A model generated the notes under the pieces. The model was not told the DNA's origin and made no database searches. It saw only the letters and a program-made list of their open reading frames with translations. Positions 1 through 64,000 of a stretch of DNA of 64,000 nucleotides are shown in pieces. The translations under genes and the position numbers were made by a program. How positions within the stretch are numbered: position 1 is the stretch's first letter; each line of letters opens with the position of its first letter. This stretch comes from an uncultured Haloferula sp. (lineage in GTDB: Bacteria > Verrucomicrobiota > Verrucomicrobiia > Verrucomicrobiales > Akkermansiaceae). The stretch spans positions 1 to 64,000 of the forward strand of contig CBFGTS010000003.1 in the NCBI GenBank assembly GCA_965652295.1, given 5' to 3'.

Positions 1-63
1 AGCATGCCACGCCTCAAAATCGAGTACCAGTCCCTTTTGAGATAGCTTCTAGAAAGAGAAATG

Positions 64-194
64 AACCGCAGATGGACGCAGATGAACGCTGATTTTAAGC
101 GTTTTATGTAGAGATCGAGAGCAATCCTGCGGGTGAACCCCGAAACCGACGCCTCTCTTGGAATATCTGCGTGTATCCGCGTTCATCTGCGGTT
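64..194. repeat. Miniature inverted repeat with 30-bp arms of 10-bp periodicity (CGCAGATGRA)
   Basis: Left arm 64-93 AACCGCAGATGGACGCAGATGAACGCTGAT matches the reverse complement of 165-194 at 25/30 positions. Confidence 0.8.
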
Positions 195-239
195 CTATTT
201 TCCTATTTGGGATCGCGAGTGGGCGGATGCAGCCGCGCC

Positions 240-1454
240 CTATTGATCGCTCGGGCGGCGGTCGGTGGTACCGGCGAGCCAGGCTTTGACCTCGCCCACA
301 AGAAACAAGGAGCCGGCGACGAGAACGGGACCGGGAGTGGCGAGGACGCGCTTCATGGCTTCATCCATGGTGGAATGCTCCTCCACTCCGGTGGCGAAGG
401 CCTGAGCCAACTCTGCGGTGGACAGGGCGCGGGGGGTGTCCACGGCGACGACATGGACTTCCGTGGCCAAAGGCTCCAGCTCGCGGGCGATGCCGGCAAC
501 GTCCTTGGCGGCCACGGCACTGAAGAGCAGCGTCGCTTTCTTTTCGCCGAAGCGCTCGCTCCATGCCCGGGCGAGCGCGGCGGCACCCTGAGGGTTGTGA
601 GCCCCATCTAGGATGAGCGTTTGGGCATCGCGCTCGATCACTTCAAAGCGCCCCGGCCAGGAGATATAGCTCAGCCCGTGGATCAGAGTCTCGTAGTTCA
701 CGCGCAGCCCCGCGGCGTAGGCGCACTCGACGGCGAGCGCCGCGTTCCATGCCTGGTGCTGCCCGGCGAGTTGGATCGGGTAGCCGATGAGCGGGCTGGC
801 GATGAACGATAGCGGCGATCGCACTTCGTTCGCCTCCATCTCGAGCACCCGCCGGGCTTCGGATTCCTGCGGAACGCTGAAGGCGGGCTTGCCCTCGACG
901 AAGATGCCGGCCTTTTCGAAAGCGATCTCGCGCAGCGTTTCGCCGAGATACTGGGTGTGGTCGAGCCCGATGGGCGTGATGCCGCAGACGTCCGCCGGCA
1001 CGGCGGTGGTGGCATCGAACCGCCCGCCCATACCGGTCTCGAGCACGATCAGCTCGCACTCCCGCTCGCGGAACCACCTCATCGCCAGTACGAGTGCGAT
1101 CTCGAAAAAGGTCGGATGCGGATCGAAGGTCTCGCAGATGCCTCGCAGCTCGGTGAGCATGGCGGCGCAGGCTTCCTCCGGGATTTCTTCGCCACTGACC
1201 CGGATCCGCTCGCGGAAATCGATGAGGTGCGGCGAGGTGAAGAGCCCCGTGCGGTGGCCGCCGGCGCGCGCGATCGAATCGATCATGGCGCAAGTACTAC
1301 CCTTGCCGTTGGTGCCTGCGATGTGGATCACCTTCACGCCATGCGCCGGATGGGCGAGGTATTCCTTCAGCAGCTGGCGCGGACCATCAAGGCCGAGCTT
1401 GATGCCGAAGAGCTGCGTGGAATATAGCCAGTCGATGGCCTCGCGGTAGGTCAT
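240..1454 (-). CDS. folC: Bifunctional folylpolyglutamate synthase/dihydrofolate synthase
   Basis: IHIAGTNGKGST P-loop, TSPHL..FRERI, LETGMGGRFDAT, WPGRFE, LDGAHNP, AGSLFLVGE. Confidence 0.96.
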   Translation of the reverse strand: MTYREAIDWLYSTQLFGIKLGLDGPRQLLKEYLAHPAHGVKVIHIAGTNGKGSTCAMIDSIARAGGHRTGLFTSPHLIDFRERIRVSGEEIPEEACAAMLTELRGICETFDPHPTFFEIALVLAMRWFRERECELIVLETGMGGRFDATTAVPADVCGITPIGLDHTQYLGETLREIAFEKAGIFVEGKPAFSVPQESEARRVLEMEANEVRSPLSFIASPLIGYPIQLAGQHQAWNAALAVECAYAAGLRVNYETLIHGLSYISWPGRFEVIERDAQTLILDGAHNPQGAAALARAWSERFGEKKATLLFSAVAAKDVAGIARELEPLATEVHVVAVDTPRALSTAELAQAFATGVEEHSTMDEAMKRVLATPGPVLVAGSLFLVGEVKAWLAGTTDRRPSDQ

Positions 1455-1496
1455 GGGAGTGTTCCGGAGCAACTTCAGGATGAAATCGGGGCCAAC

Positions 1497-1649
1497 TCAC
1501 TTGATCAGGTCATCGACACGCGATCGGAAATTATCCCACGACAGCATCTCCACCTCCCCGCACTCGACTTGCGCCAGCCGCTCTTGGGCGATGCGGATGC
1601 ATTCCTTTTCCTGTTCCAGGATCGCCTGGGCCTTTGCCGTCATCACCAT
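1497..1649 (-). CDS. Short putative addiction-module (TIGR02574-like) antitoxin, probably internally truncated (50 aa; absent from ORF track)
   Basis: Manual translation MVMTAKAQAILEQEKECIRIAQERLAQVECGEVEMLSWDNFRSRVDDLIK; pattern E..RL.....GEV....W....R. Confidence 0.5.
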   Translation of the reverse strand: MVMTAKAQAILEQEKECIRIAQERLAQVECGEVEMLSWDNFRSRVDDLIK

Positions 1650-1689
1650 ACAGTCTAGCCACGCCGTCAGTTCGTCGCAAGCTCCCGGC

Positions 1690-2517
1690 TCAGGGCATCA
1701 TGTAGGCGAGCAGCGTGACCAGTTTGTCGCGCATCTTTCCCCGGGGAACGATGGCGTCGATGAGGCCATGTTCCATCATGAACTCGGCGGTCTGGAAACC
1801 GGGCGGCAGGTTCTGGTGGGTCGTCTCCTTGACCACCCGCGGCCCGGCAAAACCGATCATGCACTTCGGCTCCGCGAGATTGATATCGCCGATGGTCGCG
1901 AAGCTGGCGGTCACCCCGCCGGTGGTCGGGTGGGTGAGCACCGAAATATAAGGCAGCCCGGCCTCGCCGAGGCGGGCGAGCGCTCCGCAGGTCTTGGCCA
2001 TCTGCATGAGCGAGAGCATGCCTTCCTGCATGCGGGCACCGGACGAGGCGGACACGATGATCATGCCGCGCTTCTCCTGGATCGCCAGCTCGATGGCACG
2101 GGTGATTTTTTCCCCGACCACGGAACCCATGGATCCGGCGAAGAACTTGAAATCCATCACCGCGATCATCGCCGGCTTGCCACCGAGGGTGAGGCGGCCG
2201 GTCACGACCGCGTCTTCGAGGCCGGTCGATTCCCGCAGTGCGATGGTTTTCTCCTGATAGCGGTCGAAGCCGAGGGGGTTGGCGGAGACGAGGCCGGCCG
2301 AGGTTTCCTCGAAGCTGCCGGAGTCGGCGAGCAGCGCGACGCGATCGCGGGAGCCGAGCAGGAAATGATACCCGCAGTGGTGGCAGGTCTGGTGATGCTG
2401 GCGCAGCTCAAGCTGGTGGAGCATGGCCGAGCAGTCCGGGCACTTGGTCCACAGCCCTTCCGGCATCGCGTCCTTGGCTTTGTTCTTGCGAAGCGGCGGT
2501 CGATCGAAAATCCCCAT
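1690..2517 (-). CDS. accD: Acetyl-CoA carboxylase carboxyltransferase beta subunit
   Basis: GLWTKCPDC...CHHC zinc finger, GSMGSVVGEK, SGARMQEG, TTGGVTASFA, GFAGPRV. Confidence 0.97.
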   Translation of the reverse strand: MGIFDRPPLRKNKAKDAMPEGLWTKCPDCSAMLHQLELRQHHQTCHHCGYHFLLGSRDRVALLADSGSFEETSAGLVSANPLGFDRYQEKTIALRESTGLEDAVVTGRLTLGGKPAMIAVMDFKFFAGSMGSVVGEKITRAIELAIQEKRGMIIVSASSGARMQEGMLSLMQMAKTCGALARLGEAGLPYISVLTHPTTGGVTASFATIGDINLAEPKCMIGFAGPRVVKETTHQNLPPGFQTAEFMMEHGLIDAIVPRGKMRDKLVTLLAYMMP

Positions 2518-2580
2518 GGTCGGTTTTCTCTGAAGAGATCTGAAAATGAATGGCACGCAGCGGGATGCGCGAGCCCGAGG

Positions 2581-3318
2581 CTAGCCACGCATCACGGTGA
2601 CGACAACCACCTTTTGGACGCCGCCCTTGGTTAGGACGCGCGCGCACTCGTGCACGGTGGAGCCGGTGGTGAACACGTCGTCCACCAGAATCGCGCCGGG
2701 CCAGGCTCCCACCTCGCGACGGAGCTGGAAGGCGCCGCGAAGGTTCTTCTGCCGCTCCTTGCGACTGAGACGGGTCTGGGTTGGCGTGGCCTTGGTCCGA
2801 CGCAGCACCTCGATCACCGGCAAATCGAGCGCCCGGCCCAAAGGAGACGCGATCTCCAGCGCCTGATTGAAACGCCGCCAGCCGCGCCGCCGCCAGTGCA
2901 GCGGCACCGGAACCAACGGCCAGCGTTGTTTCACCGCCACCTCAAGCCGCGGATCGTCGAAGGCGCGCCGGGCGAACATGGCGAGATCGCGGGCCAGCTC
3001 GATGCGGCGACCGTATTTGAACTGATGGACCAGCTCCATGCCGGTGGACGAACGCTTCATGCCGGAGCGGGCGAACTCGAACGCGAAGGATTGGTCGCGG
3101 CAATTCGGGCACTCGAAGGGCCCTTCGATCCGCCCGTCGAAGACCTCCGAGCAGGTTTCACAGAATGGCTCGACGATGGGCGGCATGGCACCGGCGCAAA
3201 CGTCGCAAACCGATCCGCCACCCGTCACCGCTTCCTCACACACACGGCAGACGCCCGGGAAAAACCAGTCCATGGTCCGCCCAAGCAAGCTGCGCCAGTG
3301 CGCCGGCATCTCAGCCAT
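2581..3318 (-). CDS. comF: ComF family protein (double zinc ribbon plus phosphoribosyltransferase domain)
   Basis: Multiple CxxC pairs, PVPLH..R...RRFNQ, LVDDVFTTGST. Confidence 0.9.
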   Translation of the reverse strand: MAEMPAHWRSLLGRTMDWFFPGVCRVCEEAVTGGGSVCDVCAGAMPPIVEPFCETCSEVFDGRIEGPFECPNCRDQSFAFEFARSGMKRSSTGMELVHQFKYGRRIELARDLAMFARRAFDDPRLEVAVKQRWPLVPVPLHWRRRGWRRFNQALEIASPLGRALDLPVIEVLRRTKATPTQTRLSRKERQKNLRGAFQLRREVGAWPGAILVDDVFTTGSTVHECARVLTKGGVQKVVVVTVMRG

Positions 3319-4345
3319 GGCCGGGAAGATCTCGGCTGCGCCGGGTCACCGCCATCACCAGCATGCCCGTCACCACCGTGAGGCCGAACGGCACGAGGCC
3401 CTCGATGATCGAGGTCCCGACCATCAGCCGCGCCATTTCCGGCAAGCCGGAGACCGGCCAGGTCACCCCTTTGAAGAGCTGGTAAGCAAAAACCCAGCCG
3501 GCGTGGAGACCGATCGGCATCCACAGCGAAGCCGTCCGCCAGCGGGCCAGCGCCAGCACCACGCCGATGGCGAAAATCGTGAGAAAGCGCCCGACCAACT
3601 CGGCAGGATCGATGAAATTGTGGAGGATCTGCCGAAGCAGAACGAAGCCCGCGTCGAGGGCCTCGGGATCGGGCACGCGGCTGCCGGCCGGCGGCTCCAG
3701 GAAATGCACGGCCGCAAAGATCAGCGAGAGGGACAAGATCGCCGCCGCGGGTCGCATGGCCCTCAAAAACACGCCGAGAAGCACCCCGCGGAAGAGCACC
3801 TCCTCGATCACCGCGACAATCGCTGAAGTCAGCAGCCCCTTGCGCAGGATCGAGCCCCATTTGATCTCCGCCACCAGCGGATTGGCCACCCCGCGGGCCG
3901 AACTCTCGGCATCGCGCCAGACGAAGAACCCGGCATAGGTGAGCACCCAGCCGGACACCAGCAGCAACCCCGCGGCCACCAGAAACCCGATCAGCAGCTG
4001 CGTCGGCCCGTGTGGGTTTTTCGCCAACTTCTGGCCCGGGCGTCCCGCGGCGGCGTCAGGGATCGCGGTCGACCACCCACCGGTCTCCGGCTTTCCCCGC
4101 CCCAGTTTCAGCCAACCGAAAAGCGGGACCAGCAGCACGACGGCCGCAAGCAACACCGAACGATCAAAAAAACGGGGGAAGTTGTCCTGCGAACGGCGCG
4201 CCGCGGCCCCCAGCCATTCGACCACTCCGTTGGTGTCTTTGCCCTCGGTCACCTCGGCGATGCCCATCCCGAAATTGTAAACCCACGGTGCCAGAGCCGC
4301 ACCCAGCACGAGACTCGCCACCAGATAAACGCCGATCTTGAACAC
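3311..4345 (-). CDS. CPBP/CAAX (Abi) family intramembrane metalloprotease
   Basis: EEVLFRG, FAAVHF and IGLHAGW motifs; multiple TM segments; GTG start is an estimate. Confidence 0.88.
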   Translation of the reverse strand: MFKIGVYLVASLVLGAALAPWVYNFGMGIAEVTEGKDTNGVVEWLGAAARRSQDNFPRFFDRSVLLAAVVLLVPLFGWLKLGRGKPETGGWSTAIPDAAAGRPGQKLAKNPHGPTQLLIGFLVAAGLLLVSGWVLTYAGFFVWRDAESSARGVANPLVAEIKWGSILRKGLLTSAIVAVIEEVLFRGVLLGVFLRAMRPAAAILSLSLIFAAVHFLEPPAGSRVPDPEALDAGFVLLRQILHNFIDPAELVGRFLTIFAIGVVLALARWRTASLWMPIGLHAGWVFAYQLFKGVTWPVSGLPEMARLMVGTSIIEGLVPFGLTVVTGMLVMAVTRRSRDLPGHG

Positions 4346-4461
4346 GTCGTTATGGGCATATCGGGACACGCAAAGGGACGCTAGGCACCACCGCCCCTCT
4401 GCCAAGAGAAAGTTGCCCCCACGCTTGATCTCAGCCCGGACCGGACCCGATGCTCCGCCGC

Positions 4462-4734
4462 ATGGAATCCCACGAGTGGCGCGAGCGCACCGACGATGGC
4501 CTCCGTTTCTGGCGCGCCACCCGGCATGCCGGGAAATGGACCTTCAAAACCACCCTCAAGACCGACCCGGACTGGGAGCCGATCGATCCCGTCCCGCGGG
4601 AGTTGTGGGAAACGCTGCGCGAAATCCTGTGGCGCAAATACCAGCGCAAACGCTGCCCGTGGAAGTTGATCGACGACATCGACAAGCTGTTGGAATCGGA
4701 CGGCGACGCCTTTCCGGCCGAACCTCATGGCTGA
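4462..4734 (+). CDS. Small hypothetical protein
   Basis: Genome-like codon usage; Trp/Arg-rich 90 aa ORF; TTGATC...GATGCT promoter-like sequence just upstream. Confidence 0.7.
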   Translation: MESHEWRERTDDGLRFWRATRHAGKWTFKTTLKTDPDWEPIDPVPRELWETLREILWRKYQRKRCPWKLIDDIDKLLESDGDAFPAEPHG

Positions 4735-4786
4735 CGGGCCGACTTCCCTCTTGTGGGACGCGGGTGCCCGGCTTCCTATCGGGAGC

Positions 4787-5863
4787 ATGACATCGGCCGA
4801 CCGCGAATTCCTCCACGAGCTTCTCGAAACCCCGAGTCCCACGGGCCGCGAAATGCCGGGTCAGCGGGTCTGGGCGAGCCACATCGGCAAGGTCGCCGAC
4901 TCCGTGACCTGCGATGCCTACGGCTCCACCTGGGCGACCCTTGAGGGCACCTCAAAGCGCAGCGTCGTGCTCGCCGCTCACGCCGACGAGATCGGCTGGA
5001 TGATCCGCCACGTGCAGAGCGATGGTTTCCTGCGACTCGAACGCGTCGGCGGCTCGGACCACGCCGCCGCCCTCGGCCGTCGGCTGCGCTTCCTCGGTGA
5101 CAAAGGCGAGGTCGCCGGCATCATCGGCAACACCGCCATCCATCTGCGTCGCGACAACTCGGGCGATGAAAAGGCACCGAAGATCCACGAGTTGTGGGTG
5201 GATGTCGGGGCCTCATCCGCCGAAGAAGTCGCCGAACTCGGCCTGCGTGTCGGCCACTTCGCCGTCTATACCGATGGCCCCGCCGAACTCGCCCACAAGC
5301 GCATCATTTCCCGCGCCCTCGACAACCGGATCGGCGGCTACATCATCGCCCAAGCCATGAAACGCGTGGCCAAGGCGAAGCAAAAGCCCGCTCTCACCCT
5401 CGTCTGCCTCAACACCGTGCAGGAGGAAATCGGCGGCCACGGCGCGATCATGACCGCCTACTCGCTGCGGCCCGACCTCTGCATCTGTCTCGACGTCACC
5501 CACGCCACCGACACGCCGGATATCGATGTGAAAAAGCACGGCCTCGTCCGCCTCGGGGGCGGTCCCGCGTTGACCCACGGTACCGCCAACCATCCGCTGG
5601 TCGTCGAGCGCCTGATGGAAACCGCCACCCGTCGCGAAATCCCCATCCAGCACGAAGCGAGCAGTCGTTTCACCGGCACGGATACCGACAAGATTTTCCA
5701 CCAGCGCGGCGGTATTCCCAGCGCCTTGGTTTCCCTGCCGCTGCGCTGCATGCACTCGGTGGTGGAAACGGCGCATCTCGACGACATCGAACGCACCATC
5801 GACCTGCTCGCTTCCTTTGTCCTCGGACTCACGGAGGACGACCTCTTTCATCAAACCTTGTGA
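4787..5863 (+). CDS. M42 family metallo-aminopeptidase
   Basis: SPTGRE, AHADEIG, ALDNRIG, VQEEIG, LDVTHA, GTDTD, MHSVVE. Confidence 0.92.
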   Translation: MTSADREFLHELLETPSPTGREMPGQRVWASHIGKVADSVTCDAYGSTWATLEGTSKRSVVLAAHADEIGWMIRHVQSDGFLRLERVGGSDHAAALGRRLRFLGDKGEVAGIIGNTAIHLRRDNSGDEKAPKIHELWVDVGASSAEEVAELGLRVGHFAVYTDGPAELAHKRIISRALDNRIGGYIIAQAMKRVAKAKQKPALTLVCLNTVQEEIGGHGAIMTAYSLRPDLCICLDVTHATDTPDIDVKKHGLVRLGGGPALTHGTANHPLVVERLMETATRREIPIQHEASSRFTGTDTDKIFHQRGGIPSALVSLPLRCMHSVVETAHLDDIERTIDLLASFVLGLTEDDLFHQTL

Positions 5864-7749
5864 TCCGACCGCTGCTGGGCCTGTTCGTGCTGCTCCCCGC
5901 CCTGATGGCGGCGGAGGAAGACGGGCCTGCCGCCGCGGCTCTGGGTTTTCTGAGCCAACTCCAGTCGATTTCCGCCGCGGATGAGATCGACGCCTCCAAG
6001 CTGACCGCCCTCTTCCCCGGCACCACGCGGGAGAAGCGTCAGGTCATCGAGGCCGGGCTGCGCGAGCTTTCCCAGGACCTCGCCGGAGCGCAGCTTCAAG
6101 TCGTCGAAACCCGCAGCGATACCGGTCTCGCGGGGGTGCTGGTCGCGGCCACTTTCGGGCTCAATGCTTCCGCCTCCGAAGTCCATCCCGTCGCCCTGAT
6201 CGCCCGAGAGGAGACCTGGCATCCCGCGCCGGTCCCGGGGTCGTTCGAGAACCTCGGCATCGACTACCTCCCCTCCCTCGCCAAGCCCGCCGGCCGCCTG
6301 ACGACCTGGCTGAAAGACGGAGCCCGCGAGCAGACCCGGTTGCTCCAAGCCGGCATCCTCCGCAGCCTCAGGGAAAGCGTGCGCGAGACGGAGTTGGCTC
6401 ACCGGCCCGCGAACACCACGCCTTCCGAGCTACTCGAGGAGTTTCTCGCCGCCGTTTCCCGCCGCGATCTCCCCGCGGTACTGGCCTGCGTAGGCGGCGC
6501 CGAAGACCCCATCGACGAAGATTTCCCCGCGACCGCCGCCTTCATCGCCAATACCCTGAATGGCAGCCGGGAATTCACGCTCCCGGACCCGACAGCCTCC
6601 GACCATCTCCTTGCCCTCATCGAGGAAACCATCGAGGCGGACGCCGCCATCGTCGCTCTCGGCGACCTCGACTGCCTGAAGACCCGCCGAGGCCCGGACG
6701 CCCTCAGGGTTCATACTTTCGATTTCCATCGCGGGCCGTCCGGCCGCTGGCAGCTGGATGCATCGCCCGACCTGCTTTTTCCCCGCTCCGCGATACCCTC
6801 CCCCGATCACCAGCAGCGCTTCACGAAATCCCTGCTCGACCAGCATCCACCGCGCCCTGCCGACGATCCCCGGACCCTGGCCACCCGCGCCATCGAGGCC
6901 ATTGCCAAAGGCCGGCCCGAAGCCCTGCTCGAAACCGCCGCCCGCGCACCGGACATCCCGTTGCAGAAGCTCGTCGAACTCCTGCGCTCGCTGACCACCA
7001 CCCGGAAGCTGAACCGCCAGCAGGTGCTACTCGATCTCTCACCACCGAGCGACGGGCAGTCCGCCGCCCTGTGGATCGCCATCGACCTCGCTCGCCCGGA
7101 AATCGAGCCGGATCGCACCGGCCATCTCCTCCTCCAGCAGCAGCCCGGCGGAGGATGGCTCCTCGACCTCCAAAGCGATCCCTCCGACACCGTTGCCGCG
7201 TGGCTGGAGGCACAGCGGAAACACGACGCCGGGCACTGGTATCGACACCTCGGACTCGTCTCCCTGGCCCCGCCACTCGACCCTCCGGAATTGCCTCTTC
7301 CCGCCGCGGAAAAAACCGCCCGCGGGTGGACCACCGCGCTCGACGAATTGGATCCCGTCGGGGCTTTCTCCCATGCCGCCGTGGCCGAGGGGGACGGCCT
7401 CCATGCCCTCCTCGACTACCTCGGCACCGAGTTCGACAGCAACTGCGACCTTGAGGTGCTTCAAATCCATCAGGAGGGACCGTGGACTGCCGCCAGCATC
7501 CGCCATCGACCGCCTGCGAAAGACCAGGCCGCGACCTACTTGCTCCATCCCATCGTCGCCACCCCCGCCGGCCCACGCGTGCTCGCCGCCGGCATTCTCT
7601 ACAGCGAGGACACGCGCGGCCGACGCTTGCTCAACGAGCTTGCCCGCAAGCGACTCGGCGAGCTTTTCCCATCCTCCGATCTCAATCCGCTGCGCGAAAT
7701 CCTTCGCCGCCACGAGAAGCTCGCCGAAGAAGACCGTTCCCACCCCTGA
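5860..7749 (+). CDS. Large exported hypothetical protein
   Basis: GTG start overlaps upstream stop (GTGA); signal-peptide-like N-terminus MIRPLLGLFVLLPALMAA; ends 3 bp before moxR. Confidence 0.7.
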   Translation: MIRPLLGLFVLLPALMAAEEDGPAAAALGFLSQLQSISAADEIDASKLTALFPGTTREKRQVIEAGLRELSQDLAGAQLQVVETRSDTGLAGVLVAATFGLNASASEVHPVALIAREETWHPAPVPGSFENLGIDYLPSLAKPAGRLTTWLKDGAREQTRLLQAGILRSLRESVRETELAHRPANTTPSELLEEFLAAVSRRDLPAVLACVGGAEDPIDEDFPATAAFIANTLNGSREFTLPDPTASDHLLALIEETIEADAAIVALGDLDCLKTRRGPDALRVHTFDFHRGPSGRWQLDASPDLLFPRSAIPSPDHQQRFTKSLLDQHPPRPADDPRTLATRAIEAIAKGRPEALLETAARAPDIPLQKLVELLRSLTTTRKLNRQQVLLDLSPPSDGQSAALWIAIDLARPEIEPDRTGHLLLQQQPGGGWLLDLQSDPSDTVAAWLEAQRKHDAGHWYRHLGLVSLAPPLDPPELPLPAAEKTARGWTTALDELDPVGAFSHAAVAEGDGLHALLDYLGTEFDSNCDLEVLQIHQEGPWTAASIRHRPPAKDQAATYLLHPIVATPAGPRVLAAGILYSEDTRGRRLLNELARKRLGELFPSSDLNPLREILRRHEKLAEEDRSHP

Positions 7750-7752
7750 CCC

Positions 7753-8694
7753 ATGCCCCAAGCCCCGCAGGATACCGCCCTCGCCCTCGAACAATCGGTT
7801 CTCAAGGTCGTCATCGGCCAGGACGCAACCGTCCGCCGCATCCTCGCCTGCTTCGCCGCCGGCGGCCATGCGCTCGTCGAGGACGTTCCCGGCACCGGCA
7901 AGACCACCCTGGCCAAAGCCATCGCGCGCTCGGTCTCCGACACGTCCTTCAAACGCGTCCAGTTCACGCCGGACCTGCTGCCCACCGACATCCTCGGCGT
8001 TTCCATCCTCGATCCCCGCACCCAGGAATTCCGCTTCCGCCCGGGACCGATTTTCACCGACATCCTGCTGGCGGATGAAATCAACCGCGCTTCCCCGCGC
8101 ACCCAATCGGCCCTGCTCGAAGCCATGGCCGAGCGCCAGGTCACGACCGACGGTGAACGTCGTACTTTGGAAGGCATGTTCTTCGTCATCGCCACCCAGA
8201 ATCCGGTCGAATTCCGCGGCACCTATCCGCTCCCCGAGGCACAGATGGACCGCTTCATGATCCGCAGCCGCCTCGGCTACGTCACCCACGAGCAGGAGAT
8301 CGCGATCCTCCAGGACCAGGTGGAGCACCACCCGGTGAACCACCTCGAACCCGTGATCGATCGGGAGGACCTCATCGCCCTGCTCGAAGCCGTCCGCCAC
8401 GTCCGCGTCAGCGAAGCGATCCAGTCCTACATCGTCGGCCTCGTCGCCTCCACCCGCCGCCGGAAGGAGATCCAGCTCGCCGCCAGCCCCCGCGCCTCAC
8501 TTGCCTTGATGCGGATGGCCCAGGCCATGTCCATCTTCGAAGGCCGCGAGTTCGTCATCCCCGAGACCGTCCAAGCCCTCGCCCCCGACGTGATCGCCCA
8601 CCGCCTCGTCATCGAGCCCGAAGCCCGCCTCTCCGGCAGCGATGCCCGCAGCATCGTCAGCGAGATCCTCGCCGAAACCCCGACGCCGGATTGA
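7753..8694 (+). CDS. moxR: MoxR family AAA+ ATPase
   Basis: EDVPGTGKT, QFTPDLLPTD, LADEINRASPRTQSALLEAM, ATQNP, PLPEAQMDRF. Confidence 0.95.
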   Translation: MPQAPQDTALALEQSVLKVVIGQDATVRRILACFAAGGHALVEDVPGTGKTTLAKAIARSVSDTSFKRVQFTPDLLPTDILGVSILDPRTQEFRFRPGPIFTDILLADEINRASPRTQSALLEAMAERQVTTDGERRTLEGMFFVIATQNPVEFRGTYPLPEAQMDRFMIRSRLGYVTHEQEIAILQDQVEHHPVNHLEPVIDREDLIALLEAVRHVRVSEAIQSYIVGLVASTRRRKEIQLAASPRASLALMRMAQAMSIFEGREFVIPETVQALAPDVIAHRLVIEPEARLSGSDARSIVSEILAETPTPD

Positions 8695-8695
8695 C

Positions 8696-8827
8696 CCACC
8701 TGTCAGTGGCATGACCGTCTCGGTCATGGAAGGGGCGAGCCGTCACCATCGCCTAAAAACCACCATCTCCCCAGCCGCTTCGTCATCTCCCGGTCATGAC
8801 CGAGACGGTCATGCCACTGGCAGGTGG
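8696..8827. repeat. REPIN/MITE-like element with 33-bp inverted arms, each containing a palindrome
   Basis: 8696-8728 CCACCTGTCAGTGGCATGACCGTCTCGGTCATG vs reverse complement of 8795-8827 (1 mismatch); internal CATGACCG-TCT-CGGTCATG hairpin. Confidence 0.85.
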
Positions 8828-9037
8828 CTGCAAAACCTTTCAAGCCGTCCACCTTGCGGCTCTGCGACTGGCGACCTCGACGCGGTTGGTGTCCACCTCG
8901 GCCACCCCGACACTCCCGAGGTAAGAGAAGGCCGACAGATCGTCGATATATTTTAGATTTGTATTGATCATGACATCTAAGCGCGCCATGTTTTAAATAC
9001 AACCGTGATTTAAACGGATTCACATCGGGTAAATATT

Positions 9038-9790
9038 ATGAAATCAAACCCTTCTATTGAAATAGCGTCCGCCTTTTTCATGGCTTTAACGGCGCAGACC
9101 CAGGCAGCCGTTTCACTAGGGACCGCCGAGGATTTCGGGATTCTTGCCGGAAGCACGATCACCAATACCGGGTCCACCCAGGTGACCGGCAACATCGGCG
9201 TCTATCCGGGAACAGCCATCACGGGCTTCGTCGGTACGAACGAAAACGACGGGCCGGGAACTTTCAGCGGAACGTCGTACCAGGGAGGCTCGATCGCGCA
9301 GCAGGCTCAGGCCGATGCTCTCACGGCTTACAACGCACTCGCAGGTATGGCGTTCACTCAGGACCTGACGGGCCAAGATCTCGGCGGGCGCACGCTGAGT
9401 CCGGGCGTTTACAACTTCGACTCATCGGCCCAATTGACAGGGGCGCTCATCCTCGATGGTGCAGGGGACTATGTTTTTCAAATCGGAAGCACGCTGACCA
9501 CCGCCTCCAGCTCCTCACTCAGTTTCATCAATGGTGCCGATCCGTTCAGCAACGTCTTCTGGCAGATCGGAAGCTCGGCCACGCTCGGAACCGGCACGAC
9601 GTTCGGCGGGACCATCATCGCCGACCAAAACAATACCCTCACGACCGGCGCCAGTGTGGACGGCCGGGTCATTTCCCTCAACGGTTTCGTGACCCTCGAC
9701 AACAACAACATCGCCGTGCCTGAACCCGCCACGCTTTCACTGCTCGCCCTCGGTGGGCTTGCGCTGACCCGCCGCCGTCGCACGGCCTGA
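9038..9790 (+). CDS. Ice-binding-like (DUF3494) protein with PEP-CTERM sorting signal
   Basis: LGTAEDFGILAGSTITNTG, GQDLGGRTLSPGVY, FQIGSTLTTAS, NVFWQIGSSATLGT; C-terminus VPEPATLSLLALGGLALTRRRR. Confidence 0.9.
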   Translation: MKSNPSIEIASAFFMALTAQTQAAVSLGTAEDFGILAGSTITNTGSTQVTGNIGVYPGTAITGFVGTNENDGPGTFSGTSYQGGSIAQQAQADALTAYNALAGMAFTQDLTGQDLGGRTLSPGVYNFDSSAQLTGALILDGAGDYVFQIGSTLTTASSSSLSFINGADPFSNVFWQIGSSATLGTGTTFGGTIIADQNNTLTTGASVDGRVISLNGFVTLDNNNIAVPEPATLSLLALGGLALTRRRRTA

Positions 9791-9828
9791 CATTCCGCAC
9801 CCCGCCCACGCCTGGGCTATCGCGACCT

Positions 9829-10704
9829 TCAATCCTTCGTCCGCCGCGCCGAGATCAGCGTGTTTTTCATCAGCATCGCGATGGTCATCGGACCGACACC
9901 GCCGGGAACGGGGGTGATGGCGGCGCACTTCGGGGCGACTTCCTCGTAGGCAACGTCACCGGTCAGGCGGTAGCCGCTCTTGCGGCTGGCGTCCTCGACG
10001 CGGTTGATACCGACATCGATCACCACCGCGCCCTCGCGCACCCAGTCGGCCTTGATCATTTCCGGTCGTCCGACCGCGGCGATCACGATGTCCGCCTGGC
10101 GGCAAATGCCGGGTAGATCCTTGCTGCGCGAATGCGCCACGGTCACGGTCGCATCGGAACCCTTCGCCATCAGCAGCAGCGCCATCGGCTTGCCGACGAT
10201 CATGCTGCGGCCGATCACCACCGCGTTCGCACCCTTGGTTTCCACGCCGGCCTCCTTCAGCAGGCGCATGCAGCCGGCCGGGGTGCAGGGCACAAAGCCG
10301 CTGGCATCTTCGAGCACCAGTTTGGCGACGTTTTGCGGGTGGAAACCATCGACATCCTTCGCCGGATCGATCGCGCGGACGATCTCCTCTTCGTTGATGT
10401 GCGGAGGCGGCGGGCTCTGGACGAGGATGCCGTGGATCGCGGGGTCGGCATTGAGCCGCTCCACGACCGCCATCAGCTCTTTCTGCGTGGTTTCCGCGGG
10501 CAGCACGATTTTCTCCGAGTGAATCCCGAGCTCGCCGCAGGTGCGGGCTTTTGACCCGACGTACACCTGAGACGCCGGGTCCTCTCCCACCAGGACGACC
10601 GCCAACCCGGGCGTCACGCCGCGGGCCTTGAGTTCCTCCACTTCCTGACGGCACTCCTCGAGCACCGCCGCTGCCACTGCCTTTCCATCGATGATTTTGC
10701 TCAT
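9829..10704 (-). CDS. folD: Bifunctional methylenetetrahydrofolate dehydrogenase/cyclohydrolase
   Basis: [40 protein letters not shown]. Confidence 0.97.
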
Positions 10705-11372
10705 GTATCCTGCGGGGAAAAATCGTCCGTTCCGGCGCGGAGCACCGCTTCAAGGTGCGCCCGACGCTCTTCGAAAGCATCATCGGCAAGCCCCCGCGGC
10801 ACGGCAAGCGTGGCATCGAAAACCACCCGTACCCGGCTGAACGGCTTGGGCACCACAAAACGGTCCCATGATTTCAAACGCCATGCCGAGGCGAAGGTGA
10901 CGTGGATCGGAACGATCGGTGCGCCTGAGGTTTCGGCCACTTTGATCACGCCAGGCTGCACGACGTAGCGCGGGCCGCGCGGGCCATCGGGCGTCACGCA
11001 GGCGGAAACACCCTGTCGCAGGGCCTTGCGCAGCGCGACCAGCGCCGCCACGCCACGCCGGGAACTCGACCCACGCACCGCCTCGAAACCGAACACGCCC
11101 ATCGCTCGTGCGAGCATGGCTCCATCGTGGCTGGCACTCGTGAGGATGATCGTGCGACGCCGCCCGCGGTTCAGCCGGTCCCACACCTCCGGCACGCTGA
11201 AGATGCGGTTGTGCCACAAGGCGAGGACAACCGGTCCCTCGATCCGGTCGACGCCGACGCGGTCCTCGATTTCATACCGCAGCGTGGTGCACCAGACGCG
11301 CATCAACCATCCGGCTGCGCTGCCGATCACCCTCGTCTTGAGGCTTTCGCGGATTTCCAACCGGTCCTCCAT
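10701..11372 (-). CDS. DUF374 / lysophospholipid acyltransferase family protein
   Basis: [40 protein letters not shown]. Confidence 0.88.
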
Positions 11373-12865
11373 CACAGAAATCCGCCGGCATGCAGGGTTT
11401 CGACCAGGTACTGCTGGCGGGCGAGCAGATCGGCGTAGAATTCCTGCCGCCCGGGGTCCGGCTGGCGGCGCGAGTCTTCGTTCGGAATCACCACGTAGCC
11501 CGCGATTTCATCGAATCCCAGCTCCTCGCCCTGGTCGTGGAAATACACCGCCGCGGCCTGCATGGCGGCTCCCAGCAAGGCACCTCCACCGCCTTTGACG
11601 GTTACCACCGGCAACCCGCAGACGTCCGCCAGCAGCGCTCCTCCCGTGGGCCCCGGCTCATGGACAAGACGCAGTTCCAGCGGCTCCAGCCCGATTTCAC
11701 GCAAACGGCTCACCGCGTAGCCAAAACACAAGGCCACGCCCTCGGCTGCGGCGCGCGCCAGGTTTCCGGGGGTGAAGTTGTTCAGCGTGATGCCCTGGAT
11801 CGCTGCTTGGGCATCGGGCAGCCGCGGCACCTCCTCACCACGTAGATAGGGCAGGAAAAGCAGCCCATCAGCCCCCGCGGGAGCGCCGGCGATCGCTCTC
11901 TCGAACTCCGACTTCGTCCAGCCGTAGTGCCGCCGCACCAGCTCCGGTGCGGCGACGATGTTGCGCAGAGGCATGCGGGTGAAACCGTTGCCGGAAACGT
12001 CGCAGCCGACCGTTCCCTCGCCAAGAAAGTCGACCAACGGTTCCTCGCTCACCGCCGAGACCGCGCCGTCGGCGGAAAGGTCCGCGACGACTTCGCCGGG
12101 ACGCGCCGTGCCGCTTGCGAAAAGCGAGGCCGCACGCGCTCCGAGTCCGGGCGCGACGAGCACCCTTCCATCGAGACCCCATGCCTTGGCCAGTGCCGGG
12201 CGCAACACGCCGCGGGGTGCCGTGGCAGCGAGGCCTTTCGGCAGCATCGCACCGACGGCCGGATCGATCCACTCCGCCATCTCCCGGCACCACGCACGGC
12301 CCGGGACCGAAAACAAACCGGTCGTCGCGGCCGAAGAGGCCGAGCTGCCGTCCTCGCCCGTGAGCCAGTAGCCGATGAAATCCTGCGGCGTCAGCACCCG
12401 GGCGGTCTGCTGGAAGTGCCGCGGCTCGTGATCGCGCAGCCACAACAACTGCGCCGCCATGGTGCCGGCGTCCGGCGCGTTGCCGATGAGTTCGATCAGC
12501 CCCGGTGTGCCGCCGAACTCGCGGCCGAGCATGTCCGCCTGCCGCTGGGCCGATCGGTCGCCCCCGAGTTTCGCCGGGCGGATCACGCCATCGTCCGCAT
12601 CCAGCACCACCATCCCGCCATCGGTCGCCGTGACGCCGATGGCCGCGACCGATCCACGGGCCTCGCCCAGCTTGTCGAGCACCTCGCGCACCGCCTGGTC
12701 CACCGATGCCAGCCACACCGCCGGGTCCTGCTCCGCAAAGCCCTCCGGCAAGCCGTCCATGTCAGGATGGCTCACCGACGAAAGCGCGGACGTATCCGCG
12801 CTTTCCAGCTCCAGTGCCATCACCCGCGTGACCGCATGACCGATCTCGATTCCGAGAAAATGCAT
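11372..12865 (-). CDS. FGGY (xylulokinase-like) family protein with degenerate catalytic motifs
   Basis: AEQDP..W, LLWLRDHEP, FLPYLRGE..P, ARAAAEGV; phosphate-1 and catalytic Asp positions substituted. Confidence 0.8.
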   Translation of the reverse strand: MHFLGIEIGHAVTRVMALELESADTSALSSVSHPDMDGLPEGFAEQDPAVWLASVDQAVREVLDKLGEARGSVAAIGVTATDGGMVVLDADDGVIRPAKLGGDRSAQRQADMLGREFGGTPGLIELIGNAPDAGTMAAQLLWLRDHEPRHFQQTARVLTPQDFIGYWLTGEDGSSASSAATTGLFSVPGRAWCREMAEWIDPAVGAMLPKGLAATAPRGVLRPALAKAWGLDGRVLVAPGLGARAASLFASGTARPGEVVADLSADGAVSAVSEEPLVDFLGEGTVGCDVSGNGFTRMPLRNIVAAPELVRRHYGWTKSEFERAIAGAPAGADGLLFLPYLRGEEVPRLPDAQAAIQGITLNNFTPGNLARAAAEGVALCFGYAVSRLREIGLEPLELRLVHEPGPTGGALLADVCGLPVVTVKGGGGALLGAAMQAAAVYFHDQGEELGFDEIAGYVVIPNEDSRRQPDPGRQEFYADLLARQQYLVETLHAGGFL

Positions 12866-12954
12866 CGTCTCCGTGGCTCGCAGCCTCCCTTCCGGCTCCA
12901 GCCTTGGCAAGCTCCGGCTTGCTTCGGGGGCGGGTCGCGATGAACTTCCCGCCG

Positions 12955-13416
12955 ATGAGTGATTTCGAAGAAAAGGTGCGCGAGGCCCTGAGTCATCCGC
13001 AGAACCAGGGCGAGATGGCCGATGCGGACTCGATCGGCACCGTCGGTTCGCCGGATTGCGGCGATATGTTGCGGATGTGGTTGAAGTTCACCGAAAAGGA
13101 CGGGCAACGCGTGATCGACCGGGCTTCGTTCCAGTCCTTCGGCTGTCAGACTGCCGTTGCGGTCGCCTCGATGGCCACCGAGCTGCTGAAGGGGAAGACC
13201 CTTGAGGAAGCCGCCAGGCTTTCCGCCGACGAACTCACCGGTGACCTCGGGCCGTTGCCGCCCATGAAGATCCACTGCGGACAGCTCGTCGAGGGCGCCC
13301 TGCGGGACGCGCTCGGTCAGGGTTCTGGCACCCCTGCCCCATCGGCCGCCCCCACCTTGTCCTCCCAGCTTCAGGCTCCGCAGGGAAAGGTTCGGATCGT
13401 TCCGCTGGAGGAGTAG
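12955..13416 (+). CDS. IscU/NifU N-terminal Fe-S cluster scaffold protein
   Basis: GSPDCGD, FQSFGC, LPPMKIHC (three conserved Cys). Confidence 0.9.
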   Translation: MSDFEEKVREALSHPQNQGEMADADSIGTVGSPDCGDMLRMWLKFTEKDGQRVIDRASFQSFGCQTAVAVASMATELLKGKTLEEAARLSADELTGDLGPLPPMKIHCGQLVEGALRDALGQGSGTPAPSAAPTLSSQLQAPQGKVRIVPLEE

Positions 13417-13591
13417 GGACCGGCGACCCGTGATCCCGCAGCCGCGGGATTCAGGGTCATGAAAGGACGAGCTGATCCTTATCCGAATCGTCTTGCCCAG
13501 GCTGAGCGTGCTCTTGCGTTCATGATCGGGACCGCCGACAAGTCGGGGCACGCGGTCATGCCACTGATAGGAAGTTCGACCTACGACGAAC

Positions 13592-14194
13592 TCAGTACTT
13601 TACTCCGCAGCCATATGGTGCGGCCTTCTTCGTCTCAACCTCTTTCCCGGCCAACAGCGCGTCGAGCGCGGCGGAAACGTAGTTGGTCGCACTCTCGATG
13701 CTTTCCTTCTTGGTATCCGGTTTGTCGTCGATGCCGCCAGCGTAGGCGATTTCGCCGTCCTTGGTGATCACATACATGTGCGGCGTCGTCTTCGCGCCAT
13801 AGCTCTTGCCGACCTCACCGCCGGGATCGCGCAGGATCGCCGTGGCGTCGGCGTCCATCTTGTCCGCGGTTTTCGCGAGCGTCGCCGCGTCCGGAAAATT
13901 ATCCGCGCCCTCCTGTCCGGATTGGATCATCAGCCAGACGACGTCCTTGTCGGTGTATTTCTCCTGAAGCCCCGGGATGTTTCCGCTCTCGTAGTGCTTC
14001 TTCACGAACGGGCAGTCGAAATTGACCCATTCGAGCACAACCAGCTTTCCGGCGTAGTCGCTCAAGGAGACCTTTTCGCCCTCGACGCTGGAGAGCGAGA
14101 AGCCGGGGGCCTCGTCGCCCGGTTCGACGGCAAAGACGGACGAGACCGACACCGCGGCGGCGGTAAGGATGGCGAAGGATGATTTCAAGTTCAT
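13592..14194 (-). CDS. Exported redoxin (AhpC/TSA-like thioredoxin family)
   Basis: Signal peptide, LEWVNFDCPFV, AKTTPHMYV, YAGGIDD, C-terminal PYGCGVKY. Confidence 0.88.
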   Translation of the reverse strand: MNLKSSFAILTAAAVSVSSVFAVEPGDEAPGFSLSSVEGEKVSLSDYAGKLVVLEWVNFDCPFVKKHYESGNIPGLQEKYTDKDVVWLMIQSGQEGADNFPDAATLAKTADKMDADATAILRDPGGEVGKSYGAKTTPHMYVITKDGEIAYAGGIDDKPDTKKESIESATNYVSAALDALLAGKEVETKKAAPYGCGVKY

Positions 14195-14259
14195 GGTCGG
14201 AAGAAATTCAGATTCAGCCTAGACCCTGCCGAGAACCCCGCCTCTGTCCACGGGTTTCG

Positions 14260-15057
14260 TCATTTTTCCGCCGTCCAGGAAAGCAGCAGCGGTACCTGCG
14301 ATCCGCCGCCGGTCAGAATCACTTCCAGTTCCTTGATCTCGTCCGGGGCATATTCATTTCTCGGCACCACGACCTTCCAGCCGTCCTCGGAAGGCCCGAG
14401 CACCACCCGCTCCGCGGTTGATAGCACATTCGGTGTGGCCGCGATCAGCTCGGCACCTTCGCCGTCGGTCCCGGCAGGAAGAGTGACCAGGAGAGTCACC
14501 TGTTTTTCCCCCGCCTCAACCTGCAATGCCGCGCCGGAAACCGGCTGCGGGACCTGACGATAGGCGGCTTCGATGTCGTCCGCCGCCGCAGTGGCATCTC
14601 CGGGTCCCTCGGACAACTTCAACTCCAGCTTCGCGCCGCCAGGCACGCAGGAGGAGGCATCGCAGGTCAACCAGTCGACTTGGGCGGCGATCACCACCTC
14701 GCCTGCCGCGTCTTCGGCTGGTGTCAGGAAAACCGGCATCACCACTTCATCCTCGTAACCGTAGCCGACCACGCCGGCCGTGATGAACCGCTTCGGCACT
14801 GGATAAAGCAACGGCCCCGCGACCCAGCCCTCGGGCAGCGTCCATTCGATCGAAACCGGCATGCCTGAATCGCCCGGATTCATCCAATAGCTGTGCCAAC
14901 CGTCGTCCAGCTCGAAGCGCAACGCCAACTGCACCGGTTGGCCGGGGCTGTAGCCCTCCGAGGCGGAAACCAGCGCGGCTTTGGCGTGACCGGATTTCGC
15001 ATCCGCCAGTGCCAGTCCGCTCAGGGCGGCGATTACGGGAAGCAGGATCTTCGTCAT
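14260..15057 (-). CDS. DsbD N-terminal-like (protein-disulfide reductase) domain protein
   Basis: Signal peptide, GWHSYWMNPGDSG, WLTCDASSCVPG. Confidence 0.85.
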   Translation of the reverse strand: MTKILLPVIAALSGLALADAKSGHAKAALVSASEGYSPGQPVQLALRFELDDGWHSYWMNPGDSGMPVSIEWTLPEGWVAGPLLYPVPKRFITAGVVGYGYEDEVVMPVFLTPAEDAAGEVVIAAQVDWLTCDASSCVPGGAKLELKLSEGPGDATAAADDIEAAYRQVPQPVSGAALQVEAGEKQVTLLVTLPAGTDGEGAELIAATPNVLSTAERVVLGPSEDGWKVVVPRNEYAPDEIKELEVILTGGGSQVPLLLSWTAEK

Positions 15058-15072
15058 CCGCGCACCCTAACA

Positions 15073-15888
15073 TCATTCCGCCGCGCCGCCAGCGGGAGGA
15101 AAGAAATGCTCCAGCGCCTCCACGCACGCCTGGGAGTGGGCCGAGGTGCAGAGGTAGCCGCCTACGGCGGAAACGTGAGCGCGAACTTCGGCCACGGAGT
15201 TTCCCGGACAGGCGATGAACCCGGCGGAGTCCGGTGAGAGCATCTCGAAATCATTGTGGCTGTCACCGATCGCAAAGCACTGCTCCGGCCCGAGCCCGAG
15301 CGACTCCGCCACCCTGCGCAGGCTTGAGCCTTTCTGATAGTGACGGTGCCCGAAGCGCAGATAGATCGAGTTCCGCTGCCAGCCGAGCAGGGGCTCGTCG
15401 CTGGCCAGATCCACCACCCGCCGCACGATCCACTCCATTTCCTCCTCGGTGCGGGAAATCAGCCCGGCGGGATCGCCGCCGTGCTCGACCCAGGTCGCGC
15501 CGGTATGCTCCTCGACCTCGGCACGAATTCGCTTGAGGGTCTTACCCACCTTCTTGAAGAATTTCCGGTGATCCTTCTCGCAGCGGCGGTTCCATTTCTC
15601 ATCGCCGATCCATCGGCCGAGCGGATTCGGGTACCAAACCTCGCGCTCGCGGGCGACGACCCAGTCGGGGCAGAAGGGAAAGCGCGATTCGATGAGCCCC
15701 TCGATGACGTGGTTCATCGAACGGCCGGTGTTGATGCCCCACACCGCGGCCTGTTCGTCACGCAGGCGTTCCAGAGTCTCGAAAAGCCCGGGAACAATCG
15801 GCGGCTTCGCGGCCGGGTCGTGCATGGTGCCATCGAAATCGAAGGACAACACCAGTCGCGGACTTTCAGGGCGATCGAGCGGTTTCAC
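15073..15888 (-). CDS. HAD-IIB family phosphatase
   Basis: FDFDGT, NTGRS, KGSSL, IGDSHNDFEM. Confidence 0.85.
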   Translation of the reverse strand: MKPLDRPESPRLVLSFDFDGTMHDPAAKPPIVPGLFETLERLRDEQAAVWGINTGRSMNHVIEGLIESRFPFCPDWVVAREREVWYPNPLGRWIGDEKWNRRCEKDHRKFFKKVGKTLKRIRAEVEEHTGATWVEHGGDPAGLISRTEEEMEWIVRRVVDLASDEPLLGWQRNSIYLRFGHRHYQKGSSLRRVAESLGLGPEQCFAIGDSHNDFEMLSPDSAGFIACPGNSVAEVRAHVSAVGGYLCTSAHSQACVEALEHFFPPAGGAAE

Positions 15889-15932
15889 GGCCTTTCGTTA
15901 CCACGCTGACGCTCCTCGGCGAGACCCGAACG

Positions 15933-17204
15933 CTATTCTTCCACCGGCACCGCCCGCGGCGGATCTTCCTCGACGACTTGTGCCCGCGGCGGTTCCTCCT
16001 CCACCACCCGGGCGCGGGGGATCACCATGTCCTCGGTCTCCGGCTCGACGGGCAAGGTCCGGGCTGGCTTCACGAGAATCGCCTTCGGAGGCTCCGGTTC
16101 GGGCGCTTCCTCGGCCGGAACCGCTTTCGGCGGAGCCGGTTGGGGTGCGGGCTTCGGCGCTTCGATCTGGGCCGGAGGCAAGGTCCGGCGCATTTTGATT
16201 TCCACCCGCCGGTTCGGGGCCTGCTCGTCGATGTTCCCCCCGGCGATGATCGGCTGCGATTCGCCGAATCCACGCGTCGCGATCCGCTCGGGATCGATCC
16301 GGAGCGAGCCGGTCAGGTATTCCTTCACCGAGGCGGCGCGGCGGCGCGAGAGATCGAGGTTGTAGGCGTCCGTTCCGTAAAGATCCGTGTAGCCCTCGAT
16401 CCAGCAATAAAGGCCGGGGTTCCGCTCGACCAGCAGGGCCAGTTTCATCAGCCCCACACGCGCGCTTTCGCGGAGATTGGCGCTGTTGTATTCAAACAAC
16501 AAATCGCTCGGCAGCATGGTTTTCTTCCCGACCAGGACGTTCTCCGGCAGGCCGACCATATCGTCGAGCGTCACCACGCCATCGAGCGTTCCGTTCGCGA
16601 CGCCATCCTCGTTTCCGCGGCGCAGGATCTCCTCGGTGAAGGCATCCAACGCGGGGTCATCGATCTTCACCGCTCCGGGATCGACGACCACCTGCCCGTC
16701 CGCCGCAGGCGGCAAGGGGTCCTCCGTGCGCCCCATTTCAGGCAATTCGGACGCCAGATCAAAGTCCACCGATACATCCACATCCAGCGGCGCATCCGCC
16801 ACCCCCTCGGCCGCAGGCTGCGCCGGCTTGATTGCGAACTCGGGGTCGAGGGTCTCCGGCGAGATGTCCAGCTCGTGGTCCTCCGGCAGCTGGGTGAGGA
16901 TGTCGATCTCCTCCAACAGCGTCGTCGCGTTTTCAACCGGCTGGACGTCCGGCTCCGGTGGCAACTCGTCCATCGCAGGTGGCAGCGTCTCGACCCGGTC
17001 AAACTGGATCGGCTTCGTCCTCATTTCCTGCGCTTCCTGAAACGGCAGCAGGATCTTCACGTGGCCCAGTGCAAGAAACGCCACCCCGTGCAGGATGATT
17101 GCAATCAGCAACGAGACAAACATCCACCATCCCAGATGGTCCGGCCCCGGAAGCCGGGCGGGGCCTTGGTCCCGAAAGTCCTGCCATGAATAATCGTCGG
17201 CCAC
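15933..17204 (-). CDS. Membrane-anchored OmpA-C domain protein
   Basis: N-terminal TM helix, acidic linker, IEGYTD..GT..YN..LS.RRA..V, NRRVEI; Pro-rich tail. Confidence 0.85.
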   Translation of the reverse strand: MADDYSWQDFRDQGPARLPGPDHLGWWMFVSLLIAIILHGVAFLALGHVKILLPFQEAQEMRTKPIQFDRVETLPPAMDELPPEPDVQPVENATTLLEEIDILTQLPEDHELDISPETLDPEFAIKPAQPAAEGVADAPLDVDVSVDFDLASELPEMGRTEDPLPPAADGQVVVDPGAVKIDDPALDAFTEEILRRGNEDGVANGTLDGVVTLDDMVGLPENVLVGKKTMLPSDLLFEYNSANLRESARVGLMKLALLVERNPGLYCWIEGYTDLYGTDAYNLDLSRRRAASVKEYLTGSLRIDPERIATRGFGESQPIIAGGNIDEQAPNRRVEIKMRRTLPPAQIEAPKPAPQPAPPKAVPAEEAPEPEPPKAILVKPARTLPVEPETEDMVIPRARVVEEEPPRAQVVEEDPPRAVPVEE

Positions 17205-17298
17205 GCGCGAAACATACGCGGTCACGGATTTGAAACAATCACGACCTTCGATCCGTGCTTGGCCCTTGGCATTGGTGCTGCTCATCCTATACCCGAAC

Positions 17299-17598
17299 AT
17301 GCCTGCGAAAAAATCGACCAAGAAGACGGCCAAAAAGGTCGCCAAGAAGGCCCCCGCCAAGAAATCCGTGGCCAAGGCCGCGAAGAAAGCGGTCGCCAGG
17401 AAAGCGCCGGCGACCAGGACAGCTGTGAAAAAAACAGCGAACCCCGGGCCCGCTCCCGCCTCCCCGGCCGCAAACCCGCCGAGCCAACAGGACCTGGAGG
17501 TGGCCGCCTACTACAACTATCTCGAACGCTCACGCAACGGCTCGCCCGGCAGCACGTGGTCGGATTGGATCGAGGCGGTCGATCAACTTGGAGCCTGA
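17299..17598 (+). CDS. Histone H1-like Lys/Ala-rich protein with C-terminal DUF2934-like domain
   Basis: AKK/PAKK repeats followed by LEVAAYYNY..R...G......DW.EA..QL. Confidence 0.75.
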   Translation: MPAKKSTKKTAKKVAKKAPAKKSVAKAAKKAVARKAPATRTAVKKTANPGPAPASPAANPPSQQDLEVAAYYNYLERSRNGSPGSTWSDWIEAVDQLGA

Positions 17599-17645
17599 CC
17601 CGCTTTGCCCTTTTCCCCGGAGCGCGGCCGGGCACACTCCGCGCC

Positions 17646-18959
17646 ATGAACTGCGCCACATTGGGAATCGGCCTCGCCGGCGTCGGAACCGTCGGCTCGG
17701 GCGTGCTCCTCGCCCTGCGCCGCAATGGAGAACTGATCTCCGACCGCACCGGCGGCAGGGTGAAAATGGAAGTGACCAAGGCTCTCGTTCGCGACCTTTC
17801 GAAGCCACGCGCCGTGTCCCTGCCGGAAGGCGCCCTGACGACCGATTGGCGTGATCTCGTCGCCGATCCGGCGGTGGACATCGTCGTCGAACTGATCGGT
17901 GGCACCACCGACGCTTTCGAGATCGTCGCCGCTGCACTGAAAGCGGGAAAACCGGTGGTCACCGGCAACAAGGCGCTACTCGCCGAACGCGGCATCGAGC
18001 TTTTCGCACTCTCGAAGGCACACGACACGCCGATCCACTTCGAGGCGGCGGTCGCCGGCGGCATCCCGATCATCAAAACCGTCCAGGAGTCGTTCATCGG
18101 CAACCGGATCCACTCGATGAGCGGAATCATCAACGGCACCTCGAACTACATCCTCGAGCGCATGACCACGGCCGGGCTCGACTTCGAAACGGCCCTCGCC
18201 GAGGCCCAGCAGCTCGGTTACGCGGAGGCGGATCCGGCGCTCGACGTCAACGGCTGGGACGCCGCCCACAAGGCGATCCTGCTCGCCACCCTGGCCTATG
18301 GTTTTCCGATCGATCCCGAAAAAATCCATGTCGCCGGCATCGAGTGCGTGCGCCCCATCGACATCGATTTCGCCAAGCGGCTCGGCTACGTCGTCAAGCT
18401 GCTCGCCGTCGTCCGCGAGCATCCCTGCGGCTCGGTCGAGCTGCGCGTGCAGCCTTCGTTCATCGCGAAAAGCCACATCCTCGCCAGCGTCAACGGCGTC
18501 TTCAATGCGGTGGCCGTCCACGGCGACGCCGCGGGCGAATCGCTCTTCTACGGCCGCGGTGCCGGCCAGGATCCGACCGCGTCCTCGGTCGTCGCCGACC
18601 TCGTTGAGGCCGCCCGTTCCCTGAGCCAGGCCCATGGCCACCGCGGTTTCCTGCCCTACCGCGAGGCAGGCAGGTTGATGCCGATCGAGGAAACCGAGAC
18701 CGCCTATTACGTCCGCTTCGACGTCACCGACCGTCCCGGCGTGATCGCCGAAATCGCCACCGCTCTGGCGGATGCCGGCATCGGCATTTCGGGCACCCAC
18801 TCGCCGGTCAATCCCGAGACGCCCGACGCCGAATTCGTCGACATGGTCTTCCTGCTCCACACCTGCTCGTTCGGAAAACTGTGCAAGACACTCTCGGAAA
18901 TCGAATTACTCGACTGTGTGAACAACACGCCGGTGGTATTCCGGATTGAAAAGCTTTGA
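17646..18959 (+). CDS. hom: Homoserine dehydrogenase with ACT domain
   Basis: GVGTVG, VVTGNKA, FEAAVAGGIP, GYAEADP..DV.G.DAAHK, C-terminal DRPGVIA ACT domain. Confidence 0.96.
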   Translation: MNCATLGIGLAGVGTVGSGVLLALRRNGELISDRTGGRVKMEVTKALVRDLSKPRAVSLPEGALTTDWRDLVADPAVDIVVELIGGTTDAFEIVAAALKAGKPVVTGNKALLAERGIELFALSKAHDTPIHFEAAVAGGIPIIKTVQESFIGNRIHSMSGIINGTSNYILERMTTAGLDFETALAEAQQLGYAEADPALDVNGWDAAHKAILLATLAYGFPIDPEKIHVAGIECVRPIDIDFAKRLGYVVKLLAVVREHPCGSVELRVQPSFIAKSHILASVNGVFNAVAVHGDAAGESLFYGRGAGQDPTASSVVADLVEAARSLSQAHGHRGFLPYREAGRLMPIEETETAYYVRFDVTDRPGVIAEIATALADAGIGISGTHSPVNPETPDAEFVDMVFLLHTCSFGKLCKTLSEIELLDCVNNTPVVFRIEKL

Positions 18960-19021
18960 GCCCACGGCTGGAACAACAGCATTGACCGCAACCATGGCTT
19001 TCCCCTTGAATAGGGATTGCC

Positions 19022-19567
19022 GTGAAAACTCTACCGTCTTCCTCCCCGTCGCTCGCGCTGCTCGCCCCACTCGTCGGGCTGACTGTGGCGGACCCCTTGC
19101 TCGCCGCCGGTTACATCAAGATCGGCGACATCAAAGGCGAGTCCACCGACTCCTCCCACAAGGACTGGAGCGATATTTCCAGCATGTCCTGGGGCATTCG
19201 TTGCGAGGTGGATCCCGCCACCGGTACCAGCACCGGTCAGCTCAAGATCGAAGAAGTCACCTTCAGCAAATACATCGACAAATCGAGCCCGATTCTGATG
19301 CTCCACGCCTGCGCCGGAAGTCCGGATATCGGCGATCTGACGATGACCTTCAACGATCCCAACCGAAACGGCGGGGACGACTACATCAAGATCACCTTCT
19401 TCAAGGTCGAGATCTCCGGCTACGCTTCGTCGATGAGCGAGGGAGAACCCGTGCCGACCGAGTCGGTCTCGCTCAACTTCTCCAAGATTACCTTCGAGTA
19501 TCAGCCGGCCGACGGCAGCGAGCCGATCGTCCAGACCCGCGATTTCACCTCCTCCGACGGCAGCTGA
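19022..19567 (+). CDS. Hcp (type VI secretion tube)-family protein with N-terminal signal peptide
   Basis: ~28-aa leader then YIKIGDIKGESTDSSHKDW, KYIDKSSPILM..C.G, PTESVSLNFSKITFEYQP. Confidence 0.88.
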   Translation: MKTLPSSSPSLALLAPLVGLTVADPLLAAGYIKIGDIKGESTDSSHKDWSDISSMSWGIRCEVDPATGTSTGQLKIEEVTFSKYIDKSSPILMLHACAGSPDIGDLTMTFNDPNRNGGDDYIKITFFKVEISGYASSMSEGEPVPTESVSLNFSKITFEYQPADGSEPIVQTRDFTSSDGS

Positions 19568-19574
19568 AGCCCCC

Positions 19575-20402
19575 ATGAACACGCTCCTGCGCATCGTGGC
19601 GACGGCGATCCTCGCCACCACAGCCGCCTCCGCCGAGCTCCTCGCCTGGCTCCATTTCGGCGAGACGATTCCCGGCGACTCCTCCGCTCCCGGCCGCGAG
19701 GGCTGGACGGACGTCACCGGCGTCGGCTTCGTGCAAACAGACGGAAGCCGCAAGCTCCGCTTCCGCTGTCAGGTGGACAAGGCGACACCCTTGCTGATGA
19801 ACGCCTGCTGCAGCGGGTCGGCCATCGACGAGGTAAAGCTCGACCTCGTGCGCTCGGGCGGAGAGTTCTGGCAAGTTCGGCTACGCCACGTCGAGGTGAC
19901 CGCCTTCGAGATCGGACACTCGCCCGACCTCCCGCAACCCCACACCACCGTCGAGCTGTCGTGGAAAAGCCTCGTTTCCTCCTACTTTGTCCGCCCACCC
20001 GACGAGCCGCCCTACCCGATCAGCACCCTCATTTCGGTCGATACGGACGGCGACGGCCTCCCCGATGCCTATGAGGAACAGGCCGGACTCGACCCCTCCG
20101 TCAGCAACCTCGACACGGACAGCGACAACGACGATCTGCCGGACATCGATGAATATCGCCTCGGCACCCACCCCAACGACCCCGGTTCTTTTTTCCGCGT
20201 CACCGCCACCGGCGAGGGCGACACACTCGAAATCGTCTGGCCCAGCGTCGCGGGGAAAACCTACAGCATCGACTTCAGTCCCGATCTCCTGACCCCCTTC
20301 GAGTCGCTGGACGAGGTCACCGCGACCGGTCCGGAAACCCGCAGATCGATCACGCGGGTTTCCTCCGCCGCCTTCTTCCGCGTCAGCGAGAATCCTCCGT
20401 AA
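19575..20402 (+). CDS. Exported protein: divergent Hcp-like domain, TSP3-like Ca-binding repeats, Verrucomicrobia-type C-terminal domain
   Basis: Signal peptide ending ASA; IPGDS...GW.DV, VDKATPLLM.ACCSG..I.EV; DTDGDGLPDAYE and DSDNDDLPDIDEYRLGTHP; WPSV.GKTY....S.DL...FFRV. Confidence 0.75.
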   Translation: MNTLLRIVATAILATTAASAELLAWLHFGETIPGDSSAPGREGWTDVTGVGFVQTDGSRKLRFRCQVDKATPLLMNACCSGSAIDEVKLDLVRSGGEFWQVRLRHVEVTAFEIGHSPDLPQPHTTVELSWKSLVSSYFVRPPDEPPYPISTLISVDTDGDGLPDAYEEQAGLDPSVSNLDTDSDNDDLPDIDEYRLGTHPNDPGSFFRVTATGEGDTLEIVWPSVAGKTYSIDFSPDLLTPFESLDEVTATGPETRRSITRVSSAAFFRVSENPP

Positions 20403-20408
20403 CCGCCC

Positions 20409-21857
20409 GTGTTTCCCGAAAACGCCGACGACGATTGGAACCCGCAGCCGCTGCTCCAGGCACTCGCCGCGGCCGGCTACCACGCGAGCAACTTCCGCCC
20501 CGCCGATCGGGACGGCGGTTCCTATGTAGCGAAGAAACCGTCGCTCCCGCTCGATCACGCGCTTCAACTCTTCGCCTACGGCCACGAACTTCCCGAGGCT
20601 GCGGTGCGGTCGGTGCTCGATGGATCGACCGACCCCCTGCTTGAGCTCGGCCTGCTGGTGCGGGAGTCCGGCGGCCTCCGCTCCGCCGTGCGGCTCGATC
20701 CCGATGGCGATAGCGTCTTCGCCTCCGACCATCCGGATCGGCTGGCGACGAAAGCAGGCGACTTCACCATGGGCATCGGCCGCAGCACACGTCTCCTCAC
20801 CGCTCTCGCCCCCACCCATCCCGGTCTCCGTACCCTCGATCTGTGCACCGGCGCCGGCTGGATCGCGCTGCGCCTGGCGGAAGCCGGCTGCACGGTGACC
20901 GCCACCGACCTCTCGCCACGCGCGCTCGCCTTCGCCCGATTCAACGCCCGCCTCGCCGGTTGCGAGGAGATCGAATTTCTCCAGGGGAGCGGCCTCGCCC
21001 CGGTGGAAGGACGCCGCTTTGACCTCATCCTCGCCAATCCCCCGTTCGTCATTTCGCCCGAGTCCACCTACACCTTCCGCGATTCTGGAACGGCGGGCAC
21101 CTCGTTCTGCGAATCGCTGGCCCGACGCCTGCCCGACCATCTGGCGGATGACGGTCTCGCGATCATGCTCCTAAGCTGGTTCGACGATGGCAACGAGGCG
21201 CGCGCCGAGGGCCCGCTGGATTGGCTCGAATCTCATCCAGACTGCGGCCGCTGGCTTTTCCGCAACGTCACCCAGAGCCCCGAAGAATATGCCGCGCAGT
21301 GGCTCAAGGACTCCGCGGCCGGGCAAGCCCCGGCACCCGCCGACCTGCGGCGCTGGACCGACCATTTCCACTCGATCGGTGCCGCCCGGCTGCACACCGG
21401 TTTCCTCGTCGTCCACCGTGGCACCGGTCCCGGCTGGACGCGCTCCGACGCCCGCAGGATCGACCACATTTCCAAGCATGCCGGCGGGGACATCCGGCGG
21501 GTCGTCGAGGGCGAAAGCTGGCTCGCCCGCCACCGGCCCAGCATCGACACGCTGCTCGAAACCCACTTCGGCGTGCCGGACGGTCTCCGGACCGAATCCG
21601 TGGCCACCTTGGAGGACGACTGGAGACCGCTCTCGATCCGGCTTATCAGCCCCGCGCGCCTCGCCTACGATGGCAACGTGGATGCCCACCTTCTCGATCT
21701 CCTGGCCCGCTGCCGCCGCGGCGAGCCGCCTTCCACCGTGCTTTCCAGCATTGCCGCTGCCCCGCAGCTGCCCGCACCGGAAGACCTGCGCGAACGCCTG
21801 GCCGGACTGATCCGCGAGCTGATCCGGCACGGGCTGCTCCTTCCGCCCGCCGCTTGA
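20409..21857 (+). CDS. Class I SAM-dependent methyltransferase (HemK/PrmC-like NPPF type, extended)
   Basis: LDLCTGAG motif I, FDLILANPPF motif IV. Confidence 0.82.
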   Translation: MFPENADDDWNPQPLLQALAAAGYHASNFRPADRDGGSYVAKKPSLPLDHALQLFAYGHELPEAAVRSVLDGSTDPLLELGLLVRESGGLRSAVRLDPDGDSVFASDHPDRLATKAGDFTMGIGRSTRLLTALAPTHPGLRTLDLCTGAGWIALRLAEAGCTVTATDLSPRALAFARFNARLAGCEEIEFLQGSGLAPVEGRRFDLILANPPFVISPESTYTFRDSGTAGTSFCESLARRLPDHLADDGLAIMLLSWFDDGNEARAEGPLDWLESHPDCGRWLFRNVTQSPEEYAAQWLKDSAAGQAPAPADLRRWTDHFHSIGAARLHTGFLVVHRGTGPGWTRSDARRIDHISKHAGGDIRRVVEGESWLARHRPSIDTLLETHFGVPDGLRTESVATLEDDWRPLSIRLISPARLAYDGNVDAHLLDLLARCRRGEPPSTVLSSIAAAPQLPAPEDLRERLAGLIRELIRHGLLLPPAA

Positions 21858-21887
21858 CGAAGCCGCGCGGCTGGCTTCTTTACCAAG

Positions 21888-22655
21888 ATGAACTGGCTCG
21901 CCCCCTTCCTTCTCGCCTCGATTTCGTCCATGGCCGCCGTGGTGGAGACGAGCGTCGACTATGAGCATGAGGGAACCACGCTTGAGGGGTTCCATGCCTA
22001 CGACGACTCCTTTGAAGGCGTTCGCCCCGGAATCCTGATCGTTCATCAGTGGACCGGACTCACGGACTACGAAAAAGACCGCGCCCGCCAGCTCGCGGAG
22101 ATGGGCTACAACGTGTTTGCCGCCGACATCTACGGCAAAGCGATTCGCCCCGGCCCACCGGCCGCCGGCGAGTATGCGGGAAGATACAAAAACAACCGCG
22201 GACTGTATCGCGACCGGCTCAAGGCGGGCCTGGATGTGCTGCTGAATGACGAGCGGACCGATGCCGCCAAGGTCGCTGCCATCGGCTACTGCTTCGGCGG
22301 CACCGGCGTGCTCGAACTGGCCCGCAGCGGTGCCGACATCGCGGGTGTCGTCTCATTCCACGGCGGGCTCGACGCGACCGAGGGCATGGCCGCGGAAGCC
22401 GGGACGCTGAAAGCCAAGATCCTCGTCTGCCATGGGGCGGCCGATCCGCACGTCTCCGCCGAGGAGGTGGGTGCGTTCCATGCGGAAATGAAGGAGGCCG
22501 AAGCCGACTGGCTGATGGTCTCCTATGGAAATGCCGTGCATGCTTTCACCCAACCCGGCGCGGGCGATGATCCCTCGAAGGGTGCCGCCTACAACCCGAC
22601 CGCCGACTGCCGTTCATGGCAGCACATGAAGGATTTCTTTGCGGAAATCTTCTGA
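21888..22655 (+). CDS. Dienelactone hydrolase family protein (exported)
   Basis: HQWTGL, GYCFGG nucleophile motif, SFHGGL, HAFT. Confidence 0.9.
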   Translation: MNWLAPFLLASISSMAAVVETSVDYEHEGTTLEGFHAYDDSFEGVRPGILIVHQWTGLTDYEKDRARQLAEMGYNVFAADIYGKAIRPGPPAAGEYAGRYKNNRGLYRDRLKAGLDVLLNDERTDAAKVAAIGYCFGGTGVLELARSGADIAGVVSFHGGLDATEGMAAEAGTLKAKILVCHGAADPHVSAEEVGAFHAEMKEAEADWLMVSYGNAVHAFTQPGAGDDPSKGAAYNPTADCRSWQHMKDFFAEIF

Positions 22656-22659
22656 TCGG

Positions 22660-23196
22660 TCAGCGCTTGTACATTCCCTCCGGCATCCAGTCCTTGTCCA
22701 TCGGCTTGAGGACCGGCTCGGAGGGCTCCTGCGACGCCCCCGCCGCTGGCGGCTCGTCCACCGCGGCCGGCAGCGCATTTACCGCGGCTTGGATCCGCTT
22801 GCGCAACTCGTCCTCAGGACCATCCCCGATGATCCGATCCACCTCCACACCGTTGCTGAAAATCCGGACGTCCGGGATGCCGGAAACACCCAGCCGGGTT
22901 GCCATCGACTTGGCCTCATCGACATTGACCTTTCCCAAAATCACCCGCTCGCCGAACTCGGCCGTCACCTTTTCCAGCTTCGGTCCGAGTGTTTTGCAGG
23001 GTCCGCACCAATCGGCATAGAAGTCCACCACCACGACCTTGTTCGGGGTCGACTTGAAGGCCTCGAATTCGTCCGCGGTGATTTCCGAGCCCGACGCCAC
23101 CGGCGCGGCTTCCTCAGTCTTCAGGACCTGCTGGATTTTATCGCAGCCCGGCAGGCCGAGGAGCACGAGGGCGAACCAAAGAGGAAAGGATTTCAC
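22660..23196 (-). CDS. Thioredoxin, probable lipoprotein
   Basis: DFYADWCGPCK; lipobox-like LPGC after hydrophobic stretch. Confidence 0.85.
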   Translation of the reverse strand: MKSFPLWFALVLLGLPGCDKIQQVLKTEEAAPVASGSEITADEFEAFKSTPNKVVVVDFYADWCGPCKTLGPKLEKVTAEFGERVILGKVNVDEAKSMATRLGVSGIPDVRIFSNGVEVDRIIGDGPEDELRKRIQAAVNALPAAVDEPPAAGASQEPSEPVLKPMDKDWMPEGMYKR

Positions 23197-23258
23197 GAGA
23201 AGATCGATGAGCTGCTTCGTGCGAGGATATCCACCCGCCGGTGAAACGAAAGATTTCT

Positions 23259-24149
23259 TTAATTTCCGGGCACCGGCCACTCCTTCAATCGCGCCGGAAG
23301 ATCGACAAGCATTCCCGGTTCGCCCGCCCGCCTCCAGAGGCAGACGAAGCCTCCGCTGCCCAGTCCTTGCTGCGGAAAAAGCGTGTACCCAGGACGCCGT
23401 GGATCCGCGTCCCGCCACGACTCAAGATCGGGCACCGCGACCGGTCGGAACTCCGGAAACTGACGTCCGAACCATCGCATGTTCTTGCCGTTCTCATCGG
23501 GCGCATAGGTGCAGGTCGAGTAAACCAGCCATCCGCCCGGAGCCACACAGCCGGCGGCCGAGGCAAGAATGCCGCGCTGGCGCATCGCGTTGCCCTTGAT
23601 CGTGGCGGGATGAAAGCAGCCTAGATTCTCGACCCCGCGGGCCACCAGCGATTGCCCGCTGCACGGCGCATCCACCAGCACTCCGTCGAATGCCTCCGGA
23701 GCCAGCACGGCGAGCTGCGCGGGTTCCAGACGCTGGGTGTGGGCGGGGACCGAGCAGCGCGAAAGATTGTGCCGCAGGATGCCGAGCCGCTTCGGCACGA
23801 TTTCGTTGGCCAGATGGAATTCCGGTCTCAGCCGGTGATGCGCCAGCACGCTTTTCCCACCGGGTGCCGCGCACAAGTCCAGCAACCGCCGCACCGGGAG
23901 GTCCACCGCTGCGAGCGCCTGCATTTCCCAGACCGAGGAGAAATCCAGGCCGTAAAGCGCTTCATCACCGCCACCTCTCCGCAGCGCCACCCACTCCGGC
24001 GTCCACCCCGGCAGGCCGTCGCGCGGACCGCTCCGGCCCACGTTCACCGGCAACCCGGCATCACCACGCTCCAGAGCCGCGAGAAATTCCTCCCGCTCCC
24101 CGGCGTCGGCAAAAAGCCTGGCCGCCATCCGGGCAGCAAGGGAACTCAT
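23259..24149 (-). CDS. RsmB/RsmF/NOL1-NOP2 family RNA m5C methyltransferase
   Basis: LDLCAAPGGKS, LVDAPCSG, LVYSTCT..P.EN. Confidence 0.9.
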   Translation of the reverse strand: MSSLAARMAARLFADAGEREEFLAALERGDAGLPVNVGRSGPRDGLPGWTPEWVALRRGGGDEALYGLDFSSVWEMQALAAVDLPVRRLLDLCAAPGGKSVLAHHRLRPEFHLANEIVPKRLGILRHNLSRCSVPAHTQRLEPAQLAVLAPEAFDGVLVDAPCSGQSLVARGVENLGCFHPATIKGNAMRQRGILASAAGCVAPGGWLVYSTCTYAPDENGKNMRWFGRQFPEFRPVAVPDLESWRDADPRRPGYTLFPQQGLGSGGFVCLWRRAGEPGMLVDLPARLKEWPVPGN

Positions 24150-24183
24150 GGAAAAAGCTGGGAAAAGCCGGCGCGACCGGAAC

Positions 24184-24396
24184 TCAGCGGCTGTCCGCCG
24201 TTTCCTTGATGTCGGACAGCGCCGCGATGAAATCCCCAAGGATCTCCGCAGGCACCATGATCGTGTCACGGTTTCCTCCGACATCCTCGGTGATCTTGAC
24301 CACCATTCCGCGCGCATTCTCCTTCAGGTCCAAAAAAAACACCTTCCGGTCCGCGAGAATCTTCTCCGTGTGCAATAGATCGTTGTTGTGCACCAT
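24184..24396 (-). CDS. Single PUR-domain ssDNA/RNA-binding protein
   Basis: EKI...RK.FFLDLKEN.RG...KITE....R.TI.VP pattern typical of PUR repeats. Confidence 0.8.
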   Translation of the reverse strand: MVHNNDLLHTEKILADRKVFFLDLKENARGMVVKITEDVGGNRDTIMVPAEILGDFIAALSDIKETADSR

Positions 24397-24492
24397 TCCT
24401 CCTTTACTTCGTTTCCGCGTGGAGCATCACCGCCCCGCCTTGATTGTCAAGGCAAAGGCCCCAAAGCTCCCGCCACTCCGCCTCCCTGCCCC

Positions 24493-25095
24493 ATGGAACT
24501 CGACCTTCTCGGCACCCACGCCCGCCACGCCTACCCGATCCTCGCCAGCCTCGTCACGCCACGACCGATCGCCTGGATTTCCACTCTCAACGCCCATCGC
24601 ACGGTCAACCTCGCCCCCTTTTCCTTCTTCAACGTTTTCGGCTCCGCTCCGCCTCTGGTCATCGTCGCTCCCGGCGACCGGCCCGACGGCCGACCGAAGG
24701 ACACGGCGAGAAACATCCGCGACACCGGCGAGTTCGTCGTGAACCTGGTCTCCGAATCGCTCGCAGAAGCGATGAGCCGCACCGCCGCCAGCCTCGAACC
24801 CGACGAAAGCGAAGTCGACCGCGAGGAGCTGGAAATGGCCGCCTCCTCGGTAATCGCCCCGCCGCGCGTCGCCGAAGCTCCCGCCGCCTTGGAGTGCAAG
24901 GTCCACTCGATCCAGGAAATCGGTTCCAACCGGCTCGTCCTCGGCATCGTTCACCGCGTCCACGTCCAGGATGGAATCATCGATCCTGAAACGCTGCGAA
25001 TCCTCCAGCACCGGCACACCCCGATCGGCCGCATGGCCTCGCCGAACTGGTATTGCCACACCCGCGACCTGTTCGAGATCGAGCGCCCCGCCTGA
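24493..25095 (+). CDS. Flavin reductase (DIM6/NTAB-like) family protein
   Basis: PRPIAWIST, NLAPFSFFN, KDT.RNI..TGEFVVN. Confidence 0.9.
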   Translation: MELDLLGTHARHAYPILASLVTPRPIAWISTLNAHRTVNLAPFSFFNVFGSAPPLVIVAPGDRPDGRPKDTARNIRDTGEFVVNLVSESLAEAMSRTAASLEPDESEVDREELEMAASSVIAPPRVAEAPAALECKVHSIQEIGSNRLVLGIVHRVHVQDGIIDPETLRILQHRHTPIGRMASPNWYCHTRDLFEIERPA

Positions 25096-26150
25096 TGCCC
25101 GCTCCCCCACCCGCCCTCTACCTCGCTCCGATGCAGGACGTGACCGATCTCACGTTCATGCGGGTGTTGTCCCGCTATGGCGGTGCCGACGTCTATGTGA
25201 CCGAGTACTTCCGCGTCCACGAAGCCTCGAAGCCGGACCCGTGGATTCTACGCTCGATCGACGAGAATCCCACCGGCCGGCCGATCTACGCGCAGATGAT
25301 CGGTCAGGACATCCCGGCCTTGGTCCGCACCGCGAAACAGCTGCTCAGGCACCCGGTGGCCGGCATCGATCTCAACCTCGGCTGCCCCGCCCCCGTCGTC
25401 TGCAAGAAAGAAGCCGGCGGCGGGCTGCTGCGGAACCTGCCGAAGACTGACGCCATCCTCGAGGCACTGCGCGAAGCCGTGGACACCCGCTTCACGGTCA
25501 AGACCCGCGTCGGCTACCACAGCCCCGAGGAATTCCAAGCGCTGCTGGAGATCTTCGCCCGCCACCGGATCGATGCCCTCGCCATCCATGGCCGCACCGT
25601 CACCGAGCGTTACCAGACGCCCGTCCACCCGGACTGCGTCGCGCTCGCCGTGGCCACGATGAACTGCCCGGTGATTGCCAACGGCAACATCGTCGATCCC
25701 ACCACCGCGCTCGCCTATCACCACCAGACCGAGGCCGCCGGTCTCATGATCGGCCGCGGCGCGATCCGGAATCCGTGGATTTTCGACCAGATCCGCGACG
25801 CCTTCGCCGGCCGCACGCCCTTCCAGCCCACTTGCCGGGATCTCCTGGGGTACGTCCGCAGCCTCTACGAGGAAATCGCGGCCGATACCGCAAATTTCGA
25901 CCCCCTCGGCCATGTCCAGCGGATGAAAAAGACGATGGTTTTCGTCACCCAGGGCTTCGATCCCGACTTCGAGTTCCAACTCCGTCGCGCCAAATCACCC
26001 GACGAGTTTCATGCGATCTGCGCCGCCTTCCTCGATCACTCCGCTCCGGCACCTGCGCTGCCTCCGGAGAGTTCCCGTTTGTTCTGCGGGTTCAGCGAAT
26101 TGCTGCAACCGGACGGACACCGATCTCAGCCGTCAGCGGGCCCCTTGTGA
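25095..26150 (+). CDS. dus: tRNA-dihydrouridine synthase family protein
   Basis: LAPMQDVTD, IDLNLGCP, TVKTRVG, IHGRT, IANGNI, MIGRGA..NPW. Confidence 0.92.
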   Translation: MPAPPPALYLAPMQDVTDLTFMRVLSRYGGADVYVTEYFRVHEASKPDPWILRSIDENPTGRPIYAQMIGQDIPALVRTAKQLLRHPVAGIDLNLGCPAPVVCKKEAGGGLLRNLPKTDAILEALREAVDTRFTVKTRVGYHSPEEFQALLEIFARHRIDALAIHGRTVTERYQTPVHPDCVALAVATMNCPVIANGNIVDPTTALAYHHQTEAAGLMIGRGAIRNPWIFDQIRDAFAGRTPFQPTCRDLLGYVRSLYEEIAADTANFDPLGHVQRMKKTMVFVTQGFDPDFEFQLRRAKSPDEFHAICAAFLDHSAPAPALPPESSRLFCGFSELLQPDGHRSQPSAGPL

Positions 26151-26374
26151 CTGCCATCGCACAGCGGCGGTGATTGCGTCCGCCGACACTGACACCACCA
26201 CACCCTTCTGGGTTCGGTGAGTTCCAGCCTCACTGGTTGGAACCCGCTGCCCTTGTGGCTGCCATCGCAGAATGGCGGGAACGAAGTGAGTCCGCAGGAG
26301 CACCAGAAATACACGCCCGGCTCCATGTCCATCGGCAGCGGCTTGCCGTCGCACGGATGGGATTCACCGGCCAT
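26126..26374 (-). CDS. Tandem CDGSH iron-sulfur domain protein
   Basis: Two WCxC...PxCDGSH motifs. Confidence 0.88.
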   Translation of the reverse strand: MAGESHPCDGKPLPMDMEPGVYFWCSCGLTSFPPFCDGSHKGSGFQPVRLELTEPRRVWWCQCRRTQSPPLCDGSHKGPADG

Positions 26375-26383
26375 GGCGGACGC

Positions 26384-26581
26384 TCATTCGCTCTCGGCCT
26401 CCGCGAGCTGCGGCAGCATGACCGCGGCAGGGGCTGCCGGCGGGGCAAGCTTGGCCGTTTGCGGCTTCGACTCACGTCCCAGCTGAGGATAATTTTCCCC
26501 CGGCACATCGCGAACAAAGGTGACCGCCAGCCAAGCTGCTAAAATGGAGGCCGAACCTGTGACAAAGACTTTGACGTTCAT
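26384..26581 (-). CDS. Small hypothetical membrane-anchored protein
   Basis: Hydrophobic N-terminus; same strand and 9 bp upstream of the CDGSH gene. Confidence 0.45.
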   Translation of the reverse strand: MNVKVFVTGSASILAAWLAVTFVRDVPGENYPQLGRESKPQTAKLAPPAAPAAVMLPQLAEAESE

Positions 26582-26693
26582 AGCATTCCGGGAACCCACG
26601 CGAGGCGTGGCACCCTGAGGATGGGACGCGCGGACTCTTTCCCGAGTGACTAACCAAAGTAAAGCACTTTTGCCCCCCCGGTTCCCCTAGCTG

Positions 26694-28127
26694 CTAGCGT
26701 GCCAGCACGACCGGAGCGCTCAGATTTCCCGTGCGATCCACCGCACTCAACGAGATCGCTTCTGGAGCAGGACGCCCGGCAAGCCGGAAGTCGAGCTGCC
26801 CCCCGCCCGCTGGTCGCACGCCGAGCATCCGCCACGTGCGGCCCTTGCGACCCATCACCGCGACCTTGGAGCTGTTCGCGTCGCCCGCCCGCCAGCGGAT
26901 TCGCAGCATGTCGCCATCGGCCGAGGCTTGCGCTGAAACGGGAGCCACGCCCCGTTTCCCCAGCCATGGCATCGGCGGCACTAAAGCCGGTTCGGCGTAC
27001 GCCCCCCCCTGCAACAGATTCGAGACCCCGCCGCGGTTCTGCATCAGGCCCTTCATGCTCCACTGGATGTGCCCGGCATAATTCTTCCTCCCCACCGTGC
27101 GGCTCATTTCGACCTGCCGCGTGATCTCGGTGGCCGGCCGGCCCGGATCTTCCGGGCTGCCCACGCGCGAAACCGCGATGCCGGGCCACACCGGCCGCGT
27201 TCCTTGGCCACGCCACCACTCCAACAGAGCGGAAAAGCTCTGTTTGCGCGGTTGATCGCGCCAATAGAGCTGCGGAGCGAGGTAATCGACCCAGCCGTTG
27301 GCCAACCACTTCCGCGCATCGCAGCCGAGCTGCTCGTAGGCATCCAGCCCGGCCTCGATCCCCGCTGGAACTCCCGGCCGATAGATCCCGAAGGGCGAAA
27401 TCCCGACCCGCACCCATGGTTTCGCCGCCTTCACCTGCGAGTAGAGGTCTTTGACGAAGCCGTCGACGATCGACCGCCGCTCCGCCGGACTGCGACCATC
27501 GGGAAACGAGCGACCACCCTCCGGGTACGGATAAAAATAGTCATCGAGATGCACGCCATCCACATCGTAGCGCCGCACCACATCGAGGATCGCACCCATC
27601 GCCCGCTGCCGGGTTTCCGCCGCCGAGGGATCGCACCAAAGCAGCGAGCCATAACGCTTGGTGATGCCCGGCGAGGCTTTCGAAACGTGGCTCGCGCAGG
27701 CCCCGTGGCTCACATTCGAGAGCGCCCGGAACGGATTGAACCAAGCGTGTACCTCGATCCCGCGACGATGCGCTTCCTTCACCCAGAAATCCAGCGGATC
27801 GTATCCCGGACTGCGACCCATCGTCCCCGTGAGCCATGGACTCCAGGGCTCGCGCGAGGACGAGTACACCGCATCGCAATGCGGGCGGACCTGCAGGATC
27901 ACGGCATTCATGTTCATCGCCGACATCTTGCTCAGGATCGCCCGCGCCTCCTCCTGCTGGGAGCCGGCACCGAGTCCTTTCGAGCTGGGCCAGTCGATGT
28001 TATGAACCACCGCCACCCAGGCCCCGCGGAACTCCATCGGCGGCATCGGCGGCCGCTCCCGGACCGGTCGATAGGTCTGGGCGGAAAGGGCGGAGGTGAG
28101 CAGGGCGAGGATCAGCGGCAGGCGCAT
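26694..28127 (-). CDS. Glycosyl hydrolase-like 10 (GHL10/YddW/DUF187) family protein
   Basis: EFRGAWVA, QVRP..DA.Y.S..EPWS, HAWFNPFR, DGVHLDDYFYPY, DYLAPQLYW. Confidence 0.92.
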   Translation of the reverse strand: MRLPLILALLTSALSAQTYRPVRERPPMPPMEFRGAWVAVVHNIDWPSSKGLGAGSQQEEARAILSKMSAMNMNAVILQVRPHCDAVYSSSREPWSPWLTGTMGRSPGYDPLDFWVKEAHRRGIEVHAWFNPFRALSNVSHGACASHVSKASPGITKRYGSLLWCDPSAAETRQRAMGAILDVVRRYDVDGVHLDDYFYPYPEGGRSFPDGRSPAERRSIVDGFVKDLYSQVKAAKPWVRVGISPFGIYRPGVPAGIEAGLDAYEQLGCDARKWLANGWVDYLAPQLYWRDQPRKQSFSALLEWWRGQGTRPVWPGIAVSRVGSPEDPGRPATEITRQVEMSRTVGRKNYAGHIQWSMKGLMQNRGGVSNLLQGGAYAEPALVPPMPWLGKRGVAPVSAQASADGDMLRIRWRAGDANSSKVAVMGRKGRTWRMLGVRPAGGGQLDFRLAGRPAPEAISLSAVDRTGNLSAPVVLAR

Positions 28128-28207
28128 CGGCATACACCATCTCCTTGCCGTCTAACGTCTCCGGACGCAAGCGAAGCTTCGTCCGTTCCAGAGAAGCGCC
28201 GGACTCC

Positions 28208-29308
28208 TCACCCATTCAATTTCGCCAGCGCCTTGGGCAGGAAGACGCCGTCCTTGCGAATGACCTTGCCGTCGAACTTGATCTCGCCGCCGCCATAGTC
28301 CTTGCGCTGGATGCAGACCATGTCCCAGTGGATCTGCGAACGGTTGCCGTTGTCCGCTTCCTCATAAGCCTGGCCGGGGGTGAAGTGGAAGGAACCGCCG
28401 ATCTTCTCGTCGAAAAGGATGTCGCGCATCGGCTCACGGATCGCCGCGTTGTAGCCGAGGGCGAACTCGCCGATGTGGCGTGCGCCGTCGTCGCTATCGA
28501 GGATCTTGTTGATCTCCTTGTTCTTGCCCGGCGACTCCGCCTTGACGATGCGGCCCTTTTCAAACGTGAGCTTCACCGAATCGAAGGGAATCCCCTGGTA
28601 GATCGTGGGGGCGTTGTAGCTGAGCGTGCCCTCGATGCTGTCGCGCACGGGCGCGGTGAAAACCTCGCCGTCGGGGATGTTGCAGGTGCCCGCGCAGACA
28701 ATCGCCGGAATGTCTTTGATCGAGAAACGCAGGTCGGTGCCCGGCCCGGTGATCTCGACCCGGTCGGTCCGGTCCATCAGCTTCTTGAGCGCCTTCGCCG
28801 CCGGGACCAGCGCCTTGTAGTTCACCAGGCAGACATTGAAATAGAAGTCCTCGAAGGCCTCGGTGCTCATGCCCGCCTGCTGGGCCATGGAGGGATTCGG
28901 CCAGCGCAGGACGCACCACTTGGTCTTCTTCACCCGCCAATCCATGACCGGGCGGAGCTGCTTCATCGCCAGCGACATCCTCGGAGCGGGTACGTCGCTG
29001 GTTTCGGCGATGTTGTTCGAGCCGCGCACGGCGATGTAGGCGTCCATGTCCTTCATCTCGGCAAGCAGGTGCTTCGACATCAGCCCATACTGCTCCTCGG
29101 TCGCACCGAGCAGCAGCTCGCGGGTCAATCTCGACCGGTGGATCCGCACCAGCGGCGTGCCGCGGACACGTCGTGCCTCGCGAACCAGGGCCAAGCCGAT
29201 CTCGTCCGGCACATCGAACAGGTCGATGAGGATCTTCTCCCCTTTTTTCAACGAAACGGAATATCCGATCAATTGCCGGGCCAGCTCATCGACGCGTGGA
29301 TCATGCAT
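28208..29308 (-). CDS. M29 family aminopeptidase
   Basis: [35 protein letters not shown]. Confidence 0.92.
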
Positions 29309-29428
29309 GCCGAACCCATGCTTCGTCGCTCCCCACCTGCAAAGAACAAATGCCGCCAGCTGCCACGATCCTCTCGCAGACGATGGCAAGAGAACCACGG
29401 ACTTACGGGATTGGAATTTCTTCCCCGC

Positions 29429-30508
29429 TCAATCCGCCAGTTCCGCGAAAACCATCGTCCCGCCCGCCGTTTGCAAGGTGCTGATCACCTGCACGTCTTC
29501 GGTGTGACCGATGCGCTGGACGGCTTGGTTGACGACGATCATCGTGCCATCCGAGAGATACCCGACCGCCTGGTGCTCATCCTTCCCCGGCCTGACCAGA
29601 GCGAGGCGGATGCGCTCTCCGACCACCACCGTCGGCTTCAACGCCTCGGCCAGTTCGTGGAAGCTCAGGACTTCCACCCCCCGCAGCCGCGCGAACTTGC
29701 CGAGACCCTCGTCGGTGGTCATCAACCGCGCGCCCAACAGCAGCGCCGTCTGCACCAGCCGTGTGTGGGCGCTCTCCGTCTTGTCCACTTCCATCGCATC
29801 CTCCACGGTGATCGCGATCGCCTGATCGGATTGCATTTTCTCCAACAACTCCAGCCCCCGCGCCGCCCGCTGGCGTTCGGTCGCGTGGCCGGACTCGGAC
29901 ATGCCCTGCAGCTCGTCCAACACAAAGCGCGGAACGATCAGCCGCCCGGCGAGAAAACCCGAGCGGACCAAGCCCGGAATGCGGCCGTCCATGATCGTGT
30001 CGCCATCGAGCACGATCGGCCGCCCCGAAACGCCGTCCTGCCGGAAGCGCACGTAGGGTAGGATGAACGCGAAATCGTCGCGACTGCTGCGAAGAGCCAG
30101 CACCGCACCGATGAAGCCGAAGCCGGCGTAGATCATCGTGCCCAGAGCGAGATTGATCGTTTGCGCGATGTCCTTGCCCGGCACCATGCCGCGATTCATT
30201 TCGATCGTCCGGTCGAAAGCGGCGGTGACCAGCTCGTTGAGGCCGACACGGGTCAGCAGGAACGCGCAGAAAAGCCCGACCAGCAGACCGAAGGTGGCGG
30301 TCGAGAGACCGCGGACGGTGAAGCCCTTGATCAGGATCTCGACCAGGATGAACACCGCCGCGCTCAGCAGTCCGCCCAGCAGACCGGCCCACATCGGGAT
30401 CCCCCACGTGTCACTGCCCTTGGTGCCGAACGCGAGCATGAAGCCCGCGATCACACTGATCAGGACGTAGAGCAGTCGGGCGATGTTGACGGAGGTCGGA
30501 GTTCCCAT
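29429..30508 (-). CDS. Membrane PIN/TRAM domain protein (YacL-like)
   Basis: TM helices, LD...IMDGRI, FVLDELQ, GK...QAVGYL.DGTMIVV, QTAGG.MVFA. Confidence 0.88.
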   Translation of the reverse strand: MGTPTSVNIARLLYVLISVIAGFMLAFGTKGSDTWGIPMWAGLLGGLLSAAVFILVEILIKGFTVRGLSTATFGLLVGLFCAFLLTRVGLNELVTAAFDRTIEMNRGMVPGKDIAQTINLALGTMIYAGFGFIGAVLALRSSRDDFAFILPYVRFRQDGVSGRPIVLDGDTIMDGRIPGLVRSGFLAGRLIVPRFVLDELQGMSESGHATERQRAARGLELLEKMQSDQAIAITVEDAMEVDKTESAHTRLVQTALLLGARLMTTDEGLGKFARLRGVEVLSFHELAEALKPTVVVGERIRLALVRPGKDEHQAVGYLSDGTMIVVNQAVQRIGHTEDVQVISTLQTAGGTMVFAELAD

Positions 30509-30634
30509 GGGACCCCCCTAGCATCCTCCCGCCCACCTCCCCGGCGCAAGCAAAACGACGATGGAGCCAAGCGACCGTCAGGAGAAAAGGTTTGCGCGGG
30601 GTCCAGCCGAAAAGTGGCGATGAATCACCACAGT

Positions 30635-31306
30635 CTATAACTCATCGATACCCGTGATCCGACAAACGCCCTTCTCCACCCGGAAACGCACGTTTCTTCC
30701 GCACATCAGCACGCCGAATTCGCGACCGGGTTCGTCGCGGCCGGCAGGGGGGCGGGGGTCGAGGGACAGGGCCTCGACGATGACCCGCTGGCTCCGCTCG
30801 TCGAGGACCGCGAGGTTTTCCACCCCGGTCACCTCGATCCGGGCCGGGGCTTCCGCCGCGTAGCCTCCACAGGTGCCTTGCAGCGACTCCGCGTAGGGCA
30901 GAAACGGCTTCACGTCGAAGACCGGAGTGCCATCGACCAGATCGACTCCGCCGAGATGGAGCACCGGCCCCTCGGGGCCGAGTTCAACGCGCTCCAACTT
31001 CACCAGTGAGAGCCCGAGCCCGTTCGGCCGGAAGGTCGAGCGACTGGCGAAAACACCGACGCGTTCGTTTCCACCGAGGCGCGGCGGACGCACGGTGGGC
31101 GACCAGCCGCGATCAGCCGTGAGGTGAAAGCCGAACACCAGCCAGACGTGGCTGAAACCCTCCAGCCCGCGGACCGCATCCTCGCTGCGGAATTCCGGAG
31201 CGAATCTCAGTTCGCCCCAGGCCGAGGGACAAAGTCCGGGCTGCCGTGGCACCCCGAACTTTTCCCCGAAGCAGGTCCGCACCCAACCGACGGGCTCGAT
31301 GGTCAT
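30635..31306 (-). CDS. tsaA: tRNA m6t6A37 methyltransferase TrmO
   Basis: EKFGVPRQ, VRPPRLGGN..VGVFASRS..RPN, DLVDGTPV.DVKP. Confidence 0.92.
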   Translation of the reverse strand: MTIEPVGWVRTCFGEKFGVPRQPGLCPSAWGELRFAPEFRSEDAVRGLEGFSHVWLVFGFHLTADRGWSPTVRPPRLGGNERVGVFASRSTFRPNGLGLSLVKLERVELGPEGPVLHLGGVDLVDGTPVFDVKPFLPYAESLQGTCGGYAAEAPARIEVTGVENLAVLDERSQRVIVEALSLDPRPPAGRDEPGREFGVLMCGRNVRFRVEKGVCRITGIDEL

Positions 31307-31317
31307 CGCCGGATGGA

Positions 31318-32859
31318 TCAGACGCCTTCCGTCTCTTCCGACGACGAAAGCGTTTCGGAAACGGGAGCAGGAACAGGAGCAGCCTGCCGGGAAACGGGTG
31401 CCGCCGCTGGCTTCTTGGCGGAGTCCGTGGTCGGATTCCCGAGATAGGCGGGCAGCTCGACGCCGGCGCTGCGGGCGAGTTCGTGGATCGGCGGCAGCGA
31501 ACCGGCCAGGCCCGAAAGGAAGCCAGCGGTGCTCGATTTCCCTTCGCCGCCCGCGTTGCTGTCCCACACCGTGACCTTGTCGATCTTGATGTTGCCGATC
31601 GCCTTGACCTGCTCCTCGACCAGCTTCGGAAGCTGCTCGGTGACCATCAGGCGTGCGGCCTGATCGGAGCCGCCGGCCGACTTGACGATCGCGGCGAAAC
31701 CGTCGGCCCGTGCCCGCAGCTGGGCCAGCGTGCCTTCGGCCTGGGCTTCCATGACTGCCTTCAAACCATCGGCCTCGCCCTGCTGGGTGAGCCGCTGGCG
31801 GGCGGCCTCGCCTTCCGCGGTCAGCTCGATCCGGCGCTTCTCCGCCTCGGCTTGCAGCTCGATCTTGAGGCGCTCCGCTTCGGCGGTCAGGCGGACGCGG
31901 GTTTTCTCCGCCTCGGCCATGACTTCGATCTTCTTCCGCTGGATGTCCGCCTCGACGATCACGTTGGCCATCTGGCTGGCCTCGTCGCGCTTCGCCCGCT
32001 GGCGTTCGGCGATTTCCTCCGAGGCATAGGCTTCCTCAAGGGCTTTGGCCTCGGCCACCTTTTCGGCGGCAGTGGCCAGGCGCTGCGCCTCGGCCTCGCG
32101 TTCGCGGCGGGCGGCATTGGAATTCGCGATCTGCACCGCGGCTTCGTTCTCGCCCTCGACGGCGTTGGCCTGCGCGGCGGCCACGGAGATCCGCTTTTCA
32201 CGATCCGCCTCGGCTGCGCCGATGTCGCCGTCGCGCTCCTGTTGGGAGACCTTGACCTTGGCGTCATTGATCGCCCTTGCGGCGGCCTCGCGACCCAGCG
32301 CGTCGATGTAGCCGGACTCATCGGTGATGTCCTGGACGTTGACGTTGATGAGCCGCAGACCGACCTTGCGCAGCTCGACCTCCACGCCGTTCGCGATGTT
32401 GGCGATCAGTTTGTCGCGGTCCGCGTTGATCTCCTCGATCGGCATGGTGGCAATGACCACCCGCATCTGACCGAAGATGATGTCTTTCGCGAGTTCCTGG
32501 ATCTGCACCATGGTCTGACCGAGGAGGCGCTCGGCGGCATTCTCCATGACGCCCGGCTCGGTGCTGATGCCGACGGTGAAGGTCGATGGCGTGTTGACCC
32601 GGATGTTCTGCTGCGAGAGCGCGCCGCGGAGCTGGATATCGATCGGGATCGGCGTCAGGCTCAGATAAGCGTAGTCCTGGATCACCGGCCATACGAAGGA
32701 CGCCCCGCCGTGATAACAGCGCGCCGATTTCTGACCGCCGACTTTACCGTAGACCACGAGGATCCGGTCCGACGGGCAGCGGCGGTAGCGGCTGGCGATG
32801 AAGAACATCGTCCCGAAAACCAGGACGGCCAGAATGACGATGGGGATGATGATTTCCAT
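31318..32859 (-). CDS. Flotillin (SPFH domain) protein
   Basis: N-terminal TM, SPFH region, long EA/AE coiled coil, IDKVTVWD. Confidence 0.92.
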   Translation of the reverse strand: MEIIIPIVILAVLVFGTMFFIASRYRRCPSDRILVVYGKVGGQKSARCYHGGASFVWPVIQDYAYLSLTPIPIDIQLRGALSQQNIRVNTPSTFTVGISTEPGVMENAAERLLGQTMVQIQELAKDIIFGQMRVVIATMPIEEINADRDKLIANIANGVEVELRKVGLRLINVNVQDITDESGYIDALGREAAARAINDAKVKVSQQERDGDIGAAEADREKRISVAAAQANAVEGENEAAVQIANSNAARREREAEAQRLATAAEKVAEAKALEEAYASEEIAERQRAKRDEASQMANVIVEADIQRKKIEVMAEAEKTRVRLTAEAERLKIELQAEAEKRRIELTAEGEAARQRLTQQGEADGLKAVMEAQAEGTLAQLRARADGFAAIVKSAGGSDQAARLMVTEQLPKLVEEQVKAIGNIKIDKVTVWDSNAGGEGKSSTAGFLSGLAGSLPPIHELARSAGVELPAYLGNPTTDSAKKPAAAPVSRQAAPVPAPVSETLSSSEETEGV

Positions 32860-32880
32860 GACGGAAGCAGGGTGGATGAG

Positions 32881-37355
<4,475 letters not shown>

Positions 37356-37450
37356 TCCTGGAGCGCCGACGGTGGAATCGGCACCGCCCGGTCCTTCCCT
37401 GAACTTCCCCCCCGGGGTAAGCAGTTTCACCCTCCACCCATCCCTCTCGA

Positions 37451-37484
37451 ACCCGGACCGATTCGTCGGTCCGGGTTTCTTTTT
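37451..37484 (+). terminator. Rho-independent terminator
   Basis: ACCCGGACCGA-TTCG-TCGGTCCGGGT followed by TTCTTTT. Confidence 0.85.
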
Positions 37485-37517
37485 GCTCTCATTCCCCAGT
37501 GGAGCTTCACTGCCACC

Positions 37518-38222
37518 GTGCGCCACCTCGTCGTCCTGCTCGGCATCCTGCTTTTTTCCTCCTGCTTCGAGGTTCGCGAAGAGGTTTGGATCCACCGCGA
37601 CGGCTCGGGCCGGTTGGAGATCGACCTCACGGTCCCCGCTCGCGCGATCGCGCTCGCCGGCGGTGAGGCGGAACTGCGCCGCTCGGTGGACGCCTGGTTC
37701 GCCGCTAATCCTCAGGTCGTCTTGGAAAACTTCGCCCTACGTCCCTCGGGGAGTGACGGCGACCGAACGATCTCTCTCGCTGCTTCCGCGCCTTCGCTCC
37801 CGGACCTTGTCGAGCTCCCGGCCGACTCCACCTCCGAGGGAGCCATTCCCAGCGTGGAACATATCGCCGGCACCTTCAACGTGAACGTCTCACCCACAGG
37901 CATCGATTTCCACCGCCGCATCGATCTCGGGGACGCGTTCGGCCTCGCGGCTTTTGCCATCTCGCCCGCTCAGCGACGCGAGCGGAAACTCGAATACACC
38001 GTCCACCTGCCAACCGCATCGACATCCCACAACGCCGACGAGGTTCTCGACGGCGGAAGAACCCTCATTTGGCGACGGAACCTCGGCCAAGCCCTCACGG
38101 GCCCGGTCGAAATGCGTTTCCAGGCTCCCCTGCCCTATCCTGCCGGGGTCCTCGTTGCAGGTGGTCTGCTCCTCGCCATCGCGGGCGTTTTCGTCGTCCG
38201 GCACCTGCGCCGTCGACGCTAG
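37518..38222 (+). CDS. Hypothetical lipoprotein with C-terminal TM anchor
   Basis: Lipobox FSSC; I..DGSG pattern; C-terminal TM followed by RRRR. Confidence 0.72.
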   Translation: MRHLVVLLGILLFSSCFEVREEVWIHRDGSGRLEIDLTVPARAIALAGGEAELRRSVDAWFAANPQVVLENFALRPSGSDGDRTISLAASAPSLPDLVELPADSTSEGAIPSVEHIAGTFNVNVSPTGIDFHRRIDLGDAFGLAAFAISPAQRRERKLEYTVHLPTASTSHNADEVLDGGRTLIWRRNLGQALTGPVEMRFQAPLPYPAGVLVAGGLLLAIAGVFVVRHLRRRR

Positions 38223-39235
38223 TCCGGCACCACGACCACCGTCTCTTCCTCCATCTTGCGAATCTCGCTCATCGCCGCCCGCCCGCCGGTGTGCATGAAA
38301 AGCAGCGCTCCGGGAATCGCCCAAACCAAGGTGAACACAAAGCCCACCAGCGAGGCGACCACCGCCACATCCGGCTCCATGCCCGTGAGGTCCTGCATCA
38401 GGATCTGTAACGATTTCTCGCGCACACCCAGCCCGGCGACCGAGAGCGGCAGCGCGCTGAGCATGTCCACCACCGGCATCGCCGTCAGCACCGGCCCGGC
38501 GTCAACGTCCGAGCCCGCGACCCGCGCACCGCACCAGAAAGTGGCGTAGTAAACCGGCAGCATCACCACCGCAGCGACCAGCGCGGCCAGGCCGTGACGC
38601 CAGCGCTTACGGTAGACGTCGTACACCAACGGAAGCTGTCTCATGAAGGCGATCTTCCAGTGTCGCCCGCGGGCATGGATGCGGTCGTGGATCGGCGGAT
38701 AGGAAACCACGAACATCACCGCCACCATCACCAGCCCGCCGGTGAAGAACATCCACGCGAACCGCAGGATGTTTTTGGTTTCCAGGCTCTGGCTCGCCAA
38801 CGCGTCGAAGCGTCCGGCCGTGAGCGCGAAGAACACCAGAGACATCGCCACCAGGCCCACCAGGTGGTCGAAGAGCACCGTGATCGTCACCGCCAGCTTG
38901 CGCTCGGGGTGATCGCGGATGAGCAGGAAGATCCGCACCGCGTCACCACCGATCCCACCGACCGCGGCGAGATTGAAAAGGTTGCCGATCAGCGTCAGCT
39001 CGACCGCCCTCGCCATGGAAATCCGGATCCCCTGGGCCCGCAGCAGCAGCCACAGCCGCACCGCGGTGAGGACCACGGTCAGGCCCGCCAGCAGCACCCC
39101 GGGCAGCGCCCATTCCCAAGCCATGCCGGCGGGGTTGGTGAAAACCGAGCTGTTCCAATCGACCCCGCTCAGCGCCCACCACAGGCAGGCGGCGGTGAGG
39201 CAGAGTTTGAGAAAGAAAAGGAGCGCCTTCTTCAT
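38219..39235 (-). CDS. Lysylphosphatidylglycerol synthase TM-domain (UPF0104) membrane protein
   Basis: GNLFN....GG.GGDA.R, LPLSVAGLGVRE, multiple TM segments. Confidence 0.85.
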   Translation of the reverse strand: MKKALLFFLKLCLTAACLWWALSGVDWNSSVFTNPAGMAWEWALPGVLLAGLTVVLTAVRLWLLLRAQGIRISMARAVELTLIGNLFNLAAVGGIGGDAVRIFLLIRDHPERKLAVTITVLFDHLVGLVAMSLVFFALTAGRFDALASQSLETKNILRFAWMFFTGGLVMVAVMFVVSYPPIHDRIHARGRHWKIAFMRQLPLVYDVYRKRWRHGLAALVAAVVMLPVYYATFWCGARVAGSDVDAGPVLTAMPVVDMLSALPLSVAGLGVREKSLQILMQDLTGMEPDVAVVASLVGFVFTLVWAIPGALLFMHTGGRAAMSEIRKMEEETVVVVPD

Positions 39236-39263
39236 CGCGTCGCTCCCGTCCGGGGCAGGCGGA

Positions 39264-39521
39264 TCACTGGGCCTCGATGGCTTGGGCGATCGTTTCGACG
39301 CTTCGCAGCACCGCCTTCGCCTTCTCCGCATCGCCCACCTTGAGGCCGAAGTGCTTTTCAATGGCCACCACCAGTTGCAGCGCGTCCACCGAATCCAGCC
39401 CCAGACCCTCGGCACCGAAAATCGGCGTCTCGTTTTCGATCTCCGACGGCTCGAAATCCAGCATCAGCTCATCGACCATCACTTCCTTGATCCGGGTCCG
39501 CAGTTCCTCTCCTTGAGCCAT
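39264..39521 (-). CDS. Acyl carrier protein
   Basis: Acidic 85 aa protein with GLGLDSVDAL phosphopantetheine site. Confidence 0.9.
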   Translation of the reverse strand: MAQGEELRTRIKEVMVDELMLDFEPSEIENETPIFGAEGLGLDSVDALQLVVAIEKHFGLKVGDAEKAKAVLRSVETIAQAIEAQ

Positions 39522-39545
39522 GTTTCCAAGAATCAATGTGTTTGG

Positions 39546-40271
39546 TCAGAAGATGCCGCCATCGATCTTCACGGCGGAACCTGTGACGTAGCCCGCATCC
39601 TGACAAGCGAGAAAGAAGACCGCGGCAGCCACCTCCTCGGGCCTGCCGAAGCGCCTCATGGGGATTCCCCGTTTCGCCTGCTTCGCCGCCTCCTCGTCCA
39701 TGTGGGACAGCGCCTCGGTCTCGATGTAGCCGGGCAACAACGCATTCACCGTGATGCCCGCGCGCGCCACCTCCTTCGCCAGCGTTTGCGTCAGCGCCAC
39801 CACGCCGGCCTTGGCCGCGGCGTAGTTCGTCTGTCCGAGCGGCGGCAGGATCGCGCTGAGCGAGGCGATGTTGACGATCCGGCCGAAACGCTGCCGCATC
39901 ATCGCCGGGATCACCGCGCGGCAGCCGTAGAAGACGGAATCGAGATTCGAGGAAACAACGGAGCGCCAAGCCTCGTCGTCCATGGTTGCCAGCAACGCGT
40001 CGCGGTGCATGCCGGCGTTGTTGACCAGCACATCGAGCCGGCCATCGGCCCCGGTGATCGAGGAAACGGCCGCCTCCCAGGCTTCGCGGGAGGTCACTTC
40101 CAGATTCACCAAGCGGCAGCGACCCTCGAACTCCTCCGCCAGCGCGGTGGCGGAACCGCGGTTCGAGCGCACGCCGAGCCACACCCGGGCCTCCGCGTCC
40201 TTTTCGAGGAAATAGCGGCCGATGCCGAGACCAAGCCCGCCATTCCCTCCTGTGATCAGAATGCTTCGCAC
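39546..40271 (-). CDS. 3-oxoacyl-ACP reductase (FabG-like SDR)
   Basis: TGGNGGLG, NNAG, YAAAK, VN...PG.IET; start uncertain. Confidence 0.88.
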   Translation of the reverse strand: MRSILITGGNGGLGLGIGRYFLEKDAEARVWLGVRSNRGSATALAEEFEGRCRLVNLEVTSREAWEAAVSSITGADGRLDVLVNNAGMHRDALLATMDDEAWRSVVSSNLDSVFYGCRAVIPAMMRQRFGRIVNIASLSAILPPLGQTNYAAAKAGVVALTQTLAKEVARAGITVNALLPGYIETEALSHMDEEAAKQAKRGIPMRRFGRPEEVAAAVFFLACQDAGYVTGSAVKIDGGIF

Positions 40272-40363
40272 CTGCCCATCCTCGACACCCGTTTCGTCAT
40301 GGCAACCCATTCTGGAGCCGCGGAAAGGCAGCGGCACGAATGCCGCCGCTCCGAAAGGGACCG

Positions 40364-42631
40364 CTACCGGCCTTGAAGCGTGATGACGGCCGGATCCAAA
40401 CCTTCGGATGACGCAGTCACCCGGATCTCGCCTTCACCGGTGGCCCGGACGATCCCGAAGCAGCGGCCCTGGAAAGCACTCCTTTCCGATGCTTGGAACG
40501 GCTCGTGGCTGGTGATCGATCCGTTGTCCACGGCGATCAGTTCAGCCGGGCCCTCGATCGCGAACTTCACCCGGTTCGAAGCGCGCGGCACCAGCGTGCC
40601 TTCAGCATCGGCGACCTCGATCTCCAGGTGCGCGACCGAGTCGAACCTGCACGGCAGCGTTTCGCGATCGCAACGCGCCACCAGTTTCGCCGGCTCGCCC
40701 GCCGTGCGCAGCGTGTCGCTGGCGACCTCCTCGCCCCCGACCCGCGCCACCGCCCTGAGTTCTCCCTTTTCAAACGGCACCTCCCAGTTCAGCGCGATGT
40801 CCTTCTTGACCTTCTTCGCGCCGAGCGAGCGCCCGTTGAGGAAAAGCTCCACTTCGTCCGCGATGGCATAGATCTCGACGTTCTGCGGGTTCTCATTTTC
40901 CGGCGTCCAGTCCGGGAAAAGCACCTGCTGGCGCTTCCACTCGATCTGCTCGTAGCCCGGATCCGGCGGTGTGGCTTCGGTCCGCCCGAGGCGGCGGAAG
41001 ACCTTCACCATCGGCCCCTCCGACCACCAACTCCTACGCTCCCAGCCTCGCGGCTGCACCCAGCCGGTGCGGTCCAGCAGACCGGCATTGAAGGTCGTGA
41101 TCGGCCAGCTGCTGGCCTCCCCCAGATAATCGATGCCCACCCACAGGAACTGCCCCGCATGCTGTGGGTTGTCGCGGCACTCGAACCACGTGCTGCGCTC
41201 GTGTCCCTGCTCGGTGCCGATGATCTTGCGGTCCTTGTCGGCTTTCCACGCATCGAGCAGCTCGTTGTCTCGGTAGTTCGTGCCGATCACGTCCAGCATG
41301 TCCGCCAGACCGTTGTCGTAGTCGTGGGTCACGTTGGGGCGGAAAAGTGCCTGCGTCACCGGCCGGGTCGGATCGTTCTCGTGGCACACCCGCACCAATC
41401 CCTCGAGCACCCGCTTGGCCAGCGCCTCGTCATGGGTGTCGCGGATCTCGTTGCCCACGCTGTAGAGCACCACGCTCGGGTGGTTGCGATCGCGCCGCAC
41501 GATCGCCGTCAGGTCCTTCTCCCACCACTCCGGGAAATCCTTGTGATAGTCCTGGCGGTTCTTGCCCTTCGTCCAGCAGTCGAAGGCCTCGTCCATGACC
41601 AGGAAACCCAGTCGGTCGCAGAGATCGAGAAAGCCCGGGTCGACCGGGTTGTGCGCGGTCCGGATCGCGTTCACGCCCAGCTCCTTGAGTTTCACCAGCC
41701 GGCGTTTCCACACATCCAAGGGCACCGCGGCACCCACCCCGCCCGCGCAATGATGCAGGCACACGCCCTTGAGCTTGAAGTTCTTCCCGTTGAGCCAGAA
41801 GCCCGTATCGGAGCGGAATTCCGCGGACCGAATGCCAAAAGGCACGCTGACCTCGTCCACCTCGTGGCCGTCGCGCGTCACCTCCACCTTCAAGGTATGA
41901 AGCTCCGGCGTTTCCAGGCTCCACAGCCGCGGATTCGCGACCTCGATCCGCACGACTCCGTCCTTCACCGCACCGCTGCCCAGTTCGGTCCCGTCTGGAG
42001 AAATCACGGTCGCCTTCACCTCCGCCGCCTCGTCCTTCGAAAGTTCCACCGTGGCCTCCACCACCGCTTTGTCCTCCGCGACCTGCGGGGTTTTCACGAA
42101 AACCCCTTCCGGCACGACGTGCAGCCGATCCGCTGATACCAACCGCACCTTGCGATAGATCCCGGAGCCCGCGTACCAGCGCGATGCGGGCTGCGCCGAG
42201 GTGTCCGCCTTCACCGCCAGGACGTTCTTTCCGTCCTTCAGCTTCCCACTGAGGTCGCAGCGGAAACTCACGTAACCATTCGGCCGACCGCCCACCTTCT
42301 CGCCGTTCAGCCAGACCTCGCTGTGGGCCATCACCCCGTCGAACTCGATCCACACCACTCCGTCCTTCGGGCCCTCGATCTCCCGGCGGTACCAAGCCAC
42401 GCCGGTCGGCAGCCATCCGCCCGCGCCACCGGCGGCCGCGTCCTTTTCGAAGCTGCCGCCGATGCTCCAGTCGTGAGGGGTATCGACCACCTGCCAGGCG
42501 TCATCGTCGAACCCCGCCGCCATGGCTCCGTCCGCCTCGCCCTGGAAAAACCGCCAACCCTCGTTCAACGACACCACCTCCCGGGCGGACACCCATCCGC
42601 CCGCCAGCAACAACAACAACCAGCCTTTCAT
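40364..42631 (-). CDS. GH2 beta-galactosidase-like glycoside hydrolase (exported)
   Basis: PHDWSI, SRWYAGSGIYR, LKGVCLHH, IRTAHNP, YSVGNE, GIDYLGE. Confidence 0.92.
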   Translation of the reverse strand: MKGWLLLLLAGGWVSAREVVSLNEGWRFFQGEADGAMAAGFDDDAWQVVDTPHDWSIGGSFEKDAAAGGAGGWLPTGVAWYRREIEGPKDGVVWIEFDGVMAHSEVWLNGEKVGGRPNGYVSFRCDLSGKLKDGKNVLAVKADTSAQPASRWYAGSGIYRKVRLVSADRLHVVPEGVFVKTPQVAEDKAVVEATVELSKDEAAEVKATVISPDGTELGSGAVKDGVVRIEVANPRLWSLETPELHTLKVEVTRDGHEVDEVSVPFGIRSAEFRSDTGFWLNGKNFKLKGVCLHHCAGGVGAAVPLDVWKRRLVKLKELGVNAIRTAHNPVDPGFLDLCDRLGFLVMDEAFDCWTKGKNRQDYHKDFPEWWEKDLTAIVRRDRNHPSVVLYSVGNEIRDTHDEALAKRVLEGLVRVCHENDPTRPVTQALFRPNVTHDYDNGLADMLDVIGTNYRDNELLDAWKADKDRKIIGTEQGHERSTWFECRDNPQHAGQFLWVGIDYLGEASSWPITTFNAGLLDRTGWVQPRGWERRSWWSEGPMVKVFRRLGRTEATPPDPGYEQIEWKRQQVLFPDWTPENENPQNVEIYAIADEVELFLNGRSLGAKKVKKDIALNWEVPFEKGELRAVARVGGEEVASDTLRTAGEPAKLVARCDRETLPCRFDSVAHLEIEVADAEGTLVPRASNRVKFAIEGPAELIAVDNGSITSHEPFQASERSAFQGRCFGIVRATGEGEIRVTASSEGLDPAVITLQGR

Positions 42632-42747
42632 TTCCCGCATTGGAGCCCGCCCCGCCCCCCGAAGCAACTTCCCCCATCGGGGGATGCAGGCGTTTTCCCG
42701 CGCATTTCCCGCTTGGCAGCTTTGCGCCGCGTCCCGGAGGCTGCGGC

Positions 42748-43320
42748 ATGTTCATCGTCCTCGAAGGCATCGACGGCACCGGAAAATCCACCCAGACCCA
42801 GTTGCTCGCCGACTGGTTCGCCGAGCAGGGCAGAGAGGTCGTTACCAGCCGCGAGCCGACCGATGGTCCGTGGGGGCGAAAACTCCGCGAATCCGCCGCC
42901 ACCGGGCGACTCACCGTGGAGGAGGAACTCGATCTTTTTCTCCGCGACCGCCGCCAGCACCTCGAGGAACTCATCTCTCCCGCGCTCAATTCGGGGAAGG
43001 TGGTCATCCTCGACCGCTACTATTTCTCCACCATGGCCTACCAGGGTGCGCGCGGGTTGGACATCGCCGGGATCCGGGAAAAGAACGAAGCCTTCGCGCC
43101 CTTTCCCGACCATCTCTTCATCCTCGATCTCGACGTGGATCTCGCGCTGCAACGCATCGGTGCCCGCGGCGACATCGCGAACGAGTTCGAGAAACGCGAC
43201 GCCCTCGCCAAATGTCGTGAGATCTTCCTCACCCTGACGACCGAGCCCTTCGCCCATCTCATCGATGCCAGCGTCCCGTTGGAAATGGTCCAACAGCAGA
43301 TGCGCGCGGTGTTGACCTGA
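42748..43320 (+). CDS. tmk: Thymidylate kinase
   Basis: FIVLEGIDGTGKST, REP, LDRY..ST.AYQG. Confidence 0.95.
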   Translation: MFIVLEGIDGTGKSTQTQLLADWFAEQGREVVTSREPTDGPWGRKLRESAATGRLTVEEELDLFLRDRRQHLEELISPALNSGKVVILDRYYFSTMAYQGARGLDIAGIREKNEAFAPFPDHLFILDLDVDLALQRIGARGDIANEFEKRDALAKCREIFLTLTTEPFAHLIDASVPLEMVQQQMRAVLT

Positions 43321-43371
43321 TCCCGTGCCCACGGGTAGCTGCCTCACTGGATCTCCAAGACGCGACCTCCC

Positions 43372-44060
43372 GGACGCCGGAGGCGTCCCATCCGGGTAGC
43401 CGGTGGTCGCAGACCACCGGATCCACGACGGAAGAAGAACCGCACCCCGCAGGGGTGCCATGCAAGTGGCTCGCCCAACACTCGCCTTTCCGCTTTTGTG
43501 AAGGAGCTTGCCATGCCCTCGACCTATACCTCCCTCCACTATCACATCACCTTCTCCACGAAACATCGCGAACCCTCGATCGCCAAAGCTTGGAGAGACG
43601 AGCTTCATCGCTACCTCCACGGCACGGCCGAAGGACTCGGGGCGTTTCCCCGGCTCATCGGCGGAGTGGCCGACCATGTCCATCTCTTGATTTCGCTGAG
43701 GCCGAATACCTGCCTTTCTGATTTCATGCGTGAGCTGAAAAAAGCATCCACCGCTTGGGTCATGGAAAATCGCCTTCCCGCCTTCCGCTGGCAGGAGGGC
43801 TATGCCGCCTTCACCGTGAGCCCCTCGGCACGGATCGAAGTGGAGAAATACATTTCGCGCCAGGAGGAGCATCACCGAAAACGAACCTTCCGGGATGAGT
43901 TGCTGGAGTTCCTCGAAAAATCGGGAGTGTCGTACGACGAGCGCTACCTCGATTAACCCGGCTCCCTCCATGGCACCCCTCCGGGGTGCACTCCCTTCGC
44001 GAGACCCGGATCCGGTGGTCTTCGACCACCGGCTACCTGCGTGGGACGCCGGCGGCGTCC
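43372..44060 (+). mobile_element. Y1 (IS200-like) transposase flanked by ~91-bp triple-hairpin inverted repeats (REP-associated-type element)
   Basis: Arms 43372-43462 and 43969-44060 are inverted copies enclosing tnpA. Confidence 0.8.
43513..43956 (+). CDS. tnpA: IS200/IS605-family Y1 HUH transposase
   Basis: YHITFSTKHR, DHVHLL HUH motif, WQEGY, KYISRQEEHH catalytic Tyr; AAGGAG RBS. Confidence 0.92.
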   Translation: MPSTYTSLHYHITFSTKHREPSIAKAWRDELHRYLHGTAEGLGAFPRLIGGVADHVHLLISLRPNTCLSDFMRELKKASTAWVMENRLPAFRWQEGYAAFTVSPSARIEVEKYISRQEEHHRKRTFRDELLEFLEKSGVSYDERYLD

Positions 44061-44087
44061 ATGGGAAACCCGAACCTCTCCCGCGCT

Positions 44088-46523
44088 CTATTTCACATAC
44101 ACCTCACGCGCCTTGGCTCCATCTCCCGGGCCGACGATGCCGCGTTGCTCGAGGATATCCACCATTCGTGCGGCCCGGGTGTAGCCGAGGCGCAGACGAC
44201 GCTGGAGCAGGCTGGTGCTGCATTTCTGCTCCTGCCTCACCACGTCGATGCACTTGATGATCATGTCCTCGTCCGCGTCGGAAATGTCTTCGTCGCCATC
44301 CATGCCCCCGGCGTTCTCGATCGATTGCTGGATGTCCTCGGCGAAGTTCGGTTCCGCCTGCCCGGAGCAGTGCATGACCAGCCTTTCCACCTCCTCATCG
44401 GAAACGAAGGCTCCTTGGGCGCGCTCCAACTTCGCCGATCCAGGCGGGAGATAAAGCATGTCGCCCTTGCCGACGAGTTTCTCGGCACCCTTGGTATCGA
44501 GGATGACCCGCGAATCGAGCTGCGAGGAAACCTGGAATGCGACCCGGCACGGGATGTTCGCCTTGATGATCCCCGTCACGACGTCCGCCCGCGGCGTCTG
44601 CGTGGCGATGATCAGATGAATCCCCGCCGCCCGCGCCTTCTGCGCGATCCGGGCGATGTTCATCTCGACCTCCGCCGGCGCGGTCTGCATCAGGTCGGCC
44701 AGCTCATCGACGATCACCACGATGTAGGGATACCGGTCGGGAATCTCGTCATCCTCTGGAATCAGCTCGTCCTCGTCCGCCTCCGGACCCAATTCGCCGC
44801 TTTCCAGTGCGGCGGCGATCGACTCGATCTCCTCCTGGTCGACTTCCTCGTCCTCCTCAGCAGGAACCGGCTCGGGTACGACGGGCTTTTCCTCCCGCAC
44901 GCGGCTGTTGAATCCATCGAAGTTCCGGACGCCGCACTTCGCGAACACGCGGTAGCGCTTCTCCATCTCGTTGACCACCCACTTGAGCGCGGCCACGACC
45001 TTCTTCGGGTCGGTCACCACCGGCACCACGAGGTGCGGCAGTTTGTTGTACATCTGCATCTCGACCACTTTCGGATCGACCATGATGAAGCGCAGCTCGT
45101 CGGGCCCGAACTTGAACAGCATCGAGGCGATGATCGAGTTGATGCACACCGACTTTCCCGATCCGGTCGCGCCCGCAACGAGCAGGTGGGGCATGGCGGC
45201 GAGGTCGCCGATGACCGTCTTGCCGTAGACGTCCTTGCCGAGGGCGAGCGGGATCTTCTTCTTCGCCGAACGGAACTCCTGGTCCTGAAGGAGTTCGCGC
45301 AGAGGCACCGCGACTTTGTTCGAGTTCGCAAGTTCGATCCCCACGGTGTCCTTGCCGGGAATCGGTGCCAGGATGTTGATCCGCTCGGCTTTGGTCGCGC
45401 GGGCAATATCGGCCTCGAGTTGGGAGATTCGTGAAACCCGCAACCCGACGCTCGGGTAGATCTCGTAGCGGGTGATCGTGGGGCCGCGGGTGATGTCGCC
45501 CGGCGTGGTCTCGATGCCGAAAGAACGCAAGGTATCGACGATCGTCTTCTGGACCTGAAGCAACTCGTCGCGGTTCGCCTCGGTCGAATCCTCGACTTCC
45601 TCCACCACATCCAACAGATCGAACCCGGGCAGGTCGTAGTCCTCGAACCCGACCGTTTGCAGTGAGGTGTGGCCTTTTTTGCGGTCGAAAGGTTTGTCGC
45701 CCGGCTTCGGCGGCTCGATCCGGCGCTGCGAAGCGTCGATGATCTGCGGCGGGGGGATTTCGCGCAGCGCCAGTTCCGTCTGCGGAGCCTCCTCCGACGC
45801 CGGCTTCGCGGGGCCCGGCTGCCGGCGCTCCTGGCGCCGCTTTTCCTTCTCCCGCTCGCGCTCCGACTTGAGACGGAACTCCTTTTCACCCCGTTCCCGA
45901 CGCTCCGCGAGCATCTCGGAGACCTTGCCAACACCCTCGGCTGAAAGCGCCGCGGTGCCGCGGATGAAACGCAACGGCCGCTGACCCACGACGAGGATCA
46001 GCGCGATCAGATAAACCAGCGCGGCGATGATCACCGTGCCGGTTTTGCCGACGATCGGGCGCATGAGCTGGTCGGAAACCAAACGTCCCAGCACCCCGCC
46101 ATCGCCCGGTAATTCGCCCGGTTCCGACCATCCGGCATGAAGGAAAACCGCGCCGCTGAGGATCATCACCACAAAGCCGATGCCCGTCCGCGGCCACAAC
46201 CGCCCGTTGAAAACCAGCTTGATGACGCCGAACCAGATCAGCGCCACCGGAATCAGGAAGCCCGCCTTCCCCATCAGGAACGCGTGGGCCAGCCCGAACA
46301 CCGTGCCCAGCGGGCCGATGAAATTGCCGCGCGGCTTCTGTGCCTCCGCCTGGGTGGCGAGCGTATCGCCCATGCCCCATACCGGCAGATCCTCGTGGGA
46401 AAACGAAACCACCGAAAGGAACAACACCAATCCCACTCCGATCAGCGCGATGCCAATCAGCTCATTCGACCATTTGGGAGCATCCGGTGCCTCGCCCCGC
46501 TTGCGGTTGTCTTTTTTCGCCAT
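44088..46523 (-). CDS. ftsK: DNA translocase FtsK
   Basis: N-terminal TMs, MPHLLVAGATGSGKS, DELADLM, ATQTP, gamma domain STSLLQRRLRLGY.RAAR. Confidence 0.96.
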   Translation of the reverse strand: MAKKDNRKRGEAPDAPKWSNELIGIALIGVGLVLFLSVVSFSHEDLPVWGMGDTLATQAEAQKPRGNFIGPLGTVFGLAHAFLMGKAGFLIPVALIWFGVIKLVFNGRLWPRTGIGFVVMILSGAVFLHAGWSEPGELPGDGGVLGRLVSDQLMRPIVGKTGTVIIAALVYLIALILVVGQRPLRFIRGTAALSAEGVGKVSEMLAERRERGEKEFRLKSEREREKEKRRQERRQPGPAKPASEEAPQTELALREIPPPQIIDASQRRIEPPKPGDKPFDRKKGHTSLQTVGFEDYDLPGFDLLDVVEEVEDSTEANRDELLQVQKTIVDTLRSFGIETTPGDITRGPTITRYEIYPSVGLRVSRISQLEADIARATKAERINILAPIPGKDTVGIELANSNKVAVPLRELLQDQEFRSAKKKIPLALGKDVYGKTVIGDLAAMPHLLVAGATGSGKSVCINSIIASMLFKFGPDELRFIMVDPKVVEMQMYNKLPHLVVPVVTDPKKVVAALKWVVNEMEKRYRVFAKCGVRNFDGFNSRVREEKPVVPEPVPAEEDEEVDQEEIESIAAALESGELGPEADEDELIPEDDEIPDRYPYIVVIVDELADLMQTAPAEVEMNIARIAQKARAAGIHLIIATQTPRADVVTGIIKANIPCRVAFQVSSQLDSRVILDTKGAEKLVGKGDMLYLPPGSAKLERAQGAFVSDEEVERLVMHCSGQAEPNFAEDIQQSIENAGGMDGDEDISDADEDMIIKCIDVVRQEQKCSTSLLQRRLRLGYTRAARMVDILEQRGIVGPGDGAKAREVYVK

Positions 46524-46657
46524 CCGTGCCGGCTCCAGCATCCCCCGCCCGATCCCGCCCCGCAAGATTGTTTTCCCCGGCCGGAAAATCAGGAAAACTT
46601 AGACAACAGACCGAATTTCCCCTTTCTCCCCCGGCCCCCGCGGGGCACTTTCCGGCC

Positions 46658-47590
46658 ATGGAACCGATCACCTTCAAGCCCCTCTACATGCAGCGCGTCT
46701 GGGGCGGCCGGATGCTGGAATCCGCCTACAAGCGCACCCTGCCGGACGACGCACCTTACGGCGAGTCCTGGGAAGTGGTGGATCGCGAGAAGGAACAATC
46801 GGTGGTGCGCGGCGGTCCGCTCGCCGGCAGCACGCTGCACGAGTTGTGGACCACGCAGCGTGAGGAGATCTTTGGCCACGATTTGCCGGATTCGCCCCGT
46901 TTCCCGCTGCTGATCAAGGTTCTCGACGCCCGTGACGATCTCTCGATCCAGGTCCACCCGCCCGTCGATCTCGCCCCCTCTCTCGGCGGCGAGCCGAAGA
47001 CGGAGATGTGGTACATCGCCGAGGCCGACCCGGGGGCGAAACTTTACGTGGGTCTGAAAAACGGCGTCACCCGCGAGGACTTCGACCGGGCGCTGGCCGA
47101 TGGCAGCGTGGCGGATGTGGTCCACGCGATCGAGCCGAAGACGGGCGACTCCATCTTCATCCCCTCCGGCCGGCTGCACGCCATCGGCGCGGGGTTCCTG
47201 ATCCACGAAATCCAGCAGAACTCCGACACCACCTACCGCGTCTTCGACTGGAACCGCGTGGGGCTCGATGGCAAGCCGCGCGATCTCCACGTCGAGGAGT
47301 CGCTCAAGAGCATCGACTTCGACGACTTCGAGCCCGGCATGGACGAACCGGACGGCTCCGTGATCGCCAGCTGCGACTATTTCCGCGTCGAGAAACTGGC
47401 ACTGGCACCCGGAGCCTCCGCAGGCAATGCCACCGAAAGCCGTTTCTCGATCTTCTCCGTGGCGGAAGGCCAGGTCACCTCGCACGACGGACGCATTTTC
47501 AAAAAAGGGGCCTTCCTGCTCATGCCCCGCGGCACCGGCAAGCTCACTGCCAGCGGTCGCGCCACGCTGCTACGCACGACGCTGCCTTGA
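46658..47590 (+). CDS. manA: Type I phosphomannose isomerase (mannose-6-phosphate isomerase)
   Basis: VWGG, GESWE, FPLLIK.LDA..DLSIQVHP, KTEMWY, HAIG, EIQQNSDTTYR. Confidence 0.9.
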   Translation: MEPITFKPLYMQRVWGGRMLESAYKRTLPDDAPYGESWEVVDREKEQSVVRGGPLAGSTLHELWTTQREEIFGHDLPDSPRFPLLIKVLDARDDLSIQVHPPVDLAPSLGGEPKTEMWYIAEADPGAKLYVGLKNGVTREDFDRALADGSVADVVHAIEPKTGDSIFIPSGRLHAIGAGFLIHEIQQNSDTTYRVFDWNRVGLDGKPRDLHVEESLKSIDFDDFEPGMDEPDGSVIASCDYFRVEKLALAPGASAGNATESRFSIFSVAEGQVTSHDGRIFKKGAFLLMPRGTGKLTASGRATLLRTTLP

Positions 47591-47616
47591 CCAGCCCGGT
47601 GACGTGACCTCCCGAG

Positions 47617-48081
47617 TCACACCTTCACGCCCGCCATCGAACAAACCTTCTTGAAGTGCTTCGGCTCAACCGGGGTGATCGACAGCCGCGTGCCGCGCTT
47701 CGTCACCAGCATCCCGTCGAGGGCCGGCTCGGCCTTGAGCTGATCGAGGGTCACCATCTCGGGGAACTTCTTCACGAACTCGAAATCGACCATCAGCCAG
47801 CGCGGCTCGCCGGGGTCCGATTTCGGGTCGTGGTAGTCGGACTTGGGGTCGAACTGGAGCGGATCGGGATAGGCCCCGCTGACCACCCGGGCGATCCCGA
47901 CCACGCCGGGCGGCTTGGCATTCGAGTGATAAAACAGAGCGAGATCGCCGAGATCCATCCCGTCGCGCATGAAATTCCGGGCCTGGTAGTTGCGGATGCC
48001 GTTCCACGGCTCGCGCCCGACACGTTCGAGGTCGTCGATGCCGAACACGTCGGGCTCCGATTTGATCAGCCAATAGCGCAT
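47617..48081 (-). CDS. EVE domain protein
   Basis: YWLIKSEP, W.GIRNYQARNF, FYHSN, RLSITPV. Confidence 0.93.
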   Translation of the reverse strand: MRYWLIKSEPDVFGIDDLERVGREPWNGIRNYQARNFMRDGMDLGDLALFYHSNAKPPGVVGIARVVSGAYPDPLQFDPKSDYHDPKSDPGEPRWLMVDFEFVKKFPEMVTLDQLKAEPALDGMLVTKRGTRLSITPVEPKHFKKVCSMAGVKV

Positions 48082-48146
48082 GCCGACCCATCCCGCGTGA
48101 CGCGATTTCCGGCAAGCACAATGGAGCGTCTGTGATAGCTTCGGAC

Positions 48147-48791
48147 GTGAATGTGATCGCCGAAAGAGAACTGATGATCCGCCGGCAGCTCGCCGACCGG
48201 GGCATCCGGGATTCTCGGGTGCTGGACGCGTTCCGCGCGGTGCCGCGGGAGGACTTTTTACCTGAAGACGAGCGCGGGCTCGCCTATGAAGACCGGCCGC
48301 TGCCGTTACTTCACGGCCAGACGATCTCGCAGCCTTACATTGTTGCCAAGATGGCCGATCTGCTGCGTTTGCCGGAAAACGCCCACGTGCTTGAGATTGG
48401 TGCCGGCTGCGGTTTCCAGACCGCCATCCTCGCCCACATCGCACGCGACGTCTGCGCCATCGAGTGGTTTCGCGACCTCGCCACCATCGCCACGCGAAAC
48501 CTGCTGAGCTTGGGTTTCACCCACATCGAGGTGATCCATGGCGATGGCCTCCAGGGGTGGCCGGATCATGAACGGACCTTCGATGGCGTCGTGATTTCCT
48601 TCGCCGTTCCGGAGGTTCCGCAGGTCCTGCTCGATTCGCTGGCTCCACAAGGTCGGCTGGTCGCGCCGGTGGGCAATGAAAACCTCCAGACCTTGAGGGT
48701 TTACCAGCGCCGGGCGGAGGGCGGCTTCGACGTCAGCGAGCACGACTCCGTGCGCTTCGTCCGCCGCCAGCTTGACGATCCCTCAGAATAG
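48147..48791 (+). CDS. pcm: Protein-L-isoaspartate O-methyltransferase
   Basis: VPREDF, AY.D.PL, QTISQPY, VLEIGAGCG, GDG..GW. Confidence 0.9.
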   Translation: MNVIAERELMIRRQLADRGIRDSRVLDAFRAVPREDFLPEDERGLAYEDRPLPLLHGQTISQPYIVAKMADLLRLPENAHVLEIGAGCGFQTAILAHIARDVCAIEWFRDLATIATRNLLSLGFTHIEVIHGDGLQGWPDHERTFDGVVISFAVPEVPQVLLDSLAPQGRLVAPVGNENLQTLRVYQRRAEGGFDVSEHDSVRFVRRQLDDPSE

Positions 48792-49832
48792 CTCGGCCTG
48801 CCCCGGCATCCGGCGGCGGAAATGCTCGCAGGTCACGTCCGGCACCGTCGTCGGCAGCTCAAGCCTGCGACAGGTCGCGTGAAAAAGCGCCCGCATTTGC
48901 TCCGCGGCGAGGCCACTCCCACGCATCCGCTCGCCGGCCACGGTGCTGTTGAGGCGTCCCTCACGCGCCGCACGGATGCGACCGAGAATCTTCTCCTTTG
49001 ATCCCGGCCGATGGCGGTCGAGCCAGTCGCCGAAAATCCCCGCCACCGCACCCGGCAGGCGGACCATCGAATAGGCCGCGAAGTCCCCCCCGATCTCCTT
49101 GACCGCATTCAAGATGGCGGGCAGTTCGTGGTCGTTCAGCCCGGGAATCATCGGTGCCGCGCTGACACCACAAGGCACTCCGGCGGCTGCCAGCGTCCGC
49201 ACCGCCTCCAGCCGCGCGCGAGGCGAGGAAGCCCGGGGTTCCAGGATTCGCGCCAGGGCGGGATCGAGCGTCGTGATCGAAAGGTACACCGCCACCGCCT
49301 TCCATTTCGCCAGCTCGGCCAGGTGATCGAGGTCGCGCGTCACCAGGGCATTTTTCGTGATGAGGACCACCGGCTGACGAAACGCCGCCATGACCCGGAG
49401 GCAGCCGCGGGTCAGCTCCAGCTTGCGTTCGACCGGCTGATAGCAATCCGTCACGCCGCTCATCGAGATCTTCCCCGGCCTGTATCCCCGCCGCGCCAAG
49501 GCCACTTCCAGCAGCCGGGGTGCCTCAGGCTTCACCACGATGCGTGATTCGAAATCCAGCCCCGCGGAAAACCCGAGATACTCGTGGTAAGTACGAGCGT
49601 AGCAGTAGCTGCACCCATGTTCGCAGCCGCGGTAGGGATTCACGCCGTAGTCGAACGAGAGGTCCGTCGCTGAATTGCGGGCAAGGATTTCCTGCGAATC
49701 ATCGCGGAGGAAAAGCGTCCGCAACGGCCGCGGGTCCTCCTCCACCCACGCGTCCTCGTCCACCTCGACGCGCATCGCCTCGAACCGGTTCGCCGGGTTG
49801 CCGCCCGCCCCTCTTCCCCGAAATGCGTTCAC
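48783..49832 (-). CDS. PA0069/Rv2578c family radical SAM protein (SplB-like)
   Basis: GRGA..NP.NRFE, NPYRGCEHGCSYCYAR, TDCYQPVE, R.LEP. Confidence 0.92.
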   Translation of the reverse strand: MNAFRGRGAGGNPANRFEAMRVEVDEDAWVEEDPRPLRTLFLRDDSQEILARNSATDLSFDYGVNPYRGCEHGCSYCYARTYHEYLGFSAGLDFESRIVVKPEAPRLLEVALARRGYRPGKISMSGVTDCYQPVERKLELTRGCLRVMAAFRQPVVLITKNALVTRDLDHLAELAKWKAVAVYLSITTLDPALARILEPRASSPRARLEAVRTLAAAGVPCGVSAAPMIPGLNDHELPAILNAVKEIGGDFAAYSMVRLPGAVAGIFGDWLDRHRPGSKEKILGRIRAAREGRLNSTVAGERMRGSGLAAEQMRALFHATCRRLELPTTVPDVTCEHFRRRMPGQAELF

Positions 49833-49839
49833 TTGAACA
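49826..49839. promoter_or_regulatory. Verrucomicrobia-type LexA (SOS) box
   Basis: Minus strand TGTTC-AAGT-GAACG, one mismatch to TGTTC-N4-GAACA; overlaps the predicted GTG start of the radical SAM gene. Confidence 0.7.
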
Positions 49840-49957
49840 CATTCAGAGAAGACCAGGCAGAGAACAAGTGGTTTCTTTCCGCGCGTCGCAGGAAAGCAAC
49901 GCGTGCTTGTCCGAGTGGTCACGTTCAGGGATCAGCTCCCGGTCGCGCCACTCCCGG

Positions 49958-50965
49958 TCATGAATCCTCAGGAAAGGATGAGGTTACTTTCAGCGTGTCC
50001 CCGGTGTCCTCGATTTCGAACAGACGGATGCGGGTCTGCGGGCCGCCGTTCGGGGTGTGGAGGGTCATCATGAGCTGCCCGTCGAAGCGCTTGAAAAGCA
50101 TGCTGTGGCCCCCGTCGGCGGTGTAGAGCGGCTCCGGGCGCTGGACCCACGGGCCGGCAAGCTTGCCGGACTCAGAGACGGCCACGCCCACGCTGTAACC
50201 GGTCTCGCTGAAGCTCGACCATGGCATCATCAGCGCACCGGACTTGCTGCGGTGGATCCACGGCCCGTCGGTGACGTAGCAGCCGTGCTCGGGCGAGGCG
50301 CGGTTCCACCCGGCCTCGCTGCCGCGGAAAAGGAGCTTCGGCTCTCCGATAACGGCGGAGAGGTCGTCCTTGAGTTGGATCATCTCGACGGTGCCATTGG
50401 AAACCTGGACCCACTCGTGGCAGTAGATCATGTAGGGCACGCCGTTCTCCTCCCACAAAGTGCCGTCGAGGGTCATCATGTCGGCGGGCAGGGTCGGTTC
50501 GTTCGAGAAGGCCCGGTAGGGGCCGAGCGGGGAATCGGCGACCACCACCTGGCTGGCGCGGCGGACCTGTGGCGGCCAGTTTTCCCAGCCATCGCCCCAC
50601 TCGTTCCACTGCGGGCCGAACTCCGCGGTGCTGTCGAATGTGAGGAAAAGGTAGTATTTCCCGCGGTAGGCGTGGATCTCCGGTGCCCAGATGCCGCGGA
50701 TCTCGACGTTTTCTCCCCACATCTCCTTCGGCGTCTCGTAAACGATGTGCGGGCCCTCCCACTCCACGAGGTCCTTGCTGGTGTAGGCGCGCACCGCGGC
50801 CCCGCGGGCGGAGGCGACGAGATAATAGGTCTGGGTTTCAGGGTCCGGCAGGATGCAGGCATCCCGCATGTGGATGTCCGAGAGCTTTTCGGTGCGGATC
50901 TCCGGTCCCTCCTGGGCGCGGAGGACGGAGAGGGAGGCGAGAGCCGCCAGGAGAAATCGGATCAT
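49958..50965 (-). CDS. GH43 glycoside hydrolase (exported)
   Basis: MRDACI, WAPEIH, LDGTL, HEW, VTDGP, DGGH. Confidence 0.88.
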   Translation of the reverse strand: MIRFLLAALASLSVLRAQEGPEIRTEKLSDIHMRDACILPDPETQTYYLVASARGAAVRAYTSKDLVEWEGPHIVYETPKEMWGENVEIRGIWAPEIHAYRGKYYLFLTFDSTAEFGPQWNEWGDGWENWPPQVRRASQVVVADSPLGPYRAFSNEPTLPADMMTLDGTLWEENGVPYMIYCHEWVQVSNGTVEMIQLKDDLSAVIGEPKLLFRGSEAGWNRASPEHGCYVTDGPWIHRSKSGALMMPWSSFSETGYSVGVAVSESGKLAGPWVQRPEPLYTADGGHSMLFKRFDGQLMMTLHTPNGGPQTRIRLFEIEDTGDTLKVTSSFPEDS

Positions 50966-51072
50966 GAGCGATGCTGGGGTTTTGGGTTGGATGGAACCAC
51001 GGGTGACCGGGAACTACGCGGATGGAGCCGTCCGTTTTGCAGGCATTCGAGGCCCGGAGGGACTTTCCCCCG

Positions 51073-51963
51073 TCACGGCTTGGCGAAATCGACGAGCGCG
51101 GCGAGCAGGTCGGCCGGCGTGCCGAAATCGAAGCGGCGGGCTTCGGTCATTTCCATGGCCACGTAGCCCTCGCGCTCACGCTGGATCTCCTGCGCGCGGG
51201 TGAGCTGGAACTCGTTCTTGTCGCGGATGTCATCGCGGATCATCCCGCCGAGCACATCGAAGATCGAGGGCCCGAGCAGGTGCATGCCGAACCAGCCGAG
51301 AAATTCGTCGTCGCCGAGGCCATCGACACGCAACTCACGACGCGCGGTTTCGACGTCGGGTTTCTCGATGATCTTCGTAACATCGATCAGCCGGGGATCA
51401 TCAGTGAAGCGCCGGCCCGCGATGGTGCCGTAGCCCTTGAGCTGGTCGGGCGCGATGCGGTTGACGGCGGAAACCGATCGACCGCCGCTGCGGCTCCATG
51501 CCTCGGCGAGTTCGGCGGAGGGGGGCACGGATCTGCCACGGAAAAGATGATCGCCGAGACACAACAGGAACGGCTCGCCCGCGACGAAATCACGGGCCTG
51601 ATAGACGGCGTGACCGTAGCCTTCCTGCTCGTGCTGCACGGCGAAGGTCACGCGTTTCCCCAGCTCGCGCATGCGCAGGGCCTCGGCATGAAGCTCGGGA
51701 TTCTTTTCGAGCCGCTTGAGGTAGGCATCGTCCGGCCCATCGGTGTAGGCGCGCACGGTGGCTTCCTCGCCGGGCTGGACGATGATGCAGATTTCCTCGA
51801 AGCCGGCGGCGTCGAGATCCAGCAGGTGGTAGTGAAGCAGCGCGCGGGCGATGCCATCCGGCCCGACCACCGGAAAGAGTTCCTTTTTCACCGCGTGCGA
51901 GGCGGGAAAAAGCCGGGTGCCGAGACCGGCAACGGGAACGACGGCTTTGCGAACGGAAGACAT
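51073..51963 (-). CDS. Sugar-1-phosphate nucleotidyltransferase (GalU-like)
   Basis: KAVVPVAGLGTRLFPAS..VKKELFP, Q.EQ.GYGHAV, LGDH, IEKP, DFGTP. Confidence 0.88.
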   Translation of the reverse strand: MSSVRKAVVPVAGLGTRLFPASHAVKKELFPVVGPDGIARALLHYHLLDLDAAGFEEICIIVQPGEEATVRAYTDGPDDAYLKRLEKNPELHAEALRMRELGKRVTFAVQHEQEGYGHAVYQARDFVAGEPFLLCLGDHLFRGRSVPPSAELAEAWSRSGGRSVSAVNRIAPDQLKGYGTIAGRRFTDDPRLIDVTKIIEKPDVETARRELRVDGLGDDEFLGWFGMHLLGPSIFDVLGGMIRDDIRDKNEFQLTRAQEIQREREGYVAMEMTEARRFDFGTPADLLAALVDFAKP

Positions 51964-51965
51964 GG

Positions 51966-53417
51966 TTAGAGAATGGTGCAGCCCCAGCCGGCAGCATCGA
52001 AGGAGTAGCGGCGGGCGCGGAACTCGACCGCGCCCTCGGAAGTGCCGGTAAAGATGTCGGGCAGGGTGCCGATACGCTTGGAGTATGCCTCGGCGATCTT
52101 CGGAACGTGTTCCTGGAGTGCTTCCTTTTTCCCGAAGACCGCCACCGTGCCGCCCGCGCCGCCACCGGTGATCTTCGCGCCGTAGAGCCCGGACGCCGCG
52201 CCGCGCTTGCGGACGGCCTCGACCAAGGCATCGACATCGGGAACGGAAAGGTGGCAGTTGTCACGGTAGCTCGCGTGGGCCTCGTACATGCACCGGCCGG
52301 CCTCGATCAGCGCCGCCTCGTCGCCCGTCCGCGCCGCGCGCAGGGCCTCCATGAAGCGCAGGACCCGCGCGTTTTCCAGGATGGGATGCTCGGTGGTCCC
52401 GCGGACCAGATAGGTCGCCCCGGTTTGGACGGTGGTCACCGTATCTTCGTGGGAGCCGTAGCGTTCGAGAAATTCGGCCCCCTCCAATGTCTCGGGGAGC
52501 TGCGGGCGGTATCGGGCGGTCCACTCTTCCGGAGTGATCTCGGCGAGGTAGTCGACCGGCGGCTCGCCGGCTTGCTTGCGGATCTCATTGATCATCCGGC
52601 GGCCCATGAAGGCGCCGACACGGACGCTGCCGTATTCCTGGCCGCCGACCGAGTGCCGGACCATCGAATTGATCCCGACGAAAGCGGTGCCAGCCGGGAT
52701 TTCCACCGTGCCCTCGACCGATCCGGGCCGGCAGAGGATGTGGGTAAGGCAGTCCTTCTTGCCGGAGGCCACCGCGATCTGATCCATCGACCCGCAGGGA
52801 GCGCCGACCACGTGGTTCTCGGCGATCTGGGCGAGACGGGCGATGCGCGAAGCGCTGAGGTCGAGGCCGAGGTAGGCGTTGAGGCAACAGATCGTGCCGA
52901 CCTCGGTAGCGGCGGACGAGCCGATCCCGACGTTCATCGGCACGCCGCTCAGAAACAGCATGCTGAAGCCGTAGGGCAGCTCGATGTTCTCCTCACGCAG
53001 CACGGTGAAGATCGATCCACCGATGTAGGCGGCCCAGTTGGCGAGCGGATTGCGTCGGCAGGTACTGCGGACCTCGTCGTAATCGGCGGTGCCATCGCCA
53101 TTGCGGAAGTAGTCGAGCGGGATGCGCGTTTCCACCGGCAGGTTCCTCTCGCCCATCTGGGCGGTGCGGATCCGCAGGGTGCGGTCGGTGCGGGGCTGGA
53201 GCGCGATCAGATTCCCGCTGCCGAGCACCGCTTCGCACACGTTGGCTCCAGAGTAGTCGGCGATCCCGCCCATCACATCGAGCCGCGCAGGGACCCGCGC
53301 CACCCAGATCTGGCCGGGGTTGAAAAAACCGGCGAGGCCGGTGGGGTCGCTATTAGGCAGGGCCAGGAGCCGCTCGAACTCCAACAACTCGGGGGGCAAA
53401 TCGGGGATTACACTCAT
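51966..53417 (-). CDS. GHMP sugar kinase, L-arabinokinase/galactokinase-like
   Basis: ARVPARLDVMGGIADYSG, VP..VGIGSSAA.EV, EN.VVGAPCG.MDQ, HASY, LYGAKITGGGAGGTV. Confidence 0.85.
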   Translation of the reverse strand: MSVIPDLPPELLEFERLLALPNSDPTGLAGFFNPGQIWVARVPARLDVMGGIADYSGANVCEAVLGSGNLIALQPRTDRTLRIRTAQMGERNLPVETRIPLDYFRNGDGTADYDEVRSTCRRNPLANWAAYIGGSIFTVLREENIELPYGFSMLFLSGVPMNVGIGSSAATEVGTICCLNAYLGLDLSASRIARLAQIAENHVVGAPCGSMDQIAVASGKKDCLTHILCRPGSVEGTVEIPAGTAFVGINSMVRHSVGGQEYGSVRVGAFMGRRMINEIRKQAGEPPVDYLAEITPEEWTARYRPQLPETLEGAEFLERYGSHEDTVTTVQTGATYLVRGTTEHPILENARVLRFMEALRAARTGDEAALIEAGRCMYEAHASYRDNCHLSVPDVDALVEAVRKRGAASGLYGAKITGGGAGGTVAVFGKKEALQEHVPKIAEAYSKRIGTLPDIFTGTSEGAVEFRARRYSFDAAGWGCTIL

Positions 53418-53531
53418 CCTTCCGGGGCAACACGCGACGCCCGGCCCCATAAGTCAAGACAGCAGCCGGATTCCGAACGACATCCGCGACAAACTCTTGA
53501 CCCTCCTTCCGCTCAATCGAGGATCACGTTC

Positions 53532-55454
53532 ATGAAACGCTTCTTCATCCTGGTCGGCTGCGCGGCACCGGCCCTCGCCGCCGATCTTTCCCTCACCAGC
53601 CCCGACCAGAAGCTTCAGGTGGAGGTTTCCCTCACCGAAGCCGGCGAACCTCGATACACCGTCACGCGCGAGGGCACCCCTGTTCTTCGGGAATCCAAGC
53701 TGGGTTTGGTCCGCGAGGACGCCGACTTCACCCGCGGACTGAAGCTGGCAGGAAAAGCCATCACCTCGCAGGTCACCGACCACTACACGATCTCGAATGC
53801 GAAGCGCCGTGAAAACCGCTACGAGGCCAACCGCGGGGTGCTCCCGCTGGTCGATGCCGAGGGCCGGAAAATGGAGATCGTGTTCCAGGTCTCCAACGAC
53901 GGCCTCGGCTTCCGCTACCGTTTCCCGGAAACCGACGCCAGCGTGCGGAAAATGGAGTCCGAGGCGACCACCTTCCATTTCCCCGACGAGACCCGCGCCT
54001 GGCTCCAGCCGATGTCCGTGGCCAAGACCGGCTGGGCGAAAACGAACCCCTCCTACGAAGAACACTATCAGATGGACATCCCGGCGGGCACGCCCTCGAC
54101 CCTCGGAGCCGGCTGGGTTTATCCTGCTCTCTTCCGCACCGGCGAGACCTGGGTGCTGCTCAGCGAGGCCGCGCCGAACCGACAATACTGCAACACCCGC
54201 CTCGCCCACGAATCGCCCGGCGGCGAATACGGCGTCGCCTTCCCCGATCCGCGGGAAGTCATCACCGGCGGCGTCAGCCACCCGCAGGGCAAACTGCCCT
54301 GGGTCACCCCGTGGCGCGTGGTCGCGGTCGGCAGCTTGAAGACGATCACCGAATCGATGCTCGGCGTCGATCTCGCCGACAAGCCGGCCGACGGCGCGAA
54401 GCCCGCTACTCCGGGCATCGCTTCGTGGTCGTGGCCGCTGCTCGGCGACAGAAGCTGCAATTTCGAGACCCAGAAGCAGTTCATCGATTACGCCGCCGAG
54501 ATGGGCTGGCGCTACACGCTTATTGATGCCCTGTGGGACAAGCAGATCGGCACGCCGAAACTCAAACAGCTGCTCCGCCATGCCCGCAGCAAGAACGTCG
54601 AGATCCTGCTCTGGTACAACTCCGTCGGCGATTGGAACGAAGCCCCGCAGACCCCGAAAGACCGGATGCTCACCCAGGAAAGCCGGAAGAAGGAATTCGA
54701 ATGGCTCAAGGAGCTCGGCGTGGCGGGAATCAAAGTCGATTTCTTTGCAGGCGACGGGCAGTCGGTCGTGAACTACCAGCTCGACATCCTCGAAGAGTCG
54801 GCACCCTACGGCCTCGCCATCAATTTCCACGGCACCACCCTGCCCCGCGGCCTCCAGCGGACCTACCCGCATTTCATGACCGCCGAGGCGATCAAAGGCC
54901 AGGAGTTCATCACCTTCGGGCAGGGAAACGCCGACCAGCAACCCACCCACTGCACCGTCATCCCGTTCACCCGCAACGTCTTCGATCCGATGGACTTCAC
55001 CCCGATGGTCCTCGACAAACTCAACGATCGCGTCACGCGTCGCACGACCGCCGCCTACGAGCTGGCGCTGCCCGTCCTCTTCACCTCCGGCATCCAGCAC
55101 ATGGCCGAGGTCCCGACCGGCCTCGCCAAGGCACCGGAGTATGTGAAAAACTTCCTCAAGAAACTCCCGGAATCCTGGGACGACTCGCGCTTCATCGACG
55201 GCTTTCCCGGGAAATATGTCGTGATGGCCCGCCGCTCGGGCAAGCACTGGTTCGTCTGCGGCATCAACGGCCTCGATGATCCCCGCAAGCTCCAGCTCGA
55301 TCTCTCCGAACTCGGCGTCAGCCAGGGCCGCATCATCACCAACGGCAGCGACAGCGAACTGGGCTTCTCCATGCAGGACGTCAGCGTCGCGGAAAACGGC
55401 GGCCTGCCCGTGGAAATCGCGCCGAAGGGCGGATTTGTCATCGTGCTGCAATGA
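53532..55454 (+). CDS. GH97 glycoside hydrolase (exported)
   Basis: Signal peptide, TPWRV, FIDYAAEMGW, GIKVDFF, NFHG, PFTRNV..PMDFTP. Confidence 0.92.
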   Translation: MKRFFILVGCAAPALAADLSLTSPDQKLQVEVSLTEAGEPRYTVTREGTPVLRESKLGLVREDADFTRGLKLAGKAITSQVTDHYTISNAKRRENRYEANRGVLPLVDAEGRKMEIVFQVSNDGLGFRYRFPETDASVRKMESEATTFHFPDETRAWLQPMSVAKTGWAKTNPSYEEHYQMDIPAGTPSTLGAGWVYPALFRTGETWVLLSEAAPNRQYCNTRLAHESPGGEYGVAFPDPREVITGGVSHPQGKLPWVTPWRVVAVGSLKTITESMLGVDLADKPADGAKPATPGIASWSWPLLGDRSCNFETQKQFIDYAAEMGWRYTLIDALWDKQIGTPKLKQLLRHARSKNVEILLWYNSVGDWNEAPQTPKDRMLTQESRKKEFEWLKELGVAGIKVDFFAGDGQSVVNYQLDILEESAPYGLAINFHGTTLPRGLQRTYPHFMTAEAIKGQEFITFGQGNADQQPTHCTVIPFTRNVFDPMDFTPMVLDKLNDRVTRRTTAAYELALPVLFTSGIQHMAEVPTGLAKAPEYVKNFLKKLPESWDDSRFIDGFPGKYVVMARRSGKHWFVCGINGLDDPRKLQLDLSELGVSQGRIITNGSDSELGFSMQDVSVAENGGLPVEIAPKGGFVIVLQ

Positions 55455-55515
55455 TCGGGCTCCGGCATCCGCCGTGCTCCGCAAATCCTTTGACCCCCGC
55501 GGCCCGTTTCCCTAA

Positions 55516-57747
<2,232 letters not shown>

Positions 57748-57762
57748 GGTATTTTTCGGACT

Positions 57763-57843
57763 GCTCCGACATGTCGGAGCTTTCTCCTCCGAGCCGCTCC
57801 CCGCTCGCGACCGTCACCCCGGAGCCAACATGTCGGCTCCGGG
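57763..57843. repeat. Two related REP-like palindromes
   Basis: Perfect GCTCCGACATGTCGGAGC (57763-57780) and near-perfect CCCGGAGCCAACATGTCGGCTCCGGG (57818-57843). Confidence 0.65.
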
Positions 57844-57926
57844 ACAGCTCACCCGGCAACTCCCGGCCCCACCCTCAAAGCCCGCCCACCCTTGCGTCGC
57901 TCGTCCCTGGGTCCTACTTTCTGCCG

Positions 57927-58586
57927 GTGCTCCGCCCCCACATCAGCCTCAATTTCGCCCTCTCCGCCGACGGCAGGATCACCTCCGTCGCAGGCATTTC
58001 CTCGGGCTGGACTTCGCAAGCCGACAAGGACCGCCTGCTCCATCTCCGCCGATCCGCCGACGCCATCCTCGTCGGCCGGGGCACGCTCGAAGCCGACCGC
58101 ATGACCATGACCGCGCCGCAAAACCCGCTGCGCTGCGTGGTCTCCGGAAAGGGCCGCTTCGATCCCACTCACCCGCTCTTCCACACACCCGGCGGGCCGA
58201 TCCATCTTCTCGGAATCGAAAACCCGCCCGAGCCGGTGGGCGAAGCGACGCTCCACCACGCCAGCCTCGCGGACTTCCTCGGATCGCTCCACCGCGACCA
58301 CGGCATCCGCCACCTCCACTGCGAGGGCGGCGGCACGCTCGTCCGGGCCCTTGCGGAAATGGACGCCATCGATGAAATCCACCTCACCTGGGCGGCCCAC
58401 ACCCTCTTCGGCGGGCGCAGCGCCCCCGGACTCGCCGGCCCCCCCGGCGATTTCCTGCCCGCATCCCGCCGCTTCGAACTCACCGACTTCGATCCCCGCT
58501 CGGAGCTCGGTGAATGCTTCCTGACCTACCGACGCGTCTCCGCAGCCGCCGACTCATCCGATCCGCCCTCTCAAGGGCCGTCGTGA
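57927..58586 (+). CDS. RibD C-terminal (pyrimidine reductase/DHFR-like) domain protein
   Basis: NFALSADGRI, LRR.ADAILVG.GT..AD, CEGGG.L, IDEI.L; start is an estimate. Confidence 0.85.
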   Translation: MLRPHISLNFALSADGRITSVAGISSGWTSQADKDRLLHLRRSADAILVGRGTLEADRMTMTAPQNPLRCVVSGKGRFDPTHPLFHTPGGPIHLLGIENPPEPVGEATLHHASLADFLGSLHRDHGIRHLHCEGGGTLVRALAEMDAIDEIHLTWAAHTLFGGRSAPGLAGPPGDFLPASRRFELTDFDPRSELGECFLTYRRVSAAADSSDPPSQGPS

Positions 58587-58655
58587 TTCCGGGGGCGAAA
58601 AACGGATGCATCACAATTCTTGCGACTCCGTTTCAGAAGAAGCAGCATCCGCTTC

Positions 58656-58889
58656 ATGGAAACCTTCGAGAAGGCCTTCATCGAGCAGCATGCCGCCCTG
58701 GACCAGGTCATCGAGAAGGGGCTCGCCCTTCAGCAGTTCCGGTCGCGCCACGCCGAGGACGAATGGTCGCCCGAGATCGGGACCGAGCTCCAGCAGCTTC
58801 TTGAAGGAGTCACCGCCGCCGCGGAAACACTCAGCGTCCGGACCCGGCGGGTTTCCTCGATGCACCGCGAAAAACTCAGCGGGTGCTGA
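58656..58889 (+). CDS. Small helical hypothetical protein
   Basis: Genome-like codon usage; followed by a terminator. Confidence 0.6.
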   Translation: METFEKAFIEQHAALDQVIEKGLALQQFRSRHAEDEWSPEIGTELQQLLEGVTAAAETLSVRTRRVSSMHREKLSGC

Positions 58890-58904
58890 CCCTCCTTCCC
58901 CGCA

Positions 58905-59005
58905 ACAGAAAGCCCCGGTCTCTGGGGGGAGGAAGACCGGGGCCTTTTCGGGGGGGGGTAAGACAGCGTGGGGGACGCTTGCGGGGGGATGGTGCGCTCG
59001 CTTGA
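58905..59005 (-). ncRNA. Candidate C-rich small RNA 1
   Basis: No credible ORF; shares GCGAGCG and ACGCUGUCUU blocks and repeated UCCCCC with candidate 2; ends in hairpin plus U run. Confidence 0.4.
58909..58948. terminator. Bidirectional terminator hairpin
   Basis: AAA-GCCCCGGTCT...AGACCGGGGC-CTTTT. Confidence 0.75.
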
Positions 59006-59119
59006 CGCGCCGGTAGATTCCCATGATTCCAGCGATTCGCAATCCCCCCAATTGGAGGCTGCGTAGATCCCCGCGGAGGAAAATTGACAACGCGGCCCGA
59101 TGTTCCCGATTCCTAAGAT

Positions 59120-59288
59120 ATCGAGGTGGTCGCAGAGCTTCTGCACCGCCTTGGATCGTGGATCGTAGGAACTTGTTGTCTGGGTCAGCCTGGGGGGCTG
59201 GCTCCCAACTTCAGAGCCCCTCGCGGGCTCGTTTCAGCGATCCGCGTGGGTGCCTGGCTTCTGGGGGGAAGCCGGGCACCCTTCTTTT
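59120..59288 (+). ncRNA. Candidate structured small RNA with G-rich loops
   Basis: TTGACA at 59084 upstream; several hairpins; terminator 59248-59288 GGGTGCCTGGCTT...AAGCCGGGCACCC-TTCTTTT with no upstream CDS to terminate. Confidence 0.5.
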
Positions 59289-59504
59289 CGACAAACGGAA
59301 TCTCCCAACCCCCGGCCACCACTGAGGTGATGGCTCCGGGGGCTGGGATCCGGCCCTAGAAGCCGGGTCACCCACACAGTGACGAGACCAAGTCTCCACC
59401 ATTCCCCCGTTCTAACAATCACGTCATGGAGGATACGTCTTCACGCGGGCGAACGGCCTCGGGCTGGAGGTCCTCTTGGCCAACTTGGCGATCCTGAGGC
59501 CGTT

Positions 59505-59610
59505 GAAAGAAAAAGGGAACGGCCCCACCCTCAGGGGAGAGGTGCGGAGCCGTTCGGGGGAAGACAGCGTTGAGTTCTGGGGGAACTGAGCCAAGCGATG
59601 CCCGCTCGCA
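59505..59610 (-). ncRNA. Candidate C-rich small RNA 2 (paralogue of candidate 1)
   Basis: Minus-strand hairpin plus UUUUUCUUU terminator at 59506-59555; shared blocks with candidate 1. Confidence 0.45.
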
Positions 59611-59956
59611 AAATTGCAGGAATTCACCTCCCGGCAATCTCCTTCGAAGGAAATCTGCGTAGATCCCGCTGCCCGGATCGGAAACCACCCTCAGAAGATT
59701 CGGTTTCTGAGGTAGCGCTGGATTCTGGGACTTCGGTCCCTCCAATGATCGCGAATCATTGGGATCGGGCACTCCTTCTTTCAGAGCGAAGGGGGATGAT
59801 GGGCTAAAACCGAGATCCTCCCGCGAGGAACCGGGTCACTGACACTCCACAGTGTTTACGGCCGAATTTCCAGCCGAGAGACGCGAGACCGTCGGCCAAT
59901 TTCGGGTGAGGTATTTCCTTGAAATCGGACATCCGTCCGCCACATTGCCAAATATC

Positions 59957-60355
59957 ATGAACCCTTCCGTCCTAATCTCAGCATTATTCTTGGCGGGCAC
60001 CAGCGCTCACTCTCAAGATGCTTATGAAGGAGCAGCTGAAGACCTTGCGCTTCTCCGAGACACGCAGCAAATCGCTTCAGAGGGCGACTCTGGAAAAACC
60101 ATTCGAGCCTCAACTTCAAAGGCTATTGAAGCAGCGGAACGAGTTTTCTCCCACATTCCTATGCTCTTCAAGACGAAGAGTGAGGTGCTGCAGATCCTCG
60201 GCGATCCCGCCACGATCAGTGATTACGCAGCGCCTGCAAAGGCAGATGACAAGACCTTGATCTATCGCTTCGATTCCGGATACGGCGGGCTTCAATTTTC
60301 GATCAGCTTCCGCAACGACATTGCCCATACCGTGCAGATCGACGAATTTGAGTGA
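59957..60355 (+). CDS. Exported hypothetical protein, atypically low GC
   Basis: Signal peptide MNPSVLISALFLAGTSAHS; AT-richer codons; lies beyond the tRNA 3' end. Confidence 0.65.
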   Translation: MNPSVLISALFLAGTSAHSQDAYEGAAEDLALLRDTQQIASEGDSGKTIRASTSKAIEAAERVFSHIPMLFKTKSEVLQILGDPATISDYAAPAKADDKTLIYRFDSGYGGLQFSISFRNDIAHTVQIDEFE

Positions 60356-60531
60356 GGTATTGAATGAATGATTACTTCGGCTCCTCATTCTTCCGCCATG
60401 GATCACGCTTTTCTGATGATTTGACAGTTCAATTCTCCAATTACATCTGCTCTGGAGGTCGCGCTTCCCGGGGTGAATCGAGAATGTGGAATTGAGCGTC
60501 ATCGGTTCCCCCTCCCTTCCTCAAGGATGAA

Positions 60532-60606
60532 TGGTGCGCGGTGCAGGGTTCGAACCTGCGACCCCATCGGTGTGAACGATGTGCTCTACCACTGAGCTAA
60601 CCGCGC
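60532..60606 (-). tRNA. tRNA-Val (anticodon CAC)
   Basis: GCGCGGTTAGCTCAGTGGTAGAGCA-CATCG-TT-CAC-AC-CGATG-GGGTCGCAGGTTCGAACCCTGCACCGCGCACCA; cloverleaf with encoded CCA. Confidence 0.97.
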
Positions 60607-60707
60607 TTTCACGCTGCCCTTTCGGGCGGGGCCGCAGTCTCTAGGGTACTCGCCCGGGCTTGGCAAGCGGCTTTGCAAAAAAGCCACGCTCGGGTATTCC
60701 AAGGGCC

Positions 60708-61598
60708 TTGAAGGCTTTCCACCACCTCCATTTCGCGGACATCGCCGCGCTCGCCGCGGACAAGCAAGCGGCGGGCCTCACCGCCAGCCTCTGCATCCCC
60801 ACGCTCAACGAGGAAGGCACCATCGCCCGCATCGTCGAAACCCTCCGCACCGCCCTGATCGACGCCCATCCGCTGCTCGACGAGCTGGTGGTGATCGATT
60901 CCGGCTCGACCGATCGCACCCGCGAACTCGCCGCCGACGCCGGAGCGGAAGTCGTGCTGGCTTCCGACCTCCTTCCCTTCCAAGGCACCCGCGCCGGCAA
61001 GGGCGAGAACCTGTGGAAGGCCGTCCATCATTGCCGCGGCAACCTCATCGCCTTCGTCGACGGCGACATCGGCAACATCCACCCGCGCTTCGTCACCGGC
61101 ACCCTCGGCCCGCTGATCCGCCATCCGGAAATCGGCTACGTGAAGGGCTTCTACGAGCGGCCTTTCCTCGCCACCGAGGGCGTCGATCCCCGCGGCGGCG
61201 GACGCGTCACGGAGATCCTCGTCCGACCGCTTTTCGATCGCTTCTGCCCGGAACTCGCCGGCCTCCACCAGCCGCTCGCCGGGGAATACGCCGCCCGCCG
61301 GGAAATCCTCGAGAGCATCCCCTTTCCCACCGGATACGGCGTGGAAACCGCCCACCTCATCGATGTCTGGCGGGCTCACGGGATTTCCGCGATCGCCCAG
61401 ACCGATCTCGACGAGCGTATCCACCGCAACCGCTCGCTGGCCGACCTCGGCCGCATGTCGGACCAGATCCTCGACGCCTTCCTGCCGCGCTTCCTCGACC
61501 AGCGGCCTGCCACCGACGAGCGACCGCCGATGATTTCGCTGCCCGACTATCGCGCGCGCTTTCCTGCCGCCGCCGCACGGTTTAGGAAGCTGGCGTGA
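60708..61598 (+). CDS. gpgS: Glucosyl-3-phosphoglycerate synthase
   Basis: PTLNEE.TI, IDSGSTD.T, GKGE.LWK, KGFY.RP, GGRVTE, QPLAGEYA, GYGVE, R.HRN. Confidence 0.9.
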   Translation: MKAFHHLHFADIAALAADKQAAGLTASLCIPTLNEEGTIARIVETLRTALIDAHPLLDELVVIDSGSTDRTRELAADAGAEVVLASDLLPFQGTRAGKGENLWKAVHHCRGNLIAFVDGDIGNIHPRFVTGTLGPLIRHPEIGYVKGFYERPFLATEGVDPRGGGRVTEILVRPLFDRFCPELAGLHQPLAGEYAARREILESIPFPTGYGVETAHLIDVWRAHGISAIAQTDLDERIHRNRSLADLGRMSDQILDAFLPRFLDQRPATDERPPMISLPDYRARFPAAAARFRKLA

Positions 61599-62041
61599 GC
61601 GATCTCCAAATCCGGCTGCTCGAACCCTCCGACCACCTCGCCGCCACCGGCCTGCTGGTCCATCTGAACCCCGACTGCCCGACCGATGTCCTGCTGCGGC
61701 GTTTCCGCACGATCATTGAGGAGCACCCCCACTATTTCCCCGTCGGGGCTTTTTCCGAAGACAAGCTGGTGGGTTTTGCAGGCGTCTGGATCGCCACCAA
61801 GATCTGGTGCGGGAAATACCTGGAGATCGACAACTTCATCGTCCACCCCGGGCATCGCTCCGAGGGCATCGGCACCTCGCTCATGGACTACCTCGAGGCC
61901 ATGGCCCAAGAGCACGGCTGCAACCTCCAGACGCTCGACGCCTGGACCACCAACCACGCATCGCACCGCCTCTACCTCCGTCGCGGCTTCGAAATCTGGG
62001 GCTTCCACTTCGTGAAACCGCTGGGATCGCTGGATCGGTGA
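61595..62041 (+). CDS. GNAT family acetyltransferase
   Basis: V.P.HR..GIG acetyl-CoA motif, N..SHRLY...GF. Confidence 0.88.
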   Translation: MSDLQIRLLEPSDHLAATGLLVHLNPDCPTDVLLRRFRTIIEEHPHYFPVGAFSEDKLVGFAGVWIATKIWCGKYLEIDNFIVHPGHRSEGIGTSLMDYLEAMAQEHGCNLQTLDAWTTNHASHRLYLRRGFEIWGFHFVKPLGSLDR

Positions 62042-62066
62042 CCTGGCTCCGCGATCCCACGTCTCC

Positions 62067-63293
62067 GTGAACGTCCTCACCGTCCACTACCACCTGCGGC
62101 CCGGCGGCGTCACCGAGGTGATCCGCCAGAACCATCGCATCCTCACCGCTGCGGGCATCAATCACGAGATCCTCTGCGGCGACAACCCGTCCGAACTCCC
62201 CGCCGCCGTCGATCCGGCGTTCGACTACTCTTCCTCGGCAGCGGCGACCGGCTTTCCCGGATCACGGCTCCCGGATCACGAGGGACTTCTCCATTTCCAC
62301 AACCCCTGCCTCGGTAAAAACCCGGCTCTCACCGCCTCTCTCGCCAGCCTCGCCAACAGCGGCCGCGCCCTGCTTCTCCAGCACCACGACTTCGCCGAGG
62401 ACGGACGGCCCGAATTGCTCGCGGCGCTGCGGAAGATCGAGAACCCCTATCCGCTCGCTCCCCGCATCGGCCACGCCTTCATCAACACGCGCGACCGCGA
62501 AATCTTCCTCCGCGCCGGACTGCCCGAGGACCGGGCCTTCCTGCTGCCGAATCCGTTCTCACCGCGCCCGCTGCCACCGGTCGCCACCCACGGCCCCGCC
62601 GTCGTGCTGCACCCGATGCGCGGGCTGCCCCGCAAAAACCTCGGCGAGATGCTCCTCCTCGCCGCCTGCTCACCCCCCGGCACCCGCTTCCTCCAAGGCA
62701 GCGCGCCCGCGAACGAAACCTGGCGGGAGAACTACGAGGGCTGGCGTCGCTTCGCCGCCGAACTCGGCCTGCCGATCGACTTCGACGTCTTTCCGCACGG
62801 TCGCGACGACGCCCTCGCCCGCTCCACCCACCTCCTCACCACCTCCACCCAGGAGGGCTTCGGCATGATCCACCTCGAGGCTGCGGGACACCGCCGGGTC
62901 CTCGGCCGCCGCATCGCCCACCTCGCGGCCGACCTCGCCGGCTTCCCCGCCGACGGGCTCTACGACGCGCTGCTCGTCGCAGGCACCGACTTCGCCGCGC
63001 TCGGTGTGGACGACCAGCGGCGGGCGATTTCATCGGTCGTCTCCGGAAAACTGATCCCGACCGTCATCCACGGCGAACATCGTACTTCGCTGCCCGCCTG
63101 GCTGGCCGACCAGCTGTCGCTCCGCCCACCCGGCGACGCTTCCGCCGCCCTCGCGCGCCACGGCGACGCCGCCCATCTCGGCCGCCTCCTCCACATCGCA
63201 CGCACGCTTCTCGACGCGCCGGCCGGGCCGGTCACGGCGCTCGATCCCCGGAAGATCGCCGAGGCCTGGGCGCGCCATGAGAAGAGCGCCTAG
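62067..63293 (+). CDS. Divergent GT-B (GT4-like) glycosyltransferase
   Basis: HYHLRPGGVT.VI, HDFAEDGRP, R...RKNLGE, S.QEGFGM..LE. Confidence 0.75.
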   Translation: MNVLTVHYHLRPGGVTEVIRQNHRILTAAGINHEILCGDNPSELPAAVDPAFDYSSSAAATGFPGSRLPDHEGLLHFHNPCLGKNPALTASLASLANSGRALLLQHHDFAEDGRPELLAALRKIENPYPLAPRIGHAFINTRDREIFLRAGLPEDRAFLLPNPFSPRPLPPVATHGPAVVLHPMRGLPRKNLGEMLLLAACSPPGTRFLQGSAPANETWRENYEGWRRFAAELGLPIDFDVFPHGRDDALARSTHLLTTSTQEGFGMIHLEAAGHRRVLGRRIAHLAADLAGFPADGLYDALLVAGTDFAALGVDDQRRAISSVVSGKLIPTVIHGEHRTSLPAWLADQLSLRPPGDASAALARHGDAAHLGRLLHIARTLLDAPAGPVTALDPRKIAEAWARHEKSA

Positions 63294-63757
63294 TCGCCGC
63301 CTGCCTTGTTCTTCAGAAACGAGAAGATCTTCGAAAAGTTCGCCTTCAGCGAGTCGCCGGGAGCCGCCACGCGGAAGACGATCCGCGACGTCTTGCCCTC
63401 CGCCACGACGTTCGCGAGGTAGGTCCCGGGCGCGAGCGGCTTCTTGTCCATGGTGTCGCTCAACTTCACCTCCGCGGTGTTGTTGGCAAAGATCACCCCC
63501 GCCGCCTGCGCGTCCTCCACCGTTCCGTCCTCCTTGCAGGGAAAGGCGTTCACGATGAGCATCGGCACCTCTTTCTCCAGCTTCAGCGGCGCGTCCGGCG
63601 CGACAGGTTCCGGGATCTGGGCGAACAACTCGTTGCCATGTTCCATCACCGCCTTCTGTCCGCCGAGCGAGAGATCGAAGGGAAGAAAAAGCGGATGCTC
63701 GTCCGCATGGGCGAGCAGCAGCGACGCGAGCCAAAGAACGGAGGCGAGGATTTTCAT
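63290..63757 (-). CDS. Exported hypothetical protein
   Basis: Signal peptide MKILASVLWLASLLLAHA; genome-like codon usage. Confidence 0.7.
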   Translation of the reverse strand: MKILASVLWLASLLLAHADEHPLFLPFDLSLGGQKAVMEHGNELFAQIPEPVAPDAPLKLEKEVPMLIVNAFPCKEDGTVEDAQAAGVIFANNTAEVKLSDTMDKKPLAPGTYLANVVAEGKTSRIVFRVAAPGDSLKANFSKIFSFLKNKAGGD

Positions 63758-63814
63758 CCCCTCATCCAAGCGCACCGGCGGGATCACCACAAGCCCGCGG
63801 GCCAACCACCGCCG

Positions 63815-64000
63815 TCACACCTTGGCCAGCCCCAGCAGCTCGCGCAGCCGGCCGAGATCGGTCGCCGAGGACTTCGCCACGAAGCCGCGCGCATGGGCGA
63901 AGTGGACATCCGCCTCCGCCTCGATCCGCGTGAAGTCGAAACGCGGATCGTCATTGTGCCGGGACAAACCGTATCCCGCGCCGCGGCGGTCGGGATAGAC
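63815..64000 (-). CDS. C-terminal part of a probable MYG1-family protein (runs off window)
   Basis: Manual translation VYPDRRGAGYGLSRHNDDPRFDF...VHFAHARGFVAKSS...LAKV*; F.H..GF motif. Confidence 0.6.
   Translation of the reverse strand, partial: VYPDRRGAGYGLSRHNDDPRFDFTRIEAEADVHFAHARGFVAKSSATDLGRLRELLGLAKV

Follow-up and report, generated by a model that had tools for sequence, protein, structure and literature searches.

Three consecutive genes lie together in the DNA analyzed here, a stretch of 64,000 nucleotides from an uncultured Haloferula sp. (hereafter the window). Two of them, hcpA and hcpB, are on the same strand with a spacing of 7 bp and encode leader-bearing proteins of the Hcp family; the third, a methyltransferase gene that begins 6 bp after hcpB, belongs to the hcpA-hcpB unit and was overlooked in the original prediction made for this DNA. 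The gene coordinates, the 7-bp gap, the Hcp motifs and both leaders given in that prediction were all reproduced in the sequence, and its central observation, two tandem leader-bearing Hcps with T6SS genes absent, was confirmed. The two short gaps are the sole pointer to a possible co-transcription of the three genes: a scan of the locus returned no promoters and two terminator-like sites on the minus strand, which is the level expected by chance. The nearest named homologues of the pair are from Luteolibacter, and in all 24 Hcp-Hcp pairs compared the small Hcp was encoded upstream and the fusion Hcp downstream. Features of the locus are collected in Table 1.

Table 1. Genes, domains and motifs of the hcpA-hcpB-methyltransferase locus, with positions in the window
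Feature	Position	Strand	Description
hcpA	19022..19567	+	181 aa, GTG start; one Hcp domain preceded by a leader; proposed major subunit of the ring
hcpA leader	19022..19108	+	28-29 aa, Sec-type, with S-x-x-L-A-L-x-x-P motif; putative cleavage site
hcpB	19575..20402	+	275 aa; signal peptide, diverged Hcp, acidic Ca-type repeats and C-terminal module; proposed minor subunit/adaptor
hcpB signal peptide	19575..19634	+	Ends in AASA; assigned from sequence
hcpB Hcp domain	19635..20039	+	Ring-stacking beta2-beta3 loop reduced to 6 residues
hcpB TSP3-like repeats	20040..20186	+	Two D-x-D-x-D-G repeats; putative Ca binding
hcpB C-terminal module	20187..20399	+	Generic verrucomicrobial, Fn3-like beta-sandwich; candidate sorting/anchoring tag
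methyltransferase gene	20409..21857	+	482 aa, SAM-dependent; DUF7059, MTS with NPPF, DUF7782; PqqD/RRE-like C-terminal domain; third gene of the unit

The assignment of both proteins to the Hcp family was examined by profile and structure searches. HcpA and HcpB matched PF05638 with 101.4 and 46.6 bits, respectively (cut-off 23.5), and stayed under the TIGR03344 cut-off of 58.9, with scores of 54.7 and 26.6. AlphaFold models of the mature proteins had pLDDT values of 94 for HcpA and 86 for HcpB. The HcpA model matched 1y12 (Hcp1) with an E-value of 1.8e-15 and a TM-score of 0.82, the structure search with the models of the pair also retrieved 8yun (E 1.4e-10, target TM 0.78), and the HcpB model matched 3v4h with a Z-score of 19.3 and an rmsd of 2.3 (127 aligned). 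By Pfam score and predicted fold, HcpA and HcpB are thus both true members of the family. Absence of an Hcp fold in the second protein had been named beforehand as an outcome that would speak against the original prediction; the profile score and the Z-score of HcpB point to its presence. About 25 full-length homologues of HcpB were found. Deep nodes of a quick Hcp tree were weakly supported, and the order of events could not be inferred from it.

Hcp serves as the marker of T6SS, and the one role generally ascribed to it is that of a tube assembled in the cytoplasm. The source genome is 98.1% complete in 35 contigs, and a PF05638 profile search of it found no Hcp besides hcpA and hcpB. Searches for TssC (PF05943, the sheath family covered), TssF (PF05947), TssM (PF06761) and the VgrG-type/PAAR families PF05954, PF04717 and PF05488 returned no matches in this genome, with positive controls matching in every case. 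The lack of T6SS genes, originally noted for the 64 kb, thus holds genome-wide for these six families, and export through a T6SS encoded elsewhere, for which the check proposed had been a search for tssB/C/M and vgrG, found no support. In sum, the genome yielded no TssC sheath, VgrG/PAAR spike, TssF baseplate, TssM or leaderless Hcp, and the blanks for PF05954, PF04717 and PF05488 likewise gave no sign of an eCIS or phage-tail cluster. A search for the gp19-type tube family PF06841 carries no weight, its positive control being silent as well. As for T9SS cargo, no Por_Secre_tail C-terminal domain was matched at E 0.1 in Pfam or NCBIfam; PF14349 (the SprA/Sov translocon) was blank in the genome, but its positive control was silent too.

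The same question was addressed in 61 related genomes, of which 24 contained Hcp (63 matches, all read, with leaders classed by eye) and 9 contained TssC. Eight leaderless Hcps sit about 0.5 kb from a tssC match and one further leaderless copy (L142) belongs to a TssC-positive genome; one match, in G060, is a fragment and was left unclassed. By contrast, 15 of the 20 genomes with leader-bearing Hcps were devoid of TssC matches, including four assembled in a single contig (G003, G017, G041 and G045), versus five with TssC. These distributions support, at the level of gene content, an exported Hcp pair that would be independent of T6SS.

Leaders were judged by their hydrophobicity, A-x-A endings and conservation, and the export signals are thus predicted ones. 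The leader of HcpB is plainly hydrophobic, and its homologues retain a hydrophobic leader with an A-x-A end. That of HcpA is less typical, yet its S-x-x-L-A-L-x-x-P motif is present in the 12 of 12 orthologues linked to the methyltransferase, among which each invariant position is encoded by four different synonymous codons, and a stricter version of the pattern matched only HcpA among the 32,338 ORFs of the genome. In pattern and conservation, both leaders would fit Sec/SPase I substrates, with an n-h-c arrangement and small residues at -3/-1. A translation start past the leader, the outcome originally named as fatal to that reading, has a candidate in HcpA, where an in-frame TTG at codon 26 could yield a leaderless product; this position is unconserved among orthologues. 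Because the motif is kept despite synonymous codon change and the alternative start is not, the HcpA leader appears to be real and its bypass through TTG is disfavoured. Named genomes, most of them Pseudomonas, supplied 80 control loci, and in 78 of these an ATG lies one codon ahead of the Hcp domain. The other two comprise a pair from Luteolibacter (L077) and an Hcp from Mycobacteriales whose long leader is Tat-like (L070); a TssC profile search of the latter genome found no match.

Leader-bearing Hcps appear, from sequence, to be a wide class that extends beyond these related genomes: among the best 150 of 5,489 matches, a ranking that favours multi-domain and leader-bearing proteins, 85 of 97 single-domain Hcps carry a hydrophobic leader that is 15 aa or longer, one of these 85 being a tagged construct. 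In the same best 150, tandem Hcp domains within one chain numbered exactly six in 18 proteins, whereas four, five and seven domains were found in 3, 1 and 1, respectively. Nine of the 18 six-domain chains bear a planctomycete-type LExR-L leader and several bear Ig, Calx-beta or dockerin domains. The Hcp ring has six members. Since the single-chain relatives peak at this ring number, a ring is very likely the working form of the exported class. Modelled as six chains, four HcpA and two HcpB domains scored 0.68, versus 0.41 for the best of three controls; retaining HcpB and swapping HcpA out gave 0.41. Of 157 solved pairs, 116 attained the mark set for this complex score, as did 2 of 215 mismatched ones; the alignments used here lie outside this calibration. 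Runs of the model agreed in at least 92% of contacts, with a partner pLDDT of at least 83 and each HcpB flanked by HcpA. The score of 0.68 indicates that HcpA and HcpB are compatible in a predicted ring, not that they bind, and may reflect recall of solved Hcp hexamers. With this qualification, it favours the division of labour originally suggested, in which the small protein would be the major and the fusion the minor subunit of rings that both can share.

The part of HcpB that follows its Hcp domain was compared with the rest of the source genome. The two acidic D-x-D-x-D repeats previously noticed in HcpB were seen again; they resemble TSP3_bac (PF18884; E 2.7e-4, under the cut-off), and their Asp positions are invariant across 24 HcpB homologues. 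The final 72 residues of 13 fusions served as seed for an HMM that grew in five iterations from 16 to 92 matches without converging. It found 86 matches in the source genome, of which 78 lie no more than 15 aa from a C-terminus. The proteins carrying them are mostly long with signal-like N-termini, and many are very large with LamG, Fn3 and similar domains. The Ca-loop and C-terminal module appear, then, to be a generic tail borne by about 80 secreted proteins of this genome. The C-terminal module matched no family in Pfam or NCBIfam and falls in unnamed Verrucomicrobiota clusters at 0.91-0.94; a structure search with its model matched Fn3-type chains with middling Z-scores of 7.5-8.2. A special Ca-dependent cap function of HcpB was considered and rejected, the tail being generic (78 of 86 matches C-terminal). 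HcpB is better read as an adaptor carrying an address tag, with a putative sorting or anchoring role for the module itself.

The neighbourhoods of exported Hcps point in the same direction. Forty loci with flanks were compared, two G010 loci cut by contig ends being excluded. In 29, a small Hcp is followed by an Hcp fusion, and in 10 the partner is an upstream gene encoding a signal peptide, an unrelated domain, TSP3 repeats and the generic tail. The N-terminal domain of these X-type partners was not Hcp by HMM and had no match in Pfam families or in the Atlas. The remaining locus (L265) has neither type of partner and shows a PEP-CTERM-like gene 440 bp upstream. The tail HMM scored in a neighbour gene at 37 of the 40 loci; the neighbours of L141 and L257 scored lower than the reversed-sequence control and are not included in the 37. 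With some 80 of several thousand genes tailed, such adjacency would be far above chance, although the loci are kin. That the tail-less Hcp keeps a tailed partner even when the first domain of the partner differs suggests that it is this tail the small Hcp requires. The source genome contains four secretin genes, whose products are possible exits for tailed proteins.

In 12 of the 12 loci having the S-x-x-L-A-L-x-x-P leader, the methyltransferase gene comes after the pair; it is missing from the other 21 loci (12 pairs and 9 of X-type), none of which has that leader. It follows from these 21 loci that the methyltransferase is not essential to the exported-Hcp class. Genes upstream of the 12 linked loci vary while the pair and the enzyme are constant; these loci make up one clade and do not represent independent events. 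Among the 61 related genomes the enzyme was found in 13, namely 12 with the pair (in G010, across a contig break) and G023, where it lies directly after a homoserine dehydrogenase gene without the pair and two other Hcps are encoded. The G023 enzyme nests among pair-linked ones, in a group with L116, L120 and L127 having an SH-aLRT of 100, which suggests that G023 lost the pair. In a phylum sample, the methyltransferase was present in 2 of 301 genomes.

Outside this sample, 79 metagenome loci were derived from the best 80 of 519 distant homologues, several of the loci being interrelated. An Hcp lies within 4 kb of the methyltransferase in 19 of the 79, versus about 0.1 expected by chance in those 477 kb on a rough background from other taxa, and six of them abut the enzyme gene. 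An Hcp, another T6SS gene or a tube protein of the gp19 type with a Tat leader was found in 34 of the 79 loci, and no tube or T6SS gene in the other 45, many of which are short; Tat-leader gp19 tube proteins adjoin members of the enzyme family in 5 loci. A Clp ATPase encoded beside distant methyltransferases is presumably TssH. Most Hcps beside the distant enzymes have no leader, so recognition of a leader is not general in the family. The closest structures in a profile search were GenN (E 2e-32) and AerE (7RC2-6, E 3e-18), the latter described, in the accessible part of PMC9060474, as an Asn side-chain N-methyltransferase acting on a ribosomal peptide. PF05402 (PqqD) was found in 15 of 24 homologous C-terminal domains and was absent from that of the window's own enzyme; the two top PDB matches are PqqD with E-values of 0.18-0.21. 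Close to the C-terminus, 20 of 26 linked versus 6 of 41 unlinked Hcps share an Asp (D174 in HcpA); as this comparison was made post hoc between related proteins, at a place where they align poorly, D174 is taken as a mere lead to a possible methyl acceptor. The simplest reading is that the family is predicted to methylate tube-fold proteins.

These observations can be arranged into a mechanism in which the products of the three genes would give rise to an exported Hcp ring in the absence of an injection machine, a proposal that, taken whole, we consider to have an even chance of being right. HcpA and HcpB would very probably cross the inner membrane, each through its Sec-type signal peptide. 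Both would quite probably fold in the periplasm and form hexameric rings there, and it is reasonably likely that these rings would be mixed, HcpA being the principal subunit and HcpB the minor one. The short stacking loop of HcpB would restrict the product to a ring or short stack. By a narrow preference, the tag-less HcpA would reach or stay on the cell surface by riding with the Ca-loop and C-terminal module of HcpB. The ring would display or carry a ligand and not be fired; for this surface function, ligand display or carriage is our best guess, by analogy with the cargo binding by Hcp rings described in the accessible part of 10.1101/2025.01.09.632221. Finally, in a step to which we give slightly less than even chances, the cytoplasmic NPPF methyltransferase would N-methylate an Hcp precursor before export, and its PqqD-like domain may, in this clade only, grip the S-x-x-L-A-L-x-x-P leader.

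What the ring builds, and where, admits other answers, and the beta2-beta3 loop bears on the first of them. Stacked HcpA rings could form a long surface nanotube or pilus, a hollow filament begun or ended by a tail-anchored ring containing HcpB. The loop makes ring-to-ring contacts in phage tail tubes, according to the accessible part of PMC8718954, and it is near full length in HcpA (19 aa versus 20-24 in 15 T6SS-type Hcps) while six residues are left in HcpB; an HcpA tube capped with HcpB may therefore be envisaged. The constant order of major and minor genes in 24 of 24 pairs and the Tat-leader gp19 tube proteins near related methyltransferases in 5 loci also suit a filament, as do HCP- and gp19-domain proteins reported in the extracellular proteome of Accumulibacter granules (10.1101/2024.11.06.622250), a source whose accessible part states no link to signal peptides. 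Against it, the loop has only 10-15 residues in 4 of 12 HcpA orthologues, single chains of six domains with large Ig, Calx or dockerin extensions better suit one ring, and Hcp polymerisation requires a tail tip complex according to the review PMC8718954 (accessible part), none of which was found in this genome. Shortening of the loop is in any case not a rule for fusions: it has nine residues or fewer in 9 of 12 clade fusions, and the other three, together with most of 17 other fusions, retain 12-24. We regard the filament as unlikely, if the strongest of the alternatives. Thus, of the ring, nanotube or pilus into which the Hcp fold was first supposed to be rerouted, the ring has gained ground through the six-domain relatives and the mixed model, whereas tube and pilus have lost it through the short loops of HcpB and of 4 of 12 HcpA orthologues. 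A more elaborate version, for which the chances seem smaller still, is a Sec-exported, methylated tail-tube pilus: HcpA would be a RiPP-like precursor with a leader that an RRE N-methyltransferase grips before it acts as a signal peptide, and a hollow surface tube of mature subunits would be nucleated and anchored by the HcpB ring via its tag. If this were true, the locus would represent one branch of a set of cross-phylum exported tube-fold appendages (Sec-Hcp, Tat-Hcp, Tat-gp19 and single-chain six-Hcp), and its enzyme family would be the first of tube-protein methyltransferases, acting in some true T6SSs too.

Returning to the exported ring, its destination and the unity of the locus can likewise be disputed. 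T6SS Hcp chaperones its effectors, and hexamers might remain between the membranes as carriers or chaperones of a protein or small cargo held in the lumen, with the tail only stabilising or tethering them. Sec alone delivers only to the periplasm, no recurring dedicated outer-membrane gene lies near the pairs, and minor Hcp heterohexamers of Bacteroidales recognise cargo according to the accessible part of 10.1101/2025.01.09.632221 (PDB 9vnd is among the structure matches). This periplasmic carrier is nonetheless improbable, given that the generic tail ends many very large, extracellular-looking LamG/Fn3 secreted proteins, that a leader-bearing Hcp occurs in a Mycobacteriales genome (L070) without a Gram-negative periplasm, and that the cassette has no recurring cargo gene. 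The genes might also be independent neighbours, with separate homo-rings and a methyltransferase that is merely inherited synteny; such a view could draw on the single clade formed by all 12 linked loci, on the pair-less enzyme gene after homoserine dehydrogenase in G023 and on the poor resolution of the deep Hcp tree. It sits badly, and we hold it to be quite improbable, with a pair and enzyme that stay joined while upstream genes differ, with a G023 enzyme nested among linked ones, which suggests pair loss in a genome that has two other Hcps, and with distant homologues that abut Hcp genes in 6 loci. The most conventional explanation, an ordinary orphan T6SS Hcp with a mis-called start that is exported by a T6SS elsewhere or is decaying, could invoke the TTG at codon 26 of HcpA, a draft genome of 35 contigs and the TssC of 5 of 20 genomes with leader-bearing Hcps, but is largely refuted, and in our estimation very improbable indeed, in view of a leader conserved at protein level, six blank T6SS family searches at 98% completeness, four single-contig genomes that have pairs and no TssC, and the plain signal peptide and secreted-protein tail of hcpB.

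A wide class of leader-bearing Hcps without an injection machine would amount to a second job for the Hcp fold, and Hcp matches in genomes or secretomes would then over-call T6SS. HcpA, being small and soluble, could serve as a reporter to test whether the uncatalogued C-terminal module of verrucomicrobial proteins is a secretion or anchoring signal. It is also a candidate substrate for the unstudied DUF7059/DUF7782 methyltransferases, which occur in T6SS clusters as well, so that methylation of tube proteins becomes directly testable. The literature searched, which comprised few subscription papers and no supplements, held no description of an Hcp with a signal peptide, of the C-terminal module of HcpB or of Hcp methylation.

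By the tests run, the fold at this locus is known, whereas the system fits none of the families tested, being a member of Hcp and not T6SS, eCIS or T9SS cargo. It shares with the T6SS Hcp/TssD (PF05638, TIGR03344; P. aeruginosa Hcp1, 1Y12) the family, the fold (TM 0.82) and the predicted side-by-side contacts of the ring. Unlike it, the proteins described here have signal peptides, a fusion to a secreted-protein tail and scores below the TIGR03344 cut-off, and their genome has no detected sheath, baseplate, spike or membrane complex. Phage tails and eCIS assemble on a baseplate within the cytoplasm, and lysis sets them free. Their tubes (gp19, PVC, pyocin) belong to a common fold family with the pair (Z 8-10), which differs in its Sec route and in the lack of baseplate or spike genes among those found here. 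The T9SS C-terminal domain of Bacteroidota is a small beta-sandwich that forms the extreme C-terminus of many unrelated proteins with signal peptides, and the HcpB module is likewise a small beta-sandwich that terminates many such proteins; by contrast to the former, it matches no Pfam or NCBIfam model, and four secretin genes are present in the genome. With the minor Hcp heterohexamers of Bacteroidales, as far as the accessible part of 10.1101/2025.01.09.632221 describes them (9VND), the pair has in common adjacent diverged Hcp genes and the logic of a mixed hexamer with major and minor subunits; those minor Hcps are cytoplasmic T6SS parts that load effectors, whereas here there are two leaders, no T6SS and no recurring effector gene. 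Lastly, the AerE/GenN/PrmC class (7RC2-6, 5U18; PMC9060474, in its accessible part) contains the best structural relatives of the third gene, with which it shares the NPPF motif, and from which the enzyme is set apart by an extra PqqD-like C-terminal domain and by linkage to Hcp and gp19 instead of to a proteusin or aminoglycoside cluster.

The Hcp pair of the window lies between a homoserine dehydrogenase gene and the methyltransferase gene. In comparison genome G023 the methyltransferase directly follows the same dehydrogenase gene on its 3' side, and the pair is cleanly absent. A dienelactone-hydrolase-family gene occurs near the cassette in 5 of the 12 loci of the clade, once on the opposite side. 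The C-terminal module of hcpB is not confined to the cassette: about 80 long secreted-type proteins of the host genome end in this uncatalogued 65-aa module, often preceded by TSP3-like repeats, and two more proteins carrying it are encoded on the window's contig, outside the window.

Exported Hcp proteins were also found with other partners. In a second type (loci L114, L131-L137, L141 and L267), the upstream partner carries, in place of Hcp, a ca. 110-aa N-terminal domain that found no match in Pfam or Atlas, followed by TSP3 repeats and the hcpB-type C-terminal module. At L265, in genome G195, an exported Hcp lacks a tailed partner; 440 bp to its 5' side, in the same orientation, lies a gene recognised by eye as PEP-CTERM-like. 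Among the best 150 of 5,489 Hcp matches, 18 natural proteins contain exactly six tandem Hcp domains in one chain (P0060, P0062-P0064, P0066-P0071, P0075, P0079, P0085, P0091, P0095, P0103, P0106 and P0118) and probably represent pre-linked rings. Half of them bear the planctomycete-type leader LExR-L, and some carry Ig, Calx-beta or dockerin domains. Another match from the protein library, the 440-aa P0147, is a synthetic construct: its sequence ends in a thrombin site, a His tag and a Strep tag.

Coordinates of features discussed in the text
Location	Feature	Context
window 17230-17598	small Lys/Ala-rich, histone-like putative ORF	just 5' of homoserine dehydrogenase gene
window 21888-22655	dienelactone-hydrolase-family gene, signal-like N-terminus	30 bp 3' of methyltransferase
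G023:C22:253322-256200 (L144)	homoserine dehydrogenase-methyltransferase junction	
L265:3261-5013	exported Hcp with PEP-CTERM-like gene 5' of it	genome G195
L070:4812-5393	Hcp behind long twin-arginine-like leader	Mycobacteriales genome
L229:5107-6171	gp19-type protein	by methyltransferase
L213:5521-6570	gp19-type protein	by methyltransferase
L231:4495-5586	gp19-type protein	by methyltransferase
L232:3701-4813	gp19-type protein	by methyltransferase
L202:2-289	gp19-type protein	by methyltransferase

Genes of the DUF7059/DUF7782 methyltransferase family also adjoin genes for ca. 340-aa proteins that combine a twin-arginine-like leader with a match to PF06841 (T4 gp19 tail-tube), and these would constitute a second tube fold with predicted export. 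At L195, L202, L206, L212 and L244, with the methyltransferase alongside, a leaderless Hcp gene lies directly 3' of a partner gene whose product has a twin-arginine-like leader and weakly matches the dirigent/allene-oxide-cyclase barrel (E 0.002). No T6SS genes were seen in these five loci, and piggy-back export of Hcp via Tat is possible. The barrel partner, with its leader, was seen alone at L208 and L217. The Mycobacteriales genome with a leader-bearing Hcp yielded no TssC match.

The methyltransferase was, in addition, found within or adjoining apparent T6SS clusters in 12 loci (L179, L180, L181, L214, L216, L220-L222, L230, L235, L237 and L252), whose genes include those for TssA, TssB, TssC, TagJ, TssL and a Clp ATPase. 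This placement makes the enzyme a candidate for an unrecognised T6SS accessory enzyme.
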